DNA of 62,997 bases, counting the filler, from Rhabdomonas costata (taxonomy: Eukaryota): NCBI GenBank assembly GCA_019059605.1. It is 45 parts of 45 records of this genome, joined end to end, with 100 filler letters (N's around TTAATTAATTAA, not from the genome) between each part and the next. Parts side by side here need not be neighbours in the genome. Positions count along the whole stretch, not along the records: positions 43,479 to 44,782 come from JAHMHO010020034.1; positions 44,883 to 46,174 come from JAHMHO010020035.1; 43 more parts are not named here. One strand, given 5' to 3'. The notes under the pieces are model-generated. The model had not been told where the DNA came from, ran no database searches, and saw only the letters and a program-made list of their open reading frames with translations. Positions 1-62,997 of this stretch are shown here, one piece after another. Numbering within the stretch: the first letter of the stretch is position 1; every line of letters begins with the position of its first letter. The position numbers and the translations under genes are program-made.

Positions 1-50
1 GGGGTGTGGGACAGGCAGGCCAGGAAGGGTGGGAGAAGCGTGGGGCGTAC

Positions 51-762
51 GCTGAGCACGTCGAAGAATGCGGAGCAGTTCTGCAGTGCGGAGATGGCCA
101 GGTCCACTGTGTTGAGCAGCTGAAAAAAAATTCAAAACTCGGGCAGGTGAAAAATTGCGGCGGAGAGCGACGACCAGGGCAGCCGAGCTGCCGATTCTCG
201 GGGATCTCGCGAAGTTTTCCAGCCATTTTTTCTTTCGCATCGTGGGTTTGCGTGCAATTTTTTTTTGCATCCCTTTTCCGCCAATTTTTTCTTGTGCAAA
301 ATAAGAAAATATCTCGCCTCAAAAACAGAGTTTTTTTTTGTCGAAAAACAAAAACCTGCACATCAAACAAAATGATTCCTTCAAGCTTTGCGTTAAAGCA
401 ACCCCGGTCGAATGGACTGCACTGCACTGCAAGGCAGTGCAGGAAATTCTCTCAAAAGCACGTGTTTAGCTCCGGAAAGGACTACAAAATGGAGAGAAAG
501 GAAGAAAGGCGCAAGGCTAACAGATCCCTACGATGCCAATTGAATCCCCCATATTCACTAAGCACACTGTACATGCACGTAAAGCTGAGCCAACTTCTGT
601 ACTTAAGCTTCCACCAATGCATGTGTATGTGTATGTGTAGCAATGTAAAAGGTGTATGTGTGGGTGGGCGGGTACGTTGCTGACGTCCATGCAGCAGTCC
701 CCAAACCTCAGGCAGAACAGCCAGCAGTTCACCCGCTCGTGCAGCAGAGGCACCGTAGAGAT
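51..762 (-). CDS. Formin FH2-domain protein, two internal exons
   Basis: Exons 762-676 (ISTVPLLHERVNCWLFCLRFGDCCMDVSN) and 119-51 (LLNTVDLAISALQNCSAFFDVLS), both CAG|...|GT and phase 0. The joined peptide fits the FH2 pattern 'VPRL.ERL...LF...F...' upstream of GNYMN. Confidence 0.7.
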
Positions 763-1303
763 CTGCGCGGCAAGGCAGACACTCGATCCACACGCACCCC
801 ATAACTCGAGACGACATTGCCGCGTTCATTTCTCGGCTGTTACCACATTGAGAGGAACTTTTGCAGTCGCCTGCGGTGCACTATATGCACGGCGGATTAA
901 CCCGCGGTGCTAGGGAGCCCTCCGCGCTCAGTTCTGTGACTGCTGCTCGGAGAACTCTTCAACTCTACTTCTGCCTGGGATCCTCAGGATCATCTGAGGA
1001 TCATCTGCTTCTGACCACAGCACATGCACACGGCACACACACATACAAACTGCATGCGATAGGAGGGGTTCTCATTCAAGTGGGCTTCTGATCGATTACA
1101 TCGAGGCCGCTGCTATGCCCTTCCTCCACTGCTGGACGGAGGTCCTCACCGACGCATTAGAATCGCGATTTAATGGGCATTCAACTGGATGCGCCCGCCC
1201 AGAGCCTCAGGTTCTCGAGAATTACGTCCAGAGCTGACTCCTGACTTGTCGTCAGTTTTCTTGAGGCACACAGACAGACAGACAGACAGACAGACACAGA
1301 AGA

Positions 1304-1403
1304 NNNNNNNNNNNNNNNNNNNNNNNNNNNNNNNNNNNNNNNNNNNNTTAATTAATTAANNNNNNNNNNNNNNNNNNNNNNNNNNNNNNNNNNNNNNNNN
1401 NNN
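1304..1403. other. Artificial contig spacer N44-TTAATTAATTAA-N44 (first of ~44, recurring every ~1.4 kb)
   Basis: Identical N-flanked 12-mer with stops in all six frames at regular intervals; flanking sequences are unrelated. Confidence 0.99.
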
Positions 1404-3141
1404 GGGGGTTTGGCGGGAACTGACCATGGACTACTGGACACAGTGGCTTTGCATCGTAGGAAAACCCATTGCTGCTGCGTGCCACTGCGCGTTGCGGTGA
1501 GAATGCTCAGTGGATGAGCAAATGGCACGTTTACTCTCTTATGTGTGTTCGGCAGATTCCGGACTGCAGCGAAGCGCTGTTTGAGGTGAACTTCAACGAG
1601 CTGTCCTACGAATTCGTCACGGTATCTTTTGTTTGTGTAGCAATTGTGCATATGTGTTTGGTATGGATGAGTCGCGGAAACATGTGATACGTCGACCCTC
1701 CTTGGCGTGGGATGGCGTGGGACGTTGGGACTGGCGTGACATTCCTTCTTTTTCAACTGTAAAAAGAAAACTGGAAAACTGGATGGATTTTTTGTTTTTA
1801 TAAAGTATGTTAAAAACTGTTACAAAAAAGTGAATGTTACGCTTTATGAAGGAATTGGCTCCACTGAATTGTTAGCCGGCTGGCTTTGAAAACTCACTGT
1901 GGAGTGATCGGCACACCCACGTCCAAGTGCCGCAGTGCTCTACCCATGTTGCGGTTTCGCACGGCAGGGGGAGAGCCGTCGGGCCGGCTCCGAGCCCCCT
2001 GGAGCGGTAGCCTACCCGCCCTTGCAGGAGCTTTCTCTTCAGTAGCTGTAAAGCCGAGGAGGAAAGACAGAGAGAGCCTCCTCCCCTTCCGCTACACTCC
2101 CCTTCTTCCTTCGGATTTTTTCGGGCGCTCATTGAACATGCCTCCTCCCCGATTTCTCTCCGCTCCGCTGGGCTTGTGCCTGTTTTTGGTTTTGCATGTG
2201 ATCCGGGGTTCACTCCCCTTCCACCACCCAGCACCTCTACCCGTCTCCCTCCCACTGCATAGCGCCTTCGGGGGTGGCCTGCTTGACCCCCCCGTCGTTG
2301 TTTTTAGAGCAAAACTTTTGCTGTCCAACTGTAAACTTTGTGACTTTGTGTTCCGTCCTGCTTTTCCAGAAATGTGGCGGCAGTTTTGTCCTATGAGTGG
2401 CGGAATTGCGATCTGGCTGCGATCAGAAATTCACCGCAATGATTCATACTCATTCGGGCGTTTTTCACATTCGAAATTCCTTATTGGTATCCTTGGTATC
2501 ACGGAGGGTCGGAGTGGGGGTCAAAGGCTTGAATTTAATTTCGCTGGAAAGCACAGTTAAGGATTCCTGGATTTTTGATGCCTGTTTTCCTTTTATTTTC
2601 TCCCTCAACGTTTTTGCTTCCACTTCACAGGTGTGGACTGAATATTCTCTTTTCCTGAGAAGTTTCAGTCCACACCTGTGAAGTGGAAACAAAAACACCA
2701 ACCCACNNNNNNNNNNNNNNNNNNNNNNNNNNNNNNNNNNNNNNNNNNNNTTAATTAATTAANNNNNNNNNNNNNNNNNNNNNNNNNNNNNNNNNNNNNN
2801 NNNNNNTATTACTCTTATTCGTTGCTTGTGAGAAAGTCGTGCTGGCATGGTGCACCACTCACTGGACGGTTGGGTTCTTAGTGGTCGGAGTTTGACAAGC
2901 AGTGTTATGGTTATTTCTATATGAACTTAGTGTTGGACAAACCCTCAGGAGTAAACTTTGTTGTTTTTGGCCTATTTGACCTATCTAACTCGCGATCGAA
3001 ATGTTCCTAATATAATCTACATGGAACATGACAAATAGAGTGAATATATAGGCATAAACTCTGTCCAGGATCGCGCATTCACTATGTAACTTTCTTCGTT
3101 TGCTTGCCCGCATTGTTTTCTGTTCCCTTTTCCGTGCACAG

Positions 3142-4109
3142 AAACTCCAAAACGTTCCTTCCTATCGAGCTTACCGCCAGCTTGGGTTACGCCGAAGCCA
3201 CCGCCGCACTTCTCTCGGCTGGTTCCCACTTTGGACACGCGTTGTGGGAGGCCTCTGTCCAGGGCCATGCGGATGTCGTTAGTGTTCTGCTGGAGGCTGG
3301 GATGAGCCCATGCGCCCGTTTGCGCGGCGAGCGAAGCGCACTGCACTTTGCAATCCTGTGCGCTCGTTCTGAAGTGGGCAAGGTCCTCATCGAGCGTGGT
3401 GCCACCCTGCAAGCACCGCTTCCCGAAGACCTTCGGGAAAATCTTCTTCCCTCAGACAGCAACCTGCTGCACCTGGCAGCTGTACTGGCCACCAAGGAGA
3501 CCGTCCCGCTGGTGCAAGCACTCTACGCCAAGGACCCCAGTTTGGCTCAGGCCCGAAACGCTGACGGCAAGCTGCCCGTGGACTACGCGCCAGACTTCTT
3601 GCACTCCGCTTTCCTCACTGGAGAACAACTGACGACGGTGCAGCGTCTCACCGGCCAAATGCTACGAACGCACATCTCAGACTCCACAGACACCGCAGAG
3701 CTGGAGGCTGAGCGGGTGGCTTTCGCCCAGGCCGCGCGGGCCGCAGTCACCGGGGGGGCATCTCTGAACCTCACCGATCGTCGCGGGTGGACCCCCCTGG
3801 TGAGATGTGTGATCTACGGTGACCTTTCCTCTGTACGCCTCCTTCTGGAGTGTCAGGCCGACCCGAACAGCCTTTCTTCCTCTGGCCACAGCCCCCTGAT
3901 GTGGGCCCAGCACTGTGGGCACCGAGAGATCCAGGACTGCCTGGTGGAAGCCGGGGCCACCCTCTCCCCGGGGTGCCGGGCCGGGCTTGACCGCCTGGAG
4001 CATGCGGCTGCCGGTGCCGATAAAGAGACACTCTCCTTACTTCAGCCCAGGCTAGCCTCTGAAGATCTCCTGACAGCCCCCAGCACGGCTCGTGGAGAAC
4101 CCAAACCCC
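3142..4109 (+). CDS. Ankyrin-repeat protein (long exon, 3' truncated)
   Basis: Several ANK motifs (SALHFAI, NLLHLAA, GWTPLVRCV, GHSPLMWA, ADPN) in a ~320-aa open frame after a CAG acceptor. Confidence 0.9.
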
Positions 4110-5064
4110 NNNNNNNNNNNNNNNNNNNNNNNNNNNNNNNNNNNNNNNNNNNNTTAATTAATTAANNNNNNNNNNNNNNNNNNNNNNNNNNNNNNNNNNN
4201 NNNNNNNNNGGTGGATGCCTTGGATGTGTACTCCTGGCCCGTGTACTGTACTGGTGGTATTTTATAGGCCTTGCTTCTGGCAGCGCTGCTTTGCGTGTAA
4301 TTTTCGAGCACTCATTTGAAGGTTGCGTTCACCGTTAGAGAGAGGGGGAGAGGTCAAGATGGCCTTAACTTGCCGAACGTCGCCCTCGCCTCCTCAATCC
4401 CCCTTCCGCGCATGCCACTGCCCCTTTTGGGGAGCAGCGGTTGCTGCCGCTCTGCTCTGCGGGCTGTTGGTGGTTGGGGCGACGGCTGGAGAGAATGTCT
4501 CTGGCGTTCAAGGGTGTTACTCGCCCCGTCCCCCGCCCCCTAGTATTTTTTATGGTTAATTTGAATATTTTTGCTCTGGACTCTGCTTCTGAGCAACCAG
4601 TTGCACTTGGGTTGATTTTGTTAGTGAAAGCTTACCCGTGAACACCGGTACCGAACGTATTTAGGAGCGTAGCGACAGCTCATTTCTCTTTCTCTTCCTT
4701 CTTCTCTTGGCTATCTTCGCGCTAGCGAGCATGAAGGACGACGGCGGGGATGGGCGATGCAGGTGGAATTATGGGACAGCTTTGCACTTATGCCAAGAGT
4801 TGTTCCAACACAAGCGGTCCCCCATTGTCACAAAAGCAGTCTTTCTGTAACTGAGTAGATAAAGTAGTGCAAGGGCTGGAGAAAATTTGTATGGTATGCC
4901 GCTACCCTGGGCCGACCGTGTCATGACGTTGAATTGCCCGTGCCACCTCAAAAGTGAGAGTTGGAAAAGTGGTACCCAACAGCCCCCAGTTTTGGACTCA
5001 CTGGGGGTTTTCGGATAATGGAATATGTCTCGTGGGGTGAGGGATGGGTGGTTCTTTTGTTAAG

Positions 5065-5153
5065 ACGTTGTGGGTGTTGTTGTAAGCCCTCCGCTGCGTG
5101 GGGCAAGAAGGGATACGAAAGAGCCGCCAGGGGGCATCGCAACCATCGGCCGA
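5065..5153 (+). repeat. Dispersed repeat family B, copy 1
   Basis: Its reverse complement matches 56089-56177, including the identical core CTTCTTGCCCCACGCAGCGGAGG. Confidence 0.88.
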
Positions 5154-7100
5154 GACTCTGACCCGAGGACCGGCCACGCAGCGTTTTGGGAGGCCTGATA
5201 TGTATACAAAAGACCCCAGGCCTGGTTCGGCTTATCCCTCAATTGTTTGTCCATTGTACACCATCGCAGCATAATTCTTTCTTGTGAATTCGAAGTTCAG
5301 CTCCCCATTTTGTGAATGTACCCGTGTTTTTCAGGTGTGTGAACGACCTTTGTCTTTTTGCCTTTTGCTTCCCAACACAAACCAACTACACCAGCTGTGT
5401 GGCACCCGTTGCCGCTTCTTGAAAGGTGCGCGCTGTTCACCCCTTTCAAGAAGCGGCAACGGGTGCCACACAGCTGGTGTAGTTGGTTTGTGTTGGGAAG
5501 CAAAACCCAAAANNNNNNNNNNNNNNNNNNNNNNNNNNNNNNNNNNNNNNNNNNNNTTAATTAATTAANNNNNNNNNNNNNNNNNNNNNNNNNNNNNNNN
5601 NNNNNNNNNNNNGGTTTTGGTGAATGCTTTTTTCTTTCCCTCTCACAGGTTGCGCGGGTGGACCTCTCCTGTACTGACCCGTCGGATTTCGAGGAGGTCC
5701 CAGTGGAGCAACACTGCCGGGTTCCCGGAGGGGGTACGTCGCGGCGCTCCGTGAAACTCAGTGCACTGACCGGCATCGCCGCCGCGTCTGAGGTGTGATC
5801 AATCCTGGCATCTTATGCACTCATGTGCTCACAGTCTCACTCTCCTTCGCTCTCGGTTAGCAGATTCACCAATACTATTTGCACAAGGCGGTTGCACGTC
5901 CCTTCCCAGCTTTGTCGTGGGGGTAAGTTCTATATTTCCCGCGGTATCGGTATGAGGTTGATTCCAGTGTTCTCTGCTTCCCTCAACTCCATGCACTGGT
6001 CCCACAAGGACCTGCAAAGGGGTCCTCTCAGGCGCTTAACCCTCCGACTTCCATGCCCTTGCTGGTATGCCCACATCCATAAACGCAGAGAAATACTTAA
6101 ATGCATTTGTGTTGCCTCATTCGAAGCCGTTTTTCTGGTTTCGACTTCTGGACCACGATTGATCCGGGGTTGGGGGGGGGGTGCAGCTTTTTCTTCCGTT
6201 ACTCAACTCCAGTACCCTTTACTTTCTTTCAAACTTTGTAGGTGCGCCGAATGTTTGCCCTGCATCTGCTGCGACAAATGGAAGGAAACGACGACGGCGA
6301 ATGGTTTGCTGTTTTTCTTATCCTTGGTACTCTTGGTATTGTCGTGTGTTTGCGGCACGGCAAGGAACCCCCCCCCCTCAAAAAATGCACTTGTTGCTCG
6401 AACTACAAAGCCGTTGCGCTGTTTTACGCATACCAAGTACTGCATTGTTTCGCCAATTTAACCTTACCGCTGCGAACACCAGCGTTCTTCCTCGAAATGG
6501 AGTCCAAACGGGATCTTCTTCTTTGACTTCTTTGACTGAGGGACAGTGGTGTCTGTTTGTTCGCGTTTGTTTATGTTTGTGTGATGCAAAGACAGAAAAG
6601 AAGCACACACACACACATGAAGGAGGGCGGTGATGGAAAGAAAAGAAAAGCTGTCCATAACCTAAGACTGGGTGCTCGCGCGGAGATTCCTCTAGCTCTG
6701 TTGTCAGACGTGGGGTGCCGGCTCACCAGACAACAGGCCAGGACCCTCCCTGCACCACGGCTTATGTACAAAAACACGCGAAAGAAACTCTTGGTCCTTC
6801 CCCAGGACACCAAACCACCACCGGCAGGCATACGACTCACCCAAACACACGCAACGGGGAGGACGCTCCTGGTCTGAGGAGCAAAAGGGGGACGTTGCTG
6901 AGGCAACCCACAACCNNNNNNNNNNNNNNNNNNNNNNNNNNNNNNNNNNNNNNNNNNNNTTAATTAATTAANNNNNNNNNNNNNNNNNNNNNNNNNNNNN
7001 NNNNNNNNNNNNNNNGGGGGGGGTGGAGGGACGTACGAAAGTAAAGGATGCGCCACCTTTTGTGAGGAATGACCGGAATGACCGCCAGTTCCGCACATAC

Positions 7101-8233
7101 CTTTCGGCAATGTTCGTCGCCACGATGACCTTGCGTTTGCCTGGAATGAACTCAAACACGCGCTTCTGCTCTGCGGAGTACAGCTGGGCGTACAGCGGGA
7201 GAACCTGCAAAGGACCGCATCACGTTGCCCTGTGGGCGGATGACTGGTATGGGGTAGGGGGGCTGACAACTCATCATCGGAAGCCATCCAAGTTGGAGAG
7301 CATTCTCCCATTGGGCAAATGAATACCGCCAGCCGCTGCATGCGCGGGTAGGTGGTCCGAAAACCTACCTGAAGCAAACGGGTCTTACAAAACACATTGG
7401 AAGGGCGGAATACTGAAGATCCCCAACAGGCTCAAAAGAAATTCCTAGAGTGTCACCGCAACCAGAGCAGAGAGAAACAGATTCCTCAATAGGGAAGCTC
7501 CGCTTCAGCTTGCTCAGCTCGAAGCACACTTCGTCGATCTCCGCCTCCCCAGTCATAAACACCAGGATGTGACCCTGGGAGGGAGACGGAAAAGCGCGAC
7601 CTGACGGGCAGGCATTGAAGAGGCAGGGGTATTTTCGGAACAGAAAAAATCAACAGCACTCTCCATCATTGTGCACACAAGCGCAGCCTACTGCTCGCTC
7701 TTCCGCGCCATCGCTCGGTTGCAGCACTGGCCCGAAGAGTGACAAAAGGCACCAAAACCCAACCAACCATGTGTGGCATGTATCGCACCCCTCAGCCCGG
7801 CCATTATTCCATCATCGCTGGATAGAGAGCCCTCCCCATATCCCTGTTCATCAACCTGACTTGACTCCTCCCTAAGAATCTTCGTCACGGTTTGGACCGC
7901 CGCCGTTGTGTACGAAGCCACGCTCTGCTTGCTGTACAGCACAGCCACGGGGTACTGTTTCCCAGAGACGTGCAGCACAGGCACTCCAGCGCCACTGGAC
8001 TGCGGCACGCCTTCAACGACGTTCACTACGGAGGCACCCACGGCGGTCTCAAAGAAGGTGACAAATTTCTGCGCCTCCAAAGTGGCACTCATAATCAGTA
8101 CGCGCAGCTCCGGCCGCAGCGCGAGGGCCAGCCGAAGCAACCCCAGTACAATATCTGTAGCAATCGAGCGCTCGTGGGCCTCGTCGATGATCACCACCTC
8201 GTAGGCACCGAAGGAGGGGTCGCTCAGGCACTC
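7101..8233 (-). CDS. DEAH-box RNA helicase (Prp16/Prp22/Prp43-like), four exons
   Basis: Exon 8233-7856 ([15 protein letters not shown]), 7574-~7480 ([13 protein letters not shown]), 7368-7327 ([14 protein letters not shown]), 7204-7101 (VLPLYAQL...[11 protein letters not shown]). The donor of exon 2 is not certain. Confidence 0.95.
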
Positions 8234-10076
8234 CTACATCGTCCCATTCACACCCACACCCACACCCACACTCCTATCCTCCCATCGCGAACATATAACG
8301 AACATATAACACAAAACCNNNNNNNNNNNNNNNNNNNNNNNNNNNNNNNNNNNNNNNNNNNNTTAATTAATTAANNNNNNNNNNNNNNNNNNNNNNNNNN
8401 NNNNNNNNNNNNNNNNNNTGTGTGGGGTCTGGTACCCCCGGCCCATGGGCCCACAGGCCGGGCCTATGGGCCAGCTGGACAATAGTGTACCCGCGGTACC
8501 CCTATACCTGGAACCCCTGAAGGCCCATGTCCTGGCTCGGGCTGTCCAGTGGTGCGGGTGTGGGGCTGTGCAAGCTAGTCAAGCTGGAGCCAGTTGATGT
8601 CCCCCCCTCCTCTCCATTTCTAAGGCCTGTATCGCATAGGATGACCATTGACATATAGGGGTATGGCGTTGCACATTACTGGGACTGTTGACGGAGAGGT
8701 AGACTTTGGGGCAAGTGCGTGGTGGAGGGTTCCTTCTGAGACTTGATTCTCTTAGGGGCCCGGTACGGAAGCCCGGAGACGTCCTGTGGGTGCCTGACGG
8801 TAACCGTACGAGTGTTTACCTGTTACACCCAGCTGTGTGTGTTTGTTAGTGTGCGGATTAGTGTGTCGTGATGGAGTGTGATCTGAAGCCCCCGCTCAGG
8901 GCCGCCTGCTTGCTCTGGCTGCCACTGCCGCGATTGCGGCTAATGCACGAGTCTCATAGTCTTCACTTTTCTAACTCACGAGCCTTCGGGAACGAACTGG
9001 TACCTGCTCCGCGGCAGGCTGCAGCTCGGCTGTCCAGAAGGAAAATGTGAGTGCGTTGTGGCTCTGGACATCGAAAATGCCACCACCCCCCCAAAAAAAA
9101 ACTCACCTTTTCGGGTTGCGGGGAGTTGCAGTGCTGACCTGTTGCTTGCTTTTTTCCTTCACCCCTGAAAGGCGCCTAACCCGAAAAGAAAGAAGCGTGC
9201 TCAGTGAAACAGCAACTTGCATATGGAGTTAAAAGCCAGCAAGTACGGCTGGTTTCTTTTTTTGGAATCACAGGGGACACGCGTGTCGCCTTTCTAACCC
9301 CCTGCATAGCTTCTACTTGGAGATAAATATTTCCTCACTGAAACTCCAAATTCAATTCAACACATTTTCCGGTTAACTCCAACAACAGAGTCGCCCCCAC
9401 CCCCCTCCGTTCCCTATCTCATACGTTCCCTACCACCTCACGCCTCAAGTGGCCCCATCCCGCTTCACTTTCACATTCCCCTATGACTGGATAGCCCCAT
9501 CCACCCCATTTCATTTGGTGGTGGGGATCTCCCTCGAAGGCCGTTTGGGCATCATACCCAACACAAAGAAGGGGCACGCACTCAACCACCAAACCGAATG
9601 AAACCAAGTAGACAGACAGCCTCCCGTTCCCTGACAACATAAACTCGCCCGAACCCCGGAAGCTGGGAATGCCCGAAGGGAAGCTCTCCGTAAATGGTGT
9701 CGCAAGGGTCCACCCCACACNNNNNNNNNNNNNNNNNNNNNNNNNNNNNNNNNNNNNNNNNNNNTTAATTAATTAANNNNNNNNNNNNNNNNNNNNNNNN
9801 NNNNNNNNNNNNNNNNNNNNCAACTACCATCCTTTATCCTGCTTTGTTATGATAGCCTCTGTGCTACGGATTAATGCTTCAAAATTCAACAAGGACCACG
9901 AGGTTGCTCTTTGCACAAACTCTCTGTGGCCTTATGCCACGTCCCACGCTCCAGCAGCAAGACACTATACAGAAGTAGGGAGGGTGCAGTGGAGGGTTCA
10001 CCAGATGGTTCAGTGCGAGCCGTGCGCGTGTGCTCCCACCCCTTCCCGCAAGCTGCGGTGCTTTTGACATTAATTT

Positions 10077-10746
10077 TTACATCACTTGCGCGCCTCCGCA
10101 GCAGGGACAGGAGCAGGTGCATGCCGTGGTGGGGGCCAGCGCTGTGGCCTCTATGGCCGAGGCTGGGGAGTAGTGGTGGGGCGGTGTGCCCGGTGGGTGG
10201 TTCAGCAAGAGGTGGCCCACGACCAGCCCCGCCACCAAAGCGATGAACAGCACCACCTCGTAGAGCATGGCAACGAGCATCAGCAGGTACGCCACCGCCA
10301 TCTGCACCCCATACATTGCGGCCCGGGCCAACAGGAAGCTCTGCAGAAAGTCGGAGAAGGGAGTCACACATTCCCTCCCAGTGCTCTTGCACTCTTCACA
10401 TATGGGTGATTCGGGGCAATTCTTGGAGGGTGCCTGCTCTTTCTATTGGGGTCAGCTGTGTGGAGTGGGGTACGAAATCATCTATGGGGGGTTCCGGGAT
10501 TCAACGGGATTCATCCGTTGTCCCCGCCCCTTGCCGGCGTCTGGCTACGGGTTGTACAGTTTTAGCGTTTTTTGCTCGCTTTCTCTTTCCTTGAAATGCT
10601 ATGCAGCTGAGCTCCCTGCTGGGTTTTGCGAGACAAGCCCACTGGGTGGCCTTCCTGTGGTGGGGGCAGCCTGTGACCTTTGCCAGCCGCTGCATTGGGA
10701 CTCGGGTGGTGCGGACCGCAGTGGACCCTCCAGAAGGGAGCTCAGG
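10077..10746 (-). CDS. Ctr-family copper transporter, 3' exons
   Basis: Last exon 10340-10077 has the Ctr MxxxM (YLLMLVAM) and GxxxG (GLVVG) motifs, a Cys-rich tail and a TAA stop. Probable upstream phase-0 exon at 10746-10678. Confidence 0.88.
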
Positions 10747-11427
10747 CTACGGCGTGCTTGCAGTTCTGGTGGCAGTGCAGATGTCGATTGCAACAGCGAG
10801 CGCTCTAAAGGTGCGACCCACGTTCTGTGTTCTTGAAGTTAAGTGCATTGCACCGTAAACTCTTGATCTTCTCGTTTTACAGAGCTCCGGACCATTGCAC
10901 TCAAGTCCCGATGCATCCGACTGATACCCAACACCAAGGTCTCGACACTTTTGCAACCGAGGCTGCGCCCGCATAAGTGACATTTCTCCACAGAAAGTGA
11001 GACACAAAAAATTCTATGAAGGTGGCAGGGCGGCTTCCTCCTCCCTCTCTCCCTCCGCCGCAAGTGTGCAGTCGATTTTAAATGACATCGCCCTCTAACC
11101 CCCCACCCACACACACCCAACACNNNNNNNNNNNNNNNNNNNNNNNNNNNNNNNNNNNNNNNNNNNNTTAATTAATTAANNNNNNNNNNNNNNNNNNNNN
11201 NNNNNNNNNNNNNNNNNNNNNNNTTGTTTGTTTCTTGATCCTTGTTGGGTGATGAAGACCTGGAACGTATGCCGATGTGAGCCATTGAAGGAATAAGCCC
11301 CCCACCCGCCATCCGACAGACTTCTTTGGGCATACCAGTTGTTGCGAGTGCCTTCTTTTAAACTCTATTATCTCATAAGAGGAGGATTGTGAAAGGGCTG
11401 GCAGTGCGGAGGGTTTGGGATTCTCAG

Positions 11428-12196
11428 GTGATTTCCAAGGCCACTGGGATTCCGGTGCACCAGCTGATGATGGGCGAGAAGGAGAAGCTGATCCACATGG
11501 AGGCTGAGCTGAAGAAGCGCATCATTGGCCAGGTCTGCGAAGCGCTTTCGCATTTCTGTTACCTTCCTTCCAGCACTCTCCAGAGCTGCTTCGGATACTG
11601 AGGATACTGAGGATACTCGGTGCTGTACTGGTTTTCCATTATTTTCCTGTTGCCACTGCATTTTAGCTTGTACTGGATAGATCTTTGTGGGTGCACATCA
11701 TCGTTGCCCAGGGTTTCTACTGATCGTCGATCACTGAGCCAAGAAACCCAACCTGTCGACACCCTTCTCTGATTGTCCCATTTGTTGTTGAGCGCGACAC
11801 ACATACATATCGCGATATAAAGAAAAGAATTAGGGTTTGAGGCGCGAGGCGTGAGGAGACATGAAAAGAGGGAGAGTAATTGTCGGGTTGTCGGGACACT
11901 CGTATACATCGGCTGTTAAGTCGGCAAAACGTTCCCCGAGCGCAAGATTATACCAGTCCACCTGCAAGGAAATAAGGGAGAAGGGTTCAGTCGTGAGGCT
12001 TGAGATGTCGAAGGGGAGATGAGATTGTGTTGTTGATTTAGTGAAACCCTTATCCATCCAGTCACGTCCATCCACTCTACGCCTCCGTTGCAGGACCATG
12101 CCATCACTGCCATTGCAAACACCATTCGGCTGTCCCGTGCGGGGCTGCACCAGCACAACCGGCCCCTGGGAACTTTCATGTTCCTTGGACCCACTG
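11428..12196 (+). CDS. clpB: ClpB/Hsp100 (Hsp78/Hsp104-type) chaperone, two exons at the start of NBD2
   Basis: Exons 11428-11532 ([10 protein letters not shown]...LKKRIIGQ) and 12094-12196 ([35 protein letters not shown]); GT-AG intron, phase 0. Confidence 0.93.
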
Positions 12197-15100
12197 GTGT
12201 GCCGTTCTACCTCCCTCCACTGCTCTCAAATGTTCAGTCCTTCTGCGTGATTCCTTCCTTGTGAGGTAAAGTGCATGCCTTCTCTTGACACCGGGTCGAA
12301 CCCAGATCTTGCGGATACTGCGGTGCTAAGGCACTCGTTTAACCCCTGTCGCTCGGTCCCACAACTGCAGCTCAAGCGCCGAAAGAGGTGAAAGTCAGAG
12401 TTTGAACGTGAAGCGTCCTTAGCGTCCTCATGTATTAGTGTGTGCAACGGGGCACATTTTCGAAAATGTTTGTCTTCACGTGGAATTTGCTCTGCTTTCT
12501 TGAGTTCTGTCGGTGTACCCACACACNNNNNNNNNNNNNNNNNNNNNNNNNNNNNNNNNNNNNNNNNNNNTTAATTAATTAANNNNNNNNNNNNNNNNNN
12601 NNNNNNNNNNNNNNNNNNNNNNNNNNGGGTGGCCCTTGGGCTCGCGCAGCAGAGAGAAAGGGACGAGCTGCACAACCGCCTGGCCTCGTCCGCCTCGGGA
12701 TGGGGTCCCTCCACCACAAAGCCTATTTGGGGAGCGAGGGAGAAAGACCGGGGTAAACCGGGAGGCCATATTTGTCCTTCCTTAAATTTTGGAAATCTCT
12801 GAGCGTAATAAATCATGGAACAATTGAGAAGGGGGAAGGTTTTAGCAGTGCGGCTTTGCGGGGCACCCCCTCCTCGCACACGTATTCGCGCTACCTTACA
12901 ACAGTACTAACTTGAACTGGAACCACCAATTCGACTGGTTGGGGTGGAGCTCGTTAGTTCTCAGCAGTGCCTTTTTCCCTTCTCCCCAATTCGCTCCTTT
13001 CCCCGCCGGCGCAAGGTTGCTCCCATACCTTTTCACATTACTCTCCATTGTCGTGATGGCTCTAGTCTCAGCTTACGGGCTCGGCTGATTCCCTCCTGAA
13101 ACTCTGAGTGGAAAGTGGTCGCCTTATAAGGAGGTTGAAGGGGCTCCTTGAACAAGTGATGATCAAAGAAAATCGAAGACCAGCTGTGGCTTTCCGGTAT
13201 TTTCCTCACTTTGTACCATACTACTGAATTTGCTTCATTGTGCGGTTCGGGCACACCGTATCAATTTTGCGTATCTTCAATGCGAGATACTTTTTATCCG
13301 GGAAAGATAACGGACACGTCTGGAGAACTACCCCGGCAGATTAACTTGCGCTAGGTGCATTGGACACTTCACTGCAGCACACTTCGGCCCTTGTTTTGGA
13401 GAGGTGTCACCTCACAACAGTTGCTGCTGATTCCATTCAAGAAGAAGAAGTTTCGTCCCAAGGAGTACTGGCCTCGAGCGCTTCAGCGAGTAAGCCCCGT
13501 TTGGTCTTCAATGGCGTCTCTGATGGGGTATGTACAAAAATGCTATTCGGCGTTGACCAATCAGTTCGCAGGCACGTGCGGAAGGTAAGTGAGGGAACTT
13601 CAGGACGGGAACGTCCGTCAGGACGTCAGGAGGGGAATTAAATACAAGGTGGTTCGCTTCCTCTGATTACATTTCTCATTCGTCATATGTCTCATTCGTC
13701 TCATGCTTTTTTTTTTGCACAGTAGCGCTCCCCACGCGCTTTTCCCTCGATCGGTACTCTAAAAGTCTCTTCCCCCCGACCATACACACTCTCTCTGAAC
13801 CTCTGTTCCTCTCGTCTGACACGAAAGAGAAAAGATGCTTCCCGCAGGAGCCACCCCGAAATGGCAGTACTACAACACCCGAACGGCACAGGTGGTGCCC
13901 CTCCCCCACACCCCACACACACCCAACACNNNNNNNNNNNNNNNNNNNNNNNNNNNNNNNNNNNNNNNNNNNNTTAATTAATTAANNNNNNNNNNNNNNN
14001 NNNNNNNNNNNNNNNNNNNNNNNNNNNNNTGTGGTTCGCCTCCGGCCCCGAGGTGTGCGCGAATTTTTCCCGGGGTGGGGTGGAGGGGGTGTTCGGCCGA
14101 GTCTATTTAAGTTGTCGGCATCGGGGCATCGCCGCAACTGTCGGGAGTCACCCCGAAAACAGGGCGGAATGCATTTCGCCCTACCAGGTGTCCTTTTAAA
14201 ATGTAACAATAATTCTTTTTGAATAAAATTAAGACATAGTATGGTTGTTGGGATGTGATGTTGGGTAGATCTTTTCCCTGTTCACTGGGTGCCCTCCCAT
14301 GACCATAGCGCCATGGTGCCGTTGCCAGGGACAGTGCCTGGCCTCAGACAGGCTTCGCCGTGGTGCATTTCTGCGAACTTATTTCCGCTTGGTAACGCTT
14401 TCGTTGGGCTAGGCTGGCGGATGTGAGTGCACAAGGACAAATCAGTGTCTTCTCTGAAATGTGTTAAGGGGGGGAATGGATTGCCATACTGCTGAGCGGG
14501 AGGTAAAGGGTAATGGAGAGCGTCGAATCCACGCTCTGTAGTAGCTTTCACTGCTTCTCACCGGAATTTTTTTCGAAATGAAACAGGCGGAGGAGCTGTG
14601 CGCGATGCTCTATGTGCAAAACAAGGCCCTCAAAATGAAGGAGCAGGACATGGCCGTTCTCCGGGATCGCAGGGTGCAACCCACCCCCTCCCTTTCCCCC
14701 GCACCATCACACTCTCACAAACACACACACTCCCAGACATAGTGCCACCATACCCGCTGCAGCTTTCACGTCTTCATTTTGATTGCAAACCAGTGTGCAA
14801 TGGTTCCGTAGTGCATGAGGGTCTGGGTCCAGCACCAGGCAGCTTCACCACGCTCATTTCAGTGCCACTCCGGTACTGACAGCAGCAGCAGCACTACTCA
14901 CCAAGCCGAATGCCCTGGATCAAAGTGATGAATGCTGGCGAACACAATTTTGGTTTTTCGCCTTGGGGTCGCTTAGTCAGTGGCGCTGCGTTCTGAATAA
15001 CTAGCATAAAAAACATTATAGGCCCAAAACAAGGGTACCCGTGAGATCTCTGCCGCAGAGCGCAAGCAGATGGAGCAGAAGTTGTATTTGGGGATGAAGT

Positions 15101-15774
15101 ATAACCTCCGCGACTTTGACAAGATTCTCGAGGCCTCCGTTAAGGAGGACCAGCCCTACCTTCCGGTCTGCTCTTGCTCCCTTTCCGCTGTCGTTGTTGT
15201 ATGCGCTGTGGGCAGGATGGATCTGGCAAGAAAAAGGAGCCCCCCCCCCAAAGATTTTCGACTGGCAGCGAGCAGCGGAGCTTGCCGAGAGACAGATGCA
15301 TCACGAGAGGAGGGGAGAACGGACCCCCACCCNNNNNNNNNNNNNNNNNNNNNNNNNNNNNNNNNNNNNNNNNNNNTTAATTAATTAANNNNNNNNNNNN
15401 NNNNNNNNNNNNNNNNNNNNNNNNNNNNNNNNGGTTTTTGTGCAGCTGGGGTGGTGTTCTTGAGAGGGAGTTTTTGTTTTTTATTTTTGTGCAGCCTTTT
15501 TTTCGCTCTTCATCGTTATGCCTTCTTGAGCAAGGTGCTACTTACACTCTCTTTGAACATTCCAGACAGTTTACAAGTTGTCTGCTTTTGAATGAAGCCG
15601 TGCTAGGTCAAACGATTCAACGAGTTTGCGCGTCCTTTCTGGGCGCCTTTATCCTCGGTTCTCGGTCCTCGGGGCGGTTGAGTAATCAGCACCGCCTCTC
15701 TCCACACACAAACCGGTGAAGCGCCCCCTTCCACCCTTCCGGCTGTGACGGAGTGGTGAGGAGCTCGGCACAAT

Positions 15775-16558
15775 ATGGGGCACAAGTTCAGCAAAGTCCT
15801 GCCTGTACCTGGGGCGGAGGATGACAAGGAGGACACCCCAGGGCTGTTTCTGGGCACCGTGGACTACATCGTGCAGAGCAGCATCCTCGCAGACCTGGGA
15901 ATTAAGGCAACCCCCTCTCCCTCTCACCCCTCGCCTGTCATTTTCCATACAGATGCACTGCTCCCAAACCGGGCCTCTCGCTTTTTTCTCTCCATGTGTC
16001 TCTCCCTTGGCGCCGTCCTTTTTTCCCTCGTCCCCCGCCTCTTTCCGCAAGTCCCCCACCACCACACTGTTTTCCACATTGGCATCTGCGCGCTTGCCAT
16101 GAATTTTTGATTGACTGATTGAAAAACACGCGCATGCTGATGTTGCCGACGAAGGCATTGTTTCGTTCTCGTCGGTTGGGTTGAATTCTATTGCGGTGGA
16201 ACCGCTCGGACTCCGAACCACGTGTAGCTTCACTTCTTTCTGAAACAGGTCACTTTCACTTTCTCGCAGCTTTTCTTGAAAGCAGACTAAGTTCTTCTGT
16301 TCTCCTTCCATCCCCTCATCGCCAAGCAAAACCATAAAAAACAGGCCGTGGTCACCCTGCTTAGCGAGGTTCCCCCGGAGACCTATCCGGTGCTGGAAGA
16401 GCGGGGCATCTCCAGCGAGGATCACCTCGCCTTCCCTTTAGAAGACAGCTCGGACCGCTTCTTGAGCCTATTCCATGGCTGCGGGGTGCTGGCCGTGGTG
16501 GACTTCATCCACCACCGCAGACTGCAGGGCAAGCCCGTGCTTGTCCACTGCGATGCAG
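15775..16558 (+). CDS. Dual-specificity protein phosphatase, first two exons
   Basis: Exon 15775-15906 (MG...PGLFLG...LADLGIK) and 16345-16558 (AVVTL...FPLED...FIH...GKPVLVHCDAG). The conserved GIK-AVV join needs a GC-AG intron at 15907-16344. Confidence 0.9.
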
Positions 16559-17544
16559 GTCCGGCTGATCCTGTTCCTTCCCTTGGGAAACAAGGGCCTG
16601 CCCCAGAGTGTGAAAAGTGTGAACAAATGCAGTGCCCATGTATTTAAGACATCATGTGCACTGCCCTTGACAGCGAAGAGTGGGCTTGTGAGTGTGCGCT
16701 GGGGACTCATGGGGCAGCCTTTGCAACCACAACCCNNNNNNNNNNNNNNNNNNNNNNNNNNNNNNNNNNNNNNNNNNNNTTAATTAATTAANNNNNNNNN
16801 NNNNNNNNNNNNNNNNNNNNNNNNNNNNNNNNNNNTTTTGTTTTTTGGATGGCGGCACCAAACAAAAAGCAAAAATAGACAATGTGCTGCAGAAAGGGTC
16901 GAAAACATGTGTTTACTAACGTCTTTTTTTGACAGCGCATGTATACCGGCGCAGAAAAACCGAAGTCTCATCGTTTTTCCTCTATATCCTCCTCCTCTCT
17001 TTTTCCTCTTTCTCCTCTTGTGGGCAGTATCGTTTCAGTTGTTTTGTCGCCGGAGCAGCTGCTAGAAATGTCAGCTTCGCACTCATTGGCTTCCGTCAGA
17101 ACAAAGGTGTCTTTTATCACAATTTTGAGTTTCTTACGTTATTCGCATTTGACCGCAATTGACGTGCATTTTGTTGCAAAAGTTGTTGCGTTTTCGGTTC
17201 CAGTGGTTTCTCATTTGCTCTTTTGGCATATTTGCGCTTATGTGTCGCTGTTGGCAGGGTGCCGATGTTCACCTGGGTGACATTTTTCCCGTGGCAAGCT
17301 CTGCGCGATTTACAAGCAATACTTTGCCTGCTCCTCACTCCAGTTCTGCCGGTATTTCGAATTGTGGTCTTTCTTATCGCCATTTAAACACGTGTATGTG
17401 ACACATTTCTCAACCTCTTTCTATACCAACCGATTTGAAGTGAATTCCCTTCCATTTTCATGCCTTCCCTTCATTCAAGCCCTTCCTCTCTCTTTTCTTG
17501 CTGCACCTCTGGGCCTCCGAACAAGCTCTACCCGCCCTCCCCAG

Positions 17545-17644
17545 TGCTGCACGGGTGGTGGTGGTGAAAGGTCCATCACCATCACCATCAACGGCCTCAG
17601 GAAGAACTCCAACAAGCAGGAAGAACTTCGCAGCGTTTTCGCAG
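17545..17644 (+). CDS. Possible RRM-domain exon
   Basis: CAG-bounded exon SITITINGLRKNSNKQEELRSVFA resembles an RRM beta1/alpha1; weak match. Confidence 0.3.
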
Positions 17645-18014
17645 GCCCACTGCACATACAAAAGACCCCGGGCCTGCTTCGGCTCCGCTACAAAAGCAAA
17701 AACAATCTCCATACTTTCAGCCACCCATCCTTTGACAGTAATTGCTTAATCGTTATGCTATATAGTCCAGCGAGTGTTCAGCGTACGCAAAAATAATTGC
17801 TTAAACATCCTGTGTCCATGTGTCTGAACAAACGTGCAAACGTATCCTGCCCCAGTGTTGCGATACTTCAGGTGGAAAAAAATTCGGAGGGGAAAACCAG
17901 CTTCAAAAATACCAGAAATACTACAGCAATACGAAAGCCACAGCGCAATGCGCTCAACGCACGCACACACACACACACATAGGTGTGTGTGTGTGTGTGT
18001 GTGTGCGTGCGTGA

Positions 18015-18141
18015 CCCGGGACCCGTGGGGCAGAAGGGAGGTTACCAGATGTGGAACGTTCGGTGGTGAGCCGATTTCGGTTCCCCACGGCACCGTTCGC
18101 TCCAACGGCACCTCTCGCGAGCACCCGTGGCCAACAGCGCG
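18015..18141 (+). repeat. Dispersed repeat family A, copy 1
   Basis: Shares CCCGGGAnCCGTGGGGyAGrAGGGAGGTTACCA...GGCACyGTTyGCTCC...TCTCGCGAGCACyCGTGGCCAACAGCGCG with 26312-26419. Confidence 0.9.
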
Positions 18142-19849
18142 NNNNNNNNNNNNNNNNNNNNNNNNNNNNNNNNNNNNNNNNNNNNTTAATTAATTAANNN
18201 NNNNNNNNNNNNNNNNNNNNNNNNNNNNNNNNNNNNNNNNNGGGTGGGTGCAAGTCTGAGTCGCACATATAGCTGGGGAAGCAGGATGGATGTTTGGGAA
18301 AATCATTTTTTCGGTAACAGGCTGCTGAAGGTGAGACAGACTTTGACCCGCTTCTTTTTCTGCTCACAGGGATTCTGCCTCCAGGCATTCTGCCGGGGTT
18401 TGTCGACGAGTACGGCCCGTATGACCCGCTGCCCACTGCGAAGCTCTGCGTTTGTCGACTGATATTACTCGAGACCTTCTATCGGTGGGATATCAGTCAG
18501 CCTTACATAACACTCTGCTTGATACATTATGATTCATGAGTGCCTTTTTTTTTTCGCTTTTCAACGTGTATTTGCTGCATTAGGGTGGTGGGTTATCGGG
18601 CCTAATCCAACGAATATGACTGTGCAGCGGCAGTGACGTTGACTTTTGCCATGAATGCTGCATCATTATTGTTGACATGCTGCTCCCTAGGGCTTTCGCT
18701 GATCGCCTCATCTTTTAGGAAAAAGGTTGCAGTCCTATTGACAGCATGAGGGTGACAATAGAAAACGAATGGGAAACGAATAGAATGAATCGTGGCGCAC
18801 GCCAGGTTTATGTTAATTGAAATGGTCCTGGTTATCAGATTTTTACCAGTGCTGAGAGAATCGATGCCGTTTTGTTGGAGTTATGTCAGACTCCCTGTGT
18901 CTTGCGGGACTTTGCCTTTGCACAATATTTATAGAGAAGATTTTAAAGAGGAGGCCTGAAGGTGAACGGACCTGCTGCGCAGCGTTTCGGAAAGCTTGTT
19001 TCGGCTTTGCGCTCGTCTACGTTCTTTTCTTCACGAGTGCTTGATTCAGACACAACTACACCAAGAGGGGCGAGTGTCATTGATTGAATGAGATGCTTTC
19101 GCTTGTGCACAGTGTCTTTTTCTTTTTCTTTTTGTTATTATGGCCGCCTTTGTGAGCTTCGGGGTTGTTCCGGGTTATGGCGGGGATGCCGCGGTGGTTT
19201 GCTTGCCGTCGTTGCAGCGCGCAGAAGAGGAGCTTCAGCGCTGCTTCCCAGAGTTTGCCGAAATTGTATGCATCAAATATCGCCTTCTTTTTCTGTGGCG
19301 GTTGCTCTTTCGTCTCACCCGACGCAACGAGCAAGAGGGGACGTCTTCCGTTGAAACAAAACCTGCACATCACAACAGTGTACCAAAGCGTCACGTGCGG
19401 CCGGTTTCTGTCCCCGGTCCACACACACCAATTGTACAAGACACAGTGGTCACCCGTTCCCGACCCAACCGCCTTCGTGGCCAGTATTTATTGCGAATGA
19501 GCACCCTGGGACCGCGCGCGGTGTACTAGCGGTAACCCCACACANNNNNNNNNNNNNNNNNNNNNNNNNNNNNNNNNNNNNNNNNNNNTTAATTAATTAA
19601 NNNNNNNNNNNNNNNNNNNNNNNNNNNNNNNNNNNNNNNNNNNNTTGTGTGGGGTCAATTTCTTCACTGGATCAGTCGAAGCTCGCTGCTCCACTGCTCC
19701 ACTGACCCAGTGAAGAAATTGACCTCACACCAGAGGAGCGTCACGAGATCGTCAAGAGTCTGGAATTTTGGTAATTTTCCAGCAGTGGCGGAAAAGACAC
19801 TGATTGGGCTGATACTACACCCCTCTCAAAAGTCGATCCCGGCAGGTGC

Positions 19850-20932
19850 GTGCCGCATGTAGCCACCGCACATGTACCAGACGATATCACTCGACTGTTT
19901 GAGGAGTTCAGAGATGTCTTCCAAGACAATCCTCCAGCAGGACTTCCACCATCCAGATCGGCAGCTCACATAATTGACATTGAACTCAGTACGAAGCCTC
20001 CGGCACACTGGTTGTACCGAATGTATCACGCTGATCAGAAAGAGTTCCGGAAGAAACTCGAAGAGCTGATAGAATCCGGTAGTATCCGACCGTCTATGAG
20101 TCCATTCGGAGCAATCGTCATGCTACTAGACAAGAAGGACAAGTCGCGTCGAATTGTCATTGATTACTGTGCCCTGAATCGAATCAATGTCAATGAAAAG
20201 TACCAGCTTCCGAGAATCAATGGAATGTTTAGCGACATCTCGCTACTTCACGAAGATGGACTTGTCGATTTGTTTTTACCAGATTTGAATCCGCGCAGGA
20301 GAAGAGTACAAGACAGCCTTCAAGACAAAGTTCGGCTCTTTCGAATGAACCGTGATGCCATTAGTATTAGCTAATGCCCTAGCCACATTCCAGCGAACGG
20401 TGGAATTTGCCTTTGCTGACATAAATCAACTCACAGACATCCACGTTTACGACATTGTTTTTATTTCGGAAACATACGAGGAGCACCTGAACCACCTCCG
20501 GCGAGTTCCGAGAGTAGCTCTTTGTAAAGCTAAGTAAGTGCTCTTTCGAACAGCAGGAAATCGAATTCGTCGGTTACATTGTCGGCAGCCTATGTATCCT
20601 CCATGTTCCGGAAAATTGTAGTCAAAATCGGAGTGTAATACCCATCGAAACGTCAAAAACTCCAGATTTCTTCTCGGAATTTGCGGATTCTACCATCAAT
20701 TCTTCCCGCAGTTTTCGACTGTAACTACCACCATCACCAATTTGCTGGCAAAGAAGAAGCCATGGCACTTTGGATCATCCAAACAGCAAGCATTCATTGG
20801 ACTGAAATCCTAACTCCTGCGTATGTCGTCTTGGACTTTCCGCACCAGAACAAACCATTTATTCTCTACACAGATGCTTCAGACACCGGAGATGTCTGTC
20901 AACACGCCAAAGGCGATCATCACAAGCCTTGA
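19850..20932 (+). mobile_element. Decayed Ty3/gypsy LTR-retrotransposon pol (RT and start of RNase H)
   Basis: EFRDVF..PPAGLPP.R...H.I, IRPSMSPFGA.V.L..KKD...R.VIDY.ALN, LPRI, MPL.LANA.ATFQR, PFILYTDASD spread over several frames with stops. The YxDD region is degenerate (HVYDI). Confidence 0.93.
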
Positions 20933-22450
20933 GGACTGATGGAACGANNNNNNNNNNNNNNNNNNNNNNNNNNNNNNNNNNNNNNNNNNNNTTAATTAAT
21001 TAANNNNNNNNNNNNNNNNNNNNNNNNNNNNNNNNNNNNNNNNNNNNTTTGTTGTGGGCTCCGTCCACCCCACTTCCTGATTGTAGTGAGGTCAAAGTCA
21101 CAATAAAGTTTGCTATCAAATTTAAAAAAAGGCGATTCCAACAACACAAAGACATTTTGCTCGTCGCCATTGGCGTCGCTGAGTTGTGGGATGCAGCAAA
21201 ATTAGAATTTCAGGTTGTGTCTTGGTTTTTGATGAGCCTCAAAGTTTAGGAACTCATGGCGAACGTGATGAAATTTACGTGCTTTTAGTGTTAGCCTTTA
21301 AATCTATTGCGGAGGAGTTTTCGCTTAGGATTTCGGGCTCCTTCACTTTAGAATTCACTCGTGTTTGGGGTGTGTGTTCGCACTGAAAGTTCTGTGAAGA
21401 ACTGCCTTGACCAAACGCTTTGCAACTGTGCAACGCAAGCTGTCAATCTGAGCAAGCTTCAACATCTGTCAAAGTGGTTAAAGTGGTTGAGGGCGTGGAC
21501 TCACACTTGCGCGACACCTCTAATACCTAACAACAGCCATCTTCCGGAATAGTAAACGTGTAGGTACATCAATTATACTTTTGCAGTTGGAGGGGGCGAT
21601 GTGCCTGACAATGTTCCTCCCTCATAATTGGGAGGTATCCAGGCTTGTGAAGGATTTTGAAATTGCGAAGGGAAGGAAGCTCCAAAGCACACTTGTTTTT
21701 GACTGGAAAGCAAATACGTACTCGGAAGGAAGGGAAACGGTCAATGCGGCTTGCCCAGGCAGGCTTATTCTACTGTTCTCTGAGAAAGGGTCCAGGTAAT
21801 TGCCTGCGGTAGTAGCATCTTGCCGGACCCAATTCAAAACATAGAGAAAAGCGTTCTGAGAAAGGGGAAGCGTAAAAAAAAAAAGCATGGAGGCGCCTTT
21901 CGGGCGTGTCGTCGTAAAAGAGCACGCAACAGTGCATTGCCAGGGAGCACGTGAGAGTGGTGGATGTTGGGCGGAACACCAACCCCAGACCACCTCGAAT
22001 CTTCTTTCTTTCCTTTTCTACGCTTCGCTGCGGCACAGGCACAGGAGTTGTTGCAGAGTGATCTAAGAAGCCCCGAAGGATCATCGCGCCGTCCCTTTGG
22101 CGACCACTATGTGAGGACGGCAGCGCTCCCGACCAGTGGTTTGTGTGTGAACGAGTTCAGCACCAGCGCCCTGGACGAGACTTTGCCTCCTCCAGAGCAA
22201 AAGTTGCGTAAACTTCCTTCTCTGGAGCCCACGCGGGGGAGTGGCTAGACACCCAAAGATCGGTAGAACCTTCTTCGCTTATCCAACAAGTGCCCCCTGT
22301 GCGGAAGCTTGCAGGACGATTTCGGTGACCACGTCGTGTGCTCAAGCATTNNNNNNNNNNNNNNNNNNNNNNNNNNNNNNNNNNNNNNNNNNNNTTAATT
22401 AATTAANNNNNNNNNNNNNNNNNNNNNNNNNNNNNNNNNNNNNNNNNNNN

Positions 22451-23612
22451 GTTGGGGGGTGGTCAGCAGCATCGCGCAGAACTCGCGGTTCTCGAACCTC
22501 CCCAGAATGTTCTCCAGCCACTTCTCCTTGGTGATGGTCATCAGGCTGTAGTCGTCGCGGTGGCCCAGCCCACAAGTGAGGTCCTGCACATCGGGGAAAG
22601 GGCGTACGATCAAAGCATGCTCACACCTGAAGGAAGGACGCAGCACTGCTTGTAGCGCATTTGCTTGGAAAGCTTGAAAAGCTGAAAGGACGTGGCCAGG
22701 CAGCTCGGAGTTCACAGTAACACAACAGTAAACTCGTTGCTGTCACACCGGCGTGCAGGTGACCGGACGGTGTGCCAGCCTACAGTTCTTTCTCTTATCA
22801 AAGCCCAAGCCCGATGTATGGCCAGCGCCAGACCGAAAGGGTAGTGACCCAGTTATCAAATCGCGAAAATCAACGGAGGGCAGAAAGATGCAGAGAGGTC
22901 AACGGGGGAAGGGGGTGAACAGTCAGCATCTAGCATGCACCATTCAGCTTCGGAAGAAAAGCAGCGAAATGCAGCAAACCTCAAAGACGCGCTCAGGAAG
23001 AAAGCCCAGTGTGGGGAGCTGCAGCGCCCCGTATGAGCCCTGCAGCTTGGCATAAACCTGATCCGGTGCGCACGCAAAAGCACATATCAAAAAGTATACG
23101 CCCACGCACACACCCTCACAAGCAGCGGTTGGTACAGGTGACGAGGCCGATGCAGGAGTAAACACGAATTTTCATTTCGCCCCAAAGACCCAAAAGCCGT
23201 AAAGAAAACCCAAGAAGCCAGTTGGTTATAAAGCAAAGCATCAAAGCCCCCAAGAAAACAAAAGGAGGAATTCATTTGCAAAGCAAACAAGAGCAGCACA
23301 ATGTTTCACCAGGAATGAGAGATATCCTTGAAAATCATCAACGGAACACACTGGAAACAGCAGACACCAGCAAATCTTATACACCAATGCCACGGTGGGC
23401 CGCATAAGGAGTGTACGGGGCCGTTGCCCCCCCCCCGGGGGGGGGGGTGAGAGAGAGTGTGTGTGAGAGAGAGAAACAAAGGGGAGAGCCATGTGCCGAC
23501 CTTCTCCAGGATGATTGGCCAAAGCTCGGAGTTCGATTCCGTGTGCAGGGAGGCCAGCTCGCCCGTGGATTGCAATACAGGCACAAAGTCATCCACGACG
23601 ACAAAGTACCAC
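22451..23612 (-). CDS. Calpain-like (CysPc domain) protein, three exons
   Basis: Exons 23612-23501 (WYFVVVDDFVP...ELWPIILEK), 23057-22980 (VYAKLQGSYGAL...FE), 22583-22451 (DLTCG...). The join gives the calpain signature LEKAYAKLxGSYxAL...EDLTGG. Confidence 0.92.
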
Positions 23613-26008
23613 CTGAGGCGTCCATCAGCAAAGAAATCTCACTGGAATGGCACACCAACTTCACCACCTCAACACCAGTACTCGACAACCAGACAGAGGA
23701 TTGTGCGATTGCAGGCGCGGCAGTGACACCCACACCCAAACTCACCCAACACANNNNNNNNNNNNNNNNNNNNNNNNNNNNNNNNNNNNNNNNNNNNTTA
23801 ATTAATTAANNNNNNNNNNNNNNNNNNNNNNNNNNNNNNNNNNNNNNNNNNNNGACGATTGTGGCAGAGAGTTCCTGCGAAAGTTTCAGTGGGTCTGGCT
23901 TTCGGAGCTTTTGACGCTGCACTCATAATTCGTAGTGAGAACGATCCCTCGTTGGATCTGAATCTCACATACGAATGCCCTTCACCTCCTGTTACGCCTC
24001 GGGAAGTAAAGTTAAAGCAATATTAGCAGTCTGCCCCGTCTCTCAATGATCTTACATCTTCTTTTTGGTGTGGCTATCTCCAGACGCTATCTTCCTGTAC
24101 CGCGATGAGCATCGGCTCTTGTAAAGTGGTCTTTGTGTGTGGAGGTACCAGGTACCACCCGTGCGATGTTTACCCGGGCGAAAGCAGACGAACCCTGGTA
24201 CCTGGTTGGGCAAAGCGATAATTATGCCACGAAACCTCAAAGGCGAGATGTGAAGACCCTCAAAAGGTCGTTTTATGTCCAAAAAAAAAAGACTAAAATT
24301 CGTGAAGCAGCCCATAAATTCGCGTGCCATGAGAAAAGCATGCCACTATGTGGCCTTTCCAGTGTTTGCAAAGATACTTGCTGCCAACAACCAGGCTGTT
24401 CTAATGCAACCTTTTAGCAGACATTGCACAGCACATTTTTTCCTAGTAAATGCATACGCATCCTTTCATTACATCTCCAAAAGCTCTCAGGTGGCGTGGG
24501 CAGTTAATGTCACGATTCAAATGACCCTGTTTGCTTTTTATACAGCCGACATTCCAAGCATTGCTCCCCAAAATGACAAACGCAAGGGAGCTGGCAAGAC
24601 GAAATCAGAAAAAGCTCAATTGCCCTCTAGATAACCACGCTGTTACTTTGTCGGCAAATCAGGATGCCAAATCAGGATGCGCCTTGGACGACGTTACTGC
24701 AGAATTATGCTCTGAATTTGTATGCCCTCCAGAGCCGCTATTTTGTGGGAAAGTGTTCGCATTTTGGCCCAGCCATATCAAGTACATGGTTCGGAAAGTG
24801 TCGAGGAGGATGTATTTAATAAGCGAATAACTCCAGGATGTCTTGGACCGCGTGGCTCAGCATAGAGGAATGATTCCGGGAATTCAGTGCTCGAATAGCA
24901 CGGGCTTTGATTACGGGCTTTGACTTTGAACGGGTACTACTGGTACCCAGTAGCCCCCCCCCTCAAACACACACACACTACGTTACAACACCCGGGAAAG
25001 CATCCTCCCTTCTTTCGCCAGTTCTGTGCTTTCACCTCAACGCTCCTGAACCTTGGCTAGCACCTATGTGAACTCAGAACTTGATCGCTTGCTGACCTTT
25101 TGGGGCAGTGCTTCTCTCGCGTTGCTCCCTGTTGGGTACAATGAAGGCGAAGGTGANNNNNNNNNNNNNNNNNNNNNNNNNNNNNNNNNNNNNNNNNNNN
25201 TTAATTAATTAANNNNNNNNNNNNNNNNNNNNNNNNNNNNNNNNNNNNNNNNNNNNGGGTTTTGTGGTGCAGCGCGTATACGCCGGGTATAAAAGAGGCT
25301 GCTTCGATTTCGCTCTCGTGCCACTTGTGTGCTTAAAGTAGTTGAAGAAAAGAATGGTGTGTGTGTGGGGGGGGGGGGTGAATTGGCCAAGAGAGTGACG
25401 TCAGGGAGACGGAACATCTGTCCTGCTGTTTGGTTGTGGGCATGGCCACTGATGTCTGTTTGCAATCCGTGTCAAATGAATTTAACCCTACATCCAGGGG
25501 TGGAGAAGTAGACCACCTTATATTTCCCCGCCAGAATATCGCTTTGCAATTAAGGGGATGTCGTTACCCAACTCCCCTGCCAAAAAACAAGTAAATGCTG
25601 TCTCGGGCCTCACGCTGTTGTGTGTCTATCGAACCCATTTCTCTCTCTCTCTGTGTTTTGGGTGTGAGCATCCCTGAGCATCCCAGGCAGAAGAAACGGC
25701 GAAGAGAGGCCTTCAAGCCGTAAATGCAAATGCAGTTGTCTCCCCCCCCCTGATTTTTTTTTGCCTCTGAGCTGCTTTTGTTCGTGATGTTCATTGGGTG
25801 CTGGACATGGACCGTTTTTTTTTCCGAATTCAATATAAGCAGACGGAATGGGTGCTTGCGGTCACTATTGAGTTTCCCAAGGACTTCCAACAGAGAGATG
25901 ATCCACACCCCGAGAAGAGTCCAGCGAAGGAAGTTGAATGCCTATCTGGAGGATCCACAACTGCAGTGTCTCGCGCAGGTAGTGTGACTGCTCATGTGTG
26001 TGGCACAG

Positions 26009-26118
26009 ACCAGAACCGGGCTGTGGGCTCCCACGCGCTGAACCCGGAGTCCTCCCTCGCGCACACCATTTATACAATTATCTACGAGAAGAAGACCATC
26101 CAGACGGCCACCCAGAAG
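26009..26118 (+). CDS. Kinesin motor-domain exon (switch I region)
   Basis: QNRAVGSHALNPESSLAHTIYTI matches R.V..T.MN..SSRSH.IF.I; bounded by CAG and GTGTGA. Confidence 0.75.
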
Positions 26119-26311
26119 GTGTGAACCCCGTTTGCGCTTAAGCTCCAATTGAGCTGTCGCCTAAGTTAGACCCGTTGGGCCCGCCCCCTCCCGCCCGCAC
26201 GCCTGCAGATACTGGTGCTTCCCATCCGAAGGAAAAGTGCAAAGGTGTGGTTCAACGAGATAAGGGATAAAGCCCCTCCCGAGCACAATGAAAGTAGCTG
26301 CGCGACAAAGG

Positions 26312-26419
26312 CCCGGGAGCCGTGGGGTAGGAGGGAGGTTACCACATGTTCACCACTTGGCGGTGAGGCACTGTTTGCTCCGAAAGTATCTCTCGCGAGC
26401 ACTCGTGGCCAACAGCGCG
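26312..26419 (+). repeat. Dispersed repeat family A, copy 2
   Basis: Colinear match to 18015-18141, lacking a ~20-nt insert; followed by (CAAACA)n. Confidence 0.9.
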
Positions 26420-27029
26420 AGCACCCGCCAGTCCAAAGCAGTCACCAACAGTCAGTCAGACAATAGCCAGCGCGCTAAGCGCCCAACACACTCGCTCGCG
26501 TACTCGCCCACTTGCTCACTCACACAACAAACACAAACACAAACACAAACACAGATCGGNNNNNNNNNNNNNNNNNNNNNNNNNNNNNNNNNNNNNNNNN
26601 NNNTTAATTAATTAANNNNNNNNNNNNNNNNNNNNNNNNNNNNNNNNNNNNNNNNNNNNGGGGGGGGGTTGGGAAAAGGCGGTCGTTGGCTGAGCGCTGA
26701 AACATCCGGGTCGGGATACATGCGATCATCGATTTTTTTATTGCATGCTGCGATAGCTCGACTGTCTTGTGTGAGAGGCGCAATTTGAGGAATTAACGGT
26801 TGGATCTGCAAATCGCATGTTCTGCTAAGTCCGCTTCCCTCCGCCCACCCGCCGGCCCTTTCCCATTCCTGCTTTCTGAACGATTTGGCTATTGCCGAGC
26901 TAGTTAGCTCTCACTGTGCGGTTGTATCTCTTTCTTTCTATGCTGCGTACCGGAAAGCAACTATTTGGACGGTTCTGTTGTCCTTTCCTTTGCCCGCACC
27001 GCCCTCTAACTCCAACCGATCAATCATAG

Positions 27030-27437
27030 GTGATGGACAGGCTGTGCCTGTCGCAGTGGTTTGGGCTGCACATGTGCAACATCCTCCGAGAGTGCCCTCC
27101 TGGGGAGCTCAAGCCTCCCCCGCACTTCTCCTCGTGCGAGGAGCTGCTGCGAATGGGGGTGGCGCTGGACTACATGCCGAAGACGTGGTGTGCCCTGCAC
27201 TTCATCGCGGCACTGGGCAATCTTTCCAAGGAGTTCCTTTTCAACCTGAAGACTCGGATCAAGGAGGTTGCGGAGACTTCACTGACACGCTCTGTTTGCT
27301 GCCTTCATTTGCATCGTTTTGTTTCCGGGCTGAGAAGGAGCTGTGATGACGTGGAGGTGGGGATTGGGGTAGGAGACTTCATTCCTTTACATAGTGGAGG
27401 TCATGGCAGCCCCATGGAGCACGCTGTTCCCCTCGTT

Positions 27438-27474
<37 letters not shown>

Positions 27475-27715
27475 GACTGCGGTGAGTAGGTGACCGCCGC
27501 TGACTTTTTCTCTGCGGATGGAATGGAAGCGTGGTTTCGGCTCCCAACCTCAGGACGGAACCAACCTGGAGGTGCTCACGCAGTATTATGCGATGTTTGG
27601 GAAGGTCGAGGTTGTTAAGGACTCCACCCCGCTGGACGTGGCCGTGCTGTACAACAACCTCCCTATGGTTGAACTCCTGCTCAGCGCAGGGGCCGACCCA
27701 CACTTGGAATCGGAG
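27030..27715 (+). CDS. Ankyrin-repeat protein, two exons
   Basis: Exons 27030-27266 (WCALHFIAALG) and 27554-27715 (STPLDVAVLYNNLPMVELLLSAGADP); GT-AG, phase 0. Confidence 0.8.
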
Positions 27716-28063
27716 GTGAACCAGACGTTCTTCGCTGAACATCCAGACCCCCTGACGCTCAGGCATTTGTCTTGCATCTCCCTTCGGGACAAATAGGAGC
27801 AGTGCGAGAGATAGGGCAGCTTTAAGCGAGGGGAAACATATTGTGGCTGTATCGATAAACGTCCTCTGCGCGTGTTCGCGACGCTCTCCAGACTTCCAAA
27901 AACAGCCGCCAGATGAAAACTCAACAGCCATAGGTGCAAGCACTGCACCTCCTACCCACCCCCNNNNNNNNNNNNNNNNNNNNNNNNNNNNNNNNNNNNN
28001 NNNNNNNTTAATTAATTAANNNNNNNNNNNNNNNNNNNNNNNNNNNNNNNNNNNNNNNNNNNN

Positions 28064-29325
28064 TGTGGGGGTTGCCCCTCACTTGTATTTCTGGGAACAT
28101 GAGGGAAAGCAGGAGCCATCACCTGTCGGGCTTTCCAGGGTCAATGAACAGGAGGCGGCCATGGTGTGTAGTCTTGCGTGCTACCTTGTTGAGTGCGCCG
28201 TTCCACGTCGGTAGATTGCCATTCTGACGCCATATAAAGGGCATCTGATGCTGATTCGTAAAAATCTTTTGAAGGAAAAGCCATGGAGTGAGAAAAGACT
28301 TCTATCTTTCGGTCACTCGAATCCTGATGAGTGCTTTGTTTCCATCGTGGACCGTTTTCAAGGCGATGAGGCGGATGTCGTCATCATCTCTCTCGTTGTA
28401 GACAACGGCTCAGCCACACCCTTTGTGAAACTAGTTAATCGAGTGGTTGTTCTCTTGAGCCGGGACCGCCTGGGAATGTACATTCTCGGCAACACGAGCT
28501 ATTTTGCAAGCTCACATGACAACTTGGGCCATTGGTTGCAGATCTTTGATATGCTGAAAAAACCCACCTGCTCTGACTCACAAGAAAAGGAAGTTCCTTC
28601 CTACACGGGGCCTCGGCTTGGCAGACGCCTACCGCTGCGGTGTCAGGAGCACCCGAACTCAGTTTATTTCGCCTCGAACGAGAATGAAGTCCGGACGGGA
28701 TTCTGCGACGTGATCTGCAGTCACATCCTCCCGTGTTTCCACCCTTGCGGGCGCCGCTGTCACTGGCCATCGACTACACACAATACCAAATGTCAAGAGA
28801 AAATTCTTTCCGCATGCGCAGAGCATCCACCAGAATGCTTGAAATTGTTTGAGAACGCCAAGCTAACCTCATCTGAGGCTTCTCTACAGAAGGCCGTTCC
28901 CATCTTTTGGTGCGACGTCCCGGTTTCTGTTAAACTTCCGAGCTGCTCGCACCAAATACAGTGTCATGTCATGAGGCGAAGGCATTCAAACAAAACAAAA
29001 AGCCTTACCACGAATGCCGAGAGCCAGCTCCGGACCTTTACCGTCGAGCAACGTGCAATCATCCTCTGCAATGCAGTTGCACAGAGTACAGGAAATACCA
29101 ACACACTCCAGCCGCAGTCCCGCGTTGTGTGGAAAACGTGGCTTTCAAGAACCCAGAGTGTGGGCTCCAGTGTACCCTGCCCTGTTTTCTTCGCGCAGAG
29201 CTGGAAGAGATGGCCGATAAGACTGCTGTGACTGATGTGGAAGAGTCCATTCTTCCACTTCCCTTCATCAGCGTCCCCCAGATGAATTGCTGCCCCTTTC
29301 CACCTCAGTCTTGTATCACCGGAAG
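28064..29325 (+). pseudogene. ZNFX1-like SF1 (UPF1-type) helicase C-terminus plus NF-X1-type zinc fingers, disrupted
   Basis: NEQEA...YLV...IAILTPY, VDRFQGDEADVVIISLV, NRVVVLLSR, GMYILGN, then CxxxCxxxLPCxHxCxxxCH. In-frame TAG at 28212-28214 and a frameshift near 28960. Confidence 0.85.
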
Positions 29326-30121
29326 TGTGGCCACACCGAACATCTAAAATGTTCGGTGTGGCCACANNNNNNNNNNNNNNNNNNNNNNNNNNNNNNNNNN
29401 NNNNNNNNNNTTAATTAATTAANNNNNNNNNNNNNNNNNNNNNNNNNNNNNNNNNNNNNNNNNNNNTGTTTCTTGCGGCTTCTTCCCGGAGTGCATGGGG
29501 GAGCATGTTGTATACTTGGGTGGGTGGGGGGTGCACATCATATACAAGCGCCAGAAAATTATACTCTGCAGACAGATACACAGCTGTCAGACAGAAGAAC
29601 AGTGAAGAACAGTGTGCATGAAACGGCCCCTTCACTTTTTATCAGGTCATTGCAAAACTGTACGTCCGCTTGTGCAACACACACAGGAACTGCATCAAGG
29701 TACCTTTGACTGATCTGATGGCGATCCCAAGGGAAGCCAATATAAACCACATTTGAAACACTTGGAATCAACCATAGGAGAAAAGTGCGAGCGCGTCCAA
29801 TGGAACCAATACCCTGCACTTTCCCAATGGAATATCGAAGAAAATTTCCGGATTTCAAAACAACACAGTAGAAAAACAATAACAGCTCTCAGAGAAAAGA
29901 AGTGGACGAAGGGTGGCCCATTTCCCGCAAGTGATCAGCTACAATGATCCCAAACGCTCCTGACACCAATGATGTGATAGGAGCTGCCATTCACCCACCG
30001 TCATGCCTTCACTCGCTTTCCCCGAAATCCTCTGAACCTGCCCTGGGTGGGCGTAAAACTCCTTTCCGGTCAGCATGTCCACCAAAGTAAACCCCTCAAT
30101 TGAGAAAGCTGTACCCAAAAA

Positions 30122-30769
30122 TCAAAGAAATTCGAAGACGCAAAAGAGCAGCTCTTTAGGGAGGCACTCAGCTTTTGAAACAGCCAAAAGGACTGCTCGA
30201 ATCACGTGACGAGTGCTCACGGGCATGTACGCGAAGAGGTGGGGGTTGAACTGCAATGAAAAGGCCCGAACAACATCCGGATTCGATGTCAGATCGAGAA
30301 CTGAAGTTTTCTTTCCTTCCTGAATAAGCGCTTCTTCTCCCTCGGCAAGGAGCCTGCCTCCTCGTATGAAGGGGATATCCGTTCTCGCACCCCAACAACG
30401 GAGAACGTATACTAACCGCGCCTTTTCAGAGCGCATTGCAAGGTGAAGGGGTGTCTCCATCACGGGTATGCACCGTACCTCAGCTTCGTAACCTTCCTCG
30501 CGTGGATCATCAATTTCAGCAGTCTCAGGTGATTTTTCAACTTTCTCGTGCTCATAGTGGTGGGCTCGAGAATTTACGTCCGCTCCCCTCGAAAGAAGCA
30601 ATACAGCAGCTCTTATAACTGCAACTTCGTCACCCTCCTTGCGGTTGCAGACCATGTGGAGAGCCGAATATGCCGAATGCTTGATTGTAGCCACGTTCGT
30701 TCTGAGCTGTTGAAGTTTCCCTGGAATTGGGATCAGCTCCGGCGGAGAGTAAAGCAGCCAGACACCCAA
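30122..30769 (-). CDS. Ankyrin-repeat protein with C-terminal F-box-like motif (terminal exon)
   Basis: YSALHMVC, LLLSRGADVN, ETPLHLAM; ends LPKELLFCVFEFL-stop. Confidence 0.8.
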   Translation of the reverse strand: MGVWLLYSPPELIPIPGKLQQLRTNVATIKHSAYSALHMVCNRKEGDEVAVIRAAVLLLSRGADVNSRAHHYEHEKVEKSPETAEIDDPREEGYEAEVRCIPVMETPLHLAMRSEKARLVYVLRCWGARTDIPFIRGGRLLAEGEEALIQEGKKTSVLDLTSNPDVVRAFSLQFNPHLFAYMPVSTRHVIRAVLLAVSKAECLPKELLFCVFEFL

Positions 30770-31222
30770 CCCNNNNNNNNNNNNNNNNNNNNNNNNNNNN
30801 NNNNNNNNNNNNNNNNTTAATTAATTAANNNNNNNNNNNNNNNNNNNNNNNNNNNNNNNNNNNNNNNNNNNNGGTTTTTTTTTTTCACAAAAATGCCCGT
30901 GCACTCGCGCACTTTTTGAGCGTTTGACGTTTTGAAGGGGCACTGAAGTCCCTTGCCGTTAAGCGTCAGCTTGCGGTACTGTGTGTGTTTCGTGCAATTG
31001 GACATGGACAACTCTTTGGGTTTCTTCTGTTTAGCAGCTGTTATTGGGTCGCCTTTTGTTGTGTCGAGCTCCTTGTGTGTGTGTGTGTGTGTGTGGAAAG
31101 CGCTTAGCTCAGGTCACGGTGGCGCTCACAACACCAACACGCACACAATACACCAATTTTTTTGAAGTGCTGTGAGCGAGTTTCCGTCCCCCGTCTCCCC
31201 ACGCGCTCTCCCGCTACCTCAG

Positions 31223-31996
31223 GGACGTGCCACTCACCCCGGGCGGAGAAAGACCTTCTGGCGGAGTTCTCCGCCACTGCGGAGCGCGCAGTGCGGCACA
31301 TGCTGCGGGCGCAGCCCAGCGAAGGGATGCGTGGGGTTCCCCTGGACCCTGTGCCCCTGTGGCAGACAGGAGGCGCCAAGGCCAGCGAGGACCAGGTGGG
31401 ACCTTTCACATGCCTCTCTGTGGTGGTCTCTACCTTGCCCACGCTTTTGGTAGCTGCCCAGACCTGCCCCTAAAAAGCAACACCCGCGTTGTTGAGATCG
31501 GGATCCATCACAACCTGAATATCTGTGCCTGTTACCCACATCTACGTTGCGTAAGACTTAACTCCACCCTTCCATCCTTTCTCCTTTACCCCTTACGCTT
31601 GTTTGGACTGCATTCCAAAGCAGTGCTCGCTCGCTCCTTTGCTTCGTCTCGTCGCATGCCTTTCCGAGTGTGTTTGTTCTTAGATGGACCTGTCTCGCCA
31701 TACATCTGACGCAGCCCGTTTTCTGCGTCTTGACCATGTCAAGTCGAAGGAAGTGTGCCGCGGGCCTTCCGAAGATCGAGACGCCTCTTTGCCGCCTTCT
31801 GCGGCGGTGCAGTGAGTTCGGCGTGCGGGGAGCTGAAGTGTGTCCGCCCCAAGTCCATCCTGTTCCATGTGCTCAGGTGCAGGTCGCGCACATCTGGCAG
31901 GAGGTCCGGCGGCTGATGTGGAACCTTGTGGGCATCGCCCGCACCTCCGAGAGACTGTTGATGGCCAAGCACAGGATCGAGATCATCCAGGAGGAG
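31223..31996 (+). CDS. nadB: L-aspartate oxidase C-terminal region, two exons
   Basis: Exons 31223-31395 (...PVPLWQTGGAKASEDQ) and 31877-31996 (VQVAHIWQEVRRLMWNLVGIARTSERLLMAKHRIEIIQEE) match the NadB pattern 'V.I.HNW.ELRR.MW.YVGIVRT..RL.RA..RI..LQ.E'. Confidence 0.8.
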
Positions 31997-32275
31997 GTCG
32001 ACACCCCTCCTCCTTTATCTTCCAGCAGCTTCTGGGTTGATCCCCTGAATCCATAAAGAGGGCATACCTATATGCCCCTCGTGGGCTCTCGTCGAAGCCT
32101 CAGTTCGAATCAGGCACATTGTTAGGGGATGTTATTTTTAGGACACGTGGGCTAGGTTAAGTGTGACAAACCCACNNNNNNNNNNNNNNNNNNNNNNNNN
32201 NNNNNNNNNNNNNNNNNNNTTAATTAATTAANNNNNNNNNNNNNNNNNNNNNNNNNNNNNNNNNNNNNNNNNNNN

Positions 32276-32407
32276 CCGCGCAGCGCGGGCGGCCCACCGC
32301 GCGGGTAGTGCTGGACGACGGGAGTGTGGTAGATGTGGACCTGGTGAAGCTGCAGCACGTGGGTTTGCACTCTCAGCAAGTTCCGTGTCCGATCCGCTTC
32401 GTGCCTG
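32276..32407 (+). CDS. Possible WWE-domain exon
   Basis: VVDVDLVKLQHVGLHSQQVPCPIRFVP resembles the WWE C-terminal 'IDL..M.Q......RPVRR'; GT donor at 32408. Confidence 0.35.
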
Positions 32408-33860
32408 GTACGAGAGTTTGGGTAGTGCTCTCTCTGAATCTCCCGACGCCCCTTTGCTAAGGCAACCAAGAAAAGGGATACGGAAGCAGCCGCAGCTGTG
32501 AAAGAGCGTTTTGCTCTTCCTGGGCTGGGACCTCGGAACGCCGAACTCTTGCAATAAATACCCCGCTTCAGCTTCGCCCCTGTCTATACGTTGCTTGAGT
32601 TATTTTGCCTCAAGTTTTTCCAATTGCTATCACCGGAGTCGAACCTCGCCCGTGCGGTGCGGTGCGGGACGAGTTTTAGAAGAGCTCTCCAAACTTGCAT
32701 TGGGTACGTGGTGTGGTTTTTTATGCTGTCAACCTTTCAGGGGCGCCTGCCTCTCCTGCTCCGCGCCGGGTACCCGGCGCTTGTGCTCTGAACAGTCCAC
32801 TGCACTCCCCACGACAGCTGGAACAGTGCCGGTCGATGTCTCCGGGGCGGTTCTCACCGAGATGTCAAAGCCCTGTGGTTCGACCCCCTCCCCCCTGCCC
32901 CTTCTTCTTCCATTGCTGGTGCTCCTTTCGCTGTGATGCTGTTCGGTACAAAGGAGGTTGCATGCAGCAAAAACACAACAGGGGGGAGGAAGGTTGTTGC
33001 GAGCCGAAAAGATGGAGATGGGAAGCACAACTTTTTGTCCTTCTCCGTTGCGTGAAGGTTTGGTGAAATTAGTGCAAATGTTGTTGTTGGTTTTCAGTTA
33101 GCGGACAAATAGCGTGAGTAACGCTGCTTTTAGCGAGGGCGAAAATCATCTATAAAAACGACCGACACCTTGAGAATGTCTCAATGTCATTTCGATTCGA
33201 GAACAAACGACCGGCATCATAAAAGTCACAATACAACTAGGCGCGAAGTTCTATTGCTAGAGTTGATTTCTCTTGTTCTTTGTGGAGCTTTTGGTGCTTT
33301 CTAGTGCTGTATAGAAAAATGCATTGATTATACCGGAAGAGGCGCAAGAGAAGCAAGCCGAAGCGCCCTTAAATGAGAAGAATACTGCGGAACACGAAAT
33401 AGGATGTCATACGACAATATGGACATAAACGCAAGCAACTTTCCATTTGTATCAGCAAATTAGACATCACCCCACCTTAATTGTGGTCGACACATCCACT
33501 CTGAAAAAAGGTAGTTTCAATTAGTATCCTCACTCTACATGCAGGTCACAACCCACCCNNNNNNNNNNNNNNNNNNNNNNNNNNNNNNNNNNNNNNNNNN
33601 NNTTAATTAATTAANNNNNNNNNNNNNNNNNNNNNNNNNNNNNNNNNNNNNNNNNNNNTGTGTGGGGGCATACCCCATCCCCTTCCCGATGTTAGCATGG
33701 CTGTAGCCCAGCGGAGTTTACCTTTCTACTTGGGAGAAGCAAACTCAGCTGGGGCAGGATGCACGAATCCGCCAAACCGGCGCGAAAAGTAATGAAGGAT
33801 TGGCACTGCGTTACTTTAACAATAATTTTTTTAGCGCCAGATCCCACCTCATCGTCTTAC

Positions 33861-34514
33861 CTGGCGACTGGTTCCTTGAAGCGCCGCGAATGCACAATCT
33901 TGTCCAGAAGCTCGCCTCCGGTGACCTGAGTGACAAAAATAAATTGCTGGTGTATTGCAAGGGTACCTGAAGTCACACGGAGCTTACCCACTCCCAGACC
34001 ACCATCCCATCAATACATCAGCCTTTGTATCGGGAACAATGGGCCTGATTCAGAACGAGCAGGCCAGGATGCAGGATTTTAAAGGGTCAAAAGGCACTCC
34101 TGGCCCTGAGAGTTTTCTATATCTCCAAGTTGAGAAGAAGCCTGAGGCCTAGAAGCCGCCAATCAACTCATCTTAAAAGGACTACCATCCCACAGATATG
34201 GGCCCAACCCGCCACTCTCCGCTCCATGTTGGGTCTCGTCTTCTGGCTCTAGTCAAGTCCGCTATGGTCCGGAAGTGACCCTACCCTACGGCAGTATTAA
34301 GAAAACCACAAGCCCGTTTCATTTTTCTGACTGAGAGGTCAATTTCAGTCAGTTCTGCGTTCTTGGGAAAACCATAACCATCACCCCAAGAATCGCGAGC
34401 TAGCCTTTCTGCACTCACACTCAAAGACAGCATGGACAAAGCAAAGTCCCAGCAAACCAGCTCGAGGACGAGATAGACCGTCTTGGTAGTTTGGTAAACG
34501 TCAAACAGCCGCAC
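33861..34514 (-). CDS. CAMK-group (SnRK/CIPK-like) protein kinase, two exons
   Basis: Exons 34514-34458 (VRLFDVYQTTKTVYLVLEL) and 33925-33861 (VTGGELLDKIVHSRRFKEPVAR). Confidence 0.92.
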
Positions 34515-35895
34515 CTAGGAAATATGTAGCACATCGATATGTTTGCTTTCATGCAAAAAAAACGCGCGCTTACCTGCTGTTGGGAGCTGAAGTTAAGAGA
34601 CAGGTTTTCTTTTGCTTTCACACCACCCAGGAAAAAGCGGAAAAACAGCAAAGCAAAGCACTTGCACTCAGCAATGAGAAAAGAGCGCGAAGGGAAGCAA
34701 ATGAAGAGTGAGTAGAAACCTATCTACCCGGGGATTCAACACAGTACCAGAGCTTACCGCATATGAGACCGCATAAGACCACAGTGAGATATTTACCCTC
34801 CCAGTTGCTTGAAGACGTTGCCAATTGAACCCCCAGTGGCACAGTGTTCACTGACGGACTCTCACATGCCCAAGATCACCAATCCACTTTAGAGGAAAAA
34901 ATAGAAATGGCTCACCGTGGTTTCAGCAAAGCTGCCCACCCCCCCCCAAACACACCAACACNNNNNNNNNNNNNNNNNNNNNNNNNNNNNNNNNNNNNNN
35001 NNNNNTTAATTAATTAANNNNNNNNNNNNNNNNNNNNNNNNNNNNNNNNNNNNNNNNNNNNGGTGTTGGGTAAAGCGGGTGACGAGCGAAGCCGAGAGAA
35101 CAAGTACAAGTAGAGTGCTTCGCCAAAGAAGCCAAGACTGCACGCCGGCGAAAGAGCGGACTGCAAGCCAAGGCTTGAGTTCAGTAAAATCACCGCGATG
35201 TGCTAGGGTGGTCACGCTGTCCCAGTTTTTGCCAAGGATGGGACAGGTCCGGACAAAGCTGTGGGATGCGGAGGTTTTCGCCGAGGCAGCGCAAAAAATA
35301 AGAACAAACAAAACTACAACAAAGGTCGTGCTCAGTTCACGCGAAAAGGTGCAGCAAAGCGCGAAGCAAAGTGCCTGTCCAAGTCTCAGAAAATGTGTGC
35401 AGGAGGGCGTTTCGCGGGACGGAGGTATTGCAGCGTCACAAACAAACGCTACGGTTCTCAATCCTCTGTATCTGGCTCCAGCCCTGAAGAGAGCAAGGGA
35501 AGCCTTCAGAAGAGAACGAAACCTTGGTCAAACTCGTCGCCGTTTGTGGTTTGTGGGAAGTACGGGGAAGTGGAAGGGGGAACGGGGGAAGGGAGGCACC
35601 AGAGGACAGCGTCCTTCCAGGTACAAAAAAAATCCCTCTCCTAAACAACTCTCATCAACTAGGCAGGCAAAAGAAAATGGGAAAACAAACCCACCAGTGC
35701 ATCGTGCCGCCTCTCCACTAACGGCTTAGTGCATCGGAGGAGGGCGCGCTACAGTGCAGATTCTGTCCGAAGTACGAAGTAGATACAAACATGCATGAAA
35801 TGGCAAAGACAACAGCTGGAGAGGAAACCACATCTCCATTCCAATCGCTCACATACGGGTGGAGCCCACATTTCTGAGGAGGCTGTATATCCAGC

Positions 35896-36360
35896 TTATA
35901 CCCCTTTCTCCACCTCCTCGTTCTCCTCCAACACAGTGGGCTCCGGAGCTCCACCCGCCTTGCCGCCGTCTATGGGAAACGGCCGCGGGATGAACTGCAT
36001 GTAGAACCGCGAGCCCTTCCAACACACACCGCACAGGCTGCACATGTAGTGGTTGACTCCCTGCAGCAGGAGTGAAAAACAGAACCCACGATGCTGAGCA
36101 CACAAAAAAACTGGATAGCGTGCAAAAACCCGAAAAAAAATGCACCACGAAATTGCCCGTACCAAAAAGCCCATCCACTGTATCCACCATAAAATAGCGA
36201 CCTTCTTTGCGCGGATCCTCCTCCAGCTGGAGAAGTGGAAGCACGGAAAGCATAGCGCCGGGGGCATCCCCGCCATCCCCGCAGTGACGCCGGCGTTGTT
36301 GTTGCTGCTGTCAACGACACAGGGGCCCGCCGGCCCCGCCCGGCACGGGGCGGCCACCAC
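35896..36360 (-). CDS. Small Cys/His putative zinc-ribbon protein, last two exons
   Basis: Removing the in-frame GT-AG intron 36201-36061 gives PCFHFSSWRRIRAKK|GVNHYMCSLCGVCWK, ending in TAA. Confidence 0.6.
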   Translation of the reverse strand: MVAAPCRAGPAGPCVVDSSNNNAGVTAGMAGMPPALCFPCFHFSSWRRIRAKKVAILWWIQWMGFLVRAISWCIFFRVFARYPVFLCAQHRGFCFSLLLQGVNHYMCSLCGVCWKGSRFYMQFIPRPFPIDGGKAGGAPEPTVLEENEEVEKGV

Positions 36361-36726
36361 ACCCNNNNNNNNNNNNNNNNNNNNNNNNNNNNNNNNNNNN
36401 NNNNNNNNTTAATTAATTAANNNNNNNNNNNNNNNNNNNNNNNNNNNNNNNNNNNNNNNNNNNNTACGGCAGCAAATAGAGACCTGGGAGAGAGAGGGAG
36501 ACTGGTACCACAAGGGGAGCTAAGAGCGGGAGAGGTGGCAAGGTGATGTCGGGGTGAAGAGGCGTATGAACAATGCATTTTGCGTGAGTGTCAAGCATCA
36601 GAGGGAAAAGATGGCTGGCAAATGGGGAGTGAAAGATGTACAGACAAGCAACCCAAGATGCACGACGGAGGACGCGGAGAGCGGGGGAATGGTATAGGGG
36701 ATGAAGGGAGAGCGGGTTTACGGCAC

Positions 36727-37455
36727 CCCAACGACGAGGCCGTACACGGCGGGGTACATTGTGGCCGGGGTGGTGCCGAACTTCCGAGTTCTCCACTGCA
36801 GTCCCGCCTGCAGTGCCGCGTTGAACCCCGCGCCGACCAACCCGAGCAGCACCCCCATCGCGCAGAACACCAGCAGCTCAGCAATGAAATCCTGAGGATA
36901 GACGACCGGAACAGCACTCCTCACTACATAACGCATAAGTGAGGTTTACAAACAACCCCCAAACACGCGTCTGTCTTTATCACCTGTCAGTTGAAATGGA
37001 GCATTGCAAAAATTGGTTGATAAATGCACTTGATCATGTGAAAGCAATACTGAAAAAGCATCGTTGTAGGATGATGCTCTCTCGCGGTAGGCAACTTGAC
37101 ATCGTTGCTGTCAATGAGGTATGAGACTTGACGAAAGGGTGTGGTATTCACCAAGAAGTGCGGGTATCACCCGCTCGCATTGTTCTTGTGTAGAGTGGGT
37201 ACAACTAGACTTCGGCGTATTCATTTGTCGTGCTCGGGCACAAAGTTGTGAATCACCAATCCACCCTTTGCGAACGTTAACAGAGGAACAGGTGAGGACA
37301 GGTGCCTTTCTGCCAAACGCGTCCAGGGCAAAGTTGGTGGAGAAGAGCCCCACCCACAGCGGCCGCGGGGGGTCTTCCCCGCTGCCCGAGAAGAGCTCCG
37401 GAGAGGCCCGAAGCAGGTGCAGAACCAGCGCTATAACGGTGGCCGTGAAGATCCC
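36727..37455 (-). CDS. CLC chloride channel/transporter, two exons
   Basis: Exons 37455-37306 (GIFTATVIALV...LFSTNF...F) and 36891-36727 (ELLVFCAMGVLLGLVGAGFN...YPAV) fit CLC helices I-K. Confidence 0.8.
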
Positions 37456-37867
37456 CTTTTTTGTCGACGTCAAACAACGAACAACAATTACATAAGAGGA
37501 TATGGGGCTCACTTGAACAGGAGGGCGGCAGACCAGAAGACCAGAGTGGGCAAAGCCCGAAGTTGGATCGAGCGACGGTGCACCGCACGCACAAAAGTGA
37601 CTGCAGAAGGAAACGTCAGTGAAATCAAACAACAACAATGCACTAAGTGGAGCAAGAAAGAAAGAGGCAAGGGTTTGTCATCGGGAAAACAACGCTTTAT
37701 AGCAGAATTACCAGCAAAATTGTCCTGTGCTTGTCAGGACGAGTTTCGCAAACCACGACACCAAACCNNNNNNNNNNNNNNNNNNNNNNNNNNNNNNNNN
37801 NNNNNNNNNNNTTAATTAATTAANNNNNNNNNNNNNNNNNNNNNNNNNNNNNNNNNNNNNNNNNNNN

Positions 37868-38763
37868 CCGTCGAAAAGGAGAACAAATTGATTTGGGACT
37901 TGAAGGAGAAGCTAAAGGAGAACGTTTCCACGGCGGAGATGAAGGCCTGCCTGGAAGGCGCTGGGCAGCCCACCTCTGGCCCGGTTTGCTGTTTGCCGTC
38001 GTGTTGCCCGTGAGGAAATCAGGAGCACTGGGTTACGGGAATGATGGTGAAAAGAACTCCAGTGGATACATCTCAGATGTTGGTAATTTCGGGTTCAGGA
38101 TAGGGGGGGGCGTCTAAGACACTGGCCCTAGAATTACTGCCAACCTTTTCAACGGGTTCAAGGACCAGCACGCAGCCGTTTCCTGGGCTTCGGCTTAAGC
38201 CCCAAAAGCGGGTTGCATGGTTACAGTACGGGTTCTATGACTTCAGGTTTTTGGAGGCCCGGAGAAGATCCTTGACCGCCTGGCAGACGCCATGCTCTTC
38301 GGGTGGCTGCCCAAATGCAGTCAGTGCAAGAACGGTGACCTGATCATCTGCAGGGGAAGATACAAGTGCACTGGGCATATCTCAGGTTTGCCCACCTGAA
38401 TTCCAATGACAGCTGTTTCAGCGAGCCGATTTCCCACATTTTCGATCTCAGTTTGTTGGTGATTTCATTTCGTTTTGCTCGGAGAAAAGGACACCTGGGT
38501 GACTGCCGGAGCAGATCCTCTGAATCCTAATATGAGTGAGGCCTAACTAAGATGAAAACCATGAGAGCAAATTACTATGCTGGTCTGTCCGCACATTGTT
38601 GCGTGCTTTGTGACCCATTTGTAGGTTGTGGTGCCTTCGTGCACTTTCAGAGTTTGCCCGGTGTGACTTCTCGTCTGACGACATAGCCCGACTCCCGTGG
38701 AGCCGCGGGAAAGGCTGCTCCAATGACTTCCTTAGCAACTTCAAGTTCAAGCCCAAAAAACGG
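37868..38763 (+). CDS. PARP1-like protein, PADR1 (third zinc-binding) domain exons
   Basis: Exons 37868-37983 (ENKLIWDLKEKL), 38247-38385 (ILDRLADAMLFG.LPKCSQC..G.L....YKCTGHIS), 38651-38763 (EFARCDF). Confidence 0.9.
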
Positions 38764-40953
38764 GTGTGTAAGGGGGAGGCCAAGCATCTTTTTGCCACTG
38801 TTGTGACGATCTTGCTCTTGGTACGCCAGGGTGCAGTTGCAAGCCTGTTGCATCCCGATGCATTTCATACTTCCCCCGCCCCCACCACTGGCTGCTTCGG
38901 TTCGTTGCGAGAATAGTGGAGAAGTCAGAGCGAGGGAAGCAGAGGAATCAGAAGGAAGGCAAGGCGCACACGACCCCTCCCACTATACAGACGATGGTGG
39001 CGATCTCTGGGGAAGCCGCGGAGCCCACCTCCGCCACACCCACAGACCCTGGCACTTCCTCCAGCTCGTCCAGCTTGGGCTTGCCTGCTCCAGCAGCCAA
39101 GGAGGATCCCTTTCAGGTGCTCCGTCCAGCTGCGCAAATAGCGCCGTGGCTTGTCCTTGCCCCACCACACNNNNNNNNNNNNNNNNNNNNNNNNNNNNNN
39201 NNNNNNNNNNNNNNTTAATTAATTAANNNNNNNNNNNNNNNNNNNNNNNNNNNNNNNNNNNNNNNNNNNNGGGGGGGTTTGGAAGAGAGGAGCGCACCCC
39301 CGGTACTTGAAGGTACTTGAAGGGGGGGAGACCACCCCAATCAAATTACAAAGAGCACACCCAAACCCTGTTCTGAATGTGTGAGGTGGAGCGTGTTAGG
39401 GATTGCATTCGGGGCAACAGGTGGGGAGCCTTCCGCGAGAAAGTTTCTGCACCTGATTTGCGAGGCATGAGGCATGTGGGTACAAATCCTTTGCAAAAAC
39501 CTCGGGCGGCAAGCCCTGACGCTTTTGTGAGGTCAGTCCACTTGTCTGGAACCACAGTGTCTTCGAAGTATAAGAGTTGCTCACAAACTTCCAATTGCGC
39601 TTGGAACCCTGGAATCGTACAAGAGCCTTCGTTGATACACCCTGCAGCTTACAGTAATTTGGTTCTGGTTTTGGGCTCTGAACAAAACGCTTCATTTTCA
39701 TTTTCACCGCGGATGCGCGCTGTGCCCCGCAGAATGCCCCGTGATTCCAGCCCATTCTCTCCTATTCTCACCTGTGTTTTCTCGGCTATGTTTCGACTTA
39801 CTACGACGTAGGCGTGTGTGGGTGTGCATGTTTGGTCAGCCCACTTTTGCAGAATTTGTGCAGACTTCTTGCTTTGTCAGGAAGGCGATGCCATCACCAT
39901 CGCCACAAATGGTTCACCTTACGGCTTGTCCTCCAGTCAATCGATGCTTCTGCCTATGCCACGTACACGGCACAGCCTCCTGCACAGCCTCCCAAGACGG
40001 TCGTTAGAAGGGAAATAACTGGCGCAGGTGAAGAAAAATTATGAGAAAAATCTGGGAGAATGGCACATCCACACACCCCAAAACGAGAACACGCGAAGAA
40101 GCAGTGGGACTGGGTTGCACCCGCCGCGTCTGCTACGCCAAAGCAAAACGCAGCGGCAACAAGGGCAAATGTTGCTTGCGAGACTGAGGCAGAGGGCGCT
40201 TGGGTGGGAGAGGGGGGCAGGGGAGTCACTGTGGCATAGTGTAACTTTGCGCTCTGGCGTTGTCCAGACGACCACAGCACAAAACGAGAAAGAAAGAAGA
40301 AAAGAAAAAACAAACCGTCCCGTCTCCTTTGAGCAGCTCCAAGAAACGTCACACATACCGAATGGCGCAAACACGCAGAGCCACGCATATACGTATGCAC
40401 ATGATTTCAAGATGGCATGAGTTCATTCCGCAGGCTTTTTTTTTTGCAACCTGCACGCGCTCACACTCACAGACGCACACACAGACACACAAATGGGTAA
40501 CAGGCCGATAGGCAATCGTTCGCTGCATTCCCCTCAGCCCACTTCAGGACTCAGGGACAGGAACCACAAAAANNNNNNNNNNNNNNNNNNNNNNNNNNNN
40601 NNNNNNNNNNNNNNNNTTAATTAATTAANNNNNNNNNNNNNNNNNNNNNNNNNNNNNNNNNNNNNNNNNNNNTTTTTGCGGTTGCGGTTGCGGCTTTCGA
40701 AAAGAACACGAAAGGCGCCAGTAGTGGGCGCCAAGGTTTCTGCATGAAACAATTCGCGTCCTATCGTTTACGTCTGCTGTTCTCCTCGTATTCATATCTG
40801 TCTGCACATACAGTATGGTTTGGTGGCGGCCTTTTTCCTCCTTGACGACGGCTTTTGTTGCGCCAGAGCAAGAAGATTTGTTCTGCGATGCGTTGGCAAG
40901 TCTAAATACTCACCTTTGCTCAAGCATATTGTACACGGACTTTTTTGTGGCAG

Positions 40954-41976
40954 GCCTTTTCTAACGGTTGCCAGCGCGATCGTTTTCTTCCATAAGTTTT
41001 ACCTGGAGTTCTCGTTCAAGGACTTCGCACCCGAGGTTGCCCCCGATCACTTTCTTTGCCTGGCACATCCCTCACCTGTGTGGATTGTCTTTGACTGTTA
41101 CATGATCTGCATGAAAGATTTTTATTTGTTTTTATGCATAGTACGTTTCTGCTTGCTCTTGTACTTGCGTCGATTCGTGTGAAATCATTGGGACAAAGGT
41201 TACTTCCTAGATCTGAATGAAAAATAGAATCCTCAGCTGTTTAGGATGGAAAGAAATACCCAGCGCGTGAACTCGTGCGCTGAGGAGAGGAACGTATCCC
41301 CAGGTCATGTCAGCATCCAAGTGGAAATTTGAACAAAGGCATTTAGAATAGTGTCCCCTCGGATGTGGTTTGTCAATAAAAGAGTATCATCCCCATACCG
41401 ACTTCCTCCGCGAAAAGGTTGTTGCTGCGGCCTGCCTATTCCTGGCGGGAAAGGCAGAGAGCACAAACCGCCGGCTTAAAGACATCATTTACGGCTGCTT
41501 CAAGATCGACGAGCGCAGCGAGGTGTGCGTTTCTCTTCGATTTCTTTCCCTTCAGCAAATTGATATTTGTCTTATATTTTTTTTTGTTCCGACTCAACTT
41601 TTTTCAGCGGGTTTCGGAACTTTGCCTGCAATAACCGTTTGCTTGGCTCCCGTGAAAGCTTTTGCCTGCACTGCCGCACCCAACAATCTGCGCTATATAC
41701 AATACCACAGTGCGCATGGCTTTGAATTTGCTTCTACTCGTAGGGCCTCGTCGCCCCATTTTCATCCCTGTCACTGTACCCTGCCCTTACTGTGTCCTCA
41801 ATTGTGTCATCTTTCTCTCTCTCCTTACTTTAATTCGAATACTGATGCAGAGACGTCATCATTGTCTGTGAGCAGTGCGGCGGGGTGTTTGGAAGGGTGT
41901 TGCGTTGTTGTTGTGCGCAGAACTTCACCAAACTTCGCGACCTGATCTGTGAGGCGGAGCTTGAGCTAGTTCACGN
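40954..41976 (+). CDS. Transcriptional cyclin (T/K/L family), three exons
   Basis: Exons 40954-41035 (TVASAIVFFHKFY), 41418-41522 (VAAACLFLAGKAE...RLKDII), 41921-41976 (LRDLICEAELEL). Confidence 0.92.
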
Positions 41977-42162
41977 NNNNNNNNNNNNNNNNNNNNNNNN
42001 NNNNNNNNNNNNNNNNNNNTTAATTAATTAANNNNNNNNNNNNNNNNNNNNNNNNNNNNNNNNNNNNNNNNNNNNGGTTGGGTGGGAATGCGGTAGACAT
42101 CACCCTCCCCCTCAACACACCTTGCCCATTCTGATCTTTCGCACATCCGCATTCCCACGCAG

Positions 42163-43261
42163 TCCTGGACCAGTCCGCAATGCCCCGGGTCGAGGACAAG
42201 CACTACTACCACCACCACCGCAAGAAAAGGCCCGCCCCCTCCACAGGGGCGGAGCCCTCTCAGGAGCCCAAGTTTTATGAGGTGAAACCCCTGCAGCTGA
42301 TCTGGGACAAGCTCCCGCAACACTACAGCCCCCGCAACACCCTCCACGTACGTTCCGCACGGGCTTTAGTGGTGTGGTGTTTAAGTTGGGGTGATAAGAG
42401 CTCAGCTCGGACCGTGAATTGCAGTCGGGGCGTAACACCGTCTTTGCTTCCTTTAGGTGGATGATCTCAGCCGCAATTTTGTAATGAACCAACGCAACGG
42501 GCTGAAGATCTCCGCGTACCGCAATGCCAACCAGACCCACCGGACGGATCGGTAGCCTCTTTCTTTCTGCCTTTGGATCACGCCTTCGCCGAAAAGTCGT
42601 CCCTGCCACGCTGCTGCATTCGCTGAGTGCTTGTGGACTGCTGGCCTGCGGGCATTCTTGGTTCGACGAAAAAGACAATTGTCGCCCTATATGGAGAACG
42701 CGAACATCGGCAAAAAAAGTTTACGAGAAACAGAATCGATGGGCTGCAGTGGTAGCTGCGGGCCTTCCGCCCAGAGTATACCTGATCTGGCATCCCCACA
42801 CGTGCACAATCCATTTCAATGTCAGCAACTGGTTGCGGTTCACCGTAACTTCACAACTGCAACTCAGCACGTGGCTGTGTGTGGACCTTAACGTTTGGAA
42901 TGTTATCTTTAATTTCATGATACATATGAATGAATGCAAATGAACTCACCGCCTTGGTGCTTCGATGCAAAACTGACAATGAGAATGACGGAAACCTTCT
43001 GCGCTCGCGGAGCAAACAGACGTCCAACATTTTGCTTTCCTCATTTCCCCTCCCCTCCCCGTGAGATTCAGCGTATCAGCCAACAACATTTTTATCGAGT
43101 AAGAAGAAAACGGCGTACTAAATTGTAAGTTTCCGCTCCAAACTAAAGGGATCAGTGCATGGGGAGTGGCGGGGATGTGGTGCGGCAGGGAGCTGCTGTT
43201 CCTGGGGTATTACCTCACGCTGATCCGGGAGTGTCAGGATTTCACCACACTGGACCACTCG
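42163..43261 (+). CDS. UBLCP1: Ubiquitin-like domain-containing CTD phosphatase (HAD family), three exons
   Basis: Exons 42163-42347 (VKPLQLIWDK...YSPRNTLH), 42457-42551 (VDDLSRNFVMN..NGLKI), 43189-43261 (ELLFLGYYL...DFTTLDH). Confidence 0.88.
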
Positions 43262-43478
43262 GTGGGTGCACCTGTGATGGGGATGGGTGGTTTGGGTAGG
43301 GCATCAACTGTTTGTTTCTCGGGTCCCTTCCCTCAAATGCATCTGTTGCTTTTCCATGCTGCAATGTGACCCACACCCNNNNNNNNNNNNNNNNNNNNNN
43401 NNNNNNNNNNNNNNNNNNNNNNTTAATTAATTAANNNNNNNNNNNNNNNNNNNNNNNNNNNNNNNNNNNNNNNNNNNN

Positions 43479-44683
43479 GGTTTTTTTTCCATTTTACAAT
43501 TTTCATTTTTATATTTTTCTATTTCAATATCTTTATTATTATTTATTCTCAATGTTTCTAATTTTTCATTTTTGTTTAATTTTTCTATTTCAATGTCCTT
43601 ATTTATTCTCAATGTTTCTAATTTTTCATTTTTGTTTAATTTTTCTAATTCAATTTCTTTATCATTATTCATTTTTAATGTTTCAAGTTCTATATTGTTT
43701 GTTATTCTATTTTCTAATTCTTTAATTCTATTGTCTTTTGTTACTATTGATTGTAACGGCATATTATCAACTAAATATTTTAAATATTCTATTACTTGAT
43801 CGATGTCAAAATTTTTATTTACATTTAGTATTTCGGTTTGTTTCTTATTTTTTATTTCGATTGTCGTTAATATTTTTTTAACATTCATTTCCTTCTTAAA
43901 TATCTCTTCAACTTTACTATTATTGTCACATTCAATAACAAAAATTATTTCAAAATTTTCAAACATTAATTTATGTTCTTTATAATCGCGTCTATAAATA
44001 TCATTTGATATACCAAATTTATAATACAATTCACCATTATAAAAAAAGCAACTAATGTAAAATACATTTTTTTTATGAAATGTGTACAACATATTCTCAT
44101 CATAAAACGATTTTGTTTTTGGTTTACTAGATGATGATGGTTGAGGTATAATTTGTGTTTGTTGTGATTGATAGGATCCTGTTCTAAATACTTTATCTAT
44201 AATATTGTATACCCAATTACGTAATGTTTGAGCTTCACTTTTTTTACTTTTAACTGCTAATTCAATTACACCCAAGTGATTTATATATTTTGTTGTACCT
44301 TCGTTTCCTTTTACTTTTATATTTTTTGATAGTAGAATTCCGCTACGATCAAAATTCGACAAAATATTTTCTAATATTTTGATGTTGTCAACATATACAT
44401 GATTAGATATTGCCTCTCTCGTGTTCTCATAACCTAAAAATTCTGCTATATTTTTACCTTTGAACCATATTATATTACTATCTAAATCAATAATATGACT
44501 AAATGTTACATTTAAAAATGTAAACAAAGTTGTTTGTATATATCGTAATTCGTCTATCCTCGTTTTGTATTCATTTATTTTTGTTTCATCATATAATATT
44601 AAATTATCAAGATGATTAAGATGATTAAGATCATTTTCAATTTTAATGTTATCATAAGGAATTGGTTGTTCACTTATATTTTC
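43479..44683 (-). CDS. Bro-N domain protein with T5orf172/GIY-YIG-like domain and coiled-coil repeats; AT-rich, virus-like; both ends truncated
   Basis: WFKGKNIAEFLGYENTREAISNHV...YINHLGVIELAVKSKKSEAQTLRNWV...FRTGSY (Bro-N), then FYI...YKFGIS....R..EH...F...FVIECDNN..VE..FK...TE. Intronless; the frame stays open up to the fold-back junction near 44683. Confidence 0.85.
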
Positions 44684-45171
44684 TTATGATAACATTAAAA
44701 TTGAAAATGATCTTAATCATCTTAATCATCTTGATAATTTAATATTATATGATGAAACAAAAATAAATGAATACACAACAAANNNNNNNNNNNNNNNNNN
44801 NNNNNNNNNNNNNNNNNNNNNNNNNNTTAATTAATTAANNNNNNNNNNNNNNNNNNNNNNNNNNNNNNNNNNNNNNNNNNNNTTTGGTGTTGTTGGGTTT
44901 GTTCATCTCTGTGTTCTCAGAATTGCTGTGTTTAACAAACTCGAACTACATTTCTTTCAGTGTAATATTCCTGCATGCGATGATGTTGCTCTGCTTTTTC
45001 TTGGGTGGTGAGAAAGCCATTTGAGAAAAAGGAAACCTGTTTATCAAAATATGGGACAAGTATGTTAGGAAAAAGCCGAACGAACCATTAGCGGCAAGCT
45101 TGCGCCTATTCAAGCCCGACCTTGACCTTGACGAGAGAAGTGTAAGGTGGAGGGAGGGAGAGCTCGCGTAC

Positions 45172-45558
45172 GGAGTCATTGATGGCCTGCTCCACGCGGC
45201 ACCGCATCTGCTCAAACCGCGCCCGCTCCTCTTCCAGGGCGAGCCGGTCCTTCACCAGACCCTGCGCGCCATCGCCACAAAAAAAGGAACCGAAAACATG
45301 GGAGATGACGATAGATGCCTAGTTAAGAGAACGGGGGGTTCTATCACGAGGGCAGAAACGGCACGGGAGATGGATGACCAACGATGTGCACATGTGTATA
45401 CGTACATACGCAGGTGTTGGCGAAAATCACGGTAACCACTAATAACATGATAACAGTTGCTTGTAACGACAGACCTGCCGCTCGTCTTCGATGTCCTGCA
45501 ACATCTTTCGCCGCTCGGTCTCCAGGATGGCCCGCTCTGCCTTGAGCTTGCGGACCAG
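45172..45558 (-). CDS. Coiled-coil protein, two exons
   Basis: Exons 45558-45475 (LVRKLKAERAILETERRKMLQDIEDERQ) and 45261-45172 (GLVKDRLALEEERARFEQ...); phase 0, GT-AG. Confidence 0.6.
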
Positions 45559-46745
45559 CTGTGAGTCCCCCCCCCCCGGGTGGAATGAGCATGCGCACAC
45601 GCCTGAAAGCAACATGCACCACCTGAACTGCTCCCCCAAAACAGGTTCCTGGGGTCTTTCGAAAGGAAAGAGGGGGGGGATTTCTTATTTCTGCACGCAA
45701 CGAAGAAAGGATCCAAAGATTTGTGATTTGTGTGTCTTTGGGGGACTGGGGGACGGAATAAGTAAACGCTACCCCAACAGTCTCAATGATGATACTTCAA
45801 CGTCCGTTCGTGTGAGTCATTGGAGAGCGGATAGGGGGAAGGGGAGGCGAAGGATGAGGGAGGTTTGTGTGTATGGGGCTTGCCAAAATGCCTTTTTGCT
45901 TTTTTTTTTGCAGTGCCATGCGTTTACCGCCCCTCACCCTCCAGCGCAATAGCAGGCCGATACAGAAATGGGCATCAGCATGTAAAAACCTGGTCAAACC
46001 CGGCGGTCAGCTGGGAGATCTCCCCATCCACACTGAACACGGCCGCAGAGGAGGACGAGGGTCCGGAGGCATCCATTACGCCCCGCCCCGTTCCGCCCAG
46101 ACCTCAACCCCGAACCCCCTAGACCACTCCAACGGACAGCAGGGCGACCCCCAATACTGCAGAAACAAAACCCCNNNNNNNNNNNNNNNNNNNNNNNNNN
46201 NNNNNNNNNNNNNNNNNNTTAATTAATTAANNNNNNNNNNNNNNNNNNNNNNNNNNNNNNNNNNNNNNNNNNNNGTGTTGGGTGTGGTTGGTTGGGTGGT
46301 TAGGGGGGGCCTCCTTAACTTAACAAGCGACGAGCGAGGGTGATGATGTGGGAACGAATTTCAGGGGAGGACTGTGCCTGATAATCAAAAAGATCCCTTG
46401 GGCAAGGAGGGCCAGAGAGTTACCCAATTATTTGCCCCCCCCCCTTTTTTTTACCGCGGAGAGAATTTTTTATATTTTGAGCTATATTGTTATATCTTGA
46501 GAAGGTTTCCTCAGTGAACCACAGGAAAAAGAGCGGCAGTACCCTGCGCAGTTGTTTTTATTCGGCTCCTTTTTGAGGTGCGGTTAACTCTGAAAAACAG
46601 CAAAAGCCCTCATGCGCACCATTCGACACGCAATACTTCACCGCTGGCTATATTCCATTACGTGGCATGCCCACGACCTGTGGGGTATTCTTCCCACACC
46701 ACGGCCACCAGTGGAGAGAAGCCCTGCGTGCACGGACATCTGCAG

Positions 46746-47480
46746 GTTGACTTTGGGATTATGGTCGCTGGGCAGCCCTCGGAGCGCAGGTTCACCCTGC
46801 ACAACACCAGCAGCGTGCCGCTGCCCTTCTCCATCCTCTCTCCCAATGACGAGGTGCCCTTTTTTTGTGGGAGTTGGGAGCCAGAGGGGTGGCGTTGGGG
46901 GGGTTGGGGTTGACCACAGCCTCTTTCCTTGAAGGCGTTGGTGTGAGATGTTGAAAGGTTTTTAATTAGGTACAAGACAGCACTATGCGTCCAGGAAGCA
47001 CACTCGCACTGCTATCAGATGCGTATGTAATCTGAGAGTCCCGGGCAGAAGAAGATCTAAGAGAGGCACCCAGCCACCGGGAATGAGCAGAATCCCGATG
47101 GCAAGTGGAAAGGGCCTGAGGAGGAGAATGCCAGCGAACAATAAGAAGAAAAATGAGCCAGCCGTGAAGGCCATCCGCGCCATCCTGGGGTAAGCCATCT
47201 TTACCTGACCCGGAGAGAGAGAACACGAAAAAGGTGTGAAACCCGATGGCAAGTAGCCCTTTGAGTCCTCCTGAAAAATCACCCTGGCCAAATGCACCAT
47301 GTGTGTGGTGGCCTCTACAGTAGCTCTTCGGAAGGTGGTGTTATGTCCATCTAACAGCCCTGTTCTTGCACTTGCATTTGCATTTTGCGATTCCTTCTCT
47401 GCAGGACTTGATGGGCAGCCAGACTCGGCTGCTTCGCGAGAACTCCACCCGTCCTGAATACGTCATCGAGCCAACCAGCG
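46746..47480 (+). CDS. ASH/HYDIN-like Ig-fold (probably flagellar) protein, two exons
   Basis: Exons 46746-46853 (VDFG......ERRFTLHNTSSVPLPFSI) and 47405-47480 (...EYVIEPTSG). Confidence 0.7.
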
Positions 47481-47733
47481 GTGCTCTTCATCCTCTTTCT
47501 TTCTTCCAAAGCCCGTATCCACATTATGAAATCCCGCCCCCCGCTTCATCTTTCCCGCTAAAAAACCAACCAACACNNNNNNNNNNNNNNNNNNNNNNNN
47601 NNNNNNNNNNNNNNNNNNNNTTAATTAATTAANNNNNNNNNNNNNNNNNNNNNNNNNNNNNNNNNNNNNNNNNNNNTTGTTTGTGTCTTCTCTGGTTCTG
47701 CAGGTGGCTGCTTCTACTCGACTCCTTTTTCAG

Positions 47734-48660
47734 GTGGTCCGACTTCAGCTCCTCGGTTTTCCACTTCAACTTCTCGGACAGCAGGTACTCCTTTCTCATT
47801 GCAGCAAACATCGGGGCGGTGATCATGCCATGGATGATCTTCTACCAGCAGTCCGCGGTCGTGGACAAGGGAATGAGGAGCAGTGAGATCAAATTCGCCC
47901 GCGTGGTTTGCTTGATTGAGCGTGCGAAGCGCGCGTGCAAACGTGGTACGAATATTTCCGCTTGTGGTTCATTACATGGGTGCAATGCACAGTTGTGTGC
48001 AACTCTGCTTCAAATAGTTAACATCCGTGCATTGGGGTTGCCTCAACCGTCCATCCATGTGGACGGAGCGGAGCGGGACCTGTGCGTAACTTGCAAAGGC
48101 AACATGAAAATTGAGTTGAGTTGCCGTGAAGTGCCTGTGCTCTCAAGTGGAGCCTTGGTAGGTTGGTGTTCGGTATCCTAGGGAGTGCTGGGGGAAACTG
48201 GCGCTCGAAGTGGATGGTTTGTATCCCCGCGATTTCGTGCGGGAAAACCTGAAATTATATGTCAAAACGCCGCGTAACTTTTCCAGAAAAACAACACAGC
48301 AATTTGGATAGCACTTTACAGTTTCCGCTTTTGCTCTAAATTCGAAGTTGTCATAACTGTTAAAGCTGAGGGTTTGGTCTCGCTTTTTTTATTTCCTTCC
48401 AAATACCTATCCTCCATTCACTGGATAAGAAGTAGAATGAGGCTGTCACTCACCCATGAAAGTCAGATTTCATATTCGGGCTGCCAAAGTCAGATTGCAT
48501 ATTTGGGTTTGTCACATCGTGGCAGCGGCCATACAACGGAAACACTCAAGCTCAAGCATCACTGCCTTTTGCGTTCAAAAAATCTACACAACAAGATCCC
48601 CCAGCCTCAAAAGCAAATTACGAAAAACCTTCACAGGAGACGCACGCACGCACGCACGCA

Positions 48661-48701
<41 letters not shown>

Positions 48702-48876
48702 GTTTTCTTCCCTCAGGATACCCTGATTGGGGCCTTTCTGACCCAGGCCATCATGTCTTCCGTCATCATCACTTCGGCGGGAACCATATGGATTCACATG
48801 GGTTCGAAATTCCCGAACCCCTCCCCACCGGAGCAGATTGGGGAGTTCGCTGCCGCCATTCGGGAACACATTTATG
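47734..48876 (+). CDS. NRAMP-related divalent metal transporter (prokaryote-like subtype), two exons
   Basis: Exons 47734-47905 (LIAANIGAVIMPWMIFYQQSAVVDKG....IKFARV) and 48717-48876 (DTLIGAFLTQAIMSSVIITSAGTI). Confidence 0.85.
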
Positions 48877-49081
48877 GCATGCACCCTCGCACCTCCACCC
48901 GCTCGGGAAAACCCCCAAGCACTTCACCATTGTTCCACGCTTTTTTGCTTGACCAAAAGGACACAACATACCCACACCACCNNNNNNNNNNNNNNNNNNN
49001 NNNNNNNNNNNNNNNNNNNNNNNNNTTAATTAATTAANNNNNNNNNNNNNNNNNNNNNNNNNNNNNNNNNNNNNNNNNNNN

Positions 49082-50383
49082 CCAGCAGCAGCAGGGTGAG
49101 CCCGCGGAGGAAGATACACTGCACGTCCTCCAGGCGATCGGGGAGAGTCTTGTGGTGCTCCCGCCACCGCAACACCCCCCAAAGCACGGAGACCCCGGCA
49201 TAGGTCAGGAACAGAAAGGAGTACCACACCACACAGCTCCCTGCGAGGACGTGAAGCAAACCACGGCAGACCGCACCAAACTGCAAAGCAGACCATTGCA
49301 CACAGAAGCCCAGCCGAAAAAACCAGTAAAAATACCTTAACGGACGATACCTCATCACTCCACCGGAAGTCTTGAAGACACAATAGCGAGAAAACCTCGT
49401 TTGCCACATCACGTTGGGGACCATCGGAACCTCGCAAGACACGTCCCCACGTAGATTACGAAAGTTCCCACAAAGGTCACTCCTGTACAAGGGCTTGGGG
49501 AACGTGATCGTTTGGCTGGAGCCGGTTCACGAAATGGAGCAGAGGGGAAACGAATGAGCATCCAAATCTCGGGAGTCAGGGATTAAAATCCGATAGCAAA
49601 TTGTTACCCCGTGGTGTAAGTTTGTGAGCATGCCGATCGCCACAAATGCACAAATGCGGCCCGCAGAAATGAGAATGAAGGGGCTCTGAAAAACCGTTTT
49701 AGCAAACAGCGTGGGGGTCCCTGCAGTTAGATTGACTGACTCGCGTCCTTCACATCGGCAATCCTGGCCAACACAGGGTTTTCCAGAGGAGCACATCACT
49801 AAGCTCTTTTCCTAATCATCCTAGTTACTTCCCACCACCGCAAAAAAAAAGCGCTTCGTACTGAGTGAGGGCATGAGGATGTAGTTCTGCTGGAGTATTT
49901 CAGAGTCGAATGAAAACCCCAGCAGGCCCGAACTGGAGCGGGCAGTCCCCACCTCAGCTGCGGTGGCTCCGACGTTCAGAGTAGAACAGTAACTGAGCCA
50001 AACATACAAAATAACAGCAAAATAACAGCTGACATGAATTCCTTTGCCTCAGGCCAGCAACACCCAGCGACGCCTTCGGGGAGGACTCCCAAGCACACCA
50101 GCAAGCCCAAGGAGGCGTATAGCAGGGGCCCCGCTGAGTCCCTTTCGATGGTTATGTTAGGGCCCGCCTGGAACAGCAGGGCGTAGAACGTCAGGTAGTA
50201 GATCACCAAGGGGATGAACGTCCGCCACTGCCCGTGTACCAGCCGCTGCTGAACCCCCAGCAGCAGCAGGGTGAGCCCGCGGAGGAAGATACACTGCACG
50301 TCCTCCAGGCGATCGGGGAGAGTCTTGTGGTGCTCCCGCCACCGCAACACCCCCCAAAGCACGGAGACCCCGGCATAGGTCAG
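49082..50383. repeat. Circularly permuted contig: exact 127-bp terminal direct repeat, 1175-bp unit
   Basis: 49082-49208 is identical to 50257-50383. Confidence 0.95.
49082..50383 (-). CDS. Multi-pass membrane repeat protein; two exons per 1175-bp unit
   Basis: Exon B runs 49240->49082, continues through the junction 50256->50099 (CAG|...|GTGTGC). Exon A is 49889-49862 (CAG|...|GTACGA). Total 345 nt, phases compatible, about four hydrophobic segments. Confidence 0.6.
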
Positions 50384-51263
50384 NNNNNNNNNNNNNNNNN
50401 NNNNNNNNNNNNNNNNNNNNNNNNNNNTTAATTAATTAANNNNNNNNNNNNNNNNNNNNNNNNNNNNNNNNNNNNNNNNNNNNTTTTTGGCCCATGTCAT
50501 CGATTGAGGCCGGGCTAATGTTTAACACCTGCTGGGATTCCCACGTGCGGGGTTGTGCCGCATTATTTTGGAACGTGGGTCCCTAGTTTTTACCTGATCG
50601 GCTGCCTGCTGGAGTACTGCATTCGCCGCTACTACCAAATGGGCTGGTTCATTGTTGCTGCAACTGTGACCTGTACTCCTCTGCCACTTGGGACAGGTTG
50701 CCGCAATTCTGCGGTTCTGCCCTTGTCAATGCAACAGTTGCTACCTATGTTACTGCCTGTGGTGCCACTGGCAGCCACAGTAAAGATATTCGTTCTGATA
50801 TCCCCAGTCCCAAGTTACGCTCACCTATACGTGCATAACCCGCTTCCAGCAACTTGTTGTTGTTGCTTCTGCTGCTGTTGTTGTTGTTGTGCTGGATGTT
50901 CTGTGCAGCTATGGTTTGCTTTGAAATCACACTGACCCTTAACCTCGTACCTCCCTCGGTGAAAACCTTTGCCCCGGCCTCTGATGCCTGCTTTTCTCAC
51001 AGGAGCAGTGATGAAGGCAGCTCGACAGCGCCAGACAGCCCGCGAGACTACAACCCCTTCAGTCGTGCTCGTCGTCGCGGGGGAAGCCACTCCATCGCGT
51101 CCGCCACGGGGCGTATACCATGGTGGCTTCGAGATGAAGGCATGTTACGATTGGTACCTTCATGCTTTGGTGTTCGTCACCCAAAAGTTGAAGCAGGGAG
51201 GATTCGTTTACTGAGGAACGACCGAAAGGCCCCCAGTCCCCACACGGTTGTGTTTCTCTGTAG

Positions 51264-51399
51264 GCATCGCGGCGCAACCGGGGGGCTTGAGGTCCCATCG
51301 AAGATCCTCACTGCCCCCGGTGCCTGTGGAGAAGGTCACCGTGAAGGCAAAGGTTGAGCCCAAGACGTACTTCGCCAATGAGCGCACCTTCTTGCACTG
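51264..51399 (+). CDS. Vacuolar transporter chaperone (VTC, DUF202 domain) exon
   Basis: KVEPKTYFANERTFLHW is the VTC/DUF202 signature; bounded by TAG| and |GTGTGC. Confidence 0.88.
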
Positions 51400-52967
51400 G
51401 TGTGCATTCTTTCGATGCGTTTTTCTTGAAAGAGGGCTGGTCGTTTGGGTCGCACCCTGTTCGGTGCCGTGCTGTAGAAGGAGAAAATGGTATCATGGAA
51501 GGTATTGGTCTTGTAGGGGGGTTAGAAGGTGACACGAAAAGCGAAAAGGCGGCACATGTGCCAAGCTTTGAAAATACCACCATCCCCTCCCCCATTGGAC
51601 GAAATGTCATTTTTAGCCGACTAAATGTTTGATTTCCAAGTCTTTCATTTGATACTTTGACACTTTGCGTTTCACTCTCAAATCTTCAATTCCCGTATCA
51701 CAAAAAACAAACGGAAGGTCATCAGCGAGTCCATGCGCGCGGACACACACACACACACACACACGGACGACAGGCGACGCCCAGGNNNNNNNNNNNNNNN
51801 NNNNNNNNNNNNNNNNNNNNNNNNNNNNNTTAATTAATTAANNNNNNNNNNNNNNNNNNNNNNNNNNNNNNNNNNNNNNNNNNNNGGGTTTTGGGGTAGG
51901 CCTCCCGAAACGCTACGTACGGCAGCCAGGAGGCGCCCCTAAATGCAATTCCACATTAGCTGCATTTGGGTGCTGGCCTTCAGATGGACTGAAAGTCAGG
52001 TGATCCGCACCACCCACGCCCGCCCGGGAGAGGGACATACTCCTCAAGGATGCAGGCTTGACACTGGTCCTTCAGCACCCGCTGATCCTTCTGCAAGGTA
52101 TTCCGTGTCGAAAATAGGGAAACACCTGTAATCGATGTCCACTTACGAATCCGAGCGAAATTGCTGCCGAGCCCCTCGCACACCTATTGACCCACGAGCC
52201 CCACGCGCAAGCACCACCTGCGCGGAGCATTTGTGCGAAGGGGAAAAGAGAAAACAGAGCATGGCTGTGCAGAAAAGGAAATGCCTTTGCCCATATGCGC
52301 TGGAATACCAGTGCAGTTTCCCGCATCATTGCCCATCCCCACACCGGTAAAACGCAGCTGCCGAATTCCACACATCATCTCAGAGAGCCTGAACGGTGCA
52401 CCGTACCATGGAAATTCGCTCGCCCCTCCTATGTCCCCGCGACAGAAAACGCCTTTGGCGACACGATCCTGATCTGGCAACATTGGCTGGGGTACTTTTG
52501 AAGTTGACCCCCCCCCCATCCCCTGCTTCTGTTCTTTGTCTCATACAAGCTTGCACCACCCGCGGCAGCATTTGCGGGAGAACCTTCGGGTGGAGACTAA
52601 ACTCAATAAAAAAAGGTGCAAAACTCGGATGCAGACCCCTCTCCGAGCCTTTCAAAACATGTGTCGGGTAACCTATTTGACCAAAAGACCTACCCTAGGC
52701 CCACTACCATTTCCACGACAAACACAACTCGCCATATGTCGCCCGAAGCTGCCGATCGCGGTGAAGCGGCGCGAGAAACACTATCGACCCGACGAAGTAC
52801 AACCAGAAAAAGGGGGGACTCACCCCCCTTTCATCAGGTCGGAAGGTATAAGTATACTGAGGCCACTCTCGGACCCTCAGAAACACGCCACTCCCTCATA
52901 CACCCGCTGGCGGCGGGTCATGAGGCTGGAGTTGCTCTCTCAAGTCCCCACACTGCTTTTTCCGCGC

Positions 52968-53116
52968 CTAGCACGGAGAGACCAGCAGCGCCTCGGGCCA
53001 GTCCGGTAGGTGGCTGGTGAGCACCCCCAGCATGGCCCCGGTGTGCAGGTCAAAGCGCAGGATCTGGCGCTTGTTCTGGTTCACCACAAACAGCGTGTCA
53101 TCGGTGGTGGTTAACC
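52968..53116 (-). CDS. Terminal exon of a possible beta-propeller protein
   Basis: GLTTTDDTLFVVNQNKRQILRFDLHTG...PEALLVSPC-stop resembles an NHL/SMP-30-type blade. Confidence 0.45.
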
Positions 53117-53549
53117 CTAATAGGAGGAAAGCCAAAGCAAAGGGCAAAGCGCCTTCAGACACAGCACCTGCACATGCACCCGCTNNNNNNNNNNNNNNNN
53201 NNNNNNNNNNNNNNNNNNNNNNNNNNNNTTAATTAATTAANNNNNNNNNNNNNNNNNNNNNNNNNNNNNNNNNNNNNNNNNNNNAACAATGATGAAAGCA
53301 AGGGCGTTGGGCACCGGCACTAGCACTAGGGGAGCCCCGAATCGAAACGAAACGGTTTCACTTCGCCGCAACGCCTAGGTTCCTCTTGTAACAACGTGCA
53401 CGAGATATATGTGATGTAAAATGTGTTTTGCGGTTAAAGCAATTTTTCACCACCACCACCTCGACCAAAAAGTCCTTTGTTTTGGGGCAAGGAGAGAGTA
53501 TTTGTTGAACTGCGTTGGCCCAGCTCGTCGGAAGCAAAGCACTGCATGC

Positions 53550-53678
53550 CTGACATCAGGAGAAGACTGCAGCGTCTGCACGATTCGCACGAGCTCGTCG
53601 GCAACAGGAATAGTGAGACTGTTCAGTCTCTGGGGCTGGTTGAGAGTAATCACCGCGACACTCGGGTCCGTCTTGTCT
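53550..53678 (-). CDS. Enoyl-CoA hydratase/crotonase family exon
   Basis: VAVITLNQPQRLNSLTIPVADELVRIVQTLQSSPDVR matches the crotonase N-terminal motif. Confidence 0.85.
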
Positions 53679-56088
53679 CTGGGAACGAGCCAGCGAAAAC
53701 TTCAGCAATCACGGTCGAGAACATTCTATTCAACAGAAAAGCGCGCCAAAGAAGCGGCGATCAAGATGAACGAAGTGTTTGGAAATTAAGGCATAGTCCA
53801 TACCAAAGTTCATACCATAGCAACGCAAAAATGTTGATAGTGATTACTATCGCCTTTTCTGATGATTTGAGAAACTCGAGTGACCACCACTCTAGAAAGG
53901 TGTTCAATAACACCTTTTTTCTGGCAACCCAAATTGGATGCGCTCTCTATTTAACTTAAATAACCCAGTCCCCTTGTCATGCAATTTCCTGGGAATTTCC
54001 CGGGGCAGAAGCCACGAGCACTGCCCCGCCCACGCCCCCTGACTAATTTTCGAGAATCAAAACTTGATGGGTTGAAAATCTAAAAGAAAATGGTGACGGT
54101 AAAAAGAAGATAGTAAATATAGTAAAAAAAAAAGTTCATAGTAAACACTATCAACTTTTTCTGGTCACCATTGTCTTTTGAAATATGATAAATGTGAACA
54201 CTTCGCCTTAATATCACCAAGGAGGGGGAGACCAAGGCCCGTTCTTCTTTTGACACTATCTCTCACTCCCTGTCTGAAGGTTACCATTGTCCAGACAAAT
54301 TACAAAAAAGAAAAAAGAGATGAAATCAGACTGGTCGGGATTGAAAGGACCAACAGTGGGTCCTTTTTCCTTTGTCGCTTTCATCTTTCGCCCGCTTTTT
54401 TCTTTAACTCCCACCCTCCGGAGGTGGAGCCCAAGCCCGTCCGTGGTGGAGGAGGAGGTGTGTGTGTCCAAAAAATACGCTCGAACTTTTCACACATGTT
54501 GGGTCAAATCATTCTCATGAAAGTCAGTTTAATTCATTCCACCAGGTGGTAGATTCATAGGCATGAACTTACCGCTCCACCAAAACNNNNNNNNNNNNNN
54601 NNNNNNNNNNNNNNNNNNNNNNNNNNNNNNTTAATTAATTAANNNNNNNNNNNNNNNNNNNNNNNNNNNNNNNNNNNNNNNNNNNNCCCAAAGATCCATT
54701 GTGAAAGGGAAGGTGGGGTGGGGGTATGTAGGGAAGGTGAAGTACTACAGTTGTGCACGGTTGGGGAGGGATGTGTGTGGGAATGCGCTAAGACAAAGAT
54801 GTGTGCGTGTGTGTATTTTGGGGGAATGGTTCAGAACAGGGGATTGGGGAAGGGAAAGGCACGAGAAATGACAGCATGAAAACAAGAAAGAATTCTGTGA
54901 AGCAGAGCGTGTTTCCTACTTTTTGTGTTCTCTCACATTTGGGGCCTCTGGGCAACCCTCCAGCAGCCGGGACGAAGCGGGAACATGAAGGAGCAGCCGG
55001 AAAATAACGGCGGTGAATGGTCGGCGGGAGTAAGCGCCAGCGCACAGCCGTTTCTTGTGCTTCGGCTTTAGCCCGCAACGTGTGACAAAACTCTGTGACC
55101 ACTTTTTTCATAGTTACCGGTTTTTCTCATTTTTGGGCTTTTATTGAGGTTGCCTTTGCAAGGTGCTGAAAAGGTGAAAAGGTGCCTTTTCCAAGCAGTC
55201 CGTGGCCCGGATGCAATAGTGAATTGCCTAGCACCCCCCGATATAGATAATGTTGGTGCTAAAATAGCAGGTCACTTGGCTCAACATTGTCTTTTTACCG
55301 GGGGGAGGGGGGCACGGCCAGCTCCAAGAGTTTCACACCCTCGACAGATACGCTTAAGACAAATGGTGGGCAAATGCGAAAAGGGAATTTACTTGGGTCA
55401 GAGTGTATGCGCATAAATACTGAGATCGAGGTTTTGGCACATTTTGCGGGTTTGGTTGGCCTCAGAATCCTTCTAGGGTGCCACTGTCTGAGGAGACAGG
55501 CTACGATGAAATCAACCAAACCCAAGATATTGGCAACAAAGTCCCAGGCACTGAAGCGTCCAACTTCCCCTGTACCAACCACAGCATCCTACAGAAATCA
55601 CCCAACACACAAAGACTGTAGCACGTACTTCAGCAAAACATGAGCACTGAAAAACAGCCAGCTATAAAACAAGCGCATTGCACCCACCACCACGCACTAG
55701 CAGATAGCTGGCCTAAGGCCATGACCATCGGCGAGGTGAGGGAGCAGACCCTCGCCCATTCTGCCGGGACGCAATGCGCACCGGCAAGCGAGCAACCAAG
55801 CTGCACTACTCCGATCCTCATTTGGATTCCAAGCCGATCCGTTACACACCTTCACACACGACCGTTCCCACACCTCCTCCGTCTTCTCCTTCTTCGCAGC
55901 AGCTCCACTCGGCGCTCCACTGCCAATCCCTCACCTCAGGTCCTCCGGAGACAACCCTCCCCCGGCAACCGTTAGCTCCAACACCACANNNNNNNNNNNN
56001 NNNNNNNNNNNNNNNNNNNNNNNNNNNNNNNNTTAATTAATTAANNNNNNNNNNNNNNNNNNNNNNNNNNNNNNNNNNNNNNNNNNNN

Positions 56089-56177
56089 TCGGCCGGTTGC
56101 GGTTCCCTGTGGCGGCTCTTTTGTGCCACTTCTTGCCCCACGCAGCGGAGGTTTTACGAAGGCAGCACCCAGAACGT
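56089..56177 (-). repeat. Dispersed repeat family B, copy 2
   Basis: TCGGCCG..GTTGCG...TGGCGGCTCTTT...CTTCTTGCCCCACGCAGCGGAGG..TTAC...CACCCA.AACGT is colinear with the reverse complement of 5065-5153. Confidence 0.88.
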
Positions 56178-56881
56178 ATCTACCGGGAAGGTGACCTGAC
56201 CACTACTAAAATATTGTGCACAGTAGCGAAAATTGTTACCACTGTTAACCGTTGCCCCCCCCCCCAACGTCAGTTGCACGAACCCATTTGAGAGCAACGA
56301 TTCACACGGTGACCAGAACACTGAGATTTAGTACCTATTACATAAGGGGGGATACGATGTGAGGGCGCGCACAACACCACAATAGTTCAAAGTAACCACT
56401 TCCTACCATCCTGTCAACAGTCAGAGATCAACCTTTAGCTGCAGAAGCGATCCAGACTCATGGTATGAGATTTAAATCACGAAGCCGAAAGACAACAGAC
56501 AACTGTAGCCTTGGCCTAATAATCCCCTTCCACCAATCCTTTCCCTCCCTCCTTCTCTCTCTTTCTCTCTCGATCCCGAAAAGGTGCGGCATGGTACCTT
56601 CAGAACACGGCACTGCACTCGCAGCTCCATCACGTGCCTGGTGGATTCTTGGGGCGAGCTTGTAGGTGGCTCTGAGAAGAGAAACACCCAAAGAGCCCTC
56701 TCATCGCCCACACAGCAGAACCTCGAGCTCACAAGTGGCACAAGTGGCTGGTGCACTCGAAGTGTGGGAAAGGTCCTTCCAAAGTCGGACCCCAAGAAGG
56801 AAGCGAAGGCTAGGGAGAGGGCACGGGCACGGAGTTGGAAATGATGAAACCTGCAGCAGGGGGGCGGCAGGTCCCACGCAC

Positions 56882-57390
56882 AGGCTGGTACCAGATGAAG
56901 ACCCTCAAAGAGGACGCCGCAGGCACGGAAACAGCGGTGACCGTGCTGAGGGCGTTCAGGGAAAGGCTGAAGTGGACCTGCAACCCCCAGGGGATATTAT
57001 GGGAAAGGCAAAATACAGGCCGGCGCAGTAAAGGTTGAAGCAAACTTGTGAAACATAGTGCTCGGCAAAAGCCACACAGGCCCAAAATTAAGTCACCCAA
57101 ACCTTCCATAGAAAAACCTTAAATGACCCCACACACACGCAAACCAACACTATGTTTTGCCAATAACGCAATCCTCGTAGTGGCCACGATGAATAACCAG
57201 CAGCCACTCCCAAACCTCTGCTGAGCCTGTCGCAGAGATCTGGTGGCAAGACAGGGTAAAGTCCAGGGGCTGGGTGAAGGTGTTGGTGATGGTGAAGTAG
57301 CGGTGGGTCACCCTCTCCCCCAAGATGACCTCCCCAAAGCTGATCCGCTTCTGCCGCCGCCTCTGTGAGGCGGACCCTCCGGGGCCTTCG
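56882..57390 (-). CDS. ASH/MSP-like Ig-fold protein, two exons
   Basis: Exons 57390-57216 (ISFGEVILGERVTHRYFTITNTFTQPLDFTL) and 56977-56882 (VHFSLS...SLRVFIWYQP). Confidence 0.55.
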
Positions 57391-57899
57391 NNNNNNNNNN
57401 NNNNNNNNNNNNNNNNNNNNNNNNNNNNNNNNNNTTAATTAATTAANNNNNNNNNNNNNNNNNNNNNNNNNNNNNNNNNNNNNNNNNNNNACAGACGATC
57501 AGCTGAACCAGACACCACTCAAGAAAAGGAATAGCACAAAGAGGAAATGAGGAGGGAATGAGCAAAAGAAACAGCGCAGAACAAGTTGTGGGTTTCCAGG
57601 AAAAACAGCAATCGACGTGCTCGTTCATCTTGGGGGGTCAAAGTGAACACAACACTATGACAGAGAAAAGAAGCAGCTCTCCTTCCGCTTCGTCGACCCT
57701 CTTGCACCTGTAGGCTGGTAAACGCTCCTTAGACTCGAAGTTAAAGTTTACTAATGCGCTTCGTTGGAAGCCGGGAGCTGTCGGTGCAAGGTGGACGGTC
57801 AATGACCCAAAGTATCGGCGAGAAAGCTGATGGACTGCAAAAACTCCTGCAAATGAAGAGTGGAAAAGGGATTCCATTTTAAGCTCAAAGCAGACCACT

Positions 57900-58780
57900 T
57901 CACATAAGGCGGTCAAGGTTATCCTGACCATCCGCGAAGCCTTGCTCCGCGGCCCTCCGGTAAAGCTCTGCTGCCATGGAGAGGTCTTCGTCAACTCCTT
58001 TGCCCTGCTCGAAGCACAGCCCAAGGTTGTTCTGCCCGGAGGCGTCGCCCTGCTCAGCGGCTTCCTGATACAACTCGATCGCCTTGGAGAGGTCTTTGCC
58101 AACCCCCTTGCCGTGCTCATAGCAGCTCCCCAGGTGGCTCAGTGCCTTTGTGTTGCCCTGCTCGGCGGCCTTTCGGTACTGCTCCGCGGCCTTGACCAGG
58201 TTGCTGCAAACCCCGATGCCATGCTCGAAGCAGGTGCCCAAATTGAACTGCGCCATTGAGTACCCTTGTTGGGCGGCCTTTTGAAACAGCTCTACCGCCT
58301 TACAGAGATCTTGGGCAACCCCCTCACCATGCTCATAGCAAAAACCGAGGTGGTTCTGCGCTTGGGCGTTGCCTTGCTCGGCGGCCTTCTGAAAAAGCTC
58401 TACCGCCATGGAGACGTCTTCATCAACCCACTTGCCCGCGAAGTAGAACCACCCTAGACAATACTGTGCCGTCCCGTTGCCCTGCTCCGCAGACTTTTGG
58501 TAGAGCCCAATCGCCTTAGAGAGGTCTTTGGCAACCCCCTGGCCCCACTCATGACACTGACCCAGGCTGAACTGTGCGGAGGCGTTGCCCTGCTCGGCCG
58601 CTTTCTGGAACATCTCTGCTGCCTTGGCGAGGTCCTTGGCAGCTCCCCTGCCGTGGAAATAGCACTCTCCAAGACTGAACTGTGCGGAGGCGTTGCCATT
58701 CTGGGCGGACTGCTGGTACAGCTCTTTCGCCTTGGCAAGATCTTTGGCAATCCCCGCTCCAGTTGCGCAGCACAAACCCA
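57900..58780 (-). CDS. Sel1-like repeat protein (about eight 36-aa repeats), 5' truncated
   Basis: Repeated AQFSLG.CYE.G.GVAKDL.KA.ELFQKAAEQGN units in one open frame. Confidence 0.95.
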
Positions 58781-58792
58781 AGATCGGAAGAG
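58781..58792 (+). other. Untrimmed Illumina adapter
   Basis: AGATCGGAAGAG at the contig end; a partial AGATCGG also lies at 26553-26559. Confidence 0.95.
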
Positions 58793-58931
58793 NNNNNNNN
58801 NNNNNNNNNNNNNNNNNNNNNNNNNNNNNNNNNNNNTTAATTAATTAANNNNNNNNNNNNNNNNNNNNNNNNNNNNNNNNNNNNNNNNNNNNGGTTTTTT
58901 GTTTTGCGAGTAGTTATTCGTGGTGGGTGTG

Positions 58932-60063
58932 ATGGATCGCTATGACACTGCTGGTGGAGTGTTGATTGGCAAAGGCTCCTATGGCAACGTATTCCTTGTT
59001 TCGGATCGGGCAGCTCCCGGTCGCCGCGTGGTGCTGAAGCAGATTCCGCTGGCGGAGCTGAGCCCAAAGGAGGCCGCCTCTGCTCAGCAGGAGGTGGCAT
59101 TAATGAGGCAGCTCAGACACCCCTTTCTCGTGCCCCTGCAGGACAGTTTCGTGACGGACCGCATTCGGGGGTCTGGCACTGCTGCAGGCTCCCCAAAGCC
59201 ATGCCTCTGCCTGATTATGCCCTACTGCGACGATGTGGGCCCCGCCAGGCGTTACCTAGATCCGCGCAAACCGTGACAGCGGCATTGTAACTTTTGGTCT
59301 TGTATGACAATAATTTAGATGAAAATTGACAAAGACCGACTGGTATCAAGCTCCCTTTTGGACTAGTCAAGTGTGAAGCCTGGGGAGGGGGGACTCATAA
59401 CAGGAGGAAAGGTCAAGCCCCAGCAAGCCCCTCAAGACTTGTGATGACATATTGTCGTTGAACCGGTTGAACCTGGGAATGCAGCGTTTGTCAGGCTCCC
59501 TGCTTTTTAAGCGAAGAGCAGAAGTTGGCTCCCTCCCTCTTCATTCATATTCTGGCGTGAGCGGAAATACATGTGGGGTGCCTGGTGGGTCCTTCCTACC
59601 GTGAGGGCGGTGACTTGGCCGCCGCTGTGAATTCCGCGGTGAAAGCCTCAGCGAGCGGGATCAGCGGAGGTCTGGGCGAAGCCCAGGTGCTGCGATGGTT
59701 TGCTGAGATTGTTCTCGCACTGGTATACGTTTTGAAGTAGGGGAGTCCGTTGGCTTTGCTTTGCTGCGTGCCGAGATGACATAGAAGCATGTCACAATCC
59801 TCCATTTCTTTCTGTCGTGTGACAATGGTGTTCCTCTTTGTTGCTTAAGGATTGTGTACATGGAATGCACGTCCTGCACCGCGACATCAAGCTTCAGAAT
59901 CTCTTTCTCACTGCGAACCGGCGGGTGCTGCTCGGGGATTTTGGTACTTTTTCTTGCTTTTTCTTTCTTTCTTTCTTTCTTTCTTTTGCTTTGTTCACTT
60001 CTTTATGACGTCGCGAGCACCTCGATAGGGACTCCGCTTACTATGAGCCCTGAGTGCCTTCAG
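58932..60063 (+). CDS. NEK (NIMA-related) protein kinase, 5' exons
   Basis: IGKGSYG, VVLKQI, QEVALMRQLRHP, LCLIMPYC (58932-~59230); GGDL...QVLRWFAEIVLAL (~59604-59722); HVLHRDIKLQNLFLT...LGDFG (59850-59943); STSIGTPLTMSPE (~60001-60063). Confidence 0.95.
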
Positions 60064-61740
60064 GTTGCATGTCCTCCCCAAAGCCGGTTTTTCCAGTTCA
60101 CGAATAAAATCCATCTTAATCACTGTTCACAGTTCCCTGTCTTGTTTCCTCCTTTTCCCTTTTGCTTTTGCCCGCCCCCCGTGTGCTCCAGCACNNNNNN
60201 NNNNNNNNNNNNNNNNNNNNNNNNNNNNNNNNNNNNNNTTAATTAATTAANNNNNNNNNNNNNNNNNNNNNNNNNNNNNNNNNNNNNNNNNNNNTGTGTG
60301 TTTTCTTTGAGTGGGTGAATCTAGGTGGACTTGATTTGAATGAGATCTGGGCTGCAGTTGCGCCATTGAGACGGGCTGCTGTCTTCTGGGTTGTTTGATC
60401 CATCCACTTGGATTCACCTGAGTAAATCTGAATCCGTTCATGTTGGCGCTTGCTGCTGAGTTTGTGCTGCTGAGCTCCGTCTGTCACAGATTCAAGGGGG
60501 TGGGCAGTGCGTCGGACGGTGTGGGCTCGCCCACAAGTAAATTGCATTCAATGCTACTTTCAATGCTACTTTTTTTTTGGTAATCGCGGGAGGCACTTTT
60601 ATTTGACGAACTTTTTGAAGGATTGTGACCAATCTAGTGCACAACTAAAACCAGTTCCCCTGGAAAACTCCTGGAAACCCAAATGCAGACTGCTTGGGTT
60701 TGAAAAGAGACTCAAATGAAAATATGGGCGCAGTTCAGGTGTTTTGGAATGCCAACGAGCTCGGTGTGCTTGATGGTATACTTTTTCGGAACAAAGAGAT
60801 GTCACGCCATTTTGCAGCGCAGTTTAGATTTCCCACCATCACCTCCTCCTCACCCCCCCCCCAAAAAAAAACTCCTAAAGTGTCCTAAATTTGGACAAAA
60901 AGGCCCAACAAAGTTCATAAGTTCGCCAAATAAAGTGTCCACTGCGATATGTTTCAGTATTCGCAGGCCGTGATTTTTTTCTCTTGTTTAGAATACCCAC
61001 CCGAAGGGCACTGCTTGTGGCTATTAGCAATCCACTGCTTGATTTAGAACGTGCTGGACAGTTTTGAAAATGGATGGTTGGTTCCTTGTGTAAGTTCCTT
61101 CCTTCGTACCTGCTGTCGTTTTTCCCTGTGTCCTTCCCTTGCTGATGCCTTCTTCCACACTTAGTCCCCGGAACTCGTCCTCGCGGCTGAAGGCCATCTG
61201 GCGGGGTCTCCATGCCAAACTCCGGAAGTTCCTCTAACTGAAAGGATAATGGGGAGCTCCCAAGCAACAGCAGCAACCACCACTGAAAAAGATGGAAGAG
61301 AAGGGTAGGAGCTCTCGAGCTGCTCGAGGACTCTCCTGCACAAGTGCGATCGGTGCGATCAACAGAATTCCCCATTCTGAGAAAATGGGGATTTCATGAC
61401 CCTGCACCGATGGAAGGGAGCCCGCACGTTCTTTTTCAGGTGAGGTTCCGCTTCTCTGATCCCCTTCTTTCATGTACTTCTCCCATCTCTCGTAGTGGAG
61501 CTTTTTTCTCTTTTTACCTTGTTTTTCAACAAAACACCCGTCTCTTTAGGATGGAGAGCTTTCCTTTTTTGCTCCTTGCACACACTCTTTTTTCCNNNNN
61601 NNNNNNNNNNNNNNNNNNNNNNNNNNNNNNNNNNNNNNNTTAATTAATTAANNNNNNNNNNNNNNNNNNNNNNNNNNNNNNNNNNNNNNNNNNNNGTGTG
61701 GGTGTGTTTGGGTTGTTGGTGCGTTCCAGAGTTTCCCCAG

Positions 61741-62901
61741 AAGTTTGTCGTCTGCACGGGGGGCGGCCCGGGGATGATGGAAGCTGCCAACCGTGGCGCG
61801 TCAGAGGTGCTTTGCCTGTGTACCTCGTAGCTTGCTGGCCTACCGATGCTCCTCCTGTGCCTCAGATCACAAAAGCGGAACATTTCCGAAAAAGCAGCCC
61901 TTTTGGAGATAGAGCTTTGGATGTTTACAAAGGGCCGATTCCCTGGTTTTACATGTATTGTCCACAATATCCGTGAAGTGTGTTCGGGCTTGATAAGATT
62001 GGGGACCTCAGAAGACAGTCCATCAGAATTGTTTTTGGCCTTTATTATGCTTCAGGGTGGTTTGCTATCTGGTTTAGACTCAAATTTTATACCACACGTA
62101 CATTGCACCCCTTTTGGGTGCTGGCAATTTAACATGACTTAGCATGTGTGGCTGTTCCAGGATTTCCAGGATAATTGCCGTTCATGCCAAAATACATTTT
62201 TGACACATGTCATGGCACTTCTGATGCTGGTTTTGGCATGTTTTTACTGCTTCTGCTTCGGCCTCGTGATTTTTGATTGGACGGGCGGATGCAGGTTCCC
62301 GGGGCTAAGACGATGGGGATGAATATCTCTCTGCCCTTCGAGCAAGGCCTGAACCCCTACGTGACCCCGTCACTGTCCTTTGAGTTTCACTACTTCTTCA
62401 CGCGGAAGTTTTGGTATGCGATGGACTTCTCTTGCCTTGTGCTGCAGCATCGCCTTTCCTGTGTGTGTGTGTGTGGTGCCTGCTTCCGCAAAGCCCTTGT
62501 CAGCATAGGGATAGCCGCTTGTTCACGTGCTGTTTCCATGTGCATTTATTTCTTACGCCTCCTTCGTTTGGGAAGGTGACACTGCGCGAAGCACTTTCGA
62601 ACATTCTCCACGTGCTCTCTGCCGCGATAGTTCTTGTTTGATGTGGTTCACCGGACGCATATTGTCTCTATATGTCTGCTGTCGGCAACGGGTACACGTC
62701 GTGGCTCGTCTTCTTTTTTTGGATGAGAAACGAACTGTGATTATGAATTTTTTATGTACTGATGATTATGATTTTTGTGAGTCAGCTCTTTCCCCCATCC
62801 TCCCTCCTCTTCCATCCTTCCCCCTCTTCCACCCCAGGTTCCTCCGCGACTGTTACGGCTATCCTTTTTTTCTCTTCTCCAGGATGGTGTACCAGTCGCG
62901 G
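61741..62901 (+). CDS. LOG-family (lysine-decarboxylase-like) nucleotide phosphoribohydrolase, exons
   Basis: Exons ~61741-61806 (VCTGGGPGMMEAANRGA), 62295-62413 (GMNISLPFEQGLNPYVT..LSFEFHYFFTRKFW), and the start of an exon at 62883 cut by a fold-back. Confidence 0.92.
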
Positions 62902-62997
62902 AGGAACCTGGGGTGGAAGAGGGGGAAGGATGGAAGAGGAGGGAGGATGGGGGAAAGAGCTGACTCACAAAAATCATAATCATCAGTACACAAAACC

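What the first reader, a model, noticed from the sequence alone, without database searches (positions are those of the whole stretch)
43479..44782. AT-rich Bro-N / T5orf172-like contig: possible giant virus or endogenous viral element
Seen: this is the only strongly AT-rich contig among mixed-GC ones. It is intronless, with a ~400-codon frame holding Bro-N, a YKFG-type GIY-YIG/T5orf172-like domain and ~60-nt tandem repeats (LETLRINKDIEIEKLNKNEK). Established: such Bro-N fusions are typical of large DNA viruses (Mimiviridae, irido-, entomopox- and baculoviruses) and some phages. Inference: DNA from an AT-rich NCLDV co-amplified with, or integrated in, this protist. A giant virus in a euglenid-type host would be notable.
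Basis: partly seen in the sequence, partly recalled or inferred. Interest (0 to 1): 0.72.

Follow-up and report, generated by a model that had tools for sequence, protein, structure and literature searches.

The report
Giant-virus Bro-N nuclease gene fragment
A stray 1.3-kb AT-rich contig carries the middle of one gene of a DNA-binding nuclease family typical of mimivirus-like giant viruses, but nothing here ties it to the organism that makes up the rest of the assembly.

Summary
The window is 45 separate ~1.3-kb contigs joined by N spacers. Contig 43479-44782 has 21.5% GC; the other 44 have 45.5-57.3%. Its minus strand has a 401-codon open frame, 44683 to 43481, cut at both ends. The frame holds a Bro-N domain (Pfam E 1.3e-15), then a divergent T5orf172/MUG113-like GIY-YIG domain, then a long helix encoded partly by 2.8 copies of a 60-nt repeat.

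The closest proteins (47-51% identity) are unnamed metagenome proteins. All four relatives with readable neighbouring genes lie on giant-virus DNA. Structural neighbours are mimivirus, Bodo saltans virus, megavirus and klosneuvirus proteins. Phage records match only the Bro-N part.

So a giant-virus origin is well supported. Free virus, integrated element or contaminant could not be told apart: no genome or reads were available. The "euglenid host" could not be checked.

The 100-nt fold-back at the contig's right end is an artefact type also seen at the ends of 5 of the 44 other contigs. Giant viruses in Euglenozoa already have precedents. This is a new member of a known kind, of modest interest.

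The parts
43479..44782 (.). Stand-alone 1304-nt AT-rich contig (21.5% GC), set off by N spacers on both sides
   Evidence: The other 44 contigs of the window have 45.5-57.3% GC.
43481..44683 (-). 401-codon open frame, cut at both ends. No start codon lies upstream of Bro-N and the frame runs off the left contig end.
   Evidence: Shuffles gave at most 182 codons. GC at codon positions 1/2/3 is 0.317/0.195/0.142. Relatives carry an extra N-terminal Cys/His-rich stretch and a longer C-terminus.
44201..44485 (-). Bro-N domain (residues 67-161 of the 401-residue frame), the presumed DNA-binding module
   Evidence: Pfam PF02498 E 1.5e-15 and 1.3e-15. PHROGs anti-repressor families, best E 5.5e-15. 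The AlphaFold model is confident over residues 51-168.
44126..44161 (-). Ser/Gln/Pro-rich linker (residues 175-186), predicted disordered
   Evidence: pLDDT below 50 for residues 175-186; sequence.
43754..44071 (-). T5orf172/MUG113-like GIY-YIG nuclease-type domain (residues ~205-310). Family-wide conserved residues are Y209, K222, G224, R232, H237, E259.
   Evidence: Family-invariant columns. Among 60 relatives, 15 hit T5orf172, 8 hit MUG113 and 1 hit GIY-YIG. Domain model pLDDT 94.5. The best solved-structure matches are GIY-YIG nucleases, but at weak Z: 7wme_A Z 5.6, Slx1 Z 4.8. BFVD top match is a mimivirus Bro-N protein, E 2.5e-14, TM 0.92.
43481..43753 (-). C-terminal long helix (residues 311-400), a probable coiled coil, cut by the contig end
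   Evidence: A single helix H311-400 in the full-length model.
43508..43684 (-). Tandem repeat, period 60 nt, 2.8 copies, encoding 20-residue units of the helix
   Evidence: TRF score 243, 82% matches. Direct-repeat family D1.
44562..44779 (.). Terminal fold-back: arms 44562-44661 and 44680-44779 (100 nt, 98% complementary, 18-nt loop). Most likely an amplification or assembly artefact that replaces the true 5' part of the gene.
   Evidence: There are two mismatches, at left-arm positions 44565 and 44659. The same kind of terminal self-inverted match occurs in 5 of the 44 other contigs.
44324..44354 (-). In-frame imperfect hairpin (11 pairs, one mismatch) in the codons of the variable Bro-N loop, just 5' of the NEGTTKYIN motif codons. 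Weak evidence.
   Evidence: the 96-nt segment has z -3.98, and 1 of 200 shuffles folds as well; 2 of 50 windows in the gene are as stable. It is not notable on a perfect-stem measure.

Best explanation
The contig is a short fragment of an AT-rich giant-virus genome (Nucleocytoviricota), most likely mimivirus-like (Imitervirales). It holds only the internal 401 codons of one gene of a large, often multi-copy family.

The family's build is an N-terminal Cys/His stretch (missing here), a Bro-N DNA-binding domain, a disordered linker, a T5orf172-like GIY-YIG nuclease domain and a coiled-coil tail.

Inferred mechanism: Bro-N and the tail bring the protein, probably as an oligomer, to specific DNA. 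The GIY-YIG-type site (Tyr209, Lys222/Gly224, Arg232, His237, Glu259) nicks or cuts it. The gene would then behave as a free-standing, homing-endonuclease-like selfish or inter-virus competition gene. Less likely, it is a nuclease-derived DNA-binding regulator.

Shown: the composition outlier, the open frame, Bro-N, homology of the middle domain to T5orf172-bearing giant-virus proteins, and the giant-virus context of relatives. Inferred: nuclease activity, oligomerisation and selfish behaviour.

The contig is short because assembly stopped in a tandem repeat at one end and in an artefactual fold-back at the other. Whether the DNA was a free virus, an integrated element or a contaminant is not resolved. 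The confidence given is for the giant-virus origin of the fragment; the mimivirus-like placement (about 0.6) and the nuclease mechanism (about 0.5) are less sure.
For: Real gene, foreign composition:
- 21.5% GC against 45.5-57.3% in the 44 other contigs.
- A 401-codon open frame against a maximum of 182 in 2000 shuffles.

Domain evidence:
- Bro-N E 1.3e-15.
- Among 60 relatives scanned: Bro-N 60/60, T5orf172 15/60, MUG113 8/60, GIY-YIG 1/60.
- Invariant Y209, G224, R232, E259 and nearly invariant K222, H237, D253, N254, E284 across 60-67 sequences.
- Domain model pLDDT 94.5, with strand-strand-helix-strand-helix order.
- Solved GIY-YIG nucleases take VIA ranks 1-3, 5, 6, 30 and 44 of 48,161 chains (7wme_A Z 5.6, rmsd 2.9 over 85 residues).
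- hhalign of the family profile against a Pfam-positive T5orf172 stretch of L003: E 1.5e-4, probability 51%.

Giant-virus origin:
- 3 of 3 IMG/VR relatives found with alignment A1 are on giant-virus DNA. L001 and L002 are GVMAG contigs. L003's Bro-N+T5orf172 gene lies next to Capsid_NCLDV, E 1.5e-59.
- L005 (22.6% GC, from a 27.8-kb contig) carries EsV-1-7 Cys motifs, AsnRS, E7R and dCMP deaminase beside a homologue. That homologue's middle domain is 33% identical to the window's (E 2e-21).
- BFVD: 34 matches at E<=0.001. All 25 that carry an organism name are large DNA viruses of eukaryotes, led by mimivirus (34% identity, TM 0.92) and Bodo saltans virus. Phage rows begin at rank 37.
- Atlas: the nearest clusters are T5orf172/Bro-N clusters labelled Nucleocytoviricota (a lead only).
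- Tree: the window sits in a 9-row clade inside a 73-row clade that also holds the L005 protein, with L002 and L003 outside it.
- A pattern scan of 185,579 bacterial and archaeal species found no relative.
- 37 phage records match only residues ~42-171; none covers 80% or more of the query.

Artefact reading of the fold-back: 6 of 45 contigs, this one included, have a self-inverted match reaching within 10 nt of a contig end. One more contig has identical 127-nt ends.
Against: - The contig holds one truncated gene and no hallmark gene. Bro-N and T5orf172 genes are mobile and also occur in phages, polinton-like viruses, baculoviruses and poxviruses (PMC3493329, PMC12721341, passages). A single such gene is therefore a weak taxonomic marker.
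- The window's own sequence does not reach Pfam thresholds for T5orf172 or MUG113.
- Foldseek found no PDB match at E<=0.001. The VIA Z-scores (5.6 and below) lie in the range the tool calls common.
- BFVD holds only viral proteins, so it cannot tell virus from cell.
- The closest relatives (P0001-P0004, 47-51% identity) and the other four proteins of the window's 9-row clade have no readable context. One, P0009, is labelled 'prophage antirepressor-like protein' by its source.
- The genome-contig scan used only two peptide patterns.
- The tree is FastTree only, midpoint-rooted, with just three context-known rows.
- No nuclease or binding activity was tested.
Confidence: 0.8

Rival explanations
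1. The fragment is part of a giant endogenous viral element integrated in the nuclear genome of the ~50%-GC organism, not a free virus or contaminant. It assembled poorly because of low coverage of AT-rich DNA and paralogous repeats. (This is a sub-case of the giant-virus origin, so its confidence is not exclusive of the best explanation.)
For: - It is compatible with everything shown for a giant-virus origin.
- The contig has the same size class and the same terminal fold-back artefact as the host-GC contigs, so it went through the same library and assembly.
- Low-GC (25-37%) giant endogenous elements inside a ~51%-GC euglenid genome are in print, with lower read coverage than their flanks (PMC12455990, passages).
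Against: - Neither contig end has a junction to host-GC DNA.
- The frame is intact over 401 codons, with every family-invariant residue kept and GC3 of 14%. That shows no erosion or drift towards host composition, whereas the published elements are described as eroded.
- The published elements are Asfuvirales, while this protein's nearest named neighbours are mimivirus-like.
- Host identity is unverified.
Confidence: 0.3
2. The gene belongs to a smaller eukaryotic virus-like mobile element (a polinton-like virus, virophage or transpoviron-like episome), not to a giant virus itself.
For: - Bro-N and GIY-YIG genes are reported in polintons and polinton-like viruses, including Bro-N fused to a nuclease (VRR-NUC) in Oxyrrhis (PMC12721341, passages).
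- L001, a 6.5-kb record, has exactly a Bro-N+VRR_NUC gene beside an SF1 helicase.
- Such elements are often AT-rich and multi-copy (recalled).
Against: - The relatives that share both domains and have readable neighbours lie beside an NCLDV major capsid gene (L003), on a GVMAG contig with dNK and glycosyltransferases (L002), or beside AsnRS, EsV-1-7 and E7R (L005).
- The 25 organism-named BFVD neighbours are proteins of giant-virus genomes.
Confidence: 0.08
3. It is a phage or prophage antirepressor gene from an AT-rich bacterium (symbiont or contaminant) in the sample.
For: - PHROGs anti-repressor families match at E down to 5.5e-15.
- 37 phage records match.
- One clade-mate, P0009, is named 'prophage antirepressor-like protein' by its source.
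- T5orf172 fusions exist in tailed phages (PMC8263062, passages).
Against: - All phage matches cover only the Bro-N part (residues ~42-171) at 28.6-35.5% identity. None of the 37 records covers 80% of the query.
- No relative was found in one genome each of 185,579 bacterial and archaeal species by the subfamily patterns.
- The middle domain's named structural neighbours are giant-virus proteins down to rank 28, with phages only from rank 37.
- The 'antirepressor' names are automatic labels that follow from Bro-N.
Confidence: 0.04
4. It is a cellular gene, or an old viral insertion, of an unrelated AT-rich eukaryote that contaminated the sample.
For: - MUG113 and T5orf172-like domains exist in eukaryotes.
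- One Atlas row at rank 24 is a diatom-labelled KilA-N cluster.
- A single 1.3-kb contig at odd GC is what trace contamination looks like.
Against: - The nine best Atlas sets are 92-100% viral.
- The frame is uninterrupted for 401 codons.
- No cellular context was found for any relative.
Confidence: 0.05

Closest known systems
Bro-N / T5orf172 proteins of Mimiviridae-type giant viruses (BFVD rows A0A0G2Y9E3 of Acanthamoeba polyphaga mimivirus, H2ECT1 of Megavirus courdo7, A0A2H4UUN4 and A0A2H4UTH5 of Bodo saltans virus)
   Same: - Same order of a Bro-N domain followed by a T5orf172-like domain.
- The middle-domain model superposes on the mimivirus protein at TM 0.92, rmsd 2.0 over 145 columns, 34% identity.
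- AT-rich genomes and multi-copy families.
   Different: - Only 24-34% identity in the middle domain to the named isolates.
- The closest proteins (47-51%) are unnamed metagenome sequences.
- The window copy lacks both ends.
- Whether the named proteins carry the same Cys/His head and coiled-coil tail was not examined.
Phage T5orf172 nucleases, e.g. ICP1 Gp88 (Odn) and related putative homing endonucleases (PMC8263062, passages read)
   Same: A GIY-YIG-superfamily T5orf172 domain joined to a separate DNA-binding domain that gives specificity. This is the model for the proposed mechanism.
   Different: - The DNA-binding part there is RepA_N-like, not Bro-N.
- The host is a bacterium.
- No detectable sequence match of the window's middle domain in 50,697 phage records at E<=0.001.
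Baculovirus BRO proteins and phage Bro-N antirepressors (Pfam PF02498)
   Same: The Bro-N domain itself: 58 bits against a cut-off of 25.6.
   Different: Those proteins pair Bro-N with other C-terminal modules (e.g. KilAC). Here it is paired with a GIY-YIG-type domain and a repeat-encoded helix.
Solved GIY-YIG nucleases: At-HIGLE (7wme), Slx1 (6seh, 7cq2), I-TevI (1ln0), T4 EndoII (2wsh)
   Same: - Best fold matches of the middle domain: Z 5.6, 4.8, 4.8, 3.1 and 2.9.
- The conserved Tyr, Tyr/Lys-x-Gly, Arg, His and Glu fall on the matching strands and helices of the model. The mapping to catalytic roles rests on recalled knowledge of I-TevI.
   Different: - Identity is 12-17%.
- Z-scores are below the level the tool regards as clear.
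- Foldseek found nothing.
- The motif reads YKFG rather than YIG.
Giant viruses of Euglenozoa already in print: Bodo saltans virus (PMC5871332) and the eight endogenous elements of Euglena gracilis (PMC12455990)
   Same: Low-GC viral DNA (25.3%; 25-37%) against hosts of ~50% GC, which is the same contrast as in this window.
   Different: - The contig (21.5% GC) is lower than any published region-wide value.
- The Euglena elements are Asfuvirales, whereas this protein's named neighbours are mimivirus-like.

Membership tests
Bro-N domain (Pfam PF02498) | Score at or above Pfam's gathering cut-off over most of the model | tested here: met
   58.2 bits against 25.6, model positions 8-93 of 96. 60 of 60 relatives also match.
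T5orf172 (PF10544) / MUG113 (PF13455), GIY-YIG clan | The window's own sequence reaches the Pfam gathering cut-off | tested here: not met
   No T5orf172 row at E<=1 for the ORF. The domain alone gives MUG113 at 16.1 bits against 22.3. It is therefore called 'T5orf172-like' and not filed in PF10544.
T5orf172 (PF10544) / MUG113 (PF13455), GIY-YIG clan | Homology to proteins that do match the models | tested here: met
   Of 60 aligned relatives, 15 match T5orf172 (best E 6.5e-6), 8 MUG113 and 1 GIY-YIG at E<=0.01. L002 and L003 homologues pass the cut-off at 35.6 and 30.9 bits against 20. hhalign of the family profile against the L003 T5orf172 stretch gives E 1.5e-4, probability 51%.
GIY-YIG nuclease superfamily | The three-stranded sheet with flanking helices of the GIY-YIG fold | tested here: inconclusive
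   The model (pLDDT 94.5) has strand-strand-helix-strand-helix order. GIY-YIG nucleases take the top three VIA ranks, but at Z 5.6-4.8. Foldseek against the PDB found nothing at E<=0.001.
GIY-YIG nuclease superfamily | Conserved catalytic set (Tyr of GIY, Tyr/Gly of YIG, Arg, His or Tyr in helix 1, Glu in helix 2) | tested here: met
   Y209, G224, R232 and E259 are invariant. K222 and H237 are conserved in 90% or more of 60-67 family members, and all are present in the window copy. The assignment of roles is by recalled analogy to I-TevI.
GIY-YIG nuclease superfamily | Metal-dependent DNA cleavage | not testable with these tools
   Needs biochemistry.
Nucleocytoviricota genome (free virus) | Core genes (MCP, PolB, A32 ATPase, VLTF3, RNA polymerase) on the same molecule or bin | not testable with these tools
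   The contig holds one gene. Only relatives' contexts could be read. All four with readable neighbours are giant-virus DNA: L001 and L002 by their GVMAG record names, L003 by the capsid gene beside the homologue, and L005 by its gene content.
Giant endogenous viral element | A physical junction between viral and host DNA | tested here: not met
   Both contig ends are AT-rich. One ends in the tandem repeat and the other in the fold-back. No sequence is shared with any other contig of the window. Absence from a 1.3-kb contig does not exclude integration.
Free-standing homing endonuclease gene | Presence/absence polymorphism at a defined target site, and cleavage of the empty site | not tested
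   No flanks are available. Multi-copy occurrence is only hinted: P0001 and P0002 list the same longest contig length, as do P0007 and P0010.

The most novel reading that the evidence does not exclude
The fragment comes from a mimivirus-like (Imitervirales, Bodo-saltans-virus or klosneuvirus-type) giant virus that infects, or has recently entered, the ~50%-GC protist of this assembly. If that protist is a euglenid, this would be a second viral lineage interacting with euglenids, distinct from the published Asfuvirales elements and still carrying intact genes. It would also carry the in-frame hairpin of the Bro-N loop noted elsewhere in this scan.
Probability: 0.15. Interest if true: 0.55.

Novelty: new member of a known kind. 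Interest (0 to 1): 0.25.

Why it matters
If the link to the organism were real, the contig would flag a giant virus, or a recent viral insertion, in a protist lineage with few known viruses. It would also give an entry point, the low-GC contigs of the assembly, for recovering the rest.

On its own it adds one truncated member to a large family of giant-virus Bro-N nuclease genes: 259 cluster representatives at E<=1e-30.

There is a practical lesson for the scan. The windows of this assembly are strings of unrelated short contigs, and about one contig in eight ends in an artefactual fold-back.

Tried and rejected
Steps that could not be done:
- Whole-genome binning and a hallmark-gene search: no genome is held for the window.
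- Searching the record behind L005 for the capsid family: the record is not held.
Cluster look-ups gave no accession and only one name.

Searches that found little or nothing:
- IMG/VR with the five closest sequences found nothing.
- IMG/VR with seven clade members found one Bro-N-only match in a 236-kb record.
- Foldseek against the PDB: no match at E<=0.001.
- The family profile against PDB sequences: only a coiled-coil M protein at E 0.2.
- Rfam on the whole window: no match.
- Pfam on the ten longest frames of the other contigs gave only ankyrin, Sel1 and AAA_12. This neither confirms nor excludes a euglenid.
- Earlier scan notes by place and by sequence: nothing.

Readings rejected:
- The fold-back as a viral terminal hairpin or a real head-to-head gene pair. 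It lies inside the reading frame and would leave two headless gene copies. The same feature occurs at the ends of 5 of the 44 host-GC contigs.

No print search was made for this exact protein. One search (Bro-N, palindrome, hairpin, Mimiviridae) returned no paper that treats a hairpin inside Bro-N genes.
Full report
**What the window is.**
The 62,997 bases are not one locus. They are 45 contigs of 1283-1306 nt, strung together with N44-TTAATTAATTAA-N44 spacers. The finding's coordinates, 43479-44782, are exactly one contig of 1304 nt. Its GC is 21.5%, and the other 44 contigs range from 45.5 to 57.3%. No whole assembly is held for the window. So everything below rests on this one contig and on relatives found elsewhere.

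**The observation.**
- The minus strand is open for 401 codons, from 44683 to 43481. The other five frames hold 19-79 stops.
- In 2000 shuffles of the contig the longest open frame had a median of 65 codons and a maximum of 182.
- GC at the three codon positions is 0.317, 0.195 and 0.142.
- Pfam finds Bro-N at E 1.3e-15, 58.2 bits against a cut-off of 25.6. PHROGs returns 11 families, 9 of them labelled anti-repressor, best E 5.5e-15.
- Tandem Repeats Finder reports 2.8 copies of a 60-nt unit at 43508-43684.

- First, the gene is cut at both ends. There is no ATG between the last upstream stop and Bro-N (ORF listing falls back on a TTG at 44527), and the frame runs off the left contig end. Relatives have a further N-terminal Cys/His-rich stretch and a longer C-terminus.
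- Second, the YKFG domain is not detectable at Pfam thresholds in this sequence alone. No T5orf172 row appears at E<=1. MUG113 scores 16.1 bits against a cut-off of 22.3.
- Third, the right ~120 nt are an inverted copy of the neighbouring 100 nt.

**The fold-back.**
- The arms are 44562-44661 and 44680-44779: 100 nt, 98% complementary, with an 18-nt loop. The two mismatches are at left-arm positions 44565 and 44659, one near each end of the arm.
- The reading frame stays open through the left arm and the loop. It meets its first stop three bases into the right arm.
- If real, the structure would be two headless gene copies lying head to head.
- As a control I compared all 45 contigs with themselves and each other. 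Seven have a self-inverted match. In six the match reaches within 10 nt of a contig end: the contigs starting at 1404, 4210, 19645, 28064, 43479 and 61696.
- One more contig (49082) has identical 127-nt ends, which is the mark of a graph assembler closing a loop (recalled knowledge).
- Five of the 44 host-GC contigs thus show the same terminal fold-back. I read it as an amplification or assembly artefact, not a viral hairpin.
- Together with the tandem repeat at the other end, it explains why the contig is so short.

**The middle domain.**
- A profile of the window protein and six first hits was run against 1.84 billion cluster representatives. It found 30,792 proteins at E<=0.001, 11,837 at E<=1e-10 and 259 at E<=1e-30. 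The best ones match across both domains and the start of the tail.
- Of the 150 listed, I aligned 59 with the window protein. Scanned one by one, 60 of 60 have Bro-N, 15 have T5orf172 (best E 6.5e-6), 8 have MUG113 and 1 has GIY-YIG at E<=0.01.
- Y209, G224, R232 and E259 are invariant. K222, H237, D253, N254 and E284 are conserved in at least 90%.
- An AlphaFold model of residues 185-330, built with 67 sequences, has mean pLDDT 94.5 and strand-strand-helix-strand-helix order.
- Foldseek found no PDB match at E<=0.001.
- VIA-align against 48,161 chains put GIY-YIG nucleases at ranks 1-3: At-HIGLE 7wme_A at Z 5.6, rmsd 2.9 over 85 residues, and Slx1 6seh_C and 7cq2_A at Z 4.8. Further GIY-YIG entries stood at ranks 5, 6, 30 and 44, the last two being I-TevI and T4 EndoII. 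These Z-scores are in the range the tool itself calls common, so the fold test is suggestive only.
- hhalign of the family profile against a Pfam-positive T5orf172 stretch (L003) gave E 1.5e-4, probability 51%.

I therefore call the domain T5orf172-like and place it in the GIY-YIG superfamily. I do not file the window sequence in PF10544.

**The whole protein.**
The full-length model has mean pLDDT 83. Its parts are:
- residues 1-32, disordered;
- residues 51-168, a confident Bro-N domain with a weaker loop around 111-127;
- residues 175-186, a disordered Ser/Gln/Pro linker;
- residues 199-307, the nuclease-type domain;
- residues 311-400, one uninterrupted helix encoded in part by the tandem repeat.

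**Where relatives live.**
- The closest proteins, P0001-P0004, are 47-51% identical over 68-79% of the query.
- IMG/VR gave three relatives with alignment A1. L001 and L002 are contigs of giant-virus MAGs. In L002 the homologue passes the Pfam cut-offs for both Bro-N and T5orf172, and it sits among MSV199, HNH, glycosyltransferase and deoxynucleoside kinase genes.
- In L003 the Bro-N+T5orf172 gene lies beside an NCLDV major capsid gene (Capsid_NCLDV E 1.5e-59) and a Ulp1/I7-type protease.
- JGI metagenomes gave 16 loci. The only long one with both domains, L005, is from a 27.8-kb contig and has 22.6% GC. It carries a protein with seven EsV-1-7 cysteine motifs, an asparaginyl-tRNA synthetase, RNase T, a poxvirus E7R-like protein, dCMP deaminase, DUF6940 and a CAP protein. 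Its homologue's middle domain is 33% identical to the window's, E 2e-21.
- So all four relatives with readable neighbours are on giant-virus DNA. Two are so by record name and two by gene content.
- In a FastTree tree of 80 rows, the window protein sits in a 9-row clade with P0009, P0008, P0007, P0010 and P0001-P0004. That clade lies inside a 73-row clade which also holds the L005 and L004 proteins. L002 and L003 fall outside it. None of the nine clade members has readable context.
- The BFVD fold search gave 34 matches at E<=0.001. Twenty-five carry an organism name and all are large DNA viruses of eukaryotes. By my recalled taxonomy, 23 are mimivirus-like, one is a phaeovirus and one is an iridovirus. 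The list is led by a mimivirus Bro-N protein (E 2.5e-14, TM 0.92, 34% identity) and two Bodo saltans virus proteins. Phage rows begin at rank 37. BFVD holds only viruses, so this ranks viruses against each other and says nothing about cells.
- The Atlas look-up points the same way, as a lead only.

**Tests of the bacterial rival.**
- tblastn against 50,697 phage records found 37 records. All 20 listed rows cover only residues ~42-171 at 28.6-35.5% identity, and none of the 37 covers 80% of the query.
- A pattern scan of one genome each of 185,579 bacterial and archaeal species found no relative, although it used only two subfamily patterns.

**What it most likely is and does.**
The contig is a fragment of an AT-rich giant-virus genome, probably mimivirus-like. 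It carries one truncated member of a large Bro-N/T5orf172-like family.

By analogy with characterised T5orf172 proteins, I infer a DNA-binding nuclease. In phage ICP1, Gp88 is a nuclease whose separate N-terminal domain sets its target (PMC8263062, passages read). Bro-N is described as DNA-binding (PMC12721341, passages read). On that basis, Bro-N and the oligomerising tail would choose the site and the GIY-YIG-type centre would nick or cut. That would make it a free-standing homing-endonuclease-like or inter-virus competition gene, of the kind discussed for Bodo saltans virus (PMC5871332, passages read).

The catalytic residues are intact, which fits an active enzyme, but no activity was tested.

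**What stays open.**
Whether the DNA was a free virus, an integrated element or a contaminant cannot be decided. There is no host-GC flank. No sequence is shared with other contigs, and no reads were available. The intact frame and the 14% GC3 argue against an old, eroded insertion.

The other contigs gave only ankyrin, Sel1 and AAA_12 matches and no Rfam hit.

**Novelty.**
- Bro-N and T5orf172 are listed among NCLDV gene families with varied architectures (PMC3493329, passage read).
- Bodo saltans virus (25.3% GC, host ~50%) infects a kinetoplastid (PMC5871332, passages read).
- Eight giant endogenous viral elements of 25-37% GC, placed in Asfuvirales, are described in the ~51%-GC genome of Euglena gracilis (PMC12455990, abstract and passages read; its supplements could not be seen and may list gene content that bears on this).

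A low-GC giant-virus fragment in a euglenozoan assembly is therefore not new in kind. What could be new is a mimivirus-like lineage, distinct from the Asfuvirales elements. One mobile gene cannot establish that.

**In passing.**
I tested the stretch just 5' of the codons of the NEKNxIYIN motif at 14 anchor sites, in 12 loci plus the window.
- In 10 of 14, at most 8 of 54 (window: 50) same-size windows in the gene folded as stably.
- Clear GC-rich stems of 7-11 pairs occur in L005, L010, L012 and L016.
- The window copy has only an imperfect AT-rich stem at 44324-44354. The 96-nt segment has z -3.98, and 1 of 200 shuffles folds as well. It is unremarkable on a perfect-stem measure.
- Local Gly/Pro codon content may contribute, and I did not control for it fully.

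Noticed in passing
window 1-62997: The window is a string of 45 unrelated contigs of 1283-1306 nt, joined by N44-TTAATTAATTAA-N44 spacers and apparently sorted by length. Neighbouring 'genes' across spacers have no positional meaning.
   Followed up: yes
window contigs starting at 1404, 4210, 19645, 28064, 61696 (and 43479): Terminal self-inverted matches of 41-247 aligned nt reach within 10 nt of a contig end in 6 of 45 contigs. This looks like an amplification or assembly artefact class of this data set.
   Followed up: partly
window 49082-50383: The first and last 127 nt of this contig are 100% identical in direct orientation. The contig is therefore a closed loop or a tandem unit of 1175 nt.
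   Followed up: no
window 57903-58790 (-), 3044-4108 (+), 28215-29228 (+): Host-GC contigs carry long open frames with eight Sel1 repeats (E 3.5e-74), ankyrin repeats (E 1.1e-19) and the end of an AAA_12 helicase domain (E 2.5e-12). The Sel1 contig is internally repetitive.
   Followed up: partly
L005 10125-10153; L010, L012, L016 (second Bro-N gene), L008, L009; window 44324-44354: In many giant-virus-like Bro-N genes a hairpin lies in frame in the codons of the variable loop, just 5' of the NEKNxIYIN motif. Different stem sequences occupy the same spot, with perfect stems of 6-11 pairs. This agrees with the earlier scan note e1-624622. The window copy has only a weak AT-rich version.
   Followed up: partly
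L001 242-1060: A giant-virus MAG contig encodes Bro-N fused to a VRR_NUC nuclease domain beside a 1276-residue SF1-type helicase. The same fusion was reported as new in Oxyrrhis polinton-like viruses (PMC12721341, passages).
   Followed up: no
L005 9923-11539: The giant-virus-context homologue adds C-terminal helix-turn-helix domains of transposase type (HTH_28 E 6.9e-16, HTH_Tnp_1) after the Bro-N and GIY-YIG-like parts. So the family swaps its tail modules.
   Followed up: no
P0001-P0005 (N-termini): Full-length relatives begin with a conserved Cys/His-rich stretch (C-x-H ... C ... C-x2-H) that Pfam does not name. It is missing from the window copy because of the fold-back.
   Followed up: no

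What the first reader, a model, noticed from the sequence alone, without database searches (positions are those of the whole stretch)
49082..50383. 1175-bp circular/tandem unit whose two exons splice into an endless, stop-free 4-TM repeat
Seen: the contig ends are an exact 127-bp direct repeat, the usual sign of a de Bruijn graph cycle at k=127. On the minus strand, exon A (49889-49862, 28 nt) and exon B (49240 through the junction to 50099, 317 nt) have canonical CAG/GT sites, and B's donor is the locally preferred GTGTGC. A ends in phase 1 where B starts, and B ends in phase 0 where A starts. The 345-nt loop therefore has no stop and needs no start, giving 115 aa per turn: QNYILMPSLRSCVVWYSFLFLTYAGVSVLWGVLRW...IFLRGLTLLLLG...FIPLVIYYLTFYALLF...PLLYASLGLL. 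An alternative GC-donor model (exon ends 50074 and 49957; 438 nt) also closes in frame. Inference: a collapsed array of near-identical exon-intron units encoding a large repeat membrane protein or a polyprotein (polyproteins are known in Euglena for LHC and RbcS), or an extrachromosomal circle. I do not recognise the protein family.
Basis: partly seen in the sequence, partly recalled or inferred. Interest (0 to 1): 0.78.

Follow-up and report, generated by a model that had tools for sequence, protein, structure and literature searches.

The report
Gene fragment assembled as a cycle
A 1.2-kb contig that closes on itself holds two real exons from the middle of an ordinary euglenid membrane-protein gene, and the "endless" reading frame is arithmetic that chance gives easily, not evidence of a giant repeat protein.

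Summary
The sequence facts hold. Contig 49082-50383 has an exact 127-bp terminal direct repeat (unit 1175 bp), the only one among the window's 45 contigs. On the minus strand a 28-nt exon A and a 317-nt exon B have the stated sites and give a stop-free 345-nt loop.

Homology shows what the exons are. They encode residues ~125-248 of a small, unnamed membrane-protein family of 295-355 aa (Neometanema parovale, Euglena gracilis, two unnamed ENA records; best E 2e-17). All 4 homologues carry this region once, between N- and C-terminal parts that the contig lacks. The A->B splice is supported by 3 of 4 homologues.

Loop closure carries no weight. All 90 control strands can be closed the same way, and with the A->B intron fixed 172 of 782 site pairs close. 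The unit also ends inside a predicted membrane helix.

The contigs are whole-genome-amplification amplicons: 58 of 90 ends carry primer-derived G/T runs. Missing flanks are therefore normal here.

Whether the head-to-tail join is a real tandem duplication, a small circle or an amplification chimera cannot be decided without reads. I lean to a tandem duplication (0.42). Interest is low.

The parts
49082..49208 (.). 127-bp terminal repeat, copy 1 (lies inside exon B)
   Evidence: Exact match to 50257-50383, spacing 1175
50257..50383 (.). 127-bp terminal repeat, copy 2 (same piece of exon B)
49862..49889 (-). Exon A, a 28-nt micro-exon (QNYILMPSL plus the first base of an Arg codon)
   Evidence: Sites CTCCAG| and |GTACGA. 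Adding it to B raises the BLOSUM62 local score by +21 (P0003), +29 (P0004), +7 (P0006) and 0 (P0005). The motif matches LYIQIPTLTNC and HILLPTLRSC in the homologues.
49241..49861 (-). 621-nt GT-AG intron between A and B
   Evidence: GTACGA...CTCGCAG. The reading frame changes between A and B.
49082..49240 (-). Exon B, 5' part (RSCVVWYSFLFLTYAGVSVLWGVLRWREHHKTLPDRLEDVQCIFLRGLTLLLL)
   Evidence: tblastn with P0003-P0006; alignment A1
50099..50256 (-). Exon B, 3' part (GVQQRLVH...PLLYASLGLL), ending at the GTGTGC donor
   Evidence: phmmer match covers query residues 3-96/97. The local alignment to P0003 ends exactly at the donor.
49890..50098 (-). 209-nt spacer between B's donor and A's acceptor. 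It must hold the head-to-tail join. It contains an 11-nt x2 tandem (50007-50029) and the TGA (49976-49978) that ends the read-through frame.
   Evidence: No homologue matches it. It has no G/T- or A/C-only run of 10 nt or more, and the whole unit has no primer match better than 6 mismatches. Its fold is unremarkable, z = -1.0. TRF row.

Best explanation
The contig is an internal piece of an ordinary gene: a 28-nt micro-exon and a 317-nt exon separated by a 621-nt GT-AG intron. The gene encodes a roughly 300-350-aa, multi-helix membrane protein of a small unnamed family, seen so far in euglenids and in two unnamed ENA records.

The assembler closed the contig into a 1175-bp cycle because the sequenced DNA (whole-genome-amplification amplicons) placed the 3' part of exon B 209 nt upstream of exon A. 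That means at least about 1.1 head-to-tail copies of the two-exon module were present.

I take the join most likely to be a real, recent tandem duplication or short array of this module in the genome, whose unique flanks were simply not amplified. The in-frame closure follows from the module being phase 0 at both ends, a 1-in-3 outcome. It does not show that an endless, repeat or polyprotein product is made.

Shown: the repeat, the exons, the homology, the single-copy architecture of the relatives, and the amplicon nature of the contigs. Inferred: that the join pre-existed in the genome.
For: The 127-bp overlap is exact and unique among the 45 contigs.

Exon B is homologous to the middle of P0003 (E 2e-17, 54%), P0004 (2e-13), P0005 (1.3e-10) and P0006 (3e-4). 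Each matches in one stretch. Two are named euglenid proteins. The homology ends at the GTGTGC donor, and the A->B splice improves the alignment in 3 of 4 homologues. The N-terminal FWxxEH part and the C-terminal HHYWWGWLLAHF / SLAAQA / FLHG part of the family are not on the contig.

The contigs are amplicons. The universal primer TGTGTTGGGTGTGTTTGG followed by K10NN (passage in PMC10781638) matches 4 contig termini against 0.17 expected. Primer-derived G/T-only runs of 8 nt or more sit at 58 of 90 contig ends and on 39 of 45 contigs. Absent flanks are therefore the rule in this assembly.

The cycle carries no such run at its ends. It has no primer match better than 6 mismatches, which is the same as other contig interiors. 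The spacer has no G/T or A/C run of 10 nt or more. The join is therefore not an end-to-end concatenation of amplicons through their primers.
Against: There is no read-level evidence of any kind. Depth, the number of independent amplicons across the join, and reads that leave the cycle could not be examined. A single early chimeric amplicon would give the same contig. The contig shows identity between copies only over 127 bp. Only 1 of 45 contigs shows the pattern, so no base rate can be estimated. No same-species transcript or second genomic copy was found.
Confidence: 0.42

Rival explanations
1. Amplification or assembly artefact. The gene is single-copy. One chimeric amplicon formed by template switching from the intron after B back to the intron before A on another template, was amplified early, and made the graph close. 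The true flanks were unsampled or were clipped as short tips.
For: The DNA was whole-genome amplified with K10NN primers. In such data a contig can rest on very few founder molecules. All 4 relatives have the region once. The cycle cuts the gene at places that make no sense for a product.
Against: There is no primer remnant at or near the spacer. A direct head-to-tail, same-locus switch is, from recalled knowledge of amplification chimeras, the rarer kind. No branch survives in the contig.
Confidence: 0.35
2. A small extrachromosomal circle of 1175 bp excised from the gene locus, sequenced alongside or instead of the chromosomal copy.
For: The contig is an isolated cycle whose arbitrary start lies inside exon B, not at a plausible unit boundary. 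Euglenids are known to keep rDNA on extrachromosomal circles (abstract of PMC9082867, seen in the listing).
Against: The unit shows no origin, promoter or complete gene. The primer type points to a PCR-based amplification, which from recalled knowledge does not favour small circles. The sequence alone cannot tell a circle from an array.
Confidence: 0.1
3. One reading: a long array of identical A-B units lies inside a transcribed gene, and B->A splicing yields a large concatenated membrane repeat protein or a polyprotein.
For: A+B is 345 nt, phase 0 at both ends and stop-free, and the spacer has GT...AG ends.
Against: Closure is at chance level: 90 of 90 control strands and 172 of 782 site pairs. 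None of the 4 homologues repeats the region. The unit ends about 10 residues into a predicted helix (P0003 helix 239-264, alignment ends at residue 248), leaving three clear helices plus a weak stub. The family's conserved N- and C-terminal parts would be missing from every unit.
Confidence: 0.05

Closest known systems
Unnamed euglenid membrane-protein family (P0003 Neometanema parovale EP01001_P007061, 348 aa; P0005 Euglena gracilis EP00667_P018436, 295 aa; P0004 and P0006, unnamed ENA records)
   Same: Exons A+B align to residues about 125-248 of P0003 at 54% identity, including the conserved D-[IVM]-[QE]-C-x-F-L-R-G-x-T-L-L core.
   Different: Only the middle third is on the contig, and here it is arranged head-to-tail with itself. 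The family has no Pfam model and no relative of solved structure. An AlphaFold model from 6 sequences reached only pLDDT 50.
Tandem duplication of an exon module inside a gene (general, recalled knowledge)
   Same: Same-orientation head-to-tail repeat of a phase-symmetric two-exon module with its introns.
   Different: The unique flanks that would prove a chromosomal duplication are not on the contig, and the copy number is unknown.
Euglena polyprotein precursors (LHCPII, RbcS; recalled knowledge, no paper read here)
   Same: A euglenid, and the idea of several units in one reading frame.
   Different: As recalled, those units are whole mature plastid proteins joined by short cleavable linkers behind a targeting presequence. 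Here the unit is an internal fragment that splits a helix, and all 4 relatives are single-unit proteins.
De Bruijn-graph cycle contigs (overlap equal to the largest k-mer) from tandem repeats or small circles
   Same: Exact 127-bp overlap, and no amplicon-type ends on this contig while 39 of 45 contigs have them.
   Different: The content is a single-copy-type protein-coding fragment with introns, not a satellite, plasmid or organelle circle.
Euglenid extrachromosomal circular rDNA (abstract of PMC9082867 in the listing)
   Same: Shows that euglenids maintain extrachromosomal circles.
   Different: That is a complete, functional rDNA unit of much larger size (size recalled). This is a 1.2-kb gene fragment with no RNA family hit.

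Membership tests
Unnamed euglenid membrane-protein family (P0003-P0006) | Significant sequence similarity over the central helices | tested here: met
   E 2e-17 to 3e-4 against all 4 members found. tblastn confirms the match on the contig.
Unnamed euglenid membrane-protein family (P0003-P0006) | N-terminal helix followed by FWxxEH | tested here: inconclusive
   Not on this contig or on the other 44 contigs. The contig is a fragment, so absence here says nothing about the gene.
Unnamed euglenid membrane-protein family (P0003-P0006) | C-terminal HHxL, HxHHYWWGWLLAHF, SLAAQA and FLHG motifs | tested here: inconclusive
   Not on this contig or on the other 44, for the same reason.
Polyprotein or repeat protein | The unit is a complete, self-sufficient protein or domain | tested here: not met
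   The unit covers residues about 125-248 of 348 and ends inside helix 239-264 of the low-confidence model. The fourth hydrophobic peak is weak.
Polyprotein or repeat protein | Relatives or transcripts with several units in one frame | tested here: not met
   All 4 homologues match in one stretch, in a search without length limits. Transcripts of this organism could not be examined.
Polyprotein or repeat protein | B->A splice junction in RNA | not testable with these tools
Assembly cycle at k=127 | Exact terminal overlap of k bases and no linear ends | tested here: met
   127-bp exact overlap. G/T run at the ends is 0 and 0, whereas 58 of 90 contig ends carry a run of 8 nt or more.
Chromosomal tandem duplication | Unique flanks entering and leaving the repeated unit; depth about n times single copy | not testable with these tools
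   No own genome and no reads.
Extrachromosomal circle | Resistance to exonuclease, and junction reads without chromosomal flanks | not testable with these tools
   Needs bench work or reads.
Primer-mediated amplicon concatemer | Universal primer or K10 run at the join | tested here: not met
   Best primer match inside the unit has 6 mismatches, typical of contig interiors. The spacer has no G/T or A/C run of 10 nt or more.

The most novel reading that the evidence does not exclude
The two-exon module really is arrayed head-to-tail inside a transcribed euglenid gene. The hybrid 209-nt spacer is then spliced as an intron, so the cell makes a membrane protein with the three-to-four-helix block concatenated several times. 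This would be a very young internal repeat expansion caught before divergence.
Probability: 0.05. Interest if true: 0.6.

Novelty: new member of a known kind. Interest (0 to 1): 0.2.

Why it matters
There is little to gain for biology as it stands. The finding adds one more member, as a fragment, to a small uncharacterised euglenid membrane-protein family, and one possible tandem duplication.

It matters more as a caution. In amplicon-based assemblies an isolated cycle needs only about 1.1 copies on one molecule. And a stop-free spliced loop can be drawn on any 1.2-kb circle of this DNA.

If the array were real and expressed, it would be a rare view of a membrane protein growing by exon-module duplication.

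Tried and rejected

Searches that found nothing:
- Pfam on the two window peptides and on the 4 homologues: no family at meaningful E.
- Rfam on the whole window: 0 matches.
- ESM Atlas on the window peptide: no usable hit.
- ESM Atlas on P0003: only unnamed hypothetical clusters from diatoms and oomycetes (0.91-0.93) and a weak LCCL-protein row (0.78). These are leads I did not test.
- PDB profile search: 0 hits.
- blastn and tblastx of the contig against the other 44 contigs: nothing beyond chance.
- Metagenome scans: the protein-pattern scan gave 178 pattern matches, none confirmed. An exact 30-nt scan gave 0.

Searches with limited reach:
- The word-index searches were insensitive. With the window peptide (longer proteins only) they found nothing. 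With P0003 or alignment A1 they found only 2 of the 4 known members each. A same-species transcript could therefore have been missed. It could also be hidden inside P0003's 50%-identity cluster.
- The AlphaFold model of P0003 from 6 sequences reached only pLDDT 50. I ran no fold search on it.

Other checks:
- RNA fold of the spacer: z = -1.0, unremarkable.
- AGGTGTGC is not enriched, 3 against 2.18 expected.
- I rejected closure of the frame as evidence after the controls.
- I read passages of PMC8219788 for background only. Its authors attribute the fragmentation of a euglenid draft made from amplified DNA to uneven amplification.
- I did not try to establish which assembly the window comes from.

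Full report
**What is in the sequence**

The window is not one locus. It is 45 contigs of about 1302 bp joined by N/TTAATTAATTAA linkers. The finding covers one whole contig, 49082-50383. Its first and last 127 bases are identical, giving a unit of 1175 bp. None of the other 44 contigs has a terminal repeat of 11 nt or more. An exact overlap of that length is the form in which a de Bruijn assembler prints a cycle; this is established knowledge of such assemblers, not tested here.

- Exon A, 49889-49862 (28 nt), lies between CTCCAG and GTACGA.
- Exon B runs 49240 down to 49082, which equals 50383-50257, and on to 50099 (317 nt). It lies between CTCGCAG and GTGTGC.

Together they are 345 nt and translate to the quoted 115 residues with no stop, also when repeated. 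The alternative 438-nt GC-donor model closes as well.

**What the exons are**

An exhaustive phmmer search with the contig's 135-residue open frame found 4 proteins among 1.84 billion representatives:

| Protein | Length (aa) | E-value | Identity |
|---|---|---|---|
| P0003 | 348 | 2e-17 | 54% |
| P0004 | 335 | 2e-13 | 41% |
| P0005 | 295 | 1.3e-10 | 44% |
| P0006 | 355 | 3e-4 | 43% |

Each matched in one stretch. P0003 is a Neometanema parovale protein and P0005 a Euglena gracilis protein in EukProt. The other two are unnamed ENA records.

The match covers query residues 3-96/97.

Splicing A onto B creates QNYILMPSL-R-SCVVWY. This lines up with LYIQIPTLTNCVVWY in P0003 and HILLPTLRSCLEWY in P0004. 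The splice raises the alignment score over B alone by +21 (P0003), +29 (P0004), +7 (P0006) and 0 (P0005). The 621-nt A->B intron is thus supported by 3 of 4 relatives.

The family has no Pfam model and no relative of solved structure. A model built from only 6 sequences reached pLDDT 50, so I name no fold.

**Why the endless frame is not evidence**

The relatives are ordinary 295-355-residue proteins:
- They begin with an N-terminal helix and FWxxEH, followed by a variable linker.
- The region homologous to A+B then occurs once.
- A C-terminal half follows with HHxL, HxHHYWWGWLLAHF, SLAAQA and FLHG.

Neither flanking part is on this contig or on the other 44.

A+B corresponds to residues about 125-248 of P0003. 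The unit ends about 10 residues into the model's helix 239-264 (the model is of low confidence, but hydropathy agrees). Per turn there are three clear hydrophobic segments and one weak stub made across the B->A join. This is not a clean four-helix unit.

Two controls show how cheap closure is:
- I circularised the first 1175 bp of every contig. All 90 strands allow at least 7 two-exon GT-AG stop-free loops of 345 nt or more, and most allow thousands.
- With the homology-supported A->B intron fixed, 172 of 782 donor x acceptor pairs close in frame without a stop.

With both exon boundaries fixed, closure simply means that the module is phase 0 at both ends, which is a 1-in-3 outcome.

**What the cycle means**

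The contig places the 3' end of exon B 209 nt upstream of exon A, which is the reverse of the gene order. The join must lie in that spacer (49890-50098).

The other contigs explain why no flanks are seen:
- The universal amplification primer TGTGTTGGGTGTGTTTGG matches 4 contig termini with at most 2 mismatches. Chance expects 0.17, and 0 of 100 shuffles reach 4.
- 58 of 90 contig ends carry a G/T-only run of 8 nt or more, typically 10-13 nt. 39 of 45 contigs have at least one such end.

The contigs are therefore amplification products that stop at primer sites, and unconnected ends are the norm. A cycle then needs only one amplicon, or a few overlapping ones, spanning a little more than one unit. 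High copy number is not implied.

The cycle contig has no such run at its ends. Its best internal primer match has 6 mismatches, like other contig interiors. The spacer has no G/T or A/C run of 10 nt or more. Amplicons joined end to end through their primers are therefore excluded. The spacer's RNA fold is unremarkable.

**Verdict on mechanism**

Three origins remain, and the sequence cannot separate them:
- A real tandem duplication or short array of the module with unsampled flanks (0.42). I favour this slightly, because the join is clean and in the same orientation at the same locus.
- An early template-switch chimera of the amplification (0.35).
- A small circle (0.10).

The translated endless repeat or polyprotein gets 0.05. 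The relatives, the split helix and the controls all speak against it.

Reads, the assembly graph and RNA could not be examined. No second copy of this DNA or gene was found elsewhere. The word-index searches missed known members, however, so a same-species transcript may exist unseen.

**Novelty**

This is a new fragmentary member of a small uncharacterised euglenid protein family, in a common kind of assembly cycle. Interest is low. Its main value is as a warning about reading spliced loops into circular contigs from amplified DNA.

Noticed in passing
Contig ends throughout the window, e.g. 11107-11123, 13913-13929, 23736-23753, 46275-46291: Remnants of a universal whole-genome-amplification primer and its K10 tail sit at contig termini. 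58 of 90 ends carry a G/T-only run of 8 nt or more. The last 10-30 nt of most contigs are therefore primer-derived, not genomic.
   Followed up: yes
58781-58792 and 26553-26559: Untrimmed sequencing-adaptor remnants at contig ends: the reverse complement reads CTCTTCCGATCT and CCGATCT. The adaptor identity is recalled, not tested.
   Followed up: no
43479-44782: A contig of 21.5% GC, against about 52% elsewhere, with a long minus-strand ORF carrying a Bro-N domain (E 1.5e-15) and AT-rich tandem repeats. It is probably from a virus or another organism rather than the euglenid nucleus.
   Followed up: partly
57900-58790 (-), with a 108-nt tandem repeat at 58512-58755: An open frame made of 8 Sel1 repeats (E 3.5e-74). 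The DNA-level tandem repeat reflects the protein repeats.
   Followed up: no
3044-4108 (+), 30122-30772 (-), 28215-29231 (+): Long intron-free frames with ankyrin repeats, and the C-terminal end of an AAA_12 helicase domain.
   Followed up: no
50007-50029: A perfect 11-nt x2 tandem (CAAAATAACAG on the plus strand) in the middle of the 209-nt spacer that must hold the head-to-tail join. Whether it marks the join is unknown.
   Followed up: no
49223-49235 and 49170-49183: Two A/C-only runs on the plus strand, which are G/T-only on the coding strand, lie inside exon B. They are genuine coding sequence (CVVW and LWGVL; CVVW matches P0003) but would be favoured annealing sites for G/T-only degenerate primers.
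   Followed up: partly
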